Assembly (NCBI RefSeq): GCF_029762515.1
Contig: NZ_JARVGN010000017.1
Coordinates: 1 to 11,643 of the forward strand
Origin: Methanocalculus sp.
GTDB taxonomy: Archaea; Halobacteriota; Methanomicrobia; Methanomicrobiales; Methanocorpusculaceae
DNA: 11,643 nt
Direction of reading: 5' to 3'
Part shown: piece after piece, positions 1 through 11,643 of the stretch
Position numbering within the stretch: position 1 is the stretch's first letter
Layout of the letters: the number at the start of each line of letters is the position of its first letter
The notes under the pieces: generated by a model
Told to the model about the DNA's origin: nothing
Databases searched by the model: none
The model's input: only the letters and a program-made list of their open reading frames with translations
Made by a program: the position numbers and the translations under genes

Positions 1-74
1 GGACCGCCTTCGATTACCACCTCTGCGATGGCGATCAGATCCTTGGCACAGGTGATATCTTCCTCTCTAAGCAT
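1..74 (-). CDS. Possible 5' end of a gene running leftwards out of the window (start codon ATG at 72-74; N-terminus MLREEDITCAKDLIAIAEVVIEGG...)
   Basis: Reverse complement of 72-74 is ATG. It is preceded on the minus strand by AGGTG about 10 nt upstream (revcomp of 85-89). The frame stays open to position 1. Only 24 codons are visible, so identity is unknown. Confidence 0.25.
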   Translation of the reverse strand, partial: MLREEDITCAKDLIAIAEVVIEGG

Positions 75-98
75 GGGTATCAGGCACCTTCAAATTGG

Positions 99-128
99 AA
101 GGAAAAAGAATACAGAAAAAAGAAAAGG
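99..128 (-). terminator. Oligo-T tract (minus-strand sense CCTTTTCTTTTTTCTGTATTCTTTTTCC) just downstream of the SPFH gene stop; candidate archaeal-type intrinsic terminator
   Basis: On the minus strand the stop codon TAA lies at 147-149. T-rich runs follow within 20-50 nt. Archaeal terminators are typically oligo-T tracts. Not verified. Confidence 0.3.
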
Positions 129-146
129 ACTGCATGAGAAACAACC

Positions 147-2006
147 TTACCTCAATTTCTCCCCGCATCCCTTACAAATTTGGTCTGAACTGTCGTTTTT
201 GGTTTTACATACAGGGCAGATCAGACTCTCATCCGGTTGCACTGGGTTGATTATCACCGGCTGTCCCATGCCTCCGCCTCCGGCAACAACCGTTGAGCCC
301 TGTGCTTGATGGGCGCTGCTACGCGCCGTTGCTGTACTGCCCATCGCACCAAGAGCTTTATTCATTACATCGGCCAGCCGATCTGCATTTTCCCCAAATG
401 TTTTCTGCATCATATCCATGTATTTCTGCTGGTCTTCCAGTCGGGCATCGAATAGTTCCTTCATCTTGTCAGAACCAAATTTCGCTTTCAATGCTTCTGC
501 CGCTGTAACTGGATCCTTAGCATTGAGCGCGAGAATCTGTTCAGGAGAAAGGGCGTTAGCACGTCTCATTATCTCGATATTGGTAAGATATTCTGCAGCT
601 TTAGGATCACCAGTGATTACAATTTTTGATTCTGTCGAAGAATTGTCAATATTTTTAAGTCTCTTGCCTTCATTCTCGGTGGCATGATCTTGGTCCTTAT
701 GTTCGAGTTCCTGCTCTCCGGCCTTTTTTTGAAGAATTGCCTCAATTAATTTCTTTTTAGCCTCGATAAGAGCTATCAAATCTTTTCGATCACGATCGCG
801 CTCATGATCCGCAATTTTATCCTTATGATCCAAATCATGACCTAGTTCCGTATCTTCAATATCGTGACGGTGCTTCTGCTGAGCTTTCTCAAGGATAATT
901 GCGCGGATAAATTCCTGATCTTCCCTTTTATGAATAAGTTCAGTCTTTAACTCCTCGATATCATTCTCTCGAATAATGCCCGCCTTTGCAAGCTCATGGA
1001 TAAAAGAATCAACTGATTCCTTATCGGAAAGTTTACTGATTTCATCATCAGACAGCAATTTCCGGATTTTTTGTTCCGTATCAAGGTCCAGTCCTGTCGC
1101 TGTAACTTTCTTCGTCCTTTCGATGCGCCCGTCGATGATATCTTGCCATTCAGATTCATCGTATCGGACAAACCTGAGACGTTCTAAGGAAAATCCATAA
1201 TTTTGCAGGATTGGAGCGACTCGTGTTTGAACCCCACCTTCAATCTCATCTTTCACTGAAAGATTTCCATAGAGATCATCCATTCTATACTCGCGTAATG
1301 TTGATTGGACGACGCTCTGAATATCATACGAAAGATCGGCCTGAAGATCGGTCAGAAGAATCTGACTCTTTCCTTTCAGAAGATTGTCAATAAATTTTTT
1401 TGAGTCGGCGTTTCTGAGGGTCAGCGTACCGCTGACCCCGACCGGGATCGAATCGGCAGTACGGATCTGTGTCTTATCAAAGGTGAAATCGAGGGTGACA
1501 ATTCCGTCGTCAACGAGAACGATGGTTGCGCGGTCATCGAGATTGATTGGCAGGTGGGCCTCAAGGAATGTGCCGATATCATAATAGCCGGGTCTGAGAT
1601 CGCCCTGATACGCACCGCCCTGGAACAGAAGAGCGCGTGTTCCTTCAGCCACGGTGACCGTCTTTTTGAAAATGCCACGAAGGTCTTCAACTTCAAATCT
1701 GCTGGCAAAATCTCCCGGTTTTCTCCTCCACTGGCGGGTGCGAGTGAAATCCTCTTCATTTGATCCTACAAATTTGCCCAGTCGAGATGGTCTCACACTT
1801 GTTCCGCAACCTGGGCAGTATTTTGCATCCGGCGGAATGGAAGAACCACAATTATTGCATACATAGGCTTCGGATTTTGTTCCGCATTGCGAGCAGAATT
1901 TTGCATCCCGTTCCAGCGTTTTTCCACATTTCAAGCATTGTTTGCTTCCAGAAGCATTTTCTGCAATCTTTTCTATTTTCCCCTTGAATAGTTCCATAAT
2001 AATCAC
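147..2006 (-). CDS. SPFH/band-7 (flotillin/stomatin-like) domain protein with N-terminal double zinc ribbon, long charged coiled-coil region and C-terminal zinc ribbon; no obvious TM helix. Likely true start is ATG at 1995-1997 (MELFKGK...); the 2006 start is a GTG.
   Basis: This is the 619-aa ORF from the track. The N-terminus carries the CxxC spacing CLKCG...CSQCG...CNNCG...CPGCG, a double zinc ribbon. The central segment SIPVGVSGTLTLRNADSKKFIDNLL...LREYRMDDLYGN...LQNYGFSLERLRFVRYD matches the SPFH/band-7 pattern (strand-rich core, LR...Ly.nR motif, GI/F-x-L-x-x-v-x-I). A ~250-aa E/K/D/H-rich helical region follows, typical of flotillins. The C-terminus ends CPVCK...CKGCG, a zinc ribbon. 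Confidence 0.75.
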   Translation of the reverse strand: MIIMELFKGKIEKIAENASGSKQCLKCGKTLERDAKFCSQCGTKSEAYVCNNCGSSIPPDAKYCPGCGTSVRPSRLGKFVGSNEEDFTRTRQWRRKPGDFASRFEVEDLRGIFKKTVTVAEGTRALLFQGGAYQGDLRPGYYDIGTFLEAHLPINLDDRATIVLVDDGIVTLDFTFDKTQIRTADSIPVGVSGTLTLRNADSKKFIDNLLKGKSQILLTDLQADLSYDIQSVVQSTLREYRMDDLYGNLSVKDEIEGGVQTRVAPILQNYGFSLERLRFVRYDESEWQDIIDGRIERTKKVTATGLDLDTEQKIRKLLSDDEISKLSDKESVDSFIHELAKAGIIRENDIEELKTELIHKREDQEFIRAIILEKAQQKHRHDIEDTELGHDLDHKDKIADHERDRDRKDLIALIEAKKKLIEAILQKKAGEQELEHKDQDHATENEGKRLKNIDNSSTESKIVITGDPKAAEYLTNIEIMRRANALSPEQILALNAKDPVTAAEALKAKFGSDKMKELFDARLEDQQKYMDMMQKTFGENADRLADVMNKALGAMGSTATARSSAHQAQGSTVVAGGGGMGQPVIINPVQPDESLICPVCKTKNDSSDQICKGCGEKLR

Positions 2007-2130
2007 CAGTAATACACTCGTTGTTCGGACCCCGTACAGTGCAATTTTTCAGGTTAAGACGGGCATATTTGACGATCGGTATGTGCGCGTATCAAATTCA
2101 GCGATTCAGGCTGGATTTTGCATACAAGTA

Positions 2131-2175
2131 AAATGGTTGCATTGTCCCGATCGGTCGTGCTTAATACAACCATTT
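2131..2175. promoter_or_regulatory. Inverted repeat / stem-loop: 9-bp arms AAATGGTTG (2131-2139) and CAACCATTT (2167-2175) with a 27-nt loop containing the palindrome CCGATCGG (2147-2154); followed on the + strand by a T-rich tract
   Basis: The complementarity is directly visible. It lies in the 246-nt gap between the stop of the ESCRT-III/PspA-like gene (2253) and the start of the SPFH gene (1997/2006). It could be an operator or attenuator for the SPFH gene, or a terminator-like structure. Confidence 0.35.
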
Positions 2176-2252
2176 ATATTCCTTTTCTCTCATTTGAGTG
2201 ATTGCCGTTCACTAATTATAAATCATGCTCATTTTATTCGGATGTGGTTTCC

Positions 2253-2855
2253 TCATTTTTTCAATCCTGAAGATAATGTGCGAAAGAAATCATTTCCCAC
2301 AGAATCAAATGTGAGTCGATTCATTTGCATCTCGGTAATGAGTGATTCGATGTATGATTCCTCAACAGAAGCGGTTACTTCCTGAAAGATATGTTCAGCG
2401 GTGATCTCTGAAAGTTCGTCCATTAGAGCCCTGTGTTCTTCTTTGCTGTAACTGGCTTTTGCCAGCCACCATTCGAGTGTATCTGGGTCTATAGCCTGCA
2501 TCTTCTTCCAGACACCCGAGCGTTTCAGCGTTGTTTGCTGCTCCTTTATGGCGATGATATTCGAAAGCACGCGAAGATCCTTCTCAAGATGCATGCATGT
2601 AGTGGCTTTAAGCTGCCAGGACTCGGAAATTGCTCTGATACGTTTTGCATAGAAGGATGTCCCCGCTTCTTCGCATCCGGATGATGCTGCCGAGAAGAGT
2701 GTTCTAATCTGCTGTTCCAGATCTGTTTTTTCGTTCTGCAGTTTCTGGATCTGATACTTCATCTGAGATTCTGCCTTTCTGAGCTCCCCAAGATTCATCG
2801 AATCAAAAGGAGTTGTGTGGAATAGCCTTGAGAAGATGCTCATCGATTGATGCAC
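2253..2855 (-). CDS. ESCRT-III/PspA (Snf7 / IM30) superfamily coiled-coil protein, paralog B; probable true start ATG at 2841-2843 (MSIFSRLF...), 196 aa
   Basis: This is the 200-aa ORF. The N-terminal MSIFSRLF resembles the N-terminal amphipathic motif of ESCRT-III (CHMP4 MSVFGKLF) and PspA (MGIFSRF). The long helical hairpin has heptad character. The segment LSNIIAIKEQQTTLKRSGVWKKMQAIDPDTLE resembles the Snf7 helix-3/4 region (LK..k.m.idkvd.l.d). It aligns along its whole length with the adjacent 2871-3473 ORF. AGGTGG lies about 10 nt upstream of ATG 2843 on the minus strand. Confidence 0.6.
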   Translation of the reverse strand: MHQSMSIFSRLFHTTPFDSMNLGELRKAESQMKYQIQKLQNEKTDLEQQIRTLFSAASSGCEEAGTSFYAKRIRAISESWQLKATTCMHLEKDLRVLSNIIAIKEQQTTLKRSGVWKKMQAIDPDTLEWWLAKASYSKEEHRALMDELSEITAEHIFQEVTASVEESYIESLITEMQMNRLTFDSVGNDFFRTLSSGLKK

Positions 2856-2870
2856 CCACCTGATACTCTC

Positions 2871-3473
2871 TCAATCTTCTAGCTCCGCGATGGCTTTCTC
2901 AAGATCCTTTTCTATTGAAAAGAGACCGCCTGCTTCTTCCAGCTCCAGAGTTCCTGTCTCAACGCTGTTCCAGATCTCAAACATCTGCTTTTCAGCTTCA
3001 TCGAGATCATTGTCTGAGTCCGCAATATCCAGAGCGAAGATCTGGTTCAGATCGTCAACAACGTTCTCGAATCCCTTGCCTGCGAGATTTACCTGGATGA
3101 GCGAACTTTCAAAGGCATCGGGTGATATACTCTGAATCTTATCCCAAATTTGTGTTTTCTGGAGATCACGCTGGTACTTCTTGATTACCACAAGGTTTGA
3201 GATAAACATGTACTGCTTGTGCAGTGCCATAAAGTTACGAACCTTTAGTTTGGCACTCATGTCCATCTGCTTGAGCTCTTGTGCAAGCATCTTCTTTTTA
3301 ATGAGGTCGGCACCAACACCTTCTCCGAATTTTTGTTTCTTCTCTCGTTCAATCCTGTCGATTTCCTTACGAAGGCGATTTATACGACTTTTGAGCTTGA
3401 GTTCTTCTTCCTGCAGTTCAGAAACCTTGAGTTTCTCAATCCGGTTACGGCGGAAATGTTCTGTGATTTTCAT
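2871..3473 (-). CDS. ESCRT-III/PspA superfamily coiled-coil protein, paralog A (200 aa), first gene of the leftward operon
   Basis: It has the same length and co-linear similarity to paralog B (ELQEEELKLKSRINRLRKEIDRIEREKKQKF vs ELRKAESQMKYQIQKLQNEKTDLEQQIRTLF; ISNLVVIKKYQRDLQKTQIWDKIQSISPDAFE vs LSNIIAIKEQQTTLKRSGVWKKMQAIDPDTLE). The C-terminal tail is acidic. Only 27 nt separate its stop from the start of paralog B. GGTGA lies 6 nt upstream of the ATG, and a TATA box sits about 35 nt upstream. Confidence 0.55.
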   Translation of the reverse strand: MKITEHFRRNRIEKLKVSELQEEELKLKSRINRLRKEIDRIEREKKQKFGEGVGADLIKKKMLAQELKQMDMSAKLKVRNFMALHKQYMFISNLVVIKKYQRDLQKTQIWDKIQSISPDAFESSLIQVNLAGKGFENVVDDLNQIFALDIADSDNDLDEAEKQMFEIWNSVETGTLELEEAGGLFSIEKDLEKAIAELED

Positions 3474-3506
3474 CTTGTGTCACCGATCGCGAATTGTCGT
3501 CAATCC

Positions 3507-3515
3507 TATATAAAA
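3507..3515. promoter_or_regulatory. TATA-box-like element TATATAAAA (minus-strand sense TTTTATATA preceded by purine-rich GGAGGAAA, a BRE-like element) in the divergent intergenic region; probably the promoter of the leftward ESCRT-III/PspA-like operon
   Basis: It is positioned about 35 nt upstream of the ATG at 3473 on the minus strand, with a purine-rich tract immediately upstream, as in archaeal BRE/TATA promoters. A second AT-rich candidate (ATAATATTAAT, 3534-3544) faces the rightward operon. Confidence 0.4.
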
Positions 3516-3517
3516 TT

Positions 3518-3534
3518 TCCTCCTTTACGGAGGA
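3518..3534. promoter_or_regulatory. Perfect dyad TCCTCC-N5-GGAGGA between the two divergent promoters; candidate operator
   Basis: TCCTCC (3518-3523) and GGAGGA (3529-3534) are exact reverse complements separated by TTTAC. It is located between the TATA candidates of the two divergent operons. Confidence 0.35.
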
Positions 3535-3564
3535 TAATATTAATGGCCAATATGTAGTGCTCCG

Positions 3565-4131
3565 ATGTGGAGGTATTTTTTTATAGGAATGGTGCGTACA
3601 GATCCAATAAGAATGGATTATCTCCTGGTTGTGGATTATCACTCTGACGCGGAACGTAAACGGATTGATGCCACCATCGAGCGGTGGAAATCAAAGAAAA
3701 ACGTGCGCAAAGAGAAAGGCGTATTGATCCGGGCAAGTGATGACGATATCGAAGCCTTTCTGCAAGATCTTTATGCGCGACTGGATAGGGGGAGCGAGAG
3801 TGTTCGGATGTACAAAGCAGAGGCATGTAGTCCGGACGTTGGAGAGGTATCACGAACACTTCGATATGAGGCAGAGATTGATCAAGAGACTGTCCGACAA
3901 TTCTTACGATATATTCTCAATAAACTCAATGGTAGTTATGAAGGAGTTCGGGATGGCGTAGAATCATACACAGTCTATACCCGGAAAGGTCAGGCGTCAA
4001 CAGGTTTCGTCTGGGCGGATCATCCAGGGAAAACTAAATTGACAATTTTCGTGAGCGGTTTTGGTGATGTGGTCTCTTTTGTTGCAGAGCGGATTGACGA
4101 AGAGCTGAAAGCATTTCTGGGAGGGGTATAA
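3565..4131 (+). CDS. Hypothetical protein (188 aa from ATG 3565; alternative starts ATG 3589 or 3613), first gene of the rightward operon; no recognisable domain
   Basis: This is a long ORF with no stops. Its stop TAA (4129-4131) overlaps by 1 nt the ATG of the next gene (TAATG), which supports a translated, co-transcribed gene. There is no convincing Shine-Dalgarno sequence for any start, so it may be leaderless. I could not match the sequence to a known family. Confidence 0.55.
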   Translation: MWRYFFIGMVRTDPIRMDYLLVVDYHSDAERKRIDATIERWKSKKNVRKEKGVLIRASDDDIEAFLQDLYARLDRGSESVRMYKAEACSPDVGEVSRTLRYEAEIDQETVRQFLRYILNKLNGSYEGVRDGVESYTVYTRKGQASTGFVWADHPGKTKLTIFVSGFGDVVSFVAERIDEELKAFLGGV

Positions 4132-6044
4132 TGGCTGGTCAAAAAAAGACTGATTCACATTCAAAATATGTTCATCATTATCGACTTGGAACAACGCAAT
4201 ATAAAGCATCGCGATTTCTTGAGGCAATTAAGTCATTTGATAATGCATTGAAATATAAACCACAATCATACTGGGCGTGGAATGAAAAAGGGAATGCGCT
4301 CAGAAAACTGGGTCGGCTTGAAGAGGCGTTGAAATGCTATAACCATGCTACTTCCCTTGACAGATCAAAATCATATCCATTCGCGTATATAGGTAGGGGA
4401 GACGTCCATCGTGAACAAAAAACGTATAAAAAAGCAATTTCTAACTATAATCAAGCCTTAAAAATCAAAAGGCATCCATTTGCCTTAAATGGTAAAGCAC
4501 AGTGCTTTTATGAAACAGGTAACAAAAATGAAGCATTTCAGCTAGCGGAAGAGGCAATACTTTTGCGTCCTTATTTTGAACATCCGTATATTTTAACCGG
4601 AGATATTCTATTTGACCGTGGTTTGTACAAAGATGCAAAGGAAAGGTATGAAAGAGCTATCGGATTAATCGATACAGGTTCAAGTGAACTTCGTGCAGCT
4701 TTACATAAAAAAATACAGGATTGCAGTATGAAGATTGATGCCGAATCTCCGGGGATTAAGGACGAGCCTGATATTGATCCGGAAGATATTGGTGCTCTTC
4801 TCTCTCAACTTCGCTCGGGAAATGACAGTGGGCGTGCAGAAGCATCGTATAATCTTGATATCTGTGCGAAAAAGAACCTGGCAGGCCAGATCATCAGACA
4901 CCGGCCCTTTCCTCTCTTTGAGTCTGCTCTGGGTGATCCGGTTCCGGAGGTGCGGAAACAAGTTCAATGGATTCTTGGTAATCTTGCACTGCACGGGTTT
5001 TCCTACGAAGTCACTGAATCTGGAGTATTGGGCCTTCTTGCAGCAAATCTTGGCGATACCAATGAAGAAGTGCGTAGTGCAGCAGCATGGACACTTGCCG
5101 TCATAGCTGAGGTCGGACAGGGTATTCGAGTGGCAGAAACGGGTATGATCCACTCCTGTATCCAGCTGTTAGATGACAGTAATGCTGGAGTCCGTTCTTC
5201 AGCGGCCCTTGCTCTGGATAAAGTTGCCTTTTATGCAAGCCCGGAGCCAATTGTTCATGCCGATGGGGTTGTGAACCTTGCTGGGCATATCCTGGATACG
5301 GATACCGGAGTACGTGCGAGTACCCTATGGGCGCTCTGGTCTATCGCCTTCCGAGGATATGTCGACAGTATATGCGATGCTCCGGACCTGATCACCGATC
5401 TTAAGCAGTCAGCCCAGAGCAGAAACCTTGAAATTCGGAAAGCTGCGATTTCTCTGATTGGGGAACTTTCAACCGTTTCTGATAAATCGTTCTTGGAAAA
5501 TAAAGATCTTGAGCGAATTCTCATTTCCGGGATTGGTTCCCGAAGTAACCGTGTTCGGGGTGCCTCGATATGGGCTGTTGGGAGATGGGCAGATGCAGGA
5601 ATTGCTACCTCCTTGATTCGGAGCGGGGTTAAGGAAGCAATGAGAAACTGCCGGGATGACCACACAAATGTTCACGTTTTTTACCACAGTGAACTCCGCT
5701 GGAAGCAACGCTCTATTGGCGGTATCGCGGACGATGTCCTGAAAAAGCTGGATGAACCCACGGCCGCTCCAGATGATCTTGCTCCCTGCGAAGCTGATTA
5801 TCGTACCGCATATTTTGTCGTAAATAGTTATGTAGAACATTTGGCCCAAAGCGAACTTCATGAGGCTCGCAAAAAAGTCGTTCATCTGGAACAATTTGTA
5901 TGTGGTCCTACTCTTGAGGTAGTCCGGTATCAAAGGGATCACCTGGATCTCTATATCCAACAAGAAATTGATGAAATTCCTGAAGAGTTCGTCAATGAAG
6001 CAGAGTTATTAAAAGAGGAAATCCTCCGCAGAGCGCTGGCATAG
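4131..6044 (+). CDS. TPR-repeat + HEAT-repeat (PBS-lyase-type) scaffold protein, 637 aa
   Basis: The N-terminal ~200 aa carries TPR-like 34-residue repeats (AIKSFDNALKYKPQSYWAWNEKGNALRKLGRLEEALKCYNHATSLD ... AISNYNQALKIKRH ...). The middle carries at least 7 HEAT_PBS-like repeats with the signature D.d..VR..A..aLg.i (DPVPEVRKQVQWILGNLA, DTNEEVRSAAAWTLAVIA, DSNAGVRSSAALALDKVA, DTDTGVRASTLWALWSIA, SRNLEIRKAAISLIGEL, SRSNRVRGASIWAVGRWA). A strong RBS, GGAGGGG, lies 6-11 nt upstream. Confidence 0.8.
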   Translation: MAGQKKTDSHSKYVHHYRLGTTQYKASRFLEAIKSFDNALKYKPQSYWAWNEKGNALRKLGRLEEALKCYNHATSLDRSKSYPFAYIGRGDVHREQKTYKKAISNYNQALKIKRHPFALNGKAQCFYETGNKNEAFQLAEEAILLRPYFEHPYILTGDILFDRGLYKDAKERYERAIGLIDTGSSELRAALHKKIQDCSMKIDAESPGIKDEPDIDPEDIGALLSQLRSGNDSGRAEASYNLDICAKKNLAGQIIRHRPFPLFESALGDPVPEVRKQVQWILGNLALHGFSYEVTESGVLGLLAANLGDTNEEVRSAAAWTLAVIAEVGQGIRVAETGMIHSCIQLLDDSNAGVRSSAALALDKVAFYASPEPIVHADGVVNLAGHILDTDTGVRASTLWALWSIAFRGYVDSICDAPDLITDLKQSAQSRNLEIRKAAISLIGELSTVSDKSFLENKDLERILISGIGSRSNRVRGASIWAVGRWADAGIATSLIRSGVKEAMRNCRDDHTNVHVFYHSELRWKQRSIGGIADDVLKKLDEPTAAPDDLAPCEADYRTAYFVVNSYVEHLAQSELHEARKKVVHLEQFVCGPTLEVVRYQRDHLDLYIQQEIDEIPEEFVNEAELLKEEILRRALA

Positions 6045-6052
6045 GGGATAAT

Positions 6053-7234
6053 ATGAACGTGGATCTCAGTGGGTTTCTGACGAAAGAACTGAAGAAAACA
6101 ATACGGGAATATCGAGCAGCATGTTCTGAAAATGATTCCCGCATAGTCCGGGAGAAAGCCCATATCTGTGCGATTCTGAGTCAAAAATTAGCTGAGCAGT
6201 CGCCATCATTTCGGAATAAATACCTCTCAGATGCAAAAAAATGGGAATTTATTGCATCCGGAAAAAATCCGGTGTCCTTGGATATCAGTAATAGAGATCC
6301 CTCCCGACGACCAGAAACTCAGGATTCTGCGAATGAATCGGATCTGGATTTTGATGCAACGTCGTTGATATCATCATCATCGGTCAGGTGGGATGATATC
6401 GGTGGTCTGGATGAGGTTAAACGTCTGGTAAAGGAAACGGTAGTCATCGCGGGTCTTCGGAAACCTGCTGCAATCCAGCCATGGAAGGGAATTCTTCTCT
6501 TTGGCCCTCCAGGGACGGGAAAGACGATGATTGCAGCAGCGGCTGCAGGGAGTCTGCATGCGACTTTCTTTGATGTGAAAGCCGATCGTATTCTCTCAAA
6601 ATATTTTGGGGAGTCATCAAAGATCATTGCCTCTCTCTACGCATCAGCAAGGAAGCGGGCACCTTCGATTGTGTTTATTGATGAGTTTGATGCGCTCGGT
6701 TCAGCAAGAAGTGAAGGTACCGGCGAAGCAACACGAAAGCTGCTCTCTTCTCTTCTCACCGAACTTGATGGACTGCAAGACAAGAACGCTGATCGGCTTC
6801 TTCTCACTATGGCAGCCACCAATACTCCCTGGGATCTTGATCCGGCAGTTCTGTCTCGTTTTCCCCGGCGAATTTTTGTGACGCTTCCGGATGAGGCATC
6901 CTGTGCAGCAATCATCAGACTTCATCTGCGCGGTCTTGAAGTCGCTGATCTTGAAATTTCAGATCTTGGGAGGAGGTGTGTGGAACAGGGGTATTCAGGT
7001 AGAGATATTCAGAACCTCTGCCAGCAAGCGATCTGGGCCATGATCCACGAGGAAAATCCACAACTGGAGAAGCTCGCAGATCTCACGTTTGATGAGTTGA
7101 GTGAACAAGTGCTGAAGACAAGAGGTCTGTTTGCCGGTGATTTTACGGAGGCATTTGAGATTGTGCGTTCGCCAGTGCGCGAGGCCGACCTGGACCGGTA
7201 TAGGCAATGGAGTGAGGAGTATGGGGGGATGTGA
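6053..7234 (+). CDS. Vps4/CdvC-like (katanin/spastin 'meiotic' clade) AAA+ ATPase with helical MIT-like N-terminal domain, 393 aa
   Basis: The Walker A motif is GPPGTGKT, preceded by PWKGILLF, the PW-x-G-ILL signature of this clade. The Walker B motif is IVFIDEFD. The second region of homology, TNTPWDLDPAVLSRFPRRIFVTLPD, aligns closely with Vps4 [25 protein letters not shown]. The C-terminus YRQWSEEYGG resembles the Vps4, katanin and spastin C-terminal W..E(F/Y)G. The N-terminal ~70 aa is an all-helical region, consistent with an MIT three-helix bundle. The RBS AGGGG lies 5 nt upstream. The gene is spaced 8 nt after the previous gene. Confidence 0.9.
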   Translation: MNVDLSGFLTKELKKTIREYRAACSENDSRIVREKAHICAILSQKLAEQSPSFRNKYLSDAKKWEFIASGKNPVSLDISNRDPSRRPETQDSANESDLDFDATSLISSSSVRWDDIGGLDEVKRLVKETVVIAGLRKPAAIQPWKGILLFGPPGTGKTMIAAAAAGSLHATFFDVKADRILSKYFGESSKIIASLYASARKRAPSIVFIDEFDALGSARSEGTGEATRKLLSSLLTELDGLQDKNADRLLLTMAATNTPWDLDPAVLSRFPRRIFVTLPDEASCAAIIRLHLRGLEVADLEISDLGRRCVEQGYSGRDIQNLCQQAIWAMIHEENPQLEKLADLTFDELSEQVLKTRGLFAGDFTEAFEIVRSPVREADLDRYRQWSEEYGGM

Positions 7235-7341
7235 CCTGAACCAATATCATGGACTTACATGTACTTTCCGTCAGTTTGTTACAGCAAAAAAATGTGTTAA
7301 ACATCTCCGCTTAATCATAAATTTCAGGAGTAGAGCGGTCG

Positions 7342-7515
7342 GTGAAGGTGCGGGGCGCCAGATCTGCCTCGTGGGTGGTGGGCAACCTGCTCTGGGTGGC
7401 CTTCGGCGTGGCGGAGCGGAACGTGTACGTGACTGCATTATTTGCCTTTTACTGGGTGACAGCGGTGGTGGGATTGCGGAATAATTGGGGTGGATACGAA
7501 GCAAATATTGAATGA
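7342..7515 (+). CDS. Small hydrophobic ORF (57 aa from GTG 7342: VKVRGARSASWVVGNLLWVAFGVAERNVYVTALFAFYWVTAVVGLRNNWGGYEANIE), putative 2-TM hairpin mini-protein or a remnant of a membrane-protein gene, inside a ~62% GC island
   Basis: It is absent from the ORF track because it is shorter than 60 aa. The frame opens after TAA 7318-7320 and closes at TGA 7513-7515. There are only GTG starts (7342, 7348), with AGGAG 11 nt upstream of 7342. It has two hydrophobic stretches separated by ERN. Its GC content is well above the flanks. The overlapping track ORFs 7131-7484(+) and 7271-7504(-) translate to low-complexity R/P/G-rich junk. Confidence 0.3.
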   Translation: MKVRGARSASWVVGNLLWVAFGVAERNVYVTALFAFYWVTAVVGLRNNWGGYEANIE

Positions 7516-7546
7516 ATAATTTGGAGGAGAAAGGTATTGTGAGAAT

Positions 7547-8251
7547 TTAAATTTTTGAATTCATCCATTTCCGTACAATTGTCTTTACAAGATTTTGTGC
7601 ATCATGAAGTTCCATCGGGTTTTCAGGTTTCTGAAATTTTTTTCGAGCATGTCGGGCCTCTTTTCCAATTGCGTCGTAACTCTGGGCTGTTTGTTTGAAT
7701 CGCCCAATCTCGCTATAAAATTCTCCATTTTTCTTCACAGGTGCATAACCGTCTTCCTGGACTAATTCAATAATATTATAGAGCACACCAAATGAGTTGA
7801 AATCGTGGTCTATGAGTTCATTAACTCGCTGGACTCTCTCATCTGTTTGTGCGAGCCGAATTAATTTGATAATTTTGTTATCTGGTGGAGATTCAACAGT
7901 AGTTCCATCTTTTTTTGTAACGGTCACTTGGACTCGTGCGCGTATATGAATTGAAGCGGTTAAAGGTTCAAGAAAAATTGTCTTTTTACCGTCTTCATCA
8001 ATGAATTGAATTCCTCCTCGTTTTATCAAATCCGACGAATTGAAAAGTAGTTTTCTTGCTGCATTGATATTGATCAACAATTCATCGGCTTTTGCCTTGA
8101 CAGATTTATGATCGGAAGAATTCTCCAATGATGTAAATTCAAGTAGATATTTTTCACCTTCATTGAGAACACGAAAGTCAGTTGACTGGAGAATTTCACT
8201 CAATTCTGCTAGATCATTCGCATCTCCGTGAAGATCAACCTGCCACTTCAT
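7547..8251 (-). CDS. Hypothetical protein (234 aa), last gene of the Type I R-M operon (24 nt after the hsdS stop), AT-rich; function unknown
   Basis: This is a clean ORF with AGGT 8 nt upstream of the ATG at 8251, co-directional with hsdS and closely spaced to it. I recognise no known motifs in the protein, which is a mixed alpha/beta, Lys-rich sequence. Confidence 0.65.
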   Translation of the reverse strand: MKWQVDLHGDANDLAELSEILQSTDFRVLNEGEKYLLEFTSLENSSDHKSVKAKADELLININAARKLLFNSSDLIKRGGIQFIDEDGKKTIFLEPLTASIHIRARVQVTVTKKDGTTVESPPDNKIIKLIRLAQTDERVQRVNELIDHDFNSFGVLYNIIELVQEDGYAPVKKNGEFYSEIGRFKQTAQSYDAIGKEARHARKKFQKPENPMELHDAQNLVKTIVRKWMNSKI

Positions 8252-8275
8252 TTCTGTTTACCTTTGTTCTTTTCT

Positions 8276-9799
8276 TCATTTTTTTGCCTTTATTCGCTCA
8301 AGCAGCACACTTGCTGGTTCATACTCCCGTTCCTCCCGCCGGGCCAGTTCTGCCTCGGTGGACACCAGCTGTCCGGAAAATGCCTGGGCGAGGATGGACT
8401 GCCGGAGTGTTTCGGTGCGTTCTTTAGCAGCGGTGATGCGGGCCTCGATCTGATCGGCGAGGGCGAATAGAGCGTCGGCCCGGTGGACAATTTCATCCTG
8501 TTCGGAAAGCGGAGGGAGGGGGATTGGTAAAGATTTGATATTACTCAAATTTAACCTGGCTCGACCCACACCGTGAATCGATTCTACCATTCTCTTCCTT
8601 GTTGATTCAGTATTGATCGCGAAGATGACGTATTTATTATTAGCAATTTCTTGATGCGGATTGAGTCTAATGCAATCAGCTTTAACAATTGCGGGTCCGA
8701 AATCATCTGGGATTTGACAAGCCCGAGGGATTGGGTCACCTAGTGTTCCAATAACAAGATCCTTTGGAAAAACTTGATGTTTTTTTAATTTTGTGAAATG
8801 ATCTGTTGAGATATGCGATTTCACATCGATGAAATTACCATCGCCTAAGTTTTGTAATCGTATGACTCTTGGACCGGAATCAGTATAATGCTCAGTTTTC
8901 AGATTCGATCCAAAAGGACCGTCTGTTATTGAATTTGCTTCGATACCAGATACCTGATCTATACTAGCCCAAGTCCATTTATCTGAAACAATTGGTAAAT
9001 CACTGATTTCTATTCCTTTTGGTTCACGATATTTTTCTTTCCACTTCGAATTTTTCGGAGTTTTTCCTTTATCTTGGAAAGTCTGTATTTGTTCTCTTTC
9101 CCAAGCCATTCGTTTTTGATTTAAGATATTTCCCACAGCCTCTTTTGCATCTGTAATGTCCGGATTCTCCGACCGCCAGTCCTCCGTCAGCCGCCCTTCG
9201 CACGCAGCGGCGAGCACCGCCTGCCTGAACTGCTGCACGATGCCCGGCACCCTGTCAAGGCGGGCCTGTGCGGCGTCCAGCCGGGCGAACAACGCCTCTA
9301 TGGCAGCTACGATGCGGTGCTGTTCGGCGAGAGGGGGGAGGGGGATTTTCAACTCTTTTAATTTTGTTGCATTACAATTTGGCTGAGCAATTCCTGAAAT
9401 ATTCTGAGAAATTTGGGTCCAATATTCGGATGTGCTAAAAAATAGACTCATGAATTTTTGATTGACATTTCTGTTTGGTCTAAGCCGAATGAGATACGAG
9501 GCAAAAATGCTATCTGGGCAGGAAGATATCAGATAGCTCTTGCCTGTAGTTGCACCAGTTCGTGCAAAAACAATGTCTCCAGACTCCAATTTATATTTGG
9601 AAATTTGTTCTTCCTTGATGCTGCAAAACGGAACATCATTCCAATCAACAAAATCATTCTGGATATCTGTAATTCGCAAAAAATGAGGTCCAACTTTATT
9701 TTTATCAGCTGAAGCCGTATATCCGTATTTTATTTCATCGGAGATATCGTTAATAGTTGATTGAATCCAACCTTCTGGCAACTCACTATTCTGCGGCAT
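8276..9799 (-). CDS. hsdS: Type I restriction-modification specificity subunit HsdS, copy 1 (507 aa), with two TRDs
   Basis: The N-terminus has MPQNSELPEGW, the canonical LPEGW HsdS start. The central conserved region is LPPLAEQHRIVAAIEALFARLDAAQARLDRV... The C-terminal conserved region is LPPLSEQDEIVHRADALFALADQIEARI...LLERIKAKK. The two conserved regions show the internal repeat structure typical of HsdS, flanking two variable TRDs of about 150 and 210 aa. Confidence 0.9.
   Translation of the reverse strand: MPQNSELPEGWIQSTINDISDEIKYGYTASADKNKVGPHFLRITDIQNDFVDWNDVPFCSIKEEQISKYKLESGDIVFARTGATTGKSYLISSCPDSIFASYLIRLRPNRNVNQKFMSLFFSTSEYWTQISQNISGIAQPNCNATKLKELKIPLPPLAEQHRIVAAIEALFARLDAAQARLDRVPGIVQQFRQAVLAAACEGRLTEDWRSENPDITDAKEAVGNILNQKRMAWEREQIQTFQDKGKTPKNSKWKEKYREPKGIEISDLPIVSDKWTWASIDQVSGIEANSITDGPFGSNLKTEHYTDSGPRVIRLQNLGDGNFIDVKSHISTDHFTKLKKHQVFPKDLVIGTLGDPIPRACQIPDDFGPAIVKADCIRLNPHQEIANNKYVIFAINTESTRKRMVESIHGVGRARLNLSNIKSLPIPLPPLSEQDEIVHRADALFALADQIEARITAAKERTETLRQSILAQAFSGQLVSTEAELARREEREYEPASVLLERIKAKK
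8279..8527. repeat. HsdS C-terminal conserved block, copy 1; direct repeat of 9854-10102 (~85-90% nt identity by eye, identical runs up to 37 nt)
   Basis: The identical runs include GAGGATGGACTGCCGGAGTGTTTCGGTGCGTTCTTT and AGAGCGTCGGCCCGGTGGACAATTTCATCCTGTTCGG. The block is GC-rich (~60%). Confidence 0.85.
9164..9349. repeat. HsdS central conserved block, copy 1; direct repeat of 10670-10855 (~90% nt identity by eye)
   Basis: Shared runs include ATGCGGTGCTGTTCGGCGAGAGGGGGGAG, GCGTCCAGCCGGGCGAACA and GATGCCCGGCACCCT. The block is GC-rich. Confidence 0.85.
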
Positions 9800-9850
9800 T
9801 TTTTTATCTCTTGTTTTTCGATCACTATGGGTAATCTGTTAAAATTTTTC

Positions 9851-11245
9851 TTAAATAGAAGATTTAATACGCTCCAGCAGCACTAGTGCTGGTTCATATT
9901 CTCGCCTCTCCCGCTGGGCCAGCTCCGCCTCGGTAGGCACCAGCTGCCCGGAAAATGCCTGGGTGAGGATGGACTGCCGGAGTGTTTCGGTGCGTTCTTT
10001 GGCGGTGGCGACGCGGGCCTCGATCTGGTCTGCGAGGGCGAAGAGAGCGTCGGCCCGGTGGACAATTTCATCCTGTTCGGGGATAGGTGGAAGGGGGATT
10101 GCAATCGACTTTAAAATAGTACCATTTATTCCTGGACGAGTTTGTCCTCGAATTTGATTTTGAATTTGTTGCTGAACAGGAATTGCTCCTCTCAGTGTTT
10201 GAAATAAATAATGGGGAGATACTAAATCTTGATTCGAAGTAATGCGATAGACATGCTTGGTGATAATTGCGGTCTCACAATTTTCGGGAAAGACGCAACA
10301 TCTGCCAATTGTTGCCATGACAGTGATTAACAAATCCAGGGGCCTTGCAGTGTATTTTCTTAATTCTTCATATTTTTCCGGACTTATTCGGTGTTCTTTT
10401 CCATAGGAAAAAAATCCGTTCTGTACATTATCAATTCCAATTGCTAAAATCCCAGAATCTTGAAACTCTGAATGAAGTAGATTGCTGCCAAAAGGGCCAC
10501 TTTGGATAGAACGAGCCTCTGGTGAGGCCAGTTGCTCTATGGTTGCCCAACACCATTTATCGGGTATATCATTTAAACCAGAAGTATCGGGCGTTTGGAT
10601 TTTCTTTTTTCCGGACGATAGCGTATTAAGTGTTATTTCAAGGTATTTTCGTGAATTCTCTATATTCGGATGTTCCGCCCGCCAATCCTCCGTCAGCCGC
10701 CCATCGCACGCAGCAGCGAGCACCGCCTGCCGGAACTGCTGTAGGATGCCCGGCACCCTATCAAGGCGGGCTTGTGCAGCGTCCAGCCGGGCGAACAGCG
10801 CCTCGATGGCGGTGACTATGCGGTGCTGTTCGGCGAGAGGGGGGAGTGGTATTGTCAAGGCTTTGACAATCTTTTGAGTTATAAGAGGTTGCGAGCTCCC
10901 AGTCTGGATACTAATCCAATCTACGGTCTGAAAATACCTGATTAACCAATTGAACAAATCTTGAGAATTGGGTTTTATAACTAAAGTGTTGTCAGTAACC
11001 CAGGCATTTTTTTTGTATACTGTAAGTGCTCCCGCTGCGCCAACTCTACCGAGGGTAATAATTGGTGATGTGAAATTATAGCTATCAGTATAGCCTATGG
11101 GCCCTCCTGCCCCTGCAACAGGGTAAGGCTGATCTGGAATTTTACTATAGTCTTCCCTTTTTATGTACTTTCCACTGGCAATTGAGATGAGAGAGCCCAA
11201 ATCTGAAGTCTCCCACCCCTCCGGCAGCTCACTCTTCTGTTGCAT
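9851..11245 (-). CDS. hsdS: Type I restriction-modification specificity subunit HsdS, copy 2 (464 aa), with two different TRDs
   Basis: It starts MQQKSELPEGWE. Its central block (LPPLAEQHRIVTAIEALFARLDAAQARLDRV...) and C-terminal block (...EQDEIVHRADALFALADQIEARV...LLERIKSSI) are near-identical to copy 1, whereas the two TRDs are unrelated to those of copy 1. The start overlaps the hsdM stop by 17 nt. Confidence 0.9.
   Translation of the reverse strand: MQQKSELPEGWETSDLGSLISIASGKYIKREDYSKIPDQPYPVAGAGGPIGYTDSYNFTSPIITLGRVGAAGALTVYKKNAWVTDNTLVIKPNSQDLFNWLIRYFQTVDWISIQTGSSQPLITQKIVKALTIPLPPLAEQHRIVTAIEALFARLDAAQARLDRVPGILQQFRQAVLAAACDGRLTEDWRAEHPNIENSRKYLEITLNTLSSGKKKIQTPDTSGLNDIPDKWCWATIEQLASPEARSIQSGPFGSNLLHSEFQDSGILAIGIDNVQNGFFSYGKEHRISPEKYEELRKYTARPLDLLITVMATIGRCCVFPENCETAIITKHVYRITSNQDLVSPHYLFQTLRGAIPVQQQIQNQIRGQTRPGINGTILKSIAIPLPPIPEQDEIVHRADALFALADQIEARVATAKERTETLRQSILTQAFSGQLVPTEAELAQRERREYEPALVLLERIKSSI
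9854..10102. repeat. HsdS C-terminal conserved block, copy 2 (direct repeat of 8279-8527)
   Basis: See the partner block 8279-8527. Both copies lie in the same orientation on the minus strand. Confidence 0.85.
10670..10855. repeat. HsdS central conserved block, copy 2 (direct repeat of 9164-9349)
   Basis: See the partner block 9164-9349. Confidence 0.85.
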
Positions 11246-11643
11246 ACCCGTTCCCCATCAGGTCGAGAATCGCCTGTAGTTCGTCGACCGCGGCCTCGAG
11301 TTCGTCGATGGCCTCGGCAGCGAGTTCCTCCGGAAGTGGCAGGTCCTCGCTGGACTCCAGCGACTCGTCGCGCAGCCACTTCAGCGAGTCGATCTTGTAG
11401 TCTCGCTCCTGCAGCTCGGTGATATGGAACGAGCGCCAGCGGTCGGCGGGGGAGTCAGCGGCATTGCGCTTTGCCCGGGCGTTGGGGTCGGGGCCGTAGC
11501 AGTGCTCGAACTCGGCGAAATGCTCCGGGGTGAGGGGGCGGTCCTTCTTGGTGATCTTGGGCACGTTGGTGCGGGCGTCGTAGACCCAGGTGTGCTCGGT
11601 GGGCGCGCCCCTGGTGAAGAAAATCACGTTCGTCTTGGTGCCC
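11229..11643 (-). CDS. hsdM: Type I R-M methyltransferase subunit HsdM, C-terminal ~138 codons (5' end lies beyond the window edge)
   Basis: The frame is open to the window end (...GTKTNVIFFTRGAPTEHTWVYDART...), and the track 'start' at 11627 is a GTG inside the gene. NVIFFTKG...VWFYD is the conserved C-terminal core of HsdM, followed by the acidic helical tail that contacts HsdS. GC is about 65%. Confidence 0.85.
   Translation of the reverse strand, partial: GTKTNVIFFTRGAPTEHTWVYDARTNVPKITKKDRPLTPEHFAEFEHCYGPDPNARAKRNAADSPADRWRSFHITELQERDYKIDSLKWLRDESLESSEDLPLPEELAAEAIDELEAAVDELQAILDLMGNGYATEE

Follow-up and report, generated by a model that had tools for sequence, protein, structure and literature searches.

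What kind of system is encoded by a compact gene cluster in which two ESCRT-III-like proteins, a Vps4-family AAA ATPase, an SPFH/zinc-ribbon protein and a TPR/HEAT repeat protein stand side by side in Methanocalculus sp.? To our knowledge, ESCRT systems have among archaea been studied experimentally only in Crenarchaeota and Asgard archaea. We analysed the cluster within a window of 11,643 nucleotides, and consider it probable that it represents the form which the euryarchaeal Main-clade ESCRT system takes in Methanomicrobiales. Its core comprises the ESCRT-III-like proteins A and B, the Vps4-family ATPase, arCOG08177 and arCOG09748, to which the lineage has added a soluble SPFH protein with flanking zinc ribbons and a TPR-HEAT scaffold protein.

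ORF calling on the window found six ORFs between positions 147 and 7234, co-localised in two divergent arms as a sequence-only reading had described. On the minus strand lie A (2871-3473, 200 aa), B (ORF 2253-2855, 200 aa) and the SPFH/zinc-ribbon protein (147-2006, 619 aa). The plus strand carries the arCOG08177-type gene (ORF 3565-4131, 188 aa), the TPR/HEAT gene (4131-6044), which shares the expected TAATG stop/start overlap with the gene before it, and the ATPase gene (6053-7234). A seventh cluster gene, arCOG09748-like, enters at the left edge on the minus strand (1-74) with its first 24 codons (MLREEDITCAKDLIAIAEVVIEGG), and the rest lies beyond the contig end. Hydropathy analysis showed no transmembrane segments in any cluster protein, which counts against the ESCRT reading.

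A and B are paralogs with 26% identity (E=1e-16), and their predicted fold, together with profile evidence that is weak yet consistent, points to the ESCRT-III (Snf7/CdvB) superfamily and away from PspA and SMC. In both, about 200 aa accommodate a long hairpin of helices alpha1 and alpha2 and, after it, shorter helices, and in their family an acidic linker leads to a conserved C-terminal helix, S-I-E-K-D-I-E-K-x-L-E, which does not fit what we take to be the MIM1 spacing. Neither protein has a winged-helix extension. A Foldseek search with A returned CdvB2 and CdvB as best matches and Vipp1 as third (probability 0.63), and ESCRT-III or Vipp1 made up more than 20 of the best 50 matches. Comparison of the A/B family with five eukaryotic Snf7-family proteins by hhalign gave 60% (P=8.7e-5) over 145 collinear columns, against 0.7% for the reversed control, and the family profile matched CdvB in the PDB with E=0.013. 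A and B themselves fell below every Pfam Snf7 or PspA threshold and had no direct Pfam match; Snf7 was matched by 3 of 90 family members (best E 2.5e-4) and was the sole Pfam family matched by more than one of them. No cluster protein is better conserved than A, which is 65-90% identical between genera, more than the ATPase, and is probably arCOG09747, 'Snf7 family'. B evolves fast, with orthologs 58-63% identical in the closest relatives and 26-40% in other genera. It probably starts at the ATG at 2843 with the N-terminus MSIFSRLF, giving 196 aa, the length of the deposited protein; these residues are similar to the amphipathic motif at the N-terminus of PspA and CHMP proteins.

We weighed whether A and B could instead be generic coiled-coil or SMC-like 'chromosome assembly' proteins, with a Cdc48- or PAN-like unfoldase merely nearby. 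NCBI names A a 'chromosome assembly protein', the missing direct Pfam matches leave room for such a view, and on the ATPase the CDC48 and PAN models reach scores close to that of CdvC. However, the Snf7 match runs collinearly along the entire core and stands above its reversed control, the Foldseek list is dominated by the ESCRT-III superfamily, and the length of 200 aa with hairpin, short helices, acidic linker and C-terminal helix fits ESCRT-III. The linkage of A, B and the AAA gene survives changes of gene order, the ATPase ends in a C-terminal helix of Vps4/katanin type, and the published arCOG curation assigns Snf7 to the family and Vps4 to the ATPase. We therefore regard this alternative as very unlikely.

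The proteins had been called 'ESCRT-III/PspA-like'. A second alternative is a PspA-like membrane-stress or repair module in which A and B would behave like PspA, Vipp1 or LiaH and be recruited by the SPFH protein, as PspA is by the SPFH protein YdjI in B. subtilis; a damaged membrane would be sealed, with no budding of vesicles, and the ATPase would recycle the polymer. The SPFH gene is genetically linked to A and B, an SPFH-PspA link is described for Bacillus (PMC10936438, PMC7619361), the N-terminus of B is close to that of E. coli PspA (MGIFSRF), B orthologs are labelled 'PspA/IM30 family' in UniRef, and Vipp1 stands third in Foldseek. Against this, hhalign of the family with E. coli PspA gave 0.3%, no signal, where Snf7 gave 60%; Pfam PspA_IM30 gave no match, and the Vps4-family ATPase, arCOG08177 and arCOG09748 are typical of ESCRT loci and not of Psp loci. 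ESCRT-III thus stood, by fold and weak profile evidence, while the PspA part of the label did not. The stress module is unlikely in our judgement, although it is not fully exclusive of the ESCRT reading, since it assigns another cellular role to the same machine.

The ATPase contains a single AAA cassette (Pfam AAA, 125 bits) and matches Vps4_C at 21.8 bits (cutoff 21.3). Katanin p60 is the best match to its lid and C-terminal helix, up to the last residues ...ADLDRYRQWSEEYGG. Whole-protein model scores were similar for CDC48 (191 bits), CdvC (183 bits, far under the NCBIfam model cutoff of 650) and PAN (176 bits). Because these scores against Cdc48 D2, CdvC and PAN are alike, the clade was assigned from the C-terminal helix together with the published tree: in the protein set and tree of PMC10936438, the orthologs WP_255333475.1, WP_042700467.1 and WP_095642221.1 are Vps4. 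By these sequence comparisons the protein is a Vps4-family (meiotic-clade) ortholog, in agreement with the Vps4 placement first proposed for it.

The proposed 'MIT-like N-terminus' fared differently. The N-domain of about 70 aa is conserved and helical, but MIT was detected neither by HMMER nor by hhalign: there was no Pfam match in the protein or in 14 orthologous N-domains, the N-domain profile retrieved no MIT protein from the PDB, and hhalign against a validated MIT alignment gave 0.4%. Because the N-domain has no MIT similarity by sequence, a canonical MIT-MIM contact is putative at most, although the domain could be a very divergent MIT.

The 188-aa ORF, taken at first for an unknown protein, had no Pfam match at E<=0.1. 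Its start is probably at 3613, which gives 172 aa beginning MDYLLVVDY..., as in homologs. The 172-aa protein combines an N-terminal Cas2-like ferredoxin fold with a C-terminal TBP/helix-grip fold, carries the N-terminal motif VDYxxDAERKRIDY, and is a member of the known ESCRT-associated family arCOG08177 (Cas2-like + TBP/DUF3568). The N-terminus of the seventh gene matches M. taiwanensis WP_255333480.1 and Methanogenium orthologs in the pattern M-x4-D-[IL]-x-C-x3-L-x3-AE, and WP_255333480.1 is arCOG09748 in Table S1 of PMC10936438. The SPFH gene ends about 70-90 nt upstream of this gene, which takes the same place in orthologous loci, where it is complete.

In the 619-aa protein, Pfam Band_7/SPFH scored 36.7 bits (cutoff 23.6) over residues 118-281, and zinc ribbons were found as a double ribbon at the N-terminus and one at the C-terminus (DZR 51 bits, Zn_Ribbon_1 52 bits). 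The middle region is long, charged and helical. The protein had been described as a flotillin-like SPFH protein with a double zinc ribbon; SPFH and zinc ribbons were recovered, but there was no Pfam match to flotillin. No membrane anchor was found (the top 19-residue Kyte-Doolittle mean was 0.85), and the N-terminal place that is held by a transmembrane segment or hairpin in stomatin, HflK/C and flotillin is taken here by a zinc ribbon. The SPFH gene adjoins B in most loci, with 31-61% identity. The TPR-HEAT protein carries both expected repeat types, N-terminal TPR_1/2 at about 80 bits and central HEAT/ARM repeats (HEAT 79 bits). This component varies among lineages: the loci of Methanogenium and Methanoculleus encode orthologs of full length, as does M. 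taiwanensis at another place in the locus, and in Methanocorpusculum short TPR/zinc-ribbon proteins replace it.

The genes of the cluster occur together in at least 20 loci from Methanogenium, Methanoculleus, Methanoplanus, Methanocalculus taiwanensis, Methanocorpusculum, Methanoregula and others. They are thus co-conserved across Methanomicrobiales, and their co-localisation is far above chance. The A-B-AAA linkage persists through changes of gene order, with Methanoregula showing an A-B-AAA form in which all genes are co-directional. Kinase and PP2C phosphatase genes adjoin orthologous clusters. As the sequence-only reading had held, there is no CdvA-like PRC-barrel gene, neither in the scanned ORFs of the window nor among the called genes of related loci.

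At a distance of 1 kb, the right-hand neighbours of the cluster are two hsdS genes and a fragment of hsdM, and these Type I restriction-modification genes had been offered as a clue to defence. An envelope-associated anti-virus defence or conflict system would also accord with PADLOC models of the defence ATPase IetA, whose scores on the AAA cassette reach 124 bits, and with one MAG that carries two cluster copies (L006, L007). However, the restriction-modification genes and a 234-aa neighbour are missing from all 26 related loci, where the flanking genes encode, among others, methyl-coenzyme M reductase, transporters, kinases and phosphatases. Since the Type I neighbourhood is not conserved, the link to defence is unsupported. 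The IetA match is limited to the generic AAA cassette and is outscored by CdvC, CDC48 and katanin, no other cluster protein had a meaningful PADLOC match, and the conservation of A between genera is unlike that of fast-evolving defence genes. We regard the defence reading as very unlikely.

The 139-bp divergent promoter region (3474-3612) contains two TATA-like boxes within a 32-nt inverted repeat, bearing out the TATA/dyad element noted earlier, with the box for A at about 3505-3516 on the minus strand and that for the rightward arm at about 3575-3586. A CTCC-N5-GGAG palindrome occurs twice, at 3520-3532 and 3560-3572, and within the window it is confined to the promoter region (0.19 occurrences expected). 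Position and 40-bp spacing of the pair are kept in orthologous loci. The paired palindromes are probably the operator of a shared regulator, and the conserved palindrome at both divergent promoters is a new detail.

The cluster had been thought to match no characterised system. Although the sequence-only reading had most of the biology right, this claim does not hold: Makarova et al. 2024 (mBio 15:e00335-24, PMC10936438) have already described, by computation, the 'Main clade' ESCRT system of Euryarchaeota. That system comprises Vps4, ESCRT-III, arCOG09748 and arCOG08177, which a kinase and a phosphatase often accompany, and its carriers include Methanomicrobiales; orthologs from Methanocalculus taiwanensis and Methanocorpusculum are listed in the paper by accession. 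The cluster shares with it the Vps4-family ATPase, two Snf7-family proteins (arCOG09747, arCOG09749), arCOG08177 and arCOG09748, as well as the kinase and PP2C phosphatase near orthologous loci. These genes are encoded together in the window, with Vps4, ESCRT-III and arCOG08177 complete and arCOG09748 present as its first 24 codons. The cluster is therefore a member of an already published kind of system, and since the existence and general nature of that system are on record, our analysis adds detail and no new category.

The differences from the published Main clade lie in gene content and layout. The text on this clade has no SPFH/zinc-ribbon or TPR-HEAT protein, whereas the window cluster has both, and measured against that description these two are lineage-specific additions. 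The cluster is also arranged in two divergent arms with a common palindromic promoter element. Among the rows listed, Table S1 has no entry for the SPFH protein or the B-type paralogs of M. taiwanensis and M. bavaricum, which is no proof that the full table lacks them. For a different clade, 'Meth_adaptin', the same paper reports that ESCRT systems have an SPFH/coiled-coil/zinc-ribbon partner, and its Halo_FHA neighbourhood tables contain HEAT proteins. Judged by description, the SPFH partner of the Meth_adaptin system of Methanosalsum zhilinae has the same architecture as the 619-aa protein, but the window cluster lacks the adaptin-appendage, GOLD and ProX proteins of that system. ESCRT-III-type proteins and a Vps4-type ATPase are common to the cluster and crenarchaeal CdvABC, as the best Foldseek matches of A also indicate, whereas the cluster has no CdvA/PRC-barrel protein, A and B have no winged-helix extension and the CdvC score is under its cutoff. 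With B. subtilis ydjGHI-pspA it shares the genetic coupling of an ESCRT-III-superfamily polymer to an SPFH protein and to a partner with a zinc ribbon; it differs from bacterial PspA/Vipp1 in having no PspA_IM30 match, a dedicated Vps4-family ATPase and an archaeal host.

Gene content, folds, orthology and co-conservation come from the analysis itself; polymerisation, contact between ATPase and filament, and the cellular role are inferred. Taking the cluster as a Main-clade ESCRT system, we propose that both arms would be transcribed from the single divergent promoter region and that A and B may polymerise together on the membrane, on its cytoplasmic side, at a site marked by an SPFH oligomer and adaptor-like proteins. 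The ATPase, as a hexamer, would then pull out subunits, so that the polymer is remodelled or disassembled. The outcome may be budding or scission of the membrane, by which vesicles would form and proteins be sorted, or the repair of the membrane. Hosts of the Methanomicrobiales lineage have FtsZ, and a role in cell division is therefore unlikely. More tentatively, the locus could form a mosaic sub-type of its own within the archaeal ESCRT machinery, in which a soluble SPFH cage protein, recruited by way of its zinc ribbons, would together with the TPR-HEAT scaffold replace adaptin-like proteins in selecting cargo or site, a non-MIT N-domain of the ATPase would engage the filaments and a dedicated regulator, binding the paired CTCC-N5-GGAG operators, would switch the module as a whole; we regard this as possible but doubtful.

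The compact, strongly conserved locus bears on the question of what ESCRT does in FtsZ-containing Euryarchaeota, and its palindrome gives a handle for tracing the regulator and the inducing condition. A link between SPFH proteins and the ESCRT-III superfamily is also found in eukaryotes, between flotillin and ESCRT-0, and in bacteria, where PspA is linked with YdjI. Because this link recurs in both, the locus could serve to test whether SPFH-ESCRT-III coupling is ancient, and, if the mosaic sub-type is real, it would offer a tractable prokaryotic model for that coupling.

All six open reading frames of the divergent cluster were found in the window where the sequence-only reading had placed them, and Pfam supported four of the six. 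The 619-aa protein (147-2006, minus strand) carried a double zinc ribbon, a Band_7/SPFH domain (36.7 bits against a cutoff of 23.6) and a C-terminal zinc ribbon. The 637-aa protein (4131-6044, plus strand) carried TPR and HEAT repeats, and the claimed TAATG overlap leading into its gene was present in the window sequence. The 393-aa ATPase (6053-7234, plus strand) matched AAA with 125 bits and Vps4_C with 21.8 bits against a cutoff of 21.3. No transmembrane segment was found in any cluster protein.

The gene models were adjusted at three points. The gene for B, the second ESCRT-III-like protein (2253-2843, minus strand), most likely starts at 2843, with the N-terminus MSIFSRLF and a length of 196 aa matching the deposited protein. 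The first gene of the other arm, G4 (3613-4131, plus strand), read earlier as an unknown 188-aa protein, most likely starts at 3613 with the N-terminus MDYLLVVDY and would encode 172 aa, because nearly all homologs are 170-173 aa long with the same start. At the contig end, the minus strand of bases 74-3 encodes MLREEDITCAKDLIAIAEVVIEGG. In Methanogenium (MFGDGDLTCIENLLKPAEIIIDSG) and M. taiwanensis (MPGRGDLNCAKKLVADAERILQAG), the gene after the SPFH gene has a matching N-terminus. The segment 1-74 (minus strand) is therefore the start of a seventh, arCOG09748-like cluster gene, truncated by the contig end. In Methanogenium, Methanoculleus and M. taiwanensis, a full-length ortholog of it occupies the position after the SPFH gene.

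Database names for these proteins were inconsistent. In UniRef, orthologs of B went under 'PspA/IM30 family protein' and an ortholog of G4 under 'DUF2110 family protein'. For the ATPase the entries read '26S protease regulatory subunit', 'Cell division protein' or 'ATP-binding protein'; none of the names of A, B, G4 and the ATPase reflected the published ESCRT assignment. A role of A in chromosome assembly, as its NCBI name 'chromosome assembly protein' would have it, finds little support, and this automatic label was rejected as uninformative.

At 26% identity (E = 1e-16), A (2871-3473, minus strand, 200 aa) and B are paralogs. Searching A, B and G4 directly against Pfam, NCBIfam and PADLOC gave no meaningful family match; matches of these proteins to TOTE Mu-Gam (E 0.012), Ppl and pneumococcal PspA were rejected as noise from coiled coils at chance level. 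An exhaustive HMM search of 1.84 billion proteins showed that the A/B family is small, with 205 representatives at E <= 1e-3. Pfam Snf7 was matched by three of 90 family members, and no other family was matched by more than one. The structure of A predicted with AF2 from a 32-sequence alignment (pLDDT 77) showed a long helical hairpin (residues 17-51 and 57-99); beyond it come short helices, an acidic linker that is disordered, and helices at the C-terminus. More discriminating was Foldseek, which ranked the CdvB2 filament and S. islandicus CdvB first and second for this model (probabilities 0.96 and 0.90), and Vipp1, Asgard ESCRT-IIIB, CHMP2A/3, CHMP1B and Snf7 made up much of the top 50, all with weak E-values. 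When the family profile was compared with PDB sequences, CdvB matched at E 0.013 and was alone judged meaningful; the designed coiled coils and SNAP-25 that dominated the list were dismissed. The family aligned by hhalign with five eukaryotic ESCRT-III proteins (60% probability, P = 8.7e-5); the 145 collinear columns span the whole Snf7 core, and the reversed template control gave 0.7%. The five template sequences were validated by Pfam at E-values from 1e-16 to 1e-58.

The placement of A and B in the ESCRT-III superfamily is thus well supported, and they did not come out as generic SMC-like coiled coils, which would have refuted the earlier proposal. Of the earlier label 'ESCRT-III/PspA-like', the first half stands on Foldseek and on the Snf7 and CdvB profiles. 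The PspA half found no support in hhalign of the family (E. coli PspA, 0.3%), and A and B are nearer to Snf7/CdvB. A PspA-like repair role is nevertheless the main functional rival for the cluster: the N-terminus of B resembles, by inspection, the amphipathic motif with which PspA and CHMP proteins begin, and a link between SPFH proteins and PspA has been discussed (PMC10936438).

Whole-protein scores of the ATPase were close together for CDC48 D2 (191 bits), CdvC (183) and PAN (176). Double-cassette Cdc48 proteins led the PDB list merely through the summing of two domains, and the top single-cassette match was katanin p60 (193 bits), with an alignment reaching the very C-terminus. When the comparison was limited to the lid and the C-terminal helix, katanin, fidgetin-like 1 and spastin matched as well as Cdc48, katanin being the best, and the terminal ADLDRYRQWSEEYGG aligned with katanin ADLEKYEKWMVEFGS. 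This katanin-type C-terminal match and the Vps4_C match support a place in the meiotic/Vps4 clade, in agreement with the Vps4/katanin assignment made from sequence. However, the 'MIT-like N-terminus' claimed for the same protein was overstated. Orthologs share a conserved N-terminal domain of about 70 residues, and four separate MIT tests were all negative: Pfam gave no MIT match in the whole protein or in 14 orthologous N-domains, MIT proteins were absent from the N-domain profile results against the PDB, and hhalign against a validated MIT alignment gave 0.4%.

Neighbourhoods in relatives were gathered via A orthologs, and a scan of the genome collection yielded 22 loci, nearly all of them from Methanomicrobiales. 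A few MAG contigs with the cluster were binned as bacteria, Archaeoglobi or Thermoplasmata. The arrangement of the window was kept in Methanoplanus endosymbiosus, Methanocorpusculum and M. taiwanensis: one arm carries the ATPase, G4 and variable TPR/zinc-ribbon genes, the other A, B and SPFH/DZR. We then searched all 26 related loci with the seven window proteins by tblastn. A, B and the ATPase were present in essentially all sufficiently long loci, G4 and SPFH in loci assigned to Methanomicrobiaceae, Methanocorpusculum and Methanocalculus, and full-length TPR-HEAT only in a subset. Co-conservation of the cluster genes in related genomes, on which the earlier proposal had turned, was thus borne out. 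Methanoregula-type and related loci (L020-L026) had a simpler co-directional A-B-ATPase order without adjacent G4 and SPFH genes, with an arCOG09748-like gene several kilobases upstream in L020, L022 and L023.

Identity of A was 61-88% in loci with the common divergent arrangement and 45-50% in the Methanoregula type; across the 26 loci it was 47-71% for the ATPase and 26-62% for B. Conservation decreased in the order A, ATPase, G4, SPFH, B. Across genera, A was more conserved than the AAA ATPase, and its paralog B was much faster-evolving. One Methanomicrobiaceae MAG (MFD02416.bin.2.146) had two full cluster copies on two contigs (L006 and L007), which could be duplication or strain heterogeneity. 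Near-identical clusters were also seen on contigs that binning had placed in MAGs of Spirochaetaceae, Cloacimonadota, Bacilli, Clostridia, Paludibacter and Sphaerochaeta (including L009, L012 and L017). Mis-binning of archaeal contigs appears more likely here than transfer to bacteria, because protein A from these contigs was 61-79% identical to that of the window and gene order was retained.

The right flank does not appear to belong to this conserved unit. A 234-aa ORF (7547-8251, minus strand) between the ATPase and restriction-modification (R-M) genes is outside the conserved cluster, with no Pfam, NCBIfam or PADLOC match and no tblastn homolog in the 26 loci. The R-M genes comprise two tandem Type I hsdS genes (8276-9799 and 9851-11245, minus strand), with HsdS conserved regions as direct repeats, and an hsdM 3' end (11229-11627) overlapping the second. 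The repeats common to both hsdS genes are 265 nt (83% identical) and 203 nt (88% identical), and this tandem layout could permit specificity shuffling through recombination. Adjacency to these genes had been taken as a hint of defence, but no R-M genes were among the called genes of four related loci inspected; a defence role has little support and was rejected, since the R-M neighbours appear not to be conserved.

The novelty claimed for the system was wrong, as it is already in Makarova et al. (2024; PMC10936438). Their 'Main' clade of euryarchaeal ESCRT systems includes Methanomicrobiales and contains Vps4, ESCRT-III, arCOG09748 and arCOG08177; a kinase and a phosphatase are frequent further members, and sorting of phosphorylated proteins was proposed as its role. 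Kinase and PP2C genes likewise flank orthologous clusters of the window's system. That paper lists as Vps4 the M. taiwanensis ATPase ortholog WP_255333475.1 (59% identical) as well as WP_042700467.1 and WP_095642221.1, two ATPases of Methanocorpusculum, and it lists as arCOG09748 the gene after the M. taiwanensis SPFH gene, WP_255333480.1. For M. bavaricum, WP_042699366 is given as arCOG09747 'Snf7 family' and WP_042699369 as arCOG08177; we infer that these are A and G4, because the accessions fall numerically between or beside the B ortholog WP_042699363. Measured against the Main-clade text, SPFH/DZR and TPR-HEAT are extra genes specific to this lineage, an SPFH/coiled-coil/zinc-ribbon component being described there for the Meth_adaptin clade and not for the Main clade. 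A 2025 review and a 2024 Psp survey gave the same general picture and reported no experimental work on these euryarchaeal systems. The cluster is therefore a known kind of system, described computationally and not yet by experiment; the biology first read from the sequence was largely right.

Our direct observations concern composition, folds, orthology, linkage and common promoter elements. By analogy with established ESCRT-III/Vps4 biology, A and B would co-polymerise on the membrane and the ATPase hexamer would pull subunits out, remodelling the polymer. The site or cargo might be chosen by SPFH, arCOG08177, arCOG09748 and TPR-HEAT, with budding or scission, or repair, as the outcome. Since these methanogens use FtsZ, the cell-division role suggested earlier is unlikely.

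A and G4 are separated by 139 bp, in which two TATA-like boxes were found within a 32-nt inverted repeat, confirming the TATA/dyad region of the sequence-only reading, and each box lay about 30-40 nt upstream of its gene. The palindrome CTCC-N5-GGAG occurred twice in the window against 0.19 expected, both times between A and G4 (3520-3532 and 3560-3572, 40 bp apart), with one copy upstream of each divergent TATA-like box. The palindrome and its position were kept in the Methanogenium, Methanoculleus, Methanoplanus, M. taiwanensis and Methanocorpusculum loci, mostly with the 40-bp spacing (9902/9942 in L005, 7850/7890 in L006, 5788/5828 in L009 and 4715/4755 in L010), and the intergenic length was about 133-141 bp in orthologous loci. 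Conservation of the palindromes, their spacing and the intergenic length supports functional coupling of the two arms. The pair is probably an operator common to both arms and points to one dimeric regulator governing them, a new detail on the regulation of the cluster.

What the first reader, a model, noticed from the sequence alone, without database searches (positions are those of the whole stretch)
2253..3473. Tandem paralogous 200-aa coiled-coil proteins with an ESCRT-III/PspA-type N-terminal motif (MSIFSRLF)
The two adjacent ORFs are co-linear paralogs, aligning end-to-end (see feature evidence). Paralog B begins, from its internal ATG at 2843, with MSIFSRLF. This closely matches the N-terminal amphipathic membrane-binding motif shared by eukaryotic ESCRT-III (MSVFGKLF in CHMP4, MGLFGK in CHMP3) and by PspA/Vipp1 (MGIFSRF). 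Paralog A lacks this motif (MKITEHFRRNRIEKLK, basic) and ends in a strongly acidic tail. This resembles the division of labour among ESCRT-III subunits: a nucleating or membrane-binding subunit versus an acidic autoinhibitory or MIM-bearing subunit. Two differentiated subunits next to a Vps4-like ATPase fit ESCRT-III-like behaviour better than a single PspA.
Basis: partly seen in the sequence, partly recalled or inferred. Interest (0 to 1): 0.65.

Follow-up and report, generated by a model that had tools for sequence, protein, structure and literature searches.

The report
Known archaeal ESCRT-III (Snf7-like) gene pair

Summary
Two co-linear paralogs lie on the minus strand: A (3473-2871) and B (2843-2253). 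B starts MSIFSRLF, and A has a basic N-terminus and an acidic tail.

The window comes from Methanocalculus sp. (Methanomicrobiales). The pair sits in a cluster conserved across the order: A -> B -> zinc-ribbon/SPFH protein, diverging from a Cas2-like/TBP protein -> TPR-HEAT protein -> Vps4-like AAA ATPase.

- **Published match:** the cluster matches the "Main clade" euryarchaeal ESCRT system of Makarova et al. 2024 (mBio). That paper files the tandem pair as Snf7-family arCOG09747 and arCOG09749.
- **Orthology:** A is a clear ortholog of the Thermococcus protein at the arCOG09747 position (167-177 bits).
- **Direct homology to Snf7:** weak but consistent. It consists of a family-level hhalign result, repeated sub-threshold Snf7 and CdvB matches, hairpin models, a family-wide N-terminal motif and the ESCRT-III charge split.
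- **PspA:** no signal.
- **"Division of labour":** only partly supported, because A keeps a weakened N-terminal motif and B also has the charge split.
- **MIT domain:** none detected in the ATPase.

The parts
2871..3473 (-). Paralog A: a conserved ESCRT-III/Snf7-type subunit (arCOG09747-type), 200 aa. It has a basic N-terminal half (+14) and an acidic C-terminal half (-19).
   Evidence: - ORF present.
- More than 300 homologs, 65-92% identical among the 120 listed, nearly all named ones from Methanomicrobiales.
- 167-177 bits to the 198-aa Thermococcus henrietii protein that sits at the arCOG09747 position.
- AlphaFold model with pLDDT 75.9: helices 17-52 and 57-99 form a hairpin, followed by short helices.
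- Charge split.
2253..2843 (-). Paralog B: a fast-evolving ESCRT-III/Snf7-type subunit (arCOG09749-type by position), 196 aa from the ATG. Its N-terminus MSIFSRLF is a predicted H0 amphipathic motif.
   Evidence: - ORF and start codon.
- 26% identical to A, E=1e-16.
- Only 5 close homologs. The B-position genes of other Methanomicrobiales are 17-39% identical.
- AlphaFold model with pLDDT 76: hairpin formed by helices 18-54 and 59-101.
147..2006 (-). Double zinc ribbon + SPFH/Band-7 + long charged coiled coil + C-terminal zinc ribbon protein (619 aa; the probable ATG start is at 1997). It lies downstream of B and is the presumed membrane platform of the system (arCOG15283-type).
   Evidence: - Pfam hits: DZR 1e-13, Zn_Ribbon_1 3e-14, Band_7 6e-9.
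- Orthologs occupy the same position after the B gene in L001-L004, with 51% and 32% identity.
- Makarova 2024 Table S1 lists the Methanocorpusculum SPFH proteins as an ESCRT system component.
3474..3612 (.). Divergent intergenic region between A and the Cas2-like gene. It contains AT-rich TATA-like elements facing both ways (cctatataaa at 3507-3516; ttttttatagg at 3577-3587).
   Evidence: Read directly from the sequence. Promoter function is inferred, not tested.
3613..4131 (+). arCOG08177-type protein (inactivated Cas2-like domain + TBP/DUF3568-like domain), 172 aa from MDYLLVVDY. The mechanical ORF starts at 3565.
   Evidence: - 38% identity over the full length (E=1e-35) to the 171-aa T. 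henrietii protein at the arCOG08177 position, and 45-58% identity to the Methanomicrobiales orthologs. All alignments begin at residue 17 of the long ORF.
- The N-terminal motif matches the arCOG08177 alignment of Makarova Fig. S3.
- No Pfam hit.
4131..6044 (+). TPR + HEAT/ARM repeat protein (637 aa) in the variable adaptor slot between the Cas2-like gene and the ATPase.
   Evidence: - Pfam hits: TPR_2 2e-23, HEAT 6e-23.
- No BLAST similarity to the 614-aa Thermococcus arCOG09748-position protein.
- This slot holds different TPR/zinc-ribbon proteins in L001-L004.
6053..7234 (+). Vps4-like single-domain AAA+ ATPase (393 aa). It has a ~100-aa helical N-terminal region and a Vps4_C-type C-terminal helix.
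   Evidence: - Pfam AAA 3.5e-36; Vps4_C 21.8 bits against a cut-off of 21.3.
- NCBIfam CdvC 182.7 bits, below the 650 cut-off.
- The best single-domain PDB match, katanin p60, covers residues 107-392.
- The M. taiwanensis ATPase of this cluster type is in the Vps4 tree of Makarova 2024.
- No MIT domain detected.

Best explanation
A and B are two paralogous subunits of the ESCRT-III (Snf7) superfamily. They belong to the euryarchaeal 'Main clade' ESCRT system (arCOG09747 and arCOG09749).

**Shown:**
- They are co-linear paralogs.
- They belong to a ~200-aa family with about 205 clusters at 50% identity.
- The family has a conserved N-terminal hydrophobic/basic motif, a predicted long helical hairpin followed by short helices, and a basic N-half with an acidic C-half.
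- The genes sit in a conserved cluster with a Vps4-like AAA ATPase, a Cas2-like/TBP protein and a zinc-ribbon SPFH protein.

**Inferred mechanism:**
- The subunits are soluble and autoinhibited, with the acidic C-terminal helices folded back on the basic hairpin.
- They open and co-polymerise on the cytoplasmic membrane through the hairpin face and the N-terminal H0 motif. B keeps the full hydrophobic motif. A is the slowly evolving core subunit.
- The SPFH/zinc-ribbon protein marks or cages a membrane patch and recruits or nucleates the polymer, much as B. subtilis YdjI recruits PspA.
- The Vps4-like ATPase extracts subunits to drive remodelling and recycling.
- The TPR-HEAT and Cas2-like/TBP proteins act as adaptors.

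The likely cellular role is membrane repair or vesicle budding and protein sorting rather than cell division. By my own knowledge, Methanomicrobiales divide with FtsZ; this was not tested here.
For: - **Paralogy:**
- **Source organism and family:**
- **Conserved synteny:** four other loci (Methanoplanus endosymbiosus, two Methanocorpusculum-type contigs, and one contig binned as Cloacimonetes) have the same arrangement.
- **Link to the published Thermococcales layout:** the T. henrietii locus has the gene order 171 aa / 614 aa / 198 aa / 205 aa / kinases. This equals the published T. gammatolerans order arCOG08177 / 09748 / 09747 / 09749.
- **Orthology scores:** A scores 167-177 bits to the 198-aa gene. 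The Cas2-like protein scores 114 bits to the 171-aa gene.
- **Published assignments:** Table S1 lists adjacent M. limicola proteins WP_004077840 and WP_004077839 as arCOG09747 and arCOG09749, 'Snf7 family protein'. It also lists the M. taiwanensis Vps4 WP_255333475. The M. taiwanensis A-ortholog is WP_255333477.
- **Direct homology to Snf7:**
  - hhalign of the 105-member family against a 91-sequence Snf7 alignment gives 72.7% probability, P=3.2e-5, over 144 co-linear columns that include the N-terminal LFG motif. The reversed control gives P=0.13.
  - Against 5 Pfam-validated Snf7 sequences the result is P=1.4e-4, with a reversed control of 0.053.
  - Snf7 is the only Pfam family hit by more than one member (4/105).
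  - CdvB 9s9j is the best natural PDB sequence hit (E=0.015) and has the highest Foldseek probability (0.63).
- **Structure:**
- **N-terminal motif and charge split:**
Against: - A and B do not reach the threshold of Pfam Snf7 or PspA, or of any NCBIfam or PADLOC model.
- HMMER against PDB is not significant.
- Foldseek finds nothing at E<0.37.
- The best profile-profile probability is only 73%, and it appears only with the broad family profile. The narrow A or A+B profiles give no signal.
- B's orthology to arCOG09749 rests on position and N-terminal motif, not on score: 60 bits to the Thermococcus 205-aa gene against 51 bits to the 198-aa gene.
- No MIT domain was detected in the ATPase.
- Every mechanistic step is inferred. 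No experiment exists for this clade in the papers I read.
Confidence: 0.85

Rival explanations
1. A and B are PspA/Vipp1-type (bacterial-type) stress proteins acquired horizontally by methanogens. They would act alone as membrane-repair scaffolds, independent of the AAA ATPase.
For: - B's MSIFSRLF is nearly identical to E. coli PspA's MGIFSRF. The only aligned stretch in hhalign A3 vs PspA/Vipp1 is residues 1-9.
- An SPFH partner recalls B. subtilis YdjI-PspA.
- The 2025 review states that PspA homologues entered the Methanotecta ancestor by horizontal transfer.
Against: - No PF04012 hit in A, B or any of the 105 family members.
- hhalign of the family against PspA+Vipp1 gives P=0.14, no better than reversed controls, while Snf7 gives P=3e-5.
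- The Vps4-like ATPase is conserved in the cluster.
- A is orthologous to arCOG09747.
- My PspA profile had only two sequences, so this test is weak.
Confidence: 0.04
2. A and B are generic antiparallel coiled-coil hairpin proteins, for example SMC-like 'chromosome assembly' or prefoldin-like factors. Any resemblance to ESCRT-III would be compositional.
For: - NCBI names A 'chromosome assembly protein'.
- There are no significant HMMER or Foldseek hits.
Against: - The Snf7 signal disappears when the Snf7 alignment is reversed. Reversal keeps composition and heptad character, so the signal is not compositional.
- The N-terminal motif, the charge split and the ~200-aa size fit ESCRT-III.
- The linkage to a Vps4-like ATPase is conserved.
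- No DNA-binding or SMC-partner genes are in the cluster.
Confidence: 0.06
3. The cluster is an anti-virus or conflict system. An IetA/TRIP13-like AAA ATPase with coiled-coil effectors would sit in a defence island next to type I restriction-modification genes.
For: - The ATPase hits PADLOC IetA models at 2e-36 and NCBIfam IteA at 6e-35.
- B has a weak hit to a TOTE conflict-system coiled-coil domain (E=0.012).
- Two hsdS genes and the end of an apparent hsdM-type gene (named by eye, no tool run) lie at 8276-11627.
- The T. gammatolerans locus carries an MNT/HEPN insertion.
Against: - The IetA hits are generic classic-AAA similarity. Cdc48, CdvC and PAN models score higher.
- A and B have no PADLOC hit at a useful level.
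- In other genomes the cluster's neighbours are not defence genes. They are a kinase and phosphatase, a transporter, and methyl-coenzyme M reductase.
- A is 65-92% identical among the listed Methanomicrobiales homologs. Such strong conservation is more typical of a housekeeping gene, by my own knowledge.
- This rival concerns biological role and is compatible with an ESCRT-III fold.
Confidence: 0.05

Closest known systems
arCOG09747 / arCOG09749 'Snf7 family proteins' of the 'Main clade' euryarchaeal ESCRT system (Makarova et al. 2024, mBio, PMC10936438)
   Same: - Both are tandem ~200-aa paralogs.
- The partners are the same: Vps4 arCOG01307 and the Cas2-like/TBP protein arCOG08177. In Methanocorpusculum there is also the SPFH protein arCOG15283.
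- A is clearly orthologous to the Thermococcus arCOG09747-position gene.
- Methanocalculus taiwanensis and Methanoplanus limicola loci are in that paper's tables.
   Different: - Here the slot of arCOG09748 (a ~610-aa protein with a C-terminal winged helix) is occupied by a TPR+HEAT protein with no BLAST similarity to the Thermococcus arCOG09748-position protein.
- No kinase or phosphatase gene is in this window.
- B is too diverged to assign to arCOG09749 by score alone.
Crenarchaeal CdvB / CdvB1 / CdvB2 with CdvC (Vps4) and CdvA
   Same: - Both are multiple ESCRT-III paralogs working with a Vps4-type ATPase.
   Different: - No CdvA is present.
- A and B have no C-terminal winged-helix extension (200 aa, all-helical models).
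- The genes are not in one operon with the ATPase.
- By my own knowledge the host has FtsZ, so a role in division is unlikely.
Eukaryotic ESCRT-III (Snf7/CHMP4, CHMP2, CHMP3, CHMP1B) with Vps4
   Same: - The family profile aligns co-linearly from the N-terminal LFG motif through helix 4.
- Both share the basic-N/acidic-C charge split (A +14/-19; Snf7 +9/-28; CHMP3 +14/-22).
- Both have specialised subunits.
   Different: - Similarity is below Pfam's threshold.
- There is no demonstrated MIM motif. A's C-terminal helix has L191/I195/L198 in MIM1-like spacing, but L198 is not conserved in the family.
- No MIT domain is detectable in the ATPase.
Bacterial PspA-YdjG-YdjH-YdjI module of Bacillus subtilis (Scholz et al. 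2021, PMC8581546)
   Same: An ESCRT-III-superfamily protein is encoded next to an SPFH protein. In B. subtilis the SPFH protein YdjI is needed to bring PspA to the membrane.
   Different: - A and B are Snf7-type, not PspA-type.
- In this window the zinc ribbons and the SPFH domain are fused in one protein.
- A Vps4-like ATPase is part of the cluster.

Membership tests
ESCRT-III superfamily (Snf7-type) | Detectable sequence homology to Snf7 (PF03357) or to solved ESCRT-III proteins | tested here: inconclusive
   - A and B alone have no Pfam Snf7 hit at E<=1.
- PDB phmmer gives CdvB at E=0.14 for A.
- At family level, 4/105 members hit Snf7 (best E=2.5e-4).
- The family profile hits CdvB at E=0.015.
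- hhalign against a 91-sequence Snf7 alignment gives 72.7% probability, P=3.2e-5, 144 columns; the reversed control gives P=0.13.

The results are consistent and directional but below the usual 90-95% confidence bar.
ESCRT-III superfamily (Snf7-type) | A protein of ~200-250 aa with a long H1-H2/H3 helical hairpin followed by shorter helices H4-H5 (definition from the review PMC7619361) | tested here: met
   - AlphaFold models: A has helices 17-52 and 57-99, then short helices to residue 199 (pLDDT 75.9). B has helices 18-54 and 59-101, then short helices (pLDDT 76.0).
- These are predictions. The hairpin alone is not specific to ESCRT-III.
ESCRT-III superfamily (Snf7-type) | N-terminal H0 membrane-binding motif (hydrophobic/basic, at the very N-terminus) | tested here: met
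   - In 105 family representatives, positions 3, 4, 7 and 8 are hydrophobic in 69-83% of sequences. Positions 9-10 are K/R in 62-68%.
- B has MSIFSRLF. A has MKITEHFRR, which is weakened.
- hhalign aligns this motif to the LFG motif of Snf7/CHMP proteins.
- Membrane binding itself was not tested.
ESCRT-III superfamily (Snf7-type) | Basic N-terminal core and acidic C-terminal autoinhibitory region | tested here: met
   Net charges are A 1-115 +14 and 116-200 -19; B +6 and -9. For comparison, Snf7 is +9/-28 and CHMP3 is +14/-22.
ESCRT-III superfamily (Snf7-type) | Encoded alongside a Vps4-type AAA ATPase (stated as a defining feature of archaeal ESCRT-III in PMC7619361) | tested here: met
   - An AAA ATPase lies at 6053-7234 with a Vps4_C hit of 21.8 bits against a cut-off of 21.3.
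- The same arrangement occurs in L001-L004.
- The M. taiwanensis ATPase of this cluster type is in the published Vps4 tree.
ESCRT-III superfamily (Snf7-type) | C-terminal MIM motif that binds the MIT domain of Vps4 | tested here: inconclusive
   - A ends in a conserved helix (SIEKDLEKAIAELED) with L191/I195/L198 in MIM1-like i, i+4, i+7 spacing. Position 198 is not conserved across the family.
- B-type proteins end in a different conserved motif, FFxxLSS.
- The ATPase N-terminal 100 aa has no Pfam MIT hit at E<=10.
ESCRT-III superfamily (Snf7-type) | Polymerises into filaments, spirals or tubes on membranes and is remodelled by the ATPase | not testable with these tools
   This needs protein biochemistry and electron microscopy.
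arCOG09747 / arCOG09749 (Main-clade euryarchaeal ESCRT, Makarova 2024) | Orthology to listed members and the same gene neighbourhood (arCOG08177, Vps4) | tested here: met
   - A scores 167-177 bits to the T. henrietii 198-aa gene. That gene's locus order matches the published T. gammatolerans order.
- The Cas2-like protein is 38% identical over its full length to the Thermococcus arCOG08177-position gene.
- For B, the assignment to arCOG09749 rests on position and N-terminal motif only.
- I could not compare directly with the listed accessions, because no tool fetches them.
PspA/Vipp1 (PF04012) | Sequence homology to PspA_IM30 | tested here: not met
   - No PF04012 hit in A, B or the 105 family members.
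- hhalign against E. coli PspA + Synechocystis Vipp1 gives P=0.14, at the level of reversed controls.
- The PspA profile had only two sequences.

The most novel reading that the evidence does not exclude
The pair has split its roles asymmetrically.
- A is a near-frozen core polymer subunit, 65-92% identical among the listed Methanomicrobiales homologs.
- B diverges about as fast as an unconstrained adaptor (17-39% identity over the same genomes). It keeps only the H0 membrane motif, the hairpin register and a C-terminal FFxxLSS motif.

On this reading, B would be the nucleator that couples the polymer to the lineage-specific partners: the zinc-ribbon SPFH cage and the variable TPR/HEAT adaptors. 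The system would then be an SPFH-nucleated ESCRT-III/Vps4 machine for membrane repair or vesicle budding in FtsZ-dividing methanogens. The SPFH link is already suggested in the literature. The rate asymmetry and the proposed role of B are my inference.
Probability: 0.25. Interest if true: 0.5.

Novelty: already known. Interest (0 to 1): 0.28.

Why it matters
ESCRT-III/Vps4 systems in FtsZ-dividing Euryarchaeota are known only from comparative genomics. What they do (vesicle budding, protein sorting or membrane repair) is untested, and it bears on how the eukaryotic ESCRT machinery arose.

This locus adds nothing categorically new. It is a clean example of the Methanomicrobiales version of the system: a Snf7 pair, a zinc-ribbon SPFH protein, a Cas2-like/TBP protein, a TPR-HEAT adaptor and Vps4.

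It also exposes an annotation gap.
- Public databases call A a 'chromosome assembly protein' and B 'hypothetical'.
- No Pfam or NCBIfam model covers the family.
- RefSeq truncates the ATPase's N-terminal domain.

A dedicated profile for this ~200-aa family would correct hundreds of annotations.

Tried and rejected
**Searches with no usable hit for A or B**
- Pfam, NCBIfam and PADLOC scans of A and B.
- phmmer and narrow-profile searches of PDB: not significant.
- Foldseek against PDB: nothing below E=0.37.
- hhalign with the narrow A-only or A+B profiles: no signal. Only the 105-member family profile works.

- The afdb50 fold library was not available.

**Tests of neighbouring genes that failed**
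- MIT domain in the ATPase: no Pfam hit, and no hhalign signal above the reversed control.
- Cas2/DUF3568 in the 172-aa protein: no Pfam hit. I relied on orthology and the published HHpred result instead.
- TPR-HEAT protein against Thermococcus arCOG09748: no BLAST similarity.

**Other null results**
- Rfam scan of the window: nothing.
- The contigs encoding the distant family member P0162 were too short to show context.

**Readings rejected**
- The NCBI name 'chromosome assembly protein' has no support.
- I rejected the PspA reading and the defence-system reading for the reasons given under the rival explanations.
Full report
**What is in the sequence**

The window carries two adjacent minus-strand ORFs of 200 codons each. 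A lies at 3473-2871. B lies at 2855-2253 from a GTG start.

B's real start is the ATG at 2843, which gives 196 aa.
- All four database orthologs and the NCBI gene model begin MSIFSRL.
- The GTG lies inside a GGTGGGTG ribosome-binding-like run just upstream of the ATG.

A and B are genuine paralogs.
- BLASTP gives 26% identity over 145 residues with E=1e-16.
- An alignment of 11 A-type and 5 B-type proteins is co-linear from end to end, with only tiny gaps and eight invariant columns.

A's N-terminus is basic (MKITEHFRRNRIEKLK). Its last 55 residues carry a net charge of -15.

**Source and neighbourhood**

Protein A is identical to WP_300328777.1 of Methanocalculus sp., on a contig of exactly this window's length.

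The minus-strand unit reads A, then B, then a 619-aa protein. That protein has a double zinc ribbon, an SPFH/Band-7 domain, a long charged coiled coil and a terminal zinc ribbon.

The plus-strand unit diverges from A and has three genes:
- A 172-aa protein. The mechanical ORF is 188 aa, but all orthologs align from its residue 17.
- A 637-aa TPR+HEAT protein.
- A 393-aa classic AAA ATPase. It just reaches the cut-off of Pfam's Vps4 C-terminal helix model (21.8 vs 21.3 bits). It scores 183 bits on NCBI's CdvC model, far below that model's cut-off.

The same two-armed arrangement recurs in Methanoplanus endosymbiosus, in two Methanocorpusculum-type contigs and in a fourth metagenomic contig. The arrangement is ATPase <- variable TPR/zinc-ribbon proteins <- ~180-aa protein <-> A -> B-like -> zinc-ribbon SPFH.

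**Conservation of the two paralogs**

A is strongly conserved.
- It has more than 300 homologs. The 120 listed are 65-92% identical, and nearly all the named ones come from Methanomicrobiales.
- A 27-sequence alignment has 76% mean column identity.

B evolves much faster.
- Only five close homologs were found.
- The genes at the B position in the other loci are only 39%, 20% and 17% identical to it.

**Link to published work**

Makarova et al. 2024 (mBio, PMC10936438) define a "Main clade" of euryarchaeal ESCRT systems in Thermococcales, Methanococcales, Methanomicrobiales and Halobacteriales. It is built from:
- Vps4 (arCOG01307).
- ESCRT-III proteins.
- arCOG09748, a protein of about 610 aa with a C-terminal winged helix.
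- arCOG08177, an inactivated Cas2 domain plus a TBP-fold domain.
- Often kinases and phosphatases.

Their tables contain several directly relevant entries.
- They list two "Snf7 family protein" groups, arCOG09747 and arCOG09749.
- In Thermococcus gammatolerans these are adjacent genes of 198 and 205 codons.
- Methanoplanus limicola has them under consecutive accession numbers.
- The Vps4 of Methanocalculus taiwanensis is in their tree.
- The Methanocorpusculum SPFH proteins are listed as an ESCRT component, arCOG15283.

I tied the window to that scheme through Thermococcus henrietii.
- One family member found by the profile search is a T. henrietii protein.
- Its locus reads 171 aa, 614 aa, 198 aa, 205 aa, kinases. 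That is the published T. gammatolerans order.
- Window protein A scores 167-177 bits against the 198-aa gene.
- The window's 172-aa protein is 38% identical over its full length to the 171-aa gene.
- B scores about equally against both Thermococcus paralogs (60 and 51 bits). Its assignment to arCOG09749 therefore rests on gene order and on the shared N-terminal motif, MSILSKFFGKR in Thermococcus.

**Direct test of ESCRT-III homology**

Simple searches fail.
- A and B have no Pfam, NCBIfam or PADLOC hit.
- HMMER searches of PDB are not significant.

A profile of A+B found 205 clusters (at 50% identity) of ~200-aa proteins among 1.84 billion representatives. Results at the level of that family were:
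- Snf7 is the only Pfam family matched by more than one of 105 members (4 members, best E=2.5e-4).
- The best natural PDB hit is Sulfolobus CdvB, at E=0.015.

- The family against the five Snf7 sequences gives 53% probability, P=1.4e-4, over 126 columns.
- Reversing the Snf7 alignment gives P=0.053.
- I enlarged the Snf7 side to 91 sequences using database proteins that carry PF03357.
- That raised the result to 72.7% probability and P=3.2e-5 over 144 co-linear columns, running from the N-terminal LFG motif to helix 4. The reversed control gives P=0.13.
- Against PspA+Vipp1 the result is P=0.14, the same as the controls.

The sequence signal is modest, but it is specific, directional, and points to Snf7 rather than PspA.

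**Structure**

AlphaFold2 models have moderate confidence (pLDDT 76, pTM 0.64-0.67). Each shows a 36-residue helix and a 43-residue helix forming a hairpin, followed by four to six short helices. This is the expected ESCRT-III layout (review PMC7619361).

- They account for 4 of the top 60 hits for A and 8 of the top 60 for B.
- The hits for B include Shrub, CdvB2, Asgard ESCRT-IIIB, PspA, Snf7, CHMP2A, a CHMP1 chain and CHMP4B.
- They carry the highest identities in the list, 19-21%.

Foldseek finds nothing significant. Closed-form CdvB has the highest probability in its list, 0.63.

**The N-terminal motif and the 'division of labour'**

Across 105 family representatives the N-terminus follows M-x-h-h-x-x-h-F-[KR]-[KR], where h is hydrophobic.
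- Positions 3, 4, 7 and 8 are hydrophobic in 69-83% of sequences.
- Positions 9-10 are basic in 62-68%.

B keeps all four hydrophobic positions. A in this genome keeps I3, F7 and the dibasic pair. Other A-type proteins keep more, for example MELKNLFKK and the Thermococcus MGLRDMFGKK. A therefore has a weakened motif rather than none.

Both proteins show the ESCRT-III charge split: A +14/-19 and B +6/-9, compared with Snf7 +9/-28 and CHMP3 +14/-22.

A ends in a conserved helix whose hydrophobic spacing resembles a MIM1 motif, but one of the three positions is not conserved. B-type proteins end in a different motif, FFxxLSS.

I found no MIT domain in the ATPase's N-terminal 100 residues, by Pfam or by a small profile comparison. 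The MIM-MIT idea remains open.

**Most likely mechanism**

The following is inferred, not shown.
- A and B are autoinhibited monomers that open and co-polymerise on the inner face of the cytoplasmic membrane, through the hairpin and the N-terminal motif.
- The SPFH/zinc-ribbon protein provides the membrane platform or nucleation site. This parallels B. subtilis YdjI, which localises PspA (PMC8581546, as discussed by Makarova 2024).
- The Vps4-like ATPase removes subunits.
- The TPR-HEAT and Cas2-like/TBP proteins are adaptors.

The role is probably membrane repair or vesicle formation and sorting rather than division.

**Rivals**

I judge three rivals unlikely, for the reasons listed in their entries:
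- A PspA-type origin.
- A generic coiled coil. The NCBI name 'chromosome assembly protein' has no support.
- A defence system.

**Verdict**

However, this gene pair and its cluster are already catalogued as Snf7-family components of an archaeal ESCRT system, so the find is correct but not new. The remaining value lies in three points:
- The annotation gap.
- The marked rate asymmetry between A and B.
- The lack of any experimental study of this clade.

Noticed in passing
window 6053-7234 (+): RefSeq annotates the Vps4-like ATPase as a 289-aa protein (WP_300328786.1), while the GenBank model is 393 aa (MDG6249439.1). The RefSeq start drops the ~100-aa N-terminal helical domain. That domain is conserved in the Methanoplanus and Methanocorpusculum orthologs.
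   Followed up: partly
window 3565-4131 (+): The mechanical ORF of 188 aa probably starts 16 codons too early. Orthologs from Methanoplanus and Thermococcus align from MDYLLVVDY (ATG at 3613), and the long form is absent from the protein collection.
   Followed up: yes
window 8276-9799 (-) and 9851-11245 (-): Two tandem genes in the same orientation appear, by eye, to be type I restriction specificity (HsdS) genes. They share two conserved blocks as direct repeats (265 nt at 83% and 203 nt at 88% identity), while their target-recognition regions differ. The end of what looks like an hsdM-type gene follows at 11229-11627. Recombination between the repeats could swap or delete specificity domains. 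No family search was run on these ORFs.
   Followed up: no
window 7547-8251 (-): A 234-aa ORF lies between the ESCRT cluster and the restriction genes. It has no Pfam, NCBIfam or PADLOC hit. Its function and its association with either neighbour are unknown.
   Followed up: no
window 2007-2252: The gap between B and the SPFH gene is 246 nt and AT-rich, compared with 40-46 nt in the Methanoplanus and Methanocorpusculum loci. It contains TATA-like runs, so the SPFH gene may have its own promoter here. No Rfam match.
   Followed up: partly
L004 (JGI 3300028602 contig); proteins P0071, P0073: A-type proteins ~70% identical to the Methanocorpusculum protein are labelled in NCBI as Candidatus Cloacimonetes and Paludibacter MAG proteins. 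The P0071 contig carries the full archaeal cluster, so this is probably mis-binned archaeal DNA rather than bacterial ESCRT.
   Followed up: partly
L004 3781-4170 and 8593-9540: In this locus a 129-aa gene is inserted between A and the B-like gene. By eye it has a hydrophobic segment and a Cys-rich tail. A second, shorter SPFH gene (315 aa) lies downstream of the zinc-ribbon SPFH gene.
   Followed up: no
L001 11385-15397 (Methanoplanus endosymbiosus): A PP2C phosphatase and a large PEGA/beta-propeller Ser/Thr kinase follow the SPFH gene. These match the kinase/phosphatase module described for Main-clade ESCRT loci. No such genes are inside this window.
   Followed up: no

Follow-up and report, generated by a model that had tools for sequence, protein, structure and literature searches.

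The window (the whole 11,643-nt stretch analyzed, from a Methanocalculus sp. contig) encoded an AAA ATPase originally predicted to be of Vps4/katanin/spastin type in a non-canonical genomic context, and thus two questions were raised by this locus: to which AAA clade did the ATPase belong, and which of the surrounding genes were its partners? Table 1 lists the features of the locus.

Table 1. Features of the Methanocalculus locus in window coordinates
Feature	Position (nt)	Strand	Remarks
Gene truncated by the contig end after its first 24 codons (MLREEDITCAKDLIAIAEVVIEGG); homologous to the arCOG09748 N-terminal helical domain	1..74	-	
Zinc-ribbon-SPFH protein, 619 aa	147..2006	-	Pfam Band_7 (36.7 bits), DZR, Zn_Ribbon_1
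ESCRT-III-like protein B, arCOG09749 ortholog ('Snf7 family')	2253..2855	-	Likely true start ATG at 2843 (MSIFSRLF...)
ESCRT-III-like protein A, arCOG09747 ortholog ('Snf7 family'), 200 aa	2871..3473	-	
Divergent intergenic region between ESCRT-III pair and arCOG08177-TPR-HEAT-Vps4 operon	3474..3612	.	AT-rich TATA-like stretches
arCOG08177-type protein, 188 aa	3565..4131	+	Likely true start ATG at 3613
Solenoid protein, 637 aa, with TPR at aa ~15-200 and HEAT/ARM at aa ~260-500	4131..6044	+	
Vps4-family AAA ATPase (arCOG01307 type)	6053..7234	+	ATG-to-stop ORF, 393 aa
Predicted MIT-like three-helix bundle, N-terminal	6053..6262	+	aa 1-70; helices 5-26, 29-49, 51-69
Linker, variable, low-complexity	6263..6376	+	aa 71-108
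AAA cassette, lid domain, and C-terminal helix	6377..7231	+	From motif positions and SRH comparison
PWKGILLFGPPGTGKT	6479-6526	+	aa 143-158; motif quoted in original prediction
Walker A	6503-6526	+	GPPGTGKT
Pore loop 1	6599-6616	+	KYFGES, aa 183-188
Walker B	6668-6691	+	IVFIDEFD, aa 206-213
SRH NTPWDLDPAVLSRFPRRIFVTLPD	6821-6892	+	aa 257-280; motif quoted in original prediction
WSEEYG, end of C-terminal helix	7208-7225	+	aa 386-391

Domain layout and clade of the ATPase

The ATPase gene had a Shine-Dalgarno-like GGGGAT 5 nt upstream of its ATG, and the homologs of its product (47-76% identity) aligned across residues 1-393 with invariant N-terminal residues D4, L9, A36, and W64; as judged from the sequence, the long N-terminus is genuine. 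The public NCBI record of this protein (P0003) called just 289 aa, and the N-terminal, MIT-like domain was therefore missing from it. Well-delineated loci with corrected starts and partner lists aid construct choice.

The N-terminal three-helix bundle was predicted confidently and superposed on the MIT domain of Sulfolobus Vps4 (2w2u), and in the model this domain is an MIT-like fold. The original prediction of an MIT-type domain in the first ~70 residues therefore stood at the level of fold but not at that of sequence detection: Pfam MIT (PF04212) was not seen in the ATPase and 37 homologs (among the 25 most frequent families, E <= 1), and an HMM profile of 23 N-termini matched only designed helical proteins and no MIT chain among PDB sequences. 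The following linker had no consensus residue at 50% in the 38-sequence ATPase alignment, and model residues 71-80 displayed low pLDDT.

The remainder of the protein contained a single AAA cassette (one Pfam AAA PF00004 domain at aa 147-277, 125 bits) with Walker A, Walker B, and pore loop 1 all intact, and it ended with a Vps4_C (PF09336) helix, which scored 21.8 bits (cutoff, 21.3) and was detected by Pfam scan in 36 of the 38 members of the family (best E 4.8e-11). All three motifs quoted in the original prediction were present in the ATPase at the positions given for them. Ser268 was invariant across the same 38 sequences; by our alignment with the RRRF of Vps4/katanin, it takes the place of the leading arginine finger of an adjacent pair, and ATPase kinetics may therefore differ.

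The sequence comparison was also applied to solved structures. Katanin was the best match per cassette (193 bits) and aligned up to the last residue of the ATPase C-terminus, while the Cdc48 cassettes scored 146-149 bits each (PDB sequences). With the SRH segment alone, the highest scores were obtained for Metallosphaera Vps4 (4d81, 43.7 bits), CdvC (4lcb, 41.3 bits), MEI-1 (41.2 bits), and spastin (38.4 bits), as against 26.5 bits for p97 D2, and the alignment to p97 required a 2-residue gap. The SRH fitted the meiotic-clade pattern D-x-A-x-x-R-F-x-[KR]-R-[IV]-[YF]-[IV]-x-L-P and had no R-P-G insert. The C-terminal 94 aa matched katanin (E 7.8e-6), fidgetin-like 1, spastin, and Vps4; katanin aligned throughout this fragment, whereas yeast Vps4 aligned with its residues 44-92 only (the last ~50). 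The per-cassette score of katanin, the SRH scores, and the frequency of Vps4_C bore out the original assignment to the Vps4/katanin/spastin type rather than the Cdc48 or proteasomal type.

It was extremely unlikely that the ATPase was a Cdc48/PAN-like proteostasis AAA wrongly placed in the Vps4 clade: the NCBIfam scores for CDC48 (190.7 bits) and PAN (175.9 bits) were close to that for CdvC (182.7 bits), all far under their cutoffs, and Cdc48/p97 ranked top by total PDB score, but these totals added two cassettes (146 + 149 bits) against the single cassette of katanin, and the ATPase itself was single-cassette, harbored the Vps4_C helix and the MIT-like N-terminal fold, and contained neither a Cdc48-type N domain, nor a proteasome-docking C-terminal motif, nor the R-P-G insert. 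In a published tree rooted with Cdc48, the 'Main' Vps4 clade was made up of arCOG01307 proteins from Thermococcales, Methanococcales, and Methanomicrobiales (Makarova et al. 2024, mBio 15:e00335-24).

Gene organization and conserved partners

The ATPase gene was the last of a tightly packed operon composed of arCOG08177, TPR-HEAT, and Vps4 genes, which was divergent from the protein A/B genes, followed by the zinc-ribbon-SPFH gene and then the arCOG09748-like gene. The original prediction had described a context without CdvB, but two Snf7-family orthologs (proteins A and B) were encoded 2.6-3.8 kb upstream of the Vps4 gene on the opposite strand. The predicted SPFH and TPR/HEAT neighbors were both confirmed by Pfam. 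The intergenic region, with a TATA-like stretch TATATAAAA at about 3508-3516, was a putative promoter region. The whole ESCRT cluster abutted a type I restriction-modification locus (two hsdS genes plus an hsdM 3' end), and tRNA and Rfam scans of the whole window found nothing.

Proteins A and B were compared with the Palaeococcus pacificus proteins by BLASTP: protein A displayed 46% identity (E 6e-66) to PAP_RS08625 (arCOG09747), and protein B displayed 29% identity (E 8e-17) to PAP_RS08620 (arCOG09749), both of which are annotated as 'Snf7 family protein' in their Table S2 entries (Makarova et al. 2024). The two proteins, named 'chromosome assembly protein' by NCBI, were paralogous (hhalign 99.7%, E 5.7e-27) and had a charge asymmetry of +13 and -18, and the family of protein B had the N-terminal consensus MxIFSRLFGxxNP. 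The model of protein A was a hairpin, and its Foldseek list was enriched in Vipp1 (the top match), CdvB, CHMP, Snf7, and PspA, these matches being singly non-significant and common to many coiled coils. Profile searches gave the following: (i) for the profiles of both 200-aa families against PDB sequences, the best relevant match was CdvB, a weak one (E 0.34); (ii) Pfam Snf7 (PF03357) matched none of 17 protein A and none of 13 protein B family members at E <= 10; (iii) the 200-aa proteins did not match the PspA/IM30 profile; (iv) protein A gave a negative hhalign result with arCOG07402, a Snf7 protein of P. pacificus; and (v) Pfam Snf7 matched 2 of 73 distant family members (best E 2.5e-4), providing a transitive link. 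Orthology and charge asymmetry, along with a predicted fold suggestive of this superfamily, supported the 200-aa pair as ESCRT-III-like.

As for the operon neighbors, the arCOG08177-type protein displayed 31% identity (E 6e-28, BLASTP) to P. pacificus PAP_RS08635, and its homologs aligned only from aa 17 on; it had no Pfam match, and its domain assignment, an inactivated Cas2-like domain plus TBP-fold DUF3568, was therefore taken from Makarova et al. (2024). Its stop codon overlapped the start codon of the TPR-HEAT gene (ATGA at 4128-4131), which was wedged between the arCOG08177 and Vps4 genes, ended 8 nt before the latter, and encoded a protein matching Pfam TPR_2 (80.7 bits) and HEAT (79.1 bits).

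On the other side of the protein A/B genes, the zinc-ribbon-SPFH protein was organized sequentially as two zinc ribbons at the N-terminus, SPFH/Band-7, an extended helical stretch, and one more zinc ribbon at the C-terminus; hhalign of this protein against the ESCRT-III-like profile was negative. The possibility that it was a divergent arCOG09748 was rejected, since BLASTP found no similarity to Thermococcus arCOG09748. The 24-codon translation at the contig end matched the N-termini of L021:2280-3191 and L003:2124-3032 from the two closest loci; these proteins displayed 34% identity (E 1e-32) to aa 3-197 of P. pacificus arCOG09748, and the arCOG09748 form in these loci was 303 aa with an N-domain plus zinc ribbon.

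The gene neighborhood was further compared across 25 related loci. Protein A was encoded together with Vps4 in every sufficiently long locus, and protein B, arCOG08177, and kinases were found in most loci. Zinc-ribbon-SPFH orthologs were present in seven of the 25 only (L001, L003, L010, L011, L015, L021, and L023), where they adjoined the ESCRT-III pair. Full-length TPR-HEAT was limited to two, L003 (Methanogenium sp. MK-MG) and L021; a shorter TPR-zinc-ribbon protein filled its slot in L010 (Methanocorpusculum parvum), and weak TPR matches at this slot suggest the same shorter protein in L011 and L015. TPR-HEAT is thus a lineage-specific accessory gene and no conserved partner of Vps4; what was conserved in related loci was the pairing of Vps4 with Snf7-like genes, and not the TPR-HEAT partnership highlighted in the original prediction. 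A kinase gene was present in the relative L021 (480-2231), and kinase plus PP2C genes in L001 and L002; such genes were not visible here because the contig ended 146 nt past the SPFH gene. Restriction-modification genes were found in none of the 25 loci, and the adjacency to such genes was therefore local. Some related loci came from bacterial MAG contigs, but transfer of the system to bacteria was rejected, as L005 was 99.6% identical to a Methanomicrobiales contig and L011 was 84-90% identical to Methanocorpusculum parvum.

These comparisons made it highly unlikely that the enzyme was a Vps4-like unfoldase acting on an SPFH assembly or on clients presented by TPR-HEAT/TPR/Sel1 proteins, with the 200-aa proteins as generic coiled-coil scaffolds. 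The 200-aa families fitted that reading in having no Pfam Snf7 match of their own and structural matches that were singly non-significant and shared with many coiled coils, but they were transitively linked to Pfam Snf7, were orthologous to arCOGs annotated as Snf7 family, and possessed the ESCRT-III charge asymmetry and N-terminal helix motif. Likewise, solenoid genes shared the ATPase operon here and in Methanocorpusculum, their start and stop codons overlapping or lying almost next to each other, and TPR was fused to the N-terminal half of protein A in P0258, but SPFH and solenoid proteins were lineage-specific, whereas no partner of the ATPase was better conserved across orders than the 200-aa pair.

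Comparison with known systems

The ATPase was 54% identical over its full length to P. pacificus WP_048165619 (P0115), which is given as Vps4 in its entries of Tables S1/S2 of Makarova et al. (2024). That study catalogued arCOG01307 Vps4 of Methanomicrobia and Thermococci together with their loci, including in Table S1 the Vps4 of Methanocorpusculum parvum XII and Methanosarcina sp. MTP4, both homologs of this ATPase; the coordinates of the P. pacificus exemplar locus PAP_RS08600-08635 agreed with those of its Table S2 entries. The original view of such homologs as sparsely described was thus outdated. Because the gene cluster had already been catalogued in 2024, the ATPase was a member of a known system: the gene probably encodes the Vps4 (ESCRT-IV) ATPase of a 'Main'-clade euryarchaeal ESCRT-like system in Methanocalculus. 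Both the ATPase and its core partners had already been identified in published work, and the present locus is incremental.

The present locus and the 'Main'-clade ESCRT system shared Vps4, arCOG09747, arCOG09749, arCOG08177, and the arCOG09748 N-terminal domain, and a Ser/Thr kinase plus PP2C, a membrane kinase and a phosphatase often associated with the 'Main'-clade system, were shared by close relatives of the present locus. The two differed as follows: (i) the present genes were arranged in two divergent units instead of one direction; (ii) arCOG09748 was cut down to its N-terminal domain plus zinc ribbon in close relatives; and (iii) zinc-ribbon-SPFH and TPR-HEAT proteins were added in the present locus. 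SPFH is mentioned in the text of Makarova et al. (2024) for the Meth_adaptin clade only. The Methanomicrobiales variant puts SPFH and solenoid proteins in a 'Main'-clade locus and extends a link between SPFH and ESCRT that had been described before in bacterial PspA and in a different archaeal clade. The ESCRT systems of euryarchaea are predicted to reach back to the last archaeal common ancestor.

Compared to CdvABC, the ATPase had the same layout of MIT, linker, AAA, and C-terminal helix in about 370-390 aa, its aa 96-390 aligned to positions 85-368 of the 370-position NCBIfam CdvC model, its predicted MIT fold matched Sulfolobus 2w2u, and ESCRT-III-like partners were encoded nearby; however, its CdvC score was 183 bits against an equivalog cutoff of 650, and the 200-aa partners had no CdvB-type winged helix and were not Snf7 by Pfam. 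No CdvA was predicted originally, and none was matched among the window proteins by Pfam and NCBIfam. Cell division in Methanomicrobiales is generally attributed to FtsZ, and a role of the present system in division was therefore unlikely.

Compared to eukaryotic Vps4/Vta1, the domain order and the Pfam Vps4_C helix were shared, as presumably was recognition of ESCRT-III tails by MIT; however, the C-terminal helix followed the lid helix (aa ~312-331) after only ~30 residues, leaving no room for the Vta1-binding beta-domain, the locus had no Vta1 homolog, and TPR-HEAT had no Vta1-like feature. The lack of this beta-domain and the presence of full-length TPR-HEAT in two of 25 loci spoke against the proposal of TPR/HEAT as a Vta1/LIP5 analog. 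Katanin p60, spastin, and fidgetin were the top single-cassette structures and resembled the ATPase in SRH, C-terminal helix, and N-terminal MIT-type domains, but the present locus had no tubulin-type substrate context and its genomic partners were ESCRT-III-like. Bacterial PspA/Vipp1 and YdjI likewise presented an ESCRT-III-superfamily gene beside an SPFH gene, the link of PspA with the SPFH protein YdjI being known from the literature, but PspA/Vipp1 is reported without a Vps4-like ATPase, which the present locus contained.

Putative mechanism and role

A literature search found no experimental study of 'Main'-clade ESCRT members, and all mechanistic steps were therefore modeled on Sulfolobus and eukaryotic ESCRT. 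The Snf7-like proteins A/B, each with a basic N-terminal hairpin core and an acidic flexible C-terminal half, would polymerize on the membrane; hexameric Vps4 would dock via its MIT domain on the conserved A/B C-terminal helix (S-phi-E-K-x-phi-E-K) and thread A/B subunits through its pore using ATP, so that the polymer would be remodeled or disassembled; and this remodeling would drive the scission of membranes, their repair, or the sorting of vesicles or proteins. The membrane microdomain of action is probably marked or enclosed by the SPFH protein, while arCOG08177, arCOG09748-N, and the TPR-HEAT solenoid may be adaptors or cargo-binding parts. The Ser/Thr kinase and phosphatase of related loci probably regulate the system, and their genes may lie beyond the contig end here.

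A different role for the same ATPase, namely a stress-response, membrane-repair, or antiviral conflict system instead of vesicle/protein sorting, was unlikely. SPFH and ESCRT-III-like proteins would then sense or seal membrane damage (cf. PspA/YdjI), and the ATPase would recycle both. The PspA-SPFH link in the literature and the patchy distribution among euryarchaea were consistent with such a role, as was the abutting type I restriction-modification locus, but the latter had no equivalent in the related loci. The AAA core matched PADLOC IetA (124 bits) and NCBIfam IteA (121 bits), but the IetA match covered the generic AAA core only (aa 139-340) and no IetS-type protease partner was present; moreover, an MIT-like domain combined with a Vps4_C helix and a pair of Snf7-like genes fitted ESCRT architecture. 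Distant homologs of the ESCRT-III-like domain were fused to SPFH and TIR domains, and one such fusion gene shared an island with genes for NACHT/DUF4062 STAND NTPases, a CHAT protease, and TIR proteins; however, the TIR fusions had no Vps4 neighbor and thus represented a different deployment of the ESCRT-III-like domain. The Iet (IetA/IetS) anti-phage system itself was rejected, given the IteA cutoff of 510 bits and no protease gene in the window, and PADLOC gave generic AAA matches only on the window.

Within the preferred reading as a 'Main'-clade ESCRT-like system, a more elaborate arrangement could be conceived, though it is a long shot: one Methanomicrobiales sub-clade would have gained the SPFH cage protein and the TPR-HEAT solenoid; the solenoid and the TBP-fold, adaptin-appendage-like arCOG08177 would constitute a split adaptin-like cargo adaptor feeding an SPFH-delimited patch that ESCRT-III/Vps4 pinches off; and the SPFH-ESCRT-III-like-TIR fusions of conflict islands would separately employ SPFH/ESCRT-III coupling as a polymerization switch triggered by membrane damage. 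If true, this arrangement would be a prokaryotic coat-adaptor-scission module outside Asgard archaea.

Gene set of the locus and its Main-clade relatives

According to Makarova et al. 2024 (mBio), the Main-clade euryarchaeal ESCRT set, which is exactly the gene set encountered here, contains (i) Vps4 (arCOG01307) with the Snf7-family arCOG09747 and arCOG09749, (ii) arCOG09748 (helical domain, coiled coil, and winged helix), (iii) arCOG08177 (inactivated Cas2-like domain plus TBP fold), and often (iv) a membrane Ser/Thr kinase and a PP2C phosphatase. The exemplar locus of Palaeococcus pacificus was fetched, its coordinates agreeing with PAP_RS08610-08635 in Table S2 of that paper; its Vps4, arCOG09747, arCOG09749, and arCOG08177 showed 54%, 46% (E 6e-66), 29% (E 8e-17), and 31% (E 6e-28) identity to the window ATPase, protein A, protein B, and the 188-aa protein, respectively.

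Features of the window and two distant fusion proteins
Feature	Position	Strand	Remarks
SPFH protein, 619 aa	147-2006	-	
Protein B, 200 aa	2253-2855	-	no Pfam match; true start probably ATG at 2843 (MSIFSRLF...)
Protein A, 200 aa	2871-3473	-	no Pfam match
188-aa protein (arCOG08177 type)	3565-4131	+	true start probably ATG at 3613 (MDYLLVV...)
TPR-HEAT solenoid	4131-6044	+	
Vps4-type ATPase, 393 aa	6053-7234	+	
234-aa ORF	7547-8251	-	between Vps4 operon and restriction-modification genes
hsdS (type I restriction specificity)	8276-9799	-	first of two in tandem
hsdS (type I restriction specificity)	9851-11245	-	second of two in tandem
hsdM 3' end	11229-11627		
P0297	L085:1076-3454		SPFH aa 22-182, ESCRT-III-like aa 310-483, TIR aa 673-785
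P0306	L084:8001-10193		ESCRT-III-like aa 239-409 (hhalign 97.5%, E 8e-12), TIR

The neighborhood comparison was applied to 25 fetched loci encoding ATPase orthologs: protein A adjoined the ATPase in all 21 loci extending far enough upstream to test, and protein B, a paralog of protein A (hhalign 99.7%, E 5.7e-27), and the 188-aa protein were found in most of these 21. The leftmost 74 nt of the window encoded 24 codons that matched the beginning of a 303-aa protein from L003 and L021, the closest two loci, and this protein had 34% identity (E 1e-32) to the arCOG09748 N-terminal domain; a kinase gene followed this arCOG09748-N gene in L021, and kinase and PP2C genes followed the SPFH gene in L001. 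The exemplar orthologs, the edge codons, and these kinase/PP2C genes thus identify the window as a Main-clade locus seen only in part, rather than a Vps4 lacking ESCRT-III. The observation made in the original prediction was confirmed and its interpretation held in part: the AAA clade stood, while the analogy to Vta1 did not, nor did the context without a CdvB-type partner, since Snf7-family orthologs lay at 2871-3473 and 2253-2855; missing this pair was its main error. No experimental paper on the Main clade was found in the literature, and the window locus joins a known, published, experimentally untouched system, with SPFH and solenoid genes as lineage-specific additions.

Pfam Snf7 matched none of 30 members of the protein A/B families and 2 of 73 distant relatives (best E 2.5e-4); a family search of PDB sequences gave CdvB at E 0.34 only, and hhalign against the third, Pfam-detectable Snf7 protein of P. 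pacificus was negative. Relatives of the ESCRT-III-like domain numbered only 192 in 1.84 billion representatives by profile search. In the AF2 model (pLDDT 74), a short helix at the N-terminus precedes a long hairpin formed by residues 17-51 and 57-99; shorter helices follow, and the acidic tail is of low confidence. The model's best 50 Foldseek matches, none at E ≤ 0.001, were mostly Vipp1, S. islandicus CdvB (probability 0.97), CdvB2, Asgard ESCRT-IIIB, CHMP2A/3, CHMP1B, Snf7, and PspA. The net charge of protein A changed from +13 over the N-terminal half to -18 over the C-terminal half, and such an asymmetry (basic, then acidic) is a classic ESCRT-III trait; the protein B family began with MxIFSRLFGxxNP, which we take to resemble the M-x-x-LFG start of CHMP proteins. 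Mainly because of orthology to Snf7-classified families, together with fold and composition, rather than because of an independent significant match, proteins A and B probably belong to ESCRT-III. P0258 (294 aa) joined TPR (aa 11-100) to the N-terminal half of an ESCRT-III-like protein A (aa 119-226), with a whole-protein E of 1.8e-34; it may be a genuine TPR/ESCRT-III-like fusion or, given its very short Logan contig (1,084 bp), an assembly or gene-calling artifact.

Class and start of the ATPase

The ATPase harbored one AAA cassette (125 bits) and a Vps4_C helix barely over the Pfam cutoff (21.8 versus 21.3 bits), the latter present in 36 of 38 homologs (best E 4.8e-11). The three motifs quoted in the original prediction were all found in it, as were Walker B IVFIDEFD and pore loop 1 KYFGES. 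NCBIfam was non-discriminating, with CDC48, CdvC, and PAN at 190.7, 182.7, and 175.9 bits, all far under cutoffs. Among solved structures, the large Cdc48/p97 totals were two cassettes summed (146 + 149 bits), and the best single-cassette match was katanin p60-like 1 (193 bits), with the alignment reaching the last residue. The C-terminal 94 residues alone matched katanin, fidgetin-like 1, spastin, and Vps4, and the SRH segment alone scored 43.7 bits with Metallosphaera Vps4, 41.3 with CdvC, 41.2 with MEI-1, and 38.4 with spastin, but 26.5 with p97 D2, against which it required a two-residue gap at the R-P or R-R of p97. Sequence evidence thus supports the proposed membership in the Vps4/katanin/spastin clade; Cdc48/PAN identity was excluded by per-cassette scores, C-terminal helix, SRH form, and N-terminal fold.

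The NCBI record (P0003, 100% identity) had only 289 aa, its start lying 104 codons too late (6053-6364 left out), which removed the MIT-like domain. The 393-aa form is judged genuine because homologs with 47-76% identity spanned residues 1-393, D4, L9, A36, and W64 were invariant across 38 aligned family sequences, and a GGGGAT motif lay 5 nt 5' of the ATG. Ser268 (LSRF, aa 267-270, window 6851-6862) was likewise invariant in 38 of 38 family members; at this position Vps4 and katanin presumably carry the leading residue of an adjacent arginine-finger pair (RRRF), and, if this alignment holds, Vps4 of this clade would use a single adjacent arginine.

Accessory genes and flanking regions

In the SPFH protein, two zinc ribbons precede the SPFH domain, which is followed by a helical region and one more zinc ribbon. 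Its orthologs lay beside the ESCRT-III pair in only seven of 25 loci (L001, L003, L010, L011, L015, L021, and L023), labelled Methanoplanus, Methanogenium, Methanomicrobiaceae, Methanocorpusculum, and Methanomethylophilaceae, plus one mis-binned contig; the text of Makarova et al. 2024 mentions a protein with SPFH, coiled coil, and zinc ribbon in the Meth_adaptin clade only. A kinship of the SPFH protein with arCOG09748 was rejected, the two being unrelated in comparison. Full-length TPR-HEAT orthologs were found in L003 and L021 only among the 25 loci. In Methanocorpusculum parvum, a 282-aa TPR-zinc-ribbon protein filled the slot between arCOG08177 and Vps4, with Sel1-zinc-ribbon and TPR-zinc-ribbon proteins downstream of Vps4; weak TPR matches suggest a TPR-zinc-ribbon protein in the same slot of L011 and L015. 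The analogy originally drawn between TPR-HEAT and Vta1/LIP5 is baseless, because the solenoid was not conserved with the ATPase, which, compared to eukaryotic Vps4, had only about 30 residues at the place of the beta-domain.

In L010 (Methanocorpusculum parvum XII, 3820-12617), a zinc ribbon ended almost every accessory protein around Vps4 (SPFH, 543 aa; TPR, 282 aa; Sel1-repeat, 625 aa; and TPR, 461 aa), as it did the arCOG09748-N protein of L021; this terminal ribbon seems to be a docking tag that they share. The window TPR-HEAT lacked such a ribbon, its tail being helical and free of Cys.

Contigs assigned by binning to Oscillospiraceae, Cloacimonadota, Sphaerochaeta, Paludibacter, and Bacteroidales also carried copies of the archaeal Vps4 module (L005, L011, and L017; P0061 and P0069). 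Transfer to bacteria was rejected for at least L005 and L011, which are binning errors given their DNA identity to a Methanomicrobiales MAG contig (L006, 99.6%) and to Methanocorpusculum parvum L010 (84-90%), respectively.

The arCOG08177 stop overlapped the TPR-HEAT start, and 8 nt separated the TPR-HEAT stop from the Vps4 start; this spacing points to an arCOG08177/TPR-HEAT/Vps4 operon, divided from the ESCRT-III pair by a 139-bp divergent AT-rich region. The otherwise AT-rich 312-nt non-coding gap 3' of the Vps4 stop contained a GC-rich stretch (7330-7480) with no Rfam or tRNA match, and the ORFs across it, 7131-7484 (+) and 7271-7504 (-), look spurious. Pfam, NCBIfam, and PADLOC gave no match for the 234-aa ORF, which also lacked a counterpart among the 25 related loci. 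The hsdS genes shared two direct repeats, 8289-8553 with 9864-10128 (265 nt, 83%) and 9156-9358 with 10662-10864 (203 nt, 88%), which correspond to the conserved HsdS helices and might allow target-recognition domains to be shuffled by recombination.

Proposed mode of action and distant fusions

The analysis shows the domain layout, the motifs, the conserved gene partnership, and the predicted folds. Beyond these, we infer that the two Snf7-like proteins would co-polymerize on the membrane and that Vps4 hexamers would dock via the MIT-like domain on their conserved C-terminal element (S-phi-E-K-x-phi-E-K in the protein A family) and draw subunits into the pore to extract them; the membrane site would be set by the SPFH protein, arCOG08177, arCOG09748-N, and solenoids would act as adaptors, and regulation would be by phosphorylation. 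Vesicle or protein sorting, proposed by Makarova et al. 2024, is one candidate for the biological output; membrane repair or defense is another. A locus serving defense or repair has some circumstantial support: (i) a type I restriction-modification locus adjoined it, although this adjacency was unique to the window contig among the 25 related loci; (ii) the AAA core of the ATPase gave IetA-like matches, but with no IetS partner; and (iii) SPFH/ESCRT-III-like/TIR fusions occurred in a NACHT/CHAT/TIR island, but without a Vps4 neighbor.

Distant homologs of the ESCRT-III-like domain were contained in the large fusion proteins P0297 and P0306; besides NACHT/DUF4062 STAND NTPases, the island of P0306 harbored a CHAT protease and a second TIR protein, and Vps4 was absent from the neighborhood. 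This architecture suggests a polymerizing, membrane-linked TIR effector, and P0297, by its predicted domains, couples SPFH to an ESCRT-III-like domain independently.

Follow-up and report, generated by a model that had tools for sequence, protein, structure and literature searches.

Two full-length hsdS genes in direct tandem behind a single hsdM in a Type I locus of Methanocalculus sp.

Multi-hsdS loci and the Methanocalculus locus

In a survey of REBASE, 3292 Type I loci carried more than one hsdS gene, and an invertase accompanied only 827 of these (Huang et al. 2020, PMC7672463), and adjacent hsdS genes have been reported in Mycoplasma (PMC7383803). In the pneumococcal tvr locus (SpnIV), excision and reintegration guided by direct repeats shuffle the TRD segments of hsdS (PMC6265443). 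The biochemistry of archaeal Type I systems is almost uncharacterised (PMC11033074). Measured against the REBASE count, the two-hsdS arrangement of the methanogen locus described here is less unusual than the initial annotation had implied (PMC7672463).

The window is the whole 11,643-nt source contig of a Methanocalculus sp. MAG, one end of which falls within hsdM. All features described below lie on the minus strand, where the gene order is hsdM (3' end), hsdS1, a 51-nt spacer, hsdS2 and orf234. The hsdM 3' end (11229-11643; Pfam N6_Mtase and PADLOC MTase_I, E 1e-33), which is truncated by the contig edge and has a GC3 of 0.86, is located directly upstream of hsdS1, and its tail overlaps the hsdS1 start by 17 nt. 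The C-terminus of this HsdM is 77-80% identical to the HsdM C-termini of hsdR-hsdM-hsdS loci in Methanosarcinales, which have the identical 17-nt hsdM/hsdS overlap. The relatives carry one hsdS after hsdM with this same overlap and follow the order hsdR-hsdM-hsdS; hsdR is absent from the contig.

As first annotated, two full-length hsdS genes follow hsdM in the same orientation, both with an ATG start and in one and the same reading frame, so that two complete copies 51 nt apart accompany one hsdM. The hsdM-proximal copy, hsdS1 (9851-11245), encodes 464 aa and consists of TRD1 (about 10862-11212), the central conserved region CR1 (about 10658-10861), TRD2 (about 10112-10657) and the C-terminal conserved region CR2 (about 9854-10111); its product is 100% identical to the NCBI entry 'restriction endonuclease subunit S [Methanocalculus sp.]'. 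The distal copy, hsdS2 (8276-9799), encodes 507 aa, with TRD1 at about 9356-9766, CR1 at about 9152-9355, TRD2 at about 8537-9151 and CR2 at about 8279-8536, and its product is identical to P0112, an NCBI protein encoded on this contig. Each S protein matches Pfam Methylase_S (PF01420) in two stretches (E 1.6e-31 and 6.2e-33), and more than 130 PADLOC Specificity_I models match each of them. S2 also aligns with EcoKI HsdS (E 1e-49), including the central blocks. An assignment of half-sites from solved structures was dropped, because S2 TRD1 scores 83.6 and 87.1 against the two EcoKI TRDs, which is ambiguous.

The probable last gene of the operon, orf234 (7547-8251), begins 24 nt downstream of hsdS2 and belongs to an uncharacterised family, with no match in Pfam, NCBIfam, PADLOC or PHROG. 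A profile search gathered 2019 representatives of the family, and the AF2 model of the protein has a pLDDT of 92.8. The family has an invariant Arg-His in a helical C-terminal domain, and its matches to HEPN-like folds are weak. The three clusters of homologues found in a word-index search all lie behind hsdS or a remnant of the hsdS 3' end, and the order in Methanoregulaceae is an hsdM remnant, hsdS and the orf234 homologue, while plasmid homologues (Halobacterium pHSAL2 and a P. putida plasmid) are not linked to hsdS. The family is widespread and, among Methanomicrobiales, goes together with the 3' end of hsdS. In three loci (L100-L102), hsdS and the orf234 homologue adjoin an integrase gene and hsdM had not been called. 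A mobile orphan cassette made of hsdS2 and orf234 was nevertheless ruled out, since the last 52 hsdM codons lie directly upstream of hsdS in these loci, severed at the integrase gene; a mobile element has inserted into hsdM there. We consider it quite improbable that the hsdM-hsdS(-hsdS)-orf234 arrangement of Methanomicrobiales represents a distinct Type I variant, in which orf234 would be accessory to the R-M complex and recombinase-independent TRD conversion would make specificities heterogeneous within a population.

Conserved blocks and TRDs of the two genes

The conserved regions of hsdS1 and hsdS2 align without indels and form two pairs of direct repeats. The central block occupies 10662-10864 in hsdS1 and 9156-9358 in hsdS2 (88% identical, spacing 1506), and the C-terminal block occupies 9864-10128 and 8289-8553, respectively (83% identical, spacing 1575); the blocks correspond to aa 128-196 and 376-464 of S1 and to aa 148-216 and 419-507 of S2. 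The near-identity initially described was borne out, with 88.7% for 9164-9349 against 10670-10855 and 83.5% for 8279-8527 against 9854-10102, compared with a background of 25.4% ± 3.5% for random 200-nt pairs drawn from the two genes. BLASTN delimits cores of 173 nt at 90.8% and 211 nt at 88.6%. Identical runs do reach the claimed 37 nt: the longest three measure 37, 36 and 29 nt, the last in the central block (9312-9340 against 10818-10846) and the other two in the C-terminal block, at 8469-8505 (37 nt) and 8390-8425 (36 nt) of the hsdS2 copy. The GC3 of the hsdS1 central block is 0.70-0.73. Throughout the HsdS family, conserved regions are GC3-rich and TRDs are AT-rich.

The four TRDs had been called unrelated. 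This holds for the two TRD1s (BLASTP E 4.8), but the TRD2s are homologous, with 143 aa aligning at 36% identity (E 3e-26); the TRDs are different, with 'four unrelated' slightly overstated. Among the best 120 matches from 5.8 billion proteins, each of the four has closer relatives outside the pair. The two S1 TRDs are nearer to P0008 (TRD1, 72% identity) and P0024 (TRD2, 71% identity) than to hsdS2, and S2 TRD2 is 55% identical to P0038, the lone HsdS of a Methanoregula sp., which combines an S1-like TRD1 (65%) with an S2-like TRD2 (55%). The conserved regions of S1 and S2 are mutual closest relatives at 93% and 86% aa identity, and other proteins reach at most 83% and 75%, again among the best 120 matches from 5.8 billion proteins.

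These repeats had been proposed as a substrate for reshuffling, in which they would recombine or convert at a biologically relevant rate, yielding chimeric S subunits or the loss of one copy and diversifying specificity in the population. The cores of 173-211 nt at 89-91% with exact runs of 29-37 nt are in keeping with this proposal, and both crossovers would be in frame, the spacings of 1506 and 1575 being multiples of 3. From the coordinates, a crossover between the CR1 copies would join TRD1 of S1 to TRD2 of S2 in a chimera of 487 aa, and one between the CR2 copies would leave a 464-aa S1-like gene. Recombination in the central region is a classic source of new Type I specificities, as in the StySB x StySP hybrids, where the crossover fell within 130 nt of near-identical sequence (PMC3874165). 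Within the HsdS family, TRD types combine independently of each other, as the mixture in P0038 illustrates, and the contrast in base composition between conserved regions and TRDs fits cassette-style TRD swapping. We nonetheless regard reshuffling at such a rate as unlikely, on the evidence given below.

Age of the pair and the readings it favors

The conserved blocks have diverged long ago under purifying selection. The CR1 core has a dN of 0.024 and a dS of 0.385, the CR2 core a dN of 0.073 and a dS of 0.44, and the repeats overall have a dS of 0.39-0.52 with 10-17% divergence. The dN/dS ratios are 0.15 and 0.25 for the full blocks and 0.06 and 0.17 for the cores, whereas neutral evolution of one copy should give a much higher pairwise ratio. 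In CR1, the depth of the S1/S2 split roughly equals that of the split from L014 (dS 0.40), an independent locus with a single hsdS found in a different sample. In a permutation test, runs of identical codons were no longer than expected by chance (P = 0.69 and 0.14). Because the repeats are diverged, the codon runs are of chance length and the CR1 split is as deep as that from L014, the pair has lasted long without collapsing, and nothing points to recent gene conversion.

The arrangement therefore fares poorly as a reshuffling substrate: the identical codons are unclustered and leave no trace of recent conversion, and the pair has outlasted a divergence equal in depth to the one separating it from a single-hsdS locus. 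In addition, characterised phase-variable loci have exact short repeats, such as the 15- and 30-bp inverted repeats of E. faecalis (PMC7672463), and a REBASE survey counted repeats as candidates only when they matched at 100% (PMC7394358); here, the repeats are 83-91% identical and exact runs do not exceed 37 nt. A crossover between direct repeats causes a deletion that cannot be undone, so it provides no reversible switch. The window contains no recombinase, unlike the ivr and tvr loci, and a recombinase or integrase domain was found in none of its 10 main ORFs, the contig stopping inside hsdM. Nothing in the sequence indicates ongoing or programmed shuffling; possibly, recombination in the conserved blocks is real but rare and mostly deletional, an evolutionary side effect instead of an operating mechanism.

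The selection data also bear on the idea that one copy, likeliest hsdS2, is silent or in decay, a remnant of duplication or of the capture of an allele, and that the system has a single working specificity. The low dN/dS in the conserved blocks argues against it, as do the 507 open codons of hsdS2, in which neither the TRDs nor the conserved regions are damaged. The position of orf234, downstream on the same strand and directly following hsdS in relatives, argues that transcription passes through hsdS2. On the other side, the 51-nt gap leaves hsdS2 without the translational coupling that hsdS1 has with hsdM and that both S genes have in two related metagenomic operons (L022 and L031), and a search for anti-SD duplexes near the hsdS2 ATG gave no convincing ribosome-binding match; hsdS2 could be poorly expressed for these two reasons. 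A sigma-70 promoter scan for hsdS2 was set aside as inapplicable to archaea. In B. licheniformis BlihIA, two hsdS genes accompany a single detected motif, although the second gene there encodes a half-size S (PMC12429846). Taken together, we find a silent hsdS2 doubtful.

The operons L022 and L031, on independent long contigs, are orthologous and have the order hsdR-hsdM-hsdS-hsdS' (HsdR 71% and HsdM 90% identical). All of their genes overlap by 4 nt, identity between the conserved-block repeats is 86-87% and 77-79%, and every TRD is different. Since the two are orthologous yet diverged, the two-S layout has been kept over a long divergence while TRDs turned over. An exact-protein lookup, scans over contigs of genomes and metagenomes, and homologue searches starting from S1 and from the HsdM C-terminus returned nothing nearer to the Methanocalculus locus than 55% (S1) and 78-80% (HsdM), and near-identical contigs were absent from the collections searched.

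The layout of L022 and L031 also speaks against an assembly artefact, in which a metagenome assembler would have joined the hsdS alleles of two co-existing strains. The contig is from a MAG and ends within hsdM, and hsdS loci are prone to misassembly in metagenomes, such that one survey left out metagenome-derived ones (PMC7672463). A false join mediated by the repeats would, however, give a hybrid gene and not an intact stop codon and an intact start codon on either side of a unique spacer of 51 nt, and a second allele would bring hsdM-like sequence ahead of hsdS2, where none is present. The longest shared exact run, 37 nt, is also shorter than the final k-mers that assemblers usually employ. 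An assembly chimera is an unlikely source of the tandem layout, and we give the joining of two strain alleles very little credence.

We therefore favor, as the probable reading, a stable multi-hsdS Type I operon of the Methanomicrobia hsdR-hsdM-hsdS family, in which two S subunits share one HsdM and HsdR and confer two specificities. Two S subunits on one M2 core fit better than a reshuffling substrate, because both copies are under purifying selection and the R-M-S-S' layout is conserved in two diverged loci. We infer co-expression of the two genes; each S would assemble with the single HsdM (M2S) and with HsdR (R2M2S), as expected from two intact subunits whose HsdM-docking conserved regions are the same and equal in length. 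The outcome would be two simultaneous bipartite m6A/restriction specificities, probably with equal spacer length.

We also infer that a single hsdS unit was most likely duplicated in tandem to give the extra copy. In this scheme, hsdS1 would retain the ancestral left junction, the 17-nt hsdM overlap, and hsdS2 the ancestral right junction, a C-terminal tail followed by orf234; these junctions are set by the overlap shared with single-hsdS relatives and by the hsdM remnant-hsdS-orf234 homologue order of Methanoregulaceae. The TRDs would have been replaced after the duplication. The spacer, an A/T-rich sequence running from the stop of hsdS1 to the start of hsdS2 (9800-9850), is not significantly similar to either the 3' end of hsdM or the region 3' of hsdS2, and the duplication junction has no recognisable homology at either side, for which reason capture of a second allele may instead have been the origin.

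Should both S subunits be active, one M/R pair would serve two specificities of restriction and methylation, an inexpensive broadening of defence, and the locus would be a natural simple case of two S subunits competing for one methyltransferase core, a competition for which, according to a recent paper, a model is still lacking (PMC12429846). It also illustrates how Type I specificity evolves, with GC-rich scaffolds conserved and AT-rich TRD cassettes replaced. The locus reveals no new switching mechanism; it is a possible test case and no surprise.

Relation to known systems

The inverting loci SpnD39III/ivr, those of Mycoplasma pulmonis and those of Bacteroides fragilis likewise have several hsdS genes with shared conserved blocks and different TRDs (PMC7394358, PMC7672463). 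They are distinguished by inverted orientation, exact repeats, silent partial copies and, usually, an adjacent invertase, none of which occurs in the Methanocalculus locus. The difference from invertase-driven shufflons pointed out initially was confirmed: both genes are on the same strand, no inverted repeats of at least 20 nt exist within 7500-11643, and none of the 10 main ORFs of the window encodes a recombinase domain. In the case of tvr, direct repeats also surround TRD segments, yet those of Methanocalculus are diverged coding conserved regions and not dedicated sites. The tvr locus has the recombinase TvrR, toxin-antitoxin-like regulators, partial hsdS fragments and circular intermediates; the window has none of these parts, and between hsdS1 and hsdS2 only the spacer is present, with no recombinase or toxin-antitoxin-like regulator genes.

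In L. lactis, plasmid hsdS domain shuffling reportedly produced chimeric S subunits by conserved-block crossover (O'Sullivan et al. 2000, cited in PMC7383803). The cross of StySB and StySP that gave StySQ and StySJ follows the same mechanism as that proposed for the Methanocalculus repeats, a crossover in a near-identical block of roughly 130-200 nt yielding a hybrid specificity (PMC3874165). The Sty and L. lactis events, however, joined alleles of different strains or plasmids and were experimentally selected, whereas the usual product from the tandem Methanocalculus partners would be a deletion.

L022 and L031 share with the Methanocalculus locus the broad family with an EcoEI_R_C-type HsdR, the conserved-region motifs, two full-length hsdS genes in direct tandem and four different TRDs. 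They differ in their 4-nt overlaps, where Methanocalculus has the 51-nt spacer, and in having no orf234 homologue. The duplications in L022/L031 and in Methanocalculus appear to be independent, because the nearest relatives of the Methanocalculus hsdS genes are single-copy. The locus resembles the multi-hsdS ('S+') loci of REBASE in having at least two hsdS genes, one hsdM and no identifiable recombinase, and the specificities of those loci are presumed to be additive or alternative (PMC7672463). Unlike the catalogued S+ loci, it belongs to an archaeal methanogen and has two full-length direct-tandem copies followed by orf234. The layout is thus one already known, in a locus with one more full-length hsdS than its relatives.

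Tandem hsdS genes and their surroundings

The window, 11,643 nt long, is one whole contig from a metagenome-assembled genome of Methanocalculus sp. The contig end truncates hsdM, of which the 3' end remains at positions 11229–11643 on the minus strand. The first specificity gene, hsdS1 (9851–11245, minus strand, 464 amino acids), starts with an ATG 17 nt inside hsdM and is followed, across an A/T-rich spacer of 51 nt, by hsdS2 (8276–9799, minus strand, 507 amino acids). A 24-nt spacer then leads to orf234 (7547–8251, minus strand), a gene of an uncharacterised family with invariant residues R200 and H201. Each S protein contains two Methylase_S stretches, matches many Type I specificity subunits and resembles the HsdS of EcoKI, including the central conserved helix. 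At position 11643 the contig breaks off within GC-rich hsdM, so that hsdR is missing, as is the promoter of the operon. The assembly may have been disrupted here by strain variants among the sampled DNA or by related copies of hsdM.

We found that the two hsdS genes share two direct repeats, the central conserved region CR1 (9156–9358 vs 10662–10864, 88% identical) and the C-terminal conserved region CR2 (8289–8553 vs 9864–10128, 83% identical), while a repeat search of the hsdS region found no inverted repeats. The best repeat cores span 173 nt at 90.8% and 211 nt at 88.6% identity, and the longest exact shared runs are 37, 36, and 29 nt. The initial annotation, which had described two hsdS genes with conserved blocks in direct repeat, is thereby confirmed; within the blocks as it had delimited them, the identity is 88.7% and 83.5%, against an S1-vs-S2 background of 25% ± 3.5%. 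Its description of four unrelated target-recognition domains (TRDs) holds for the N-terminal TRD1 pair, which is unrelated, but not for the C-terminal TRD2 pair, which is homologous (36% identity over 143 amino acids, E = 3e-26). Since TRDs with the same target share, as a rule of thumb, >50% identity (PMC10030836), the two TRD2s probably read different half-sites.

It is very unlikely that this tandem layout is an artefact of metagenome assembly. A misjoin mediated by repeats would leave a hybrid gene, whereas here hsdS1 ends and hsdS2 begins intact on either side of a unique spacer, and none of the exact runs common to both genes exceeds 37 nt. In addition, hsdM-like sequence is not present upstream of hsdS2, and the R-M-S-S' order recurs on two independent long contigs.

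Elsewhere, the contig resembles a defence or variable island. On the plus strand (3565–7234), three genes share one orientation: orf188, the gene for a TPR/HEAT-repeat protein of 637 amino acids, and that for an AAA ATPase of 393 amino acids. The ATPase combines a Vps4_C domain with strong PADLOC matches to IetA (E = 2e-36); no IetS-like protease adjoins it, and the three genes could be a defence module. On the minus strand (147–3473), two adjacent 200-aa coiled-coil-like paralogues are 26% identical (E = 1e-16), and domain and profile searches gave no family match for either. Downstream of this pair, a gene encodes a protein of 619 amino acids that carries an SPFH/Band-7 domain and double zinc ribbons.

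Origin of the second hsdS and base composition

In a search of 5.8 billion proteins, the best 120 matches show the S1 and S2 conserved regions to be mutual nearest relatives, 93% and 86% identical to each other in amino acids, whereas any other protein reaches at most 83% and 75%. All four TRDs, in contrast, are closer to proteins elsewhere (44–72%) in the same matches. In three Methanoregulaceae contigs (L100–L102), an hsdM remnant is followed by hsdS and then by an orf234 homologue, and two further loci (L097 and L098) keep a ~35–55 nt remnant of the hsdS 3' end upstream of the orf234 homologue. The orders around the orf234 homologues thus define the right-hand junction of the ancestral operon: hsdS1 retains the ancestral left junction and hsdS2 the ancestral right one. 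Both retained junctions are as expected from the tandem duplication of a single hsdS unit; comparison of the spacer sequence gave no further clue to the duplication origin.

At L100 5170–6540, and likewise in L101 and L102, a Phage_integrase gene borders directly on the final 52 codons of hsdM, with the intact hsdS and the orf234 homologue directly downstream of the remnant. The 16.7 kb retrieved around the L100 site contain neither hsdR nor the remainder of hsdM, and it appears that in these contigs the insertion of an integrase-bearing element into hsdM disrupted the Type I system.

Base composition forms a strong mosaic at 8276–11643: the GC3 is 0.57–0.86 in hsdM and the hsdS conserved regions and 0.27–0.40 in the four TRDs. 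The adjoining orf234 is as AT-rich as the TRDs, within the same 0.27–0.40, and the neighbouring genes are intermediate (0.37–0.50). The conserved regions exceed the TRDs in GC3 in all 65 of the 65 hsdS genes from the fetched loci L001–L093, by 0.22 on average and regardless of the GC content of the locus. This mosaic fits TRDs that are horizontally exchanged as cassettes within a retained scaffold.

Possible exchange between the two copies

The conserved blocks of S1 and S2 differ by dS values of 0.47 and 0.52 at full length and of 0.39 and 0.44 in their cores, with a dN/dS of ~0.06–0.25, and are old paralogues. In CR1, S1 is separated from a metagenomic locus with a single hsdS (L014) by a dS of 0.40, hardly more than from S2, and the identical codons in the conserved blocks show no clustering (P = 0.69 and 0.14). 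On these grounds, we see no trace of recent gene conversion.

Both repeat spacings (1506 and 1575) are divisible by three, hence crossovers between the direct repeats would stay in frame; they would also delete sequence irreversibly. A CR1 × CR1 crossover would create a 487-aa chimera with the TRD1 of S1 and the TRD2 of S2, and a CR2 × CR2 crossover would remove hsdS2. Over evolutionary time, crossovers of this kind are plausible, and the StySB/StySP hybrids, with a crossover within a 130-nt near-identical stretch, are the classic precedent (PMC3874165). In Methanoregula sp., the single hsdS (L105, 7001–8374) of an hsdR-hsdM-hsdS operon encodes a protein, P0038, whose TRD1 is 65% identical to that of hsdS1 and whose TRD2 is 55% identical to that of hsdS2; therefore, both types co-occur in one gene elsewhere. 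TRD types thus assort independently in this hsdS family.

Although this precedent and the independent assortment speak for it, a functional reshuffling role of the tandem pair is improbable, given the age of the blocks and the missing trace of recent conversion. Characterised phase-variable Type I loci rely on exact repeats, and a recombinase lies near most of the catalogued ones (PMC7394358, PMC7672463, PMC6265443), whereas the repeats here are 10–17% diverged and the domain and defence-profile matches of the ORFs in the window include no recombinase. Nor is there any sign of selection for, or ongoing, exchange at this locus. Of the initial proposal that the pair serves as a reshuffling substrate, the possibility of crossover stands; a working substrate with current or selected exchange is unsupported.

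Two specificity subunits, probably in one stable operon

We moderately favour the reading that the operon is stable and that its two specificity subunits confer dual specificity. Both S proteins are intact, their HsdM-docking regions are under purifying selection, and their conserved helices are equal in length. In Type I biochemistry, the subunits form M2S and R2M2S assemblies and the helices determine the spacer length (PMC3874165); on this basis, S1 and S2 would each be expected to form complexes with one shared HsdM and HsdR, resulting in two bipartite specificities whose gaps would be similar. The dual-specificity reading is most uncertain with regard to the expression of hsdS2, which is not translationally coupled to hsdS1 and for which an anti-SD duplex search found no clear ribosome-binding site. 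These features would suit a silent or decaying copy, but we consider this unlikely, as orf234 lies 3' on the same strand, which argues for transcription running through hsdS2.

The locus has its relatives in hsdR-hsdM-hsdS operons from Methanosarcinales, Methanoregula, and various bacteria, which have an EcoEI_R_C domain in HsdR; in Methanosarcina sp. Ant1, hsdM and hsdS overlap by 17 nt, as in the window. The closest relatives have a single hsdS, and two full-length direct-tandem hsdS genes occur in 2 of the 42 retrieved loci whose flanks were long enough. Both are metagenomic (L022, 5839–12600; L031, 5827–12582), with the order hsdR-hsdM-hsdS-hsdS' and 4-nt overlaps between all genes. They are orthologous (HsdR 71% and HsdM 90% identical), their hsdS and hsdS' conserved blocks are 86–87% and 77–79% identical, and every TRD differs between them; a two-S operon can therefore outlast considerable divergence even as its TRDs are exchanged for others. 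[quoted passage not shown] The arrangement is thus not rare, in agreement with the literature, and the locus is a multi-hsdS Type I locus of a known kind, here in an archaeal methanogen.
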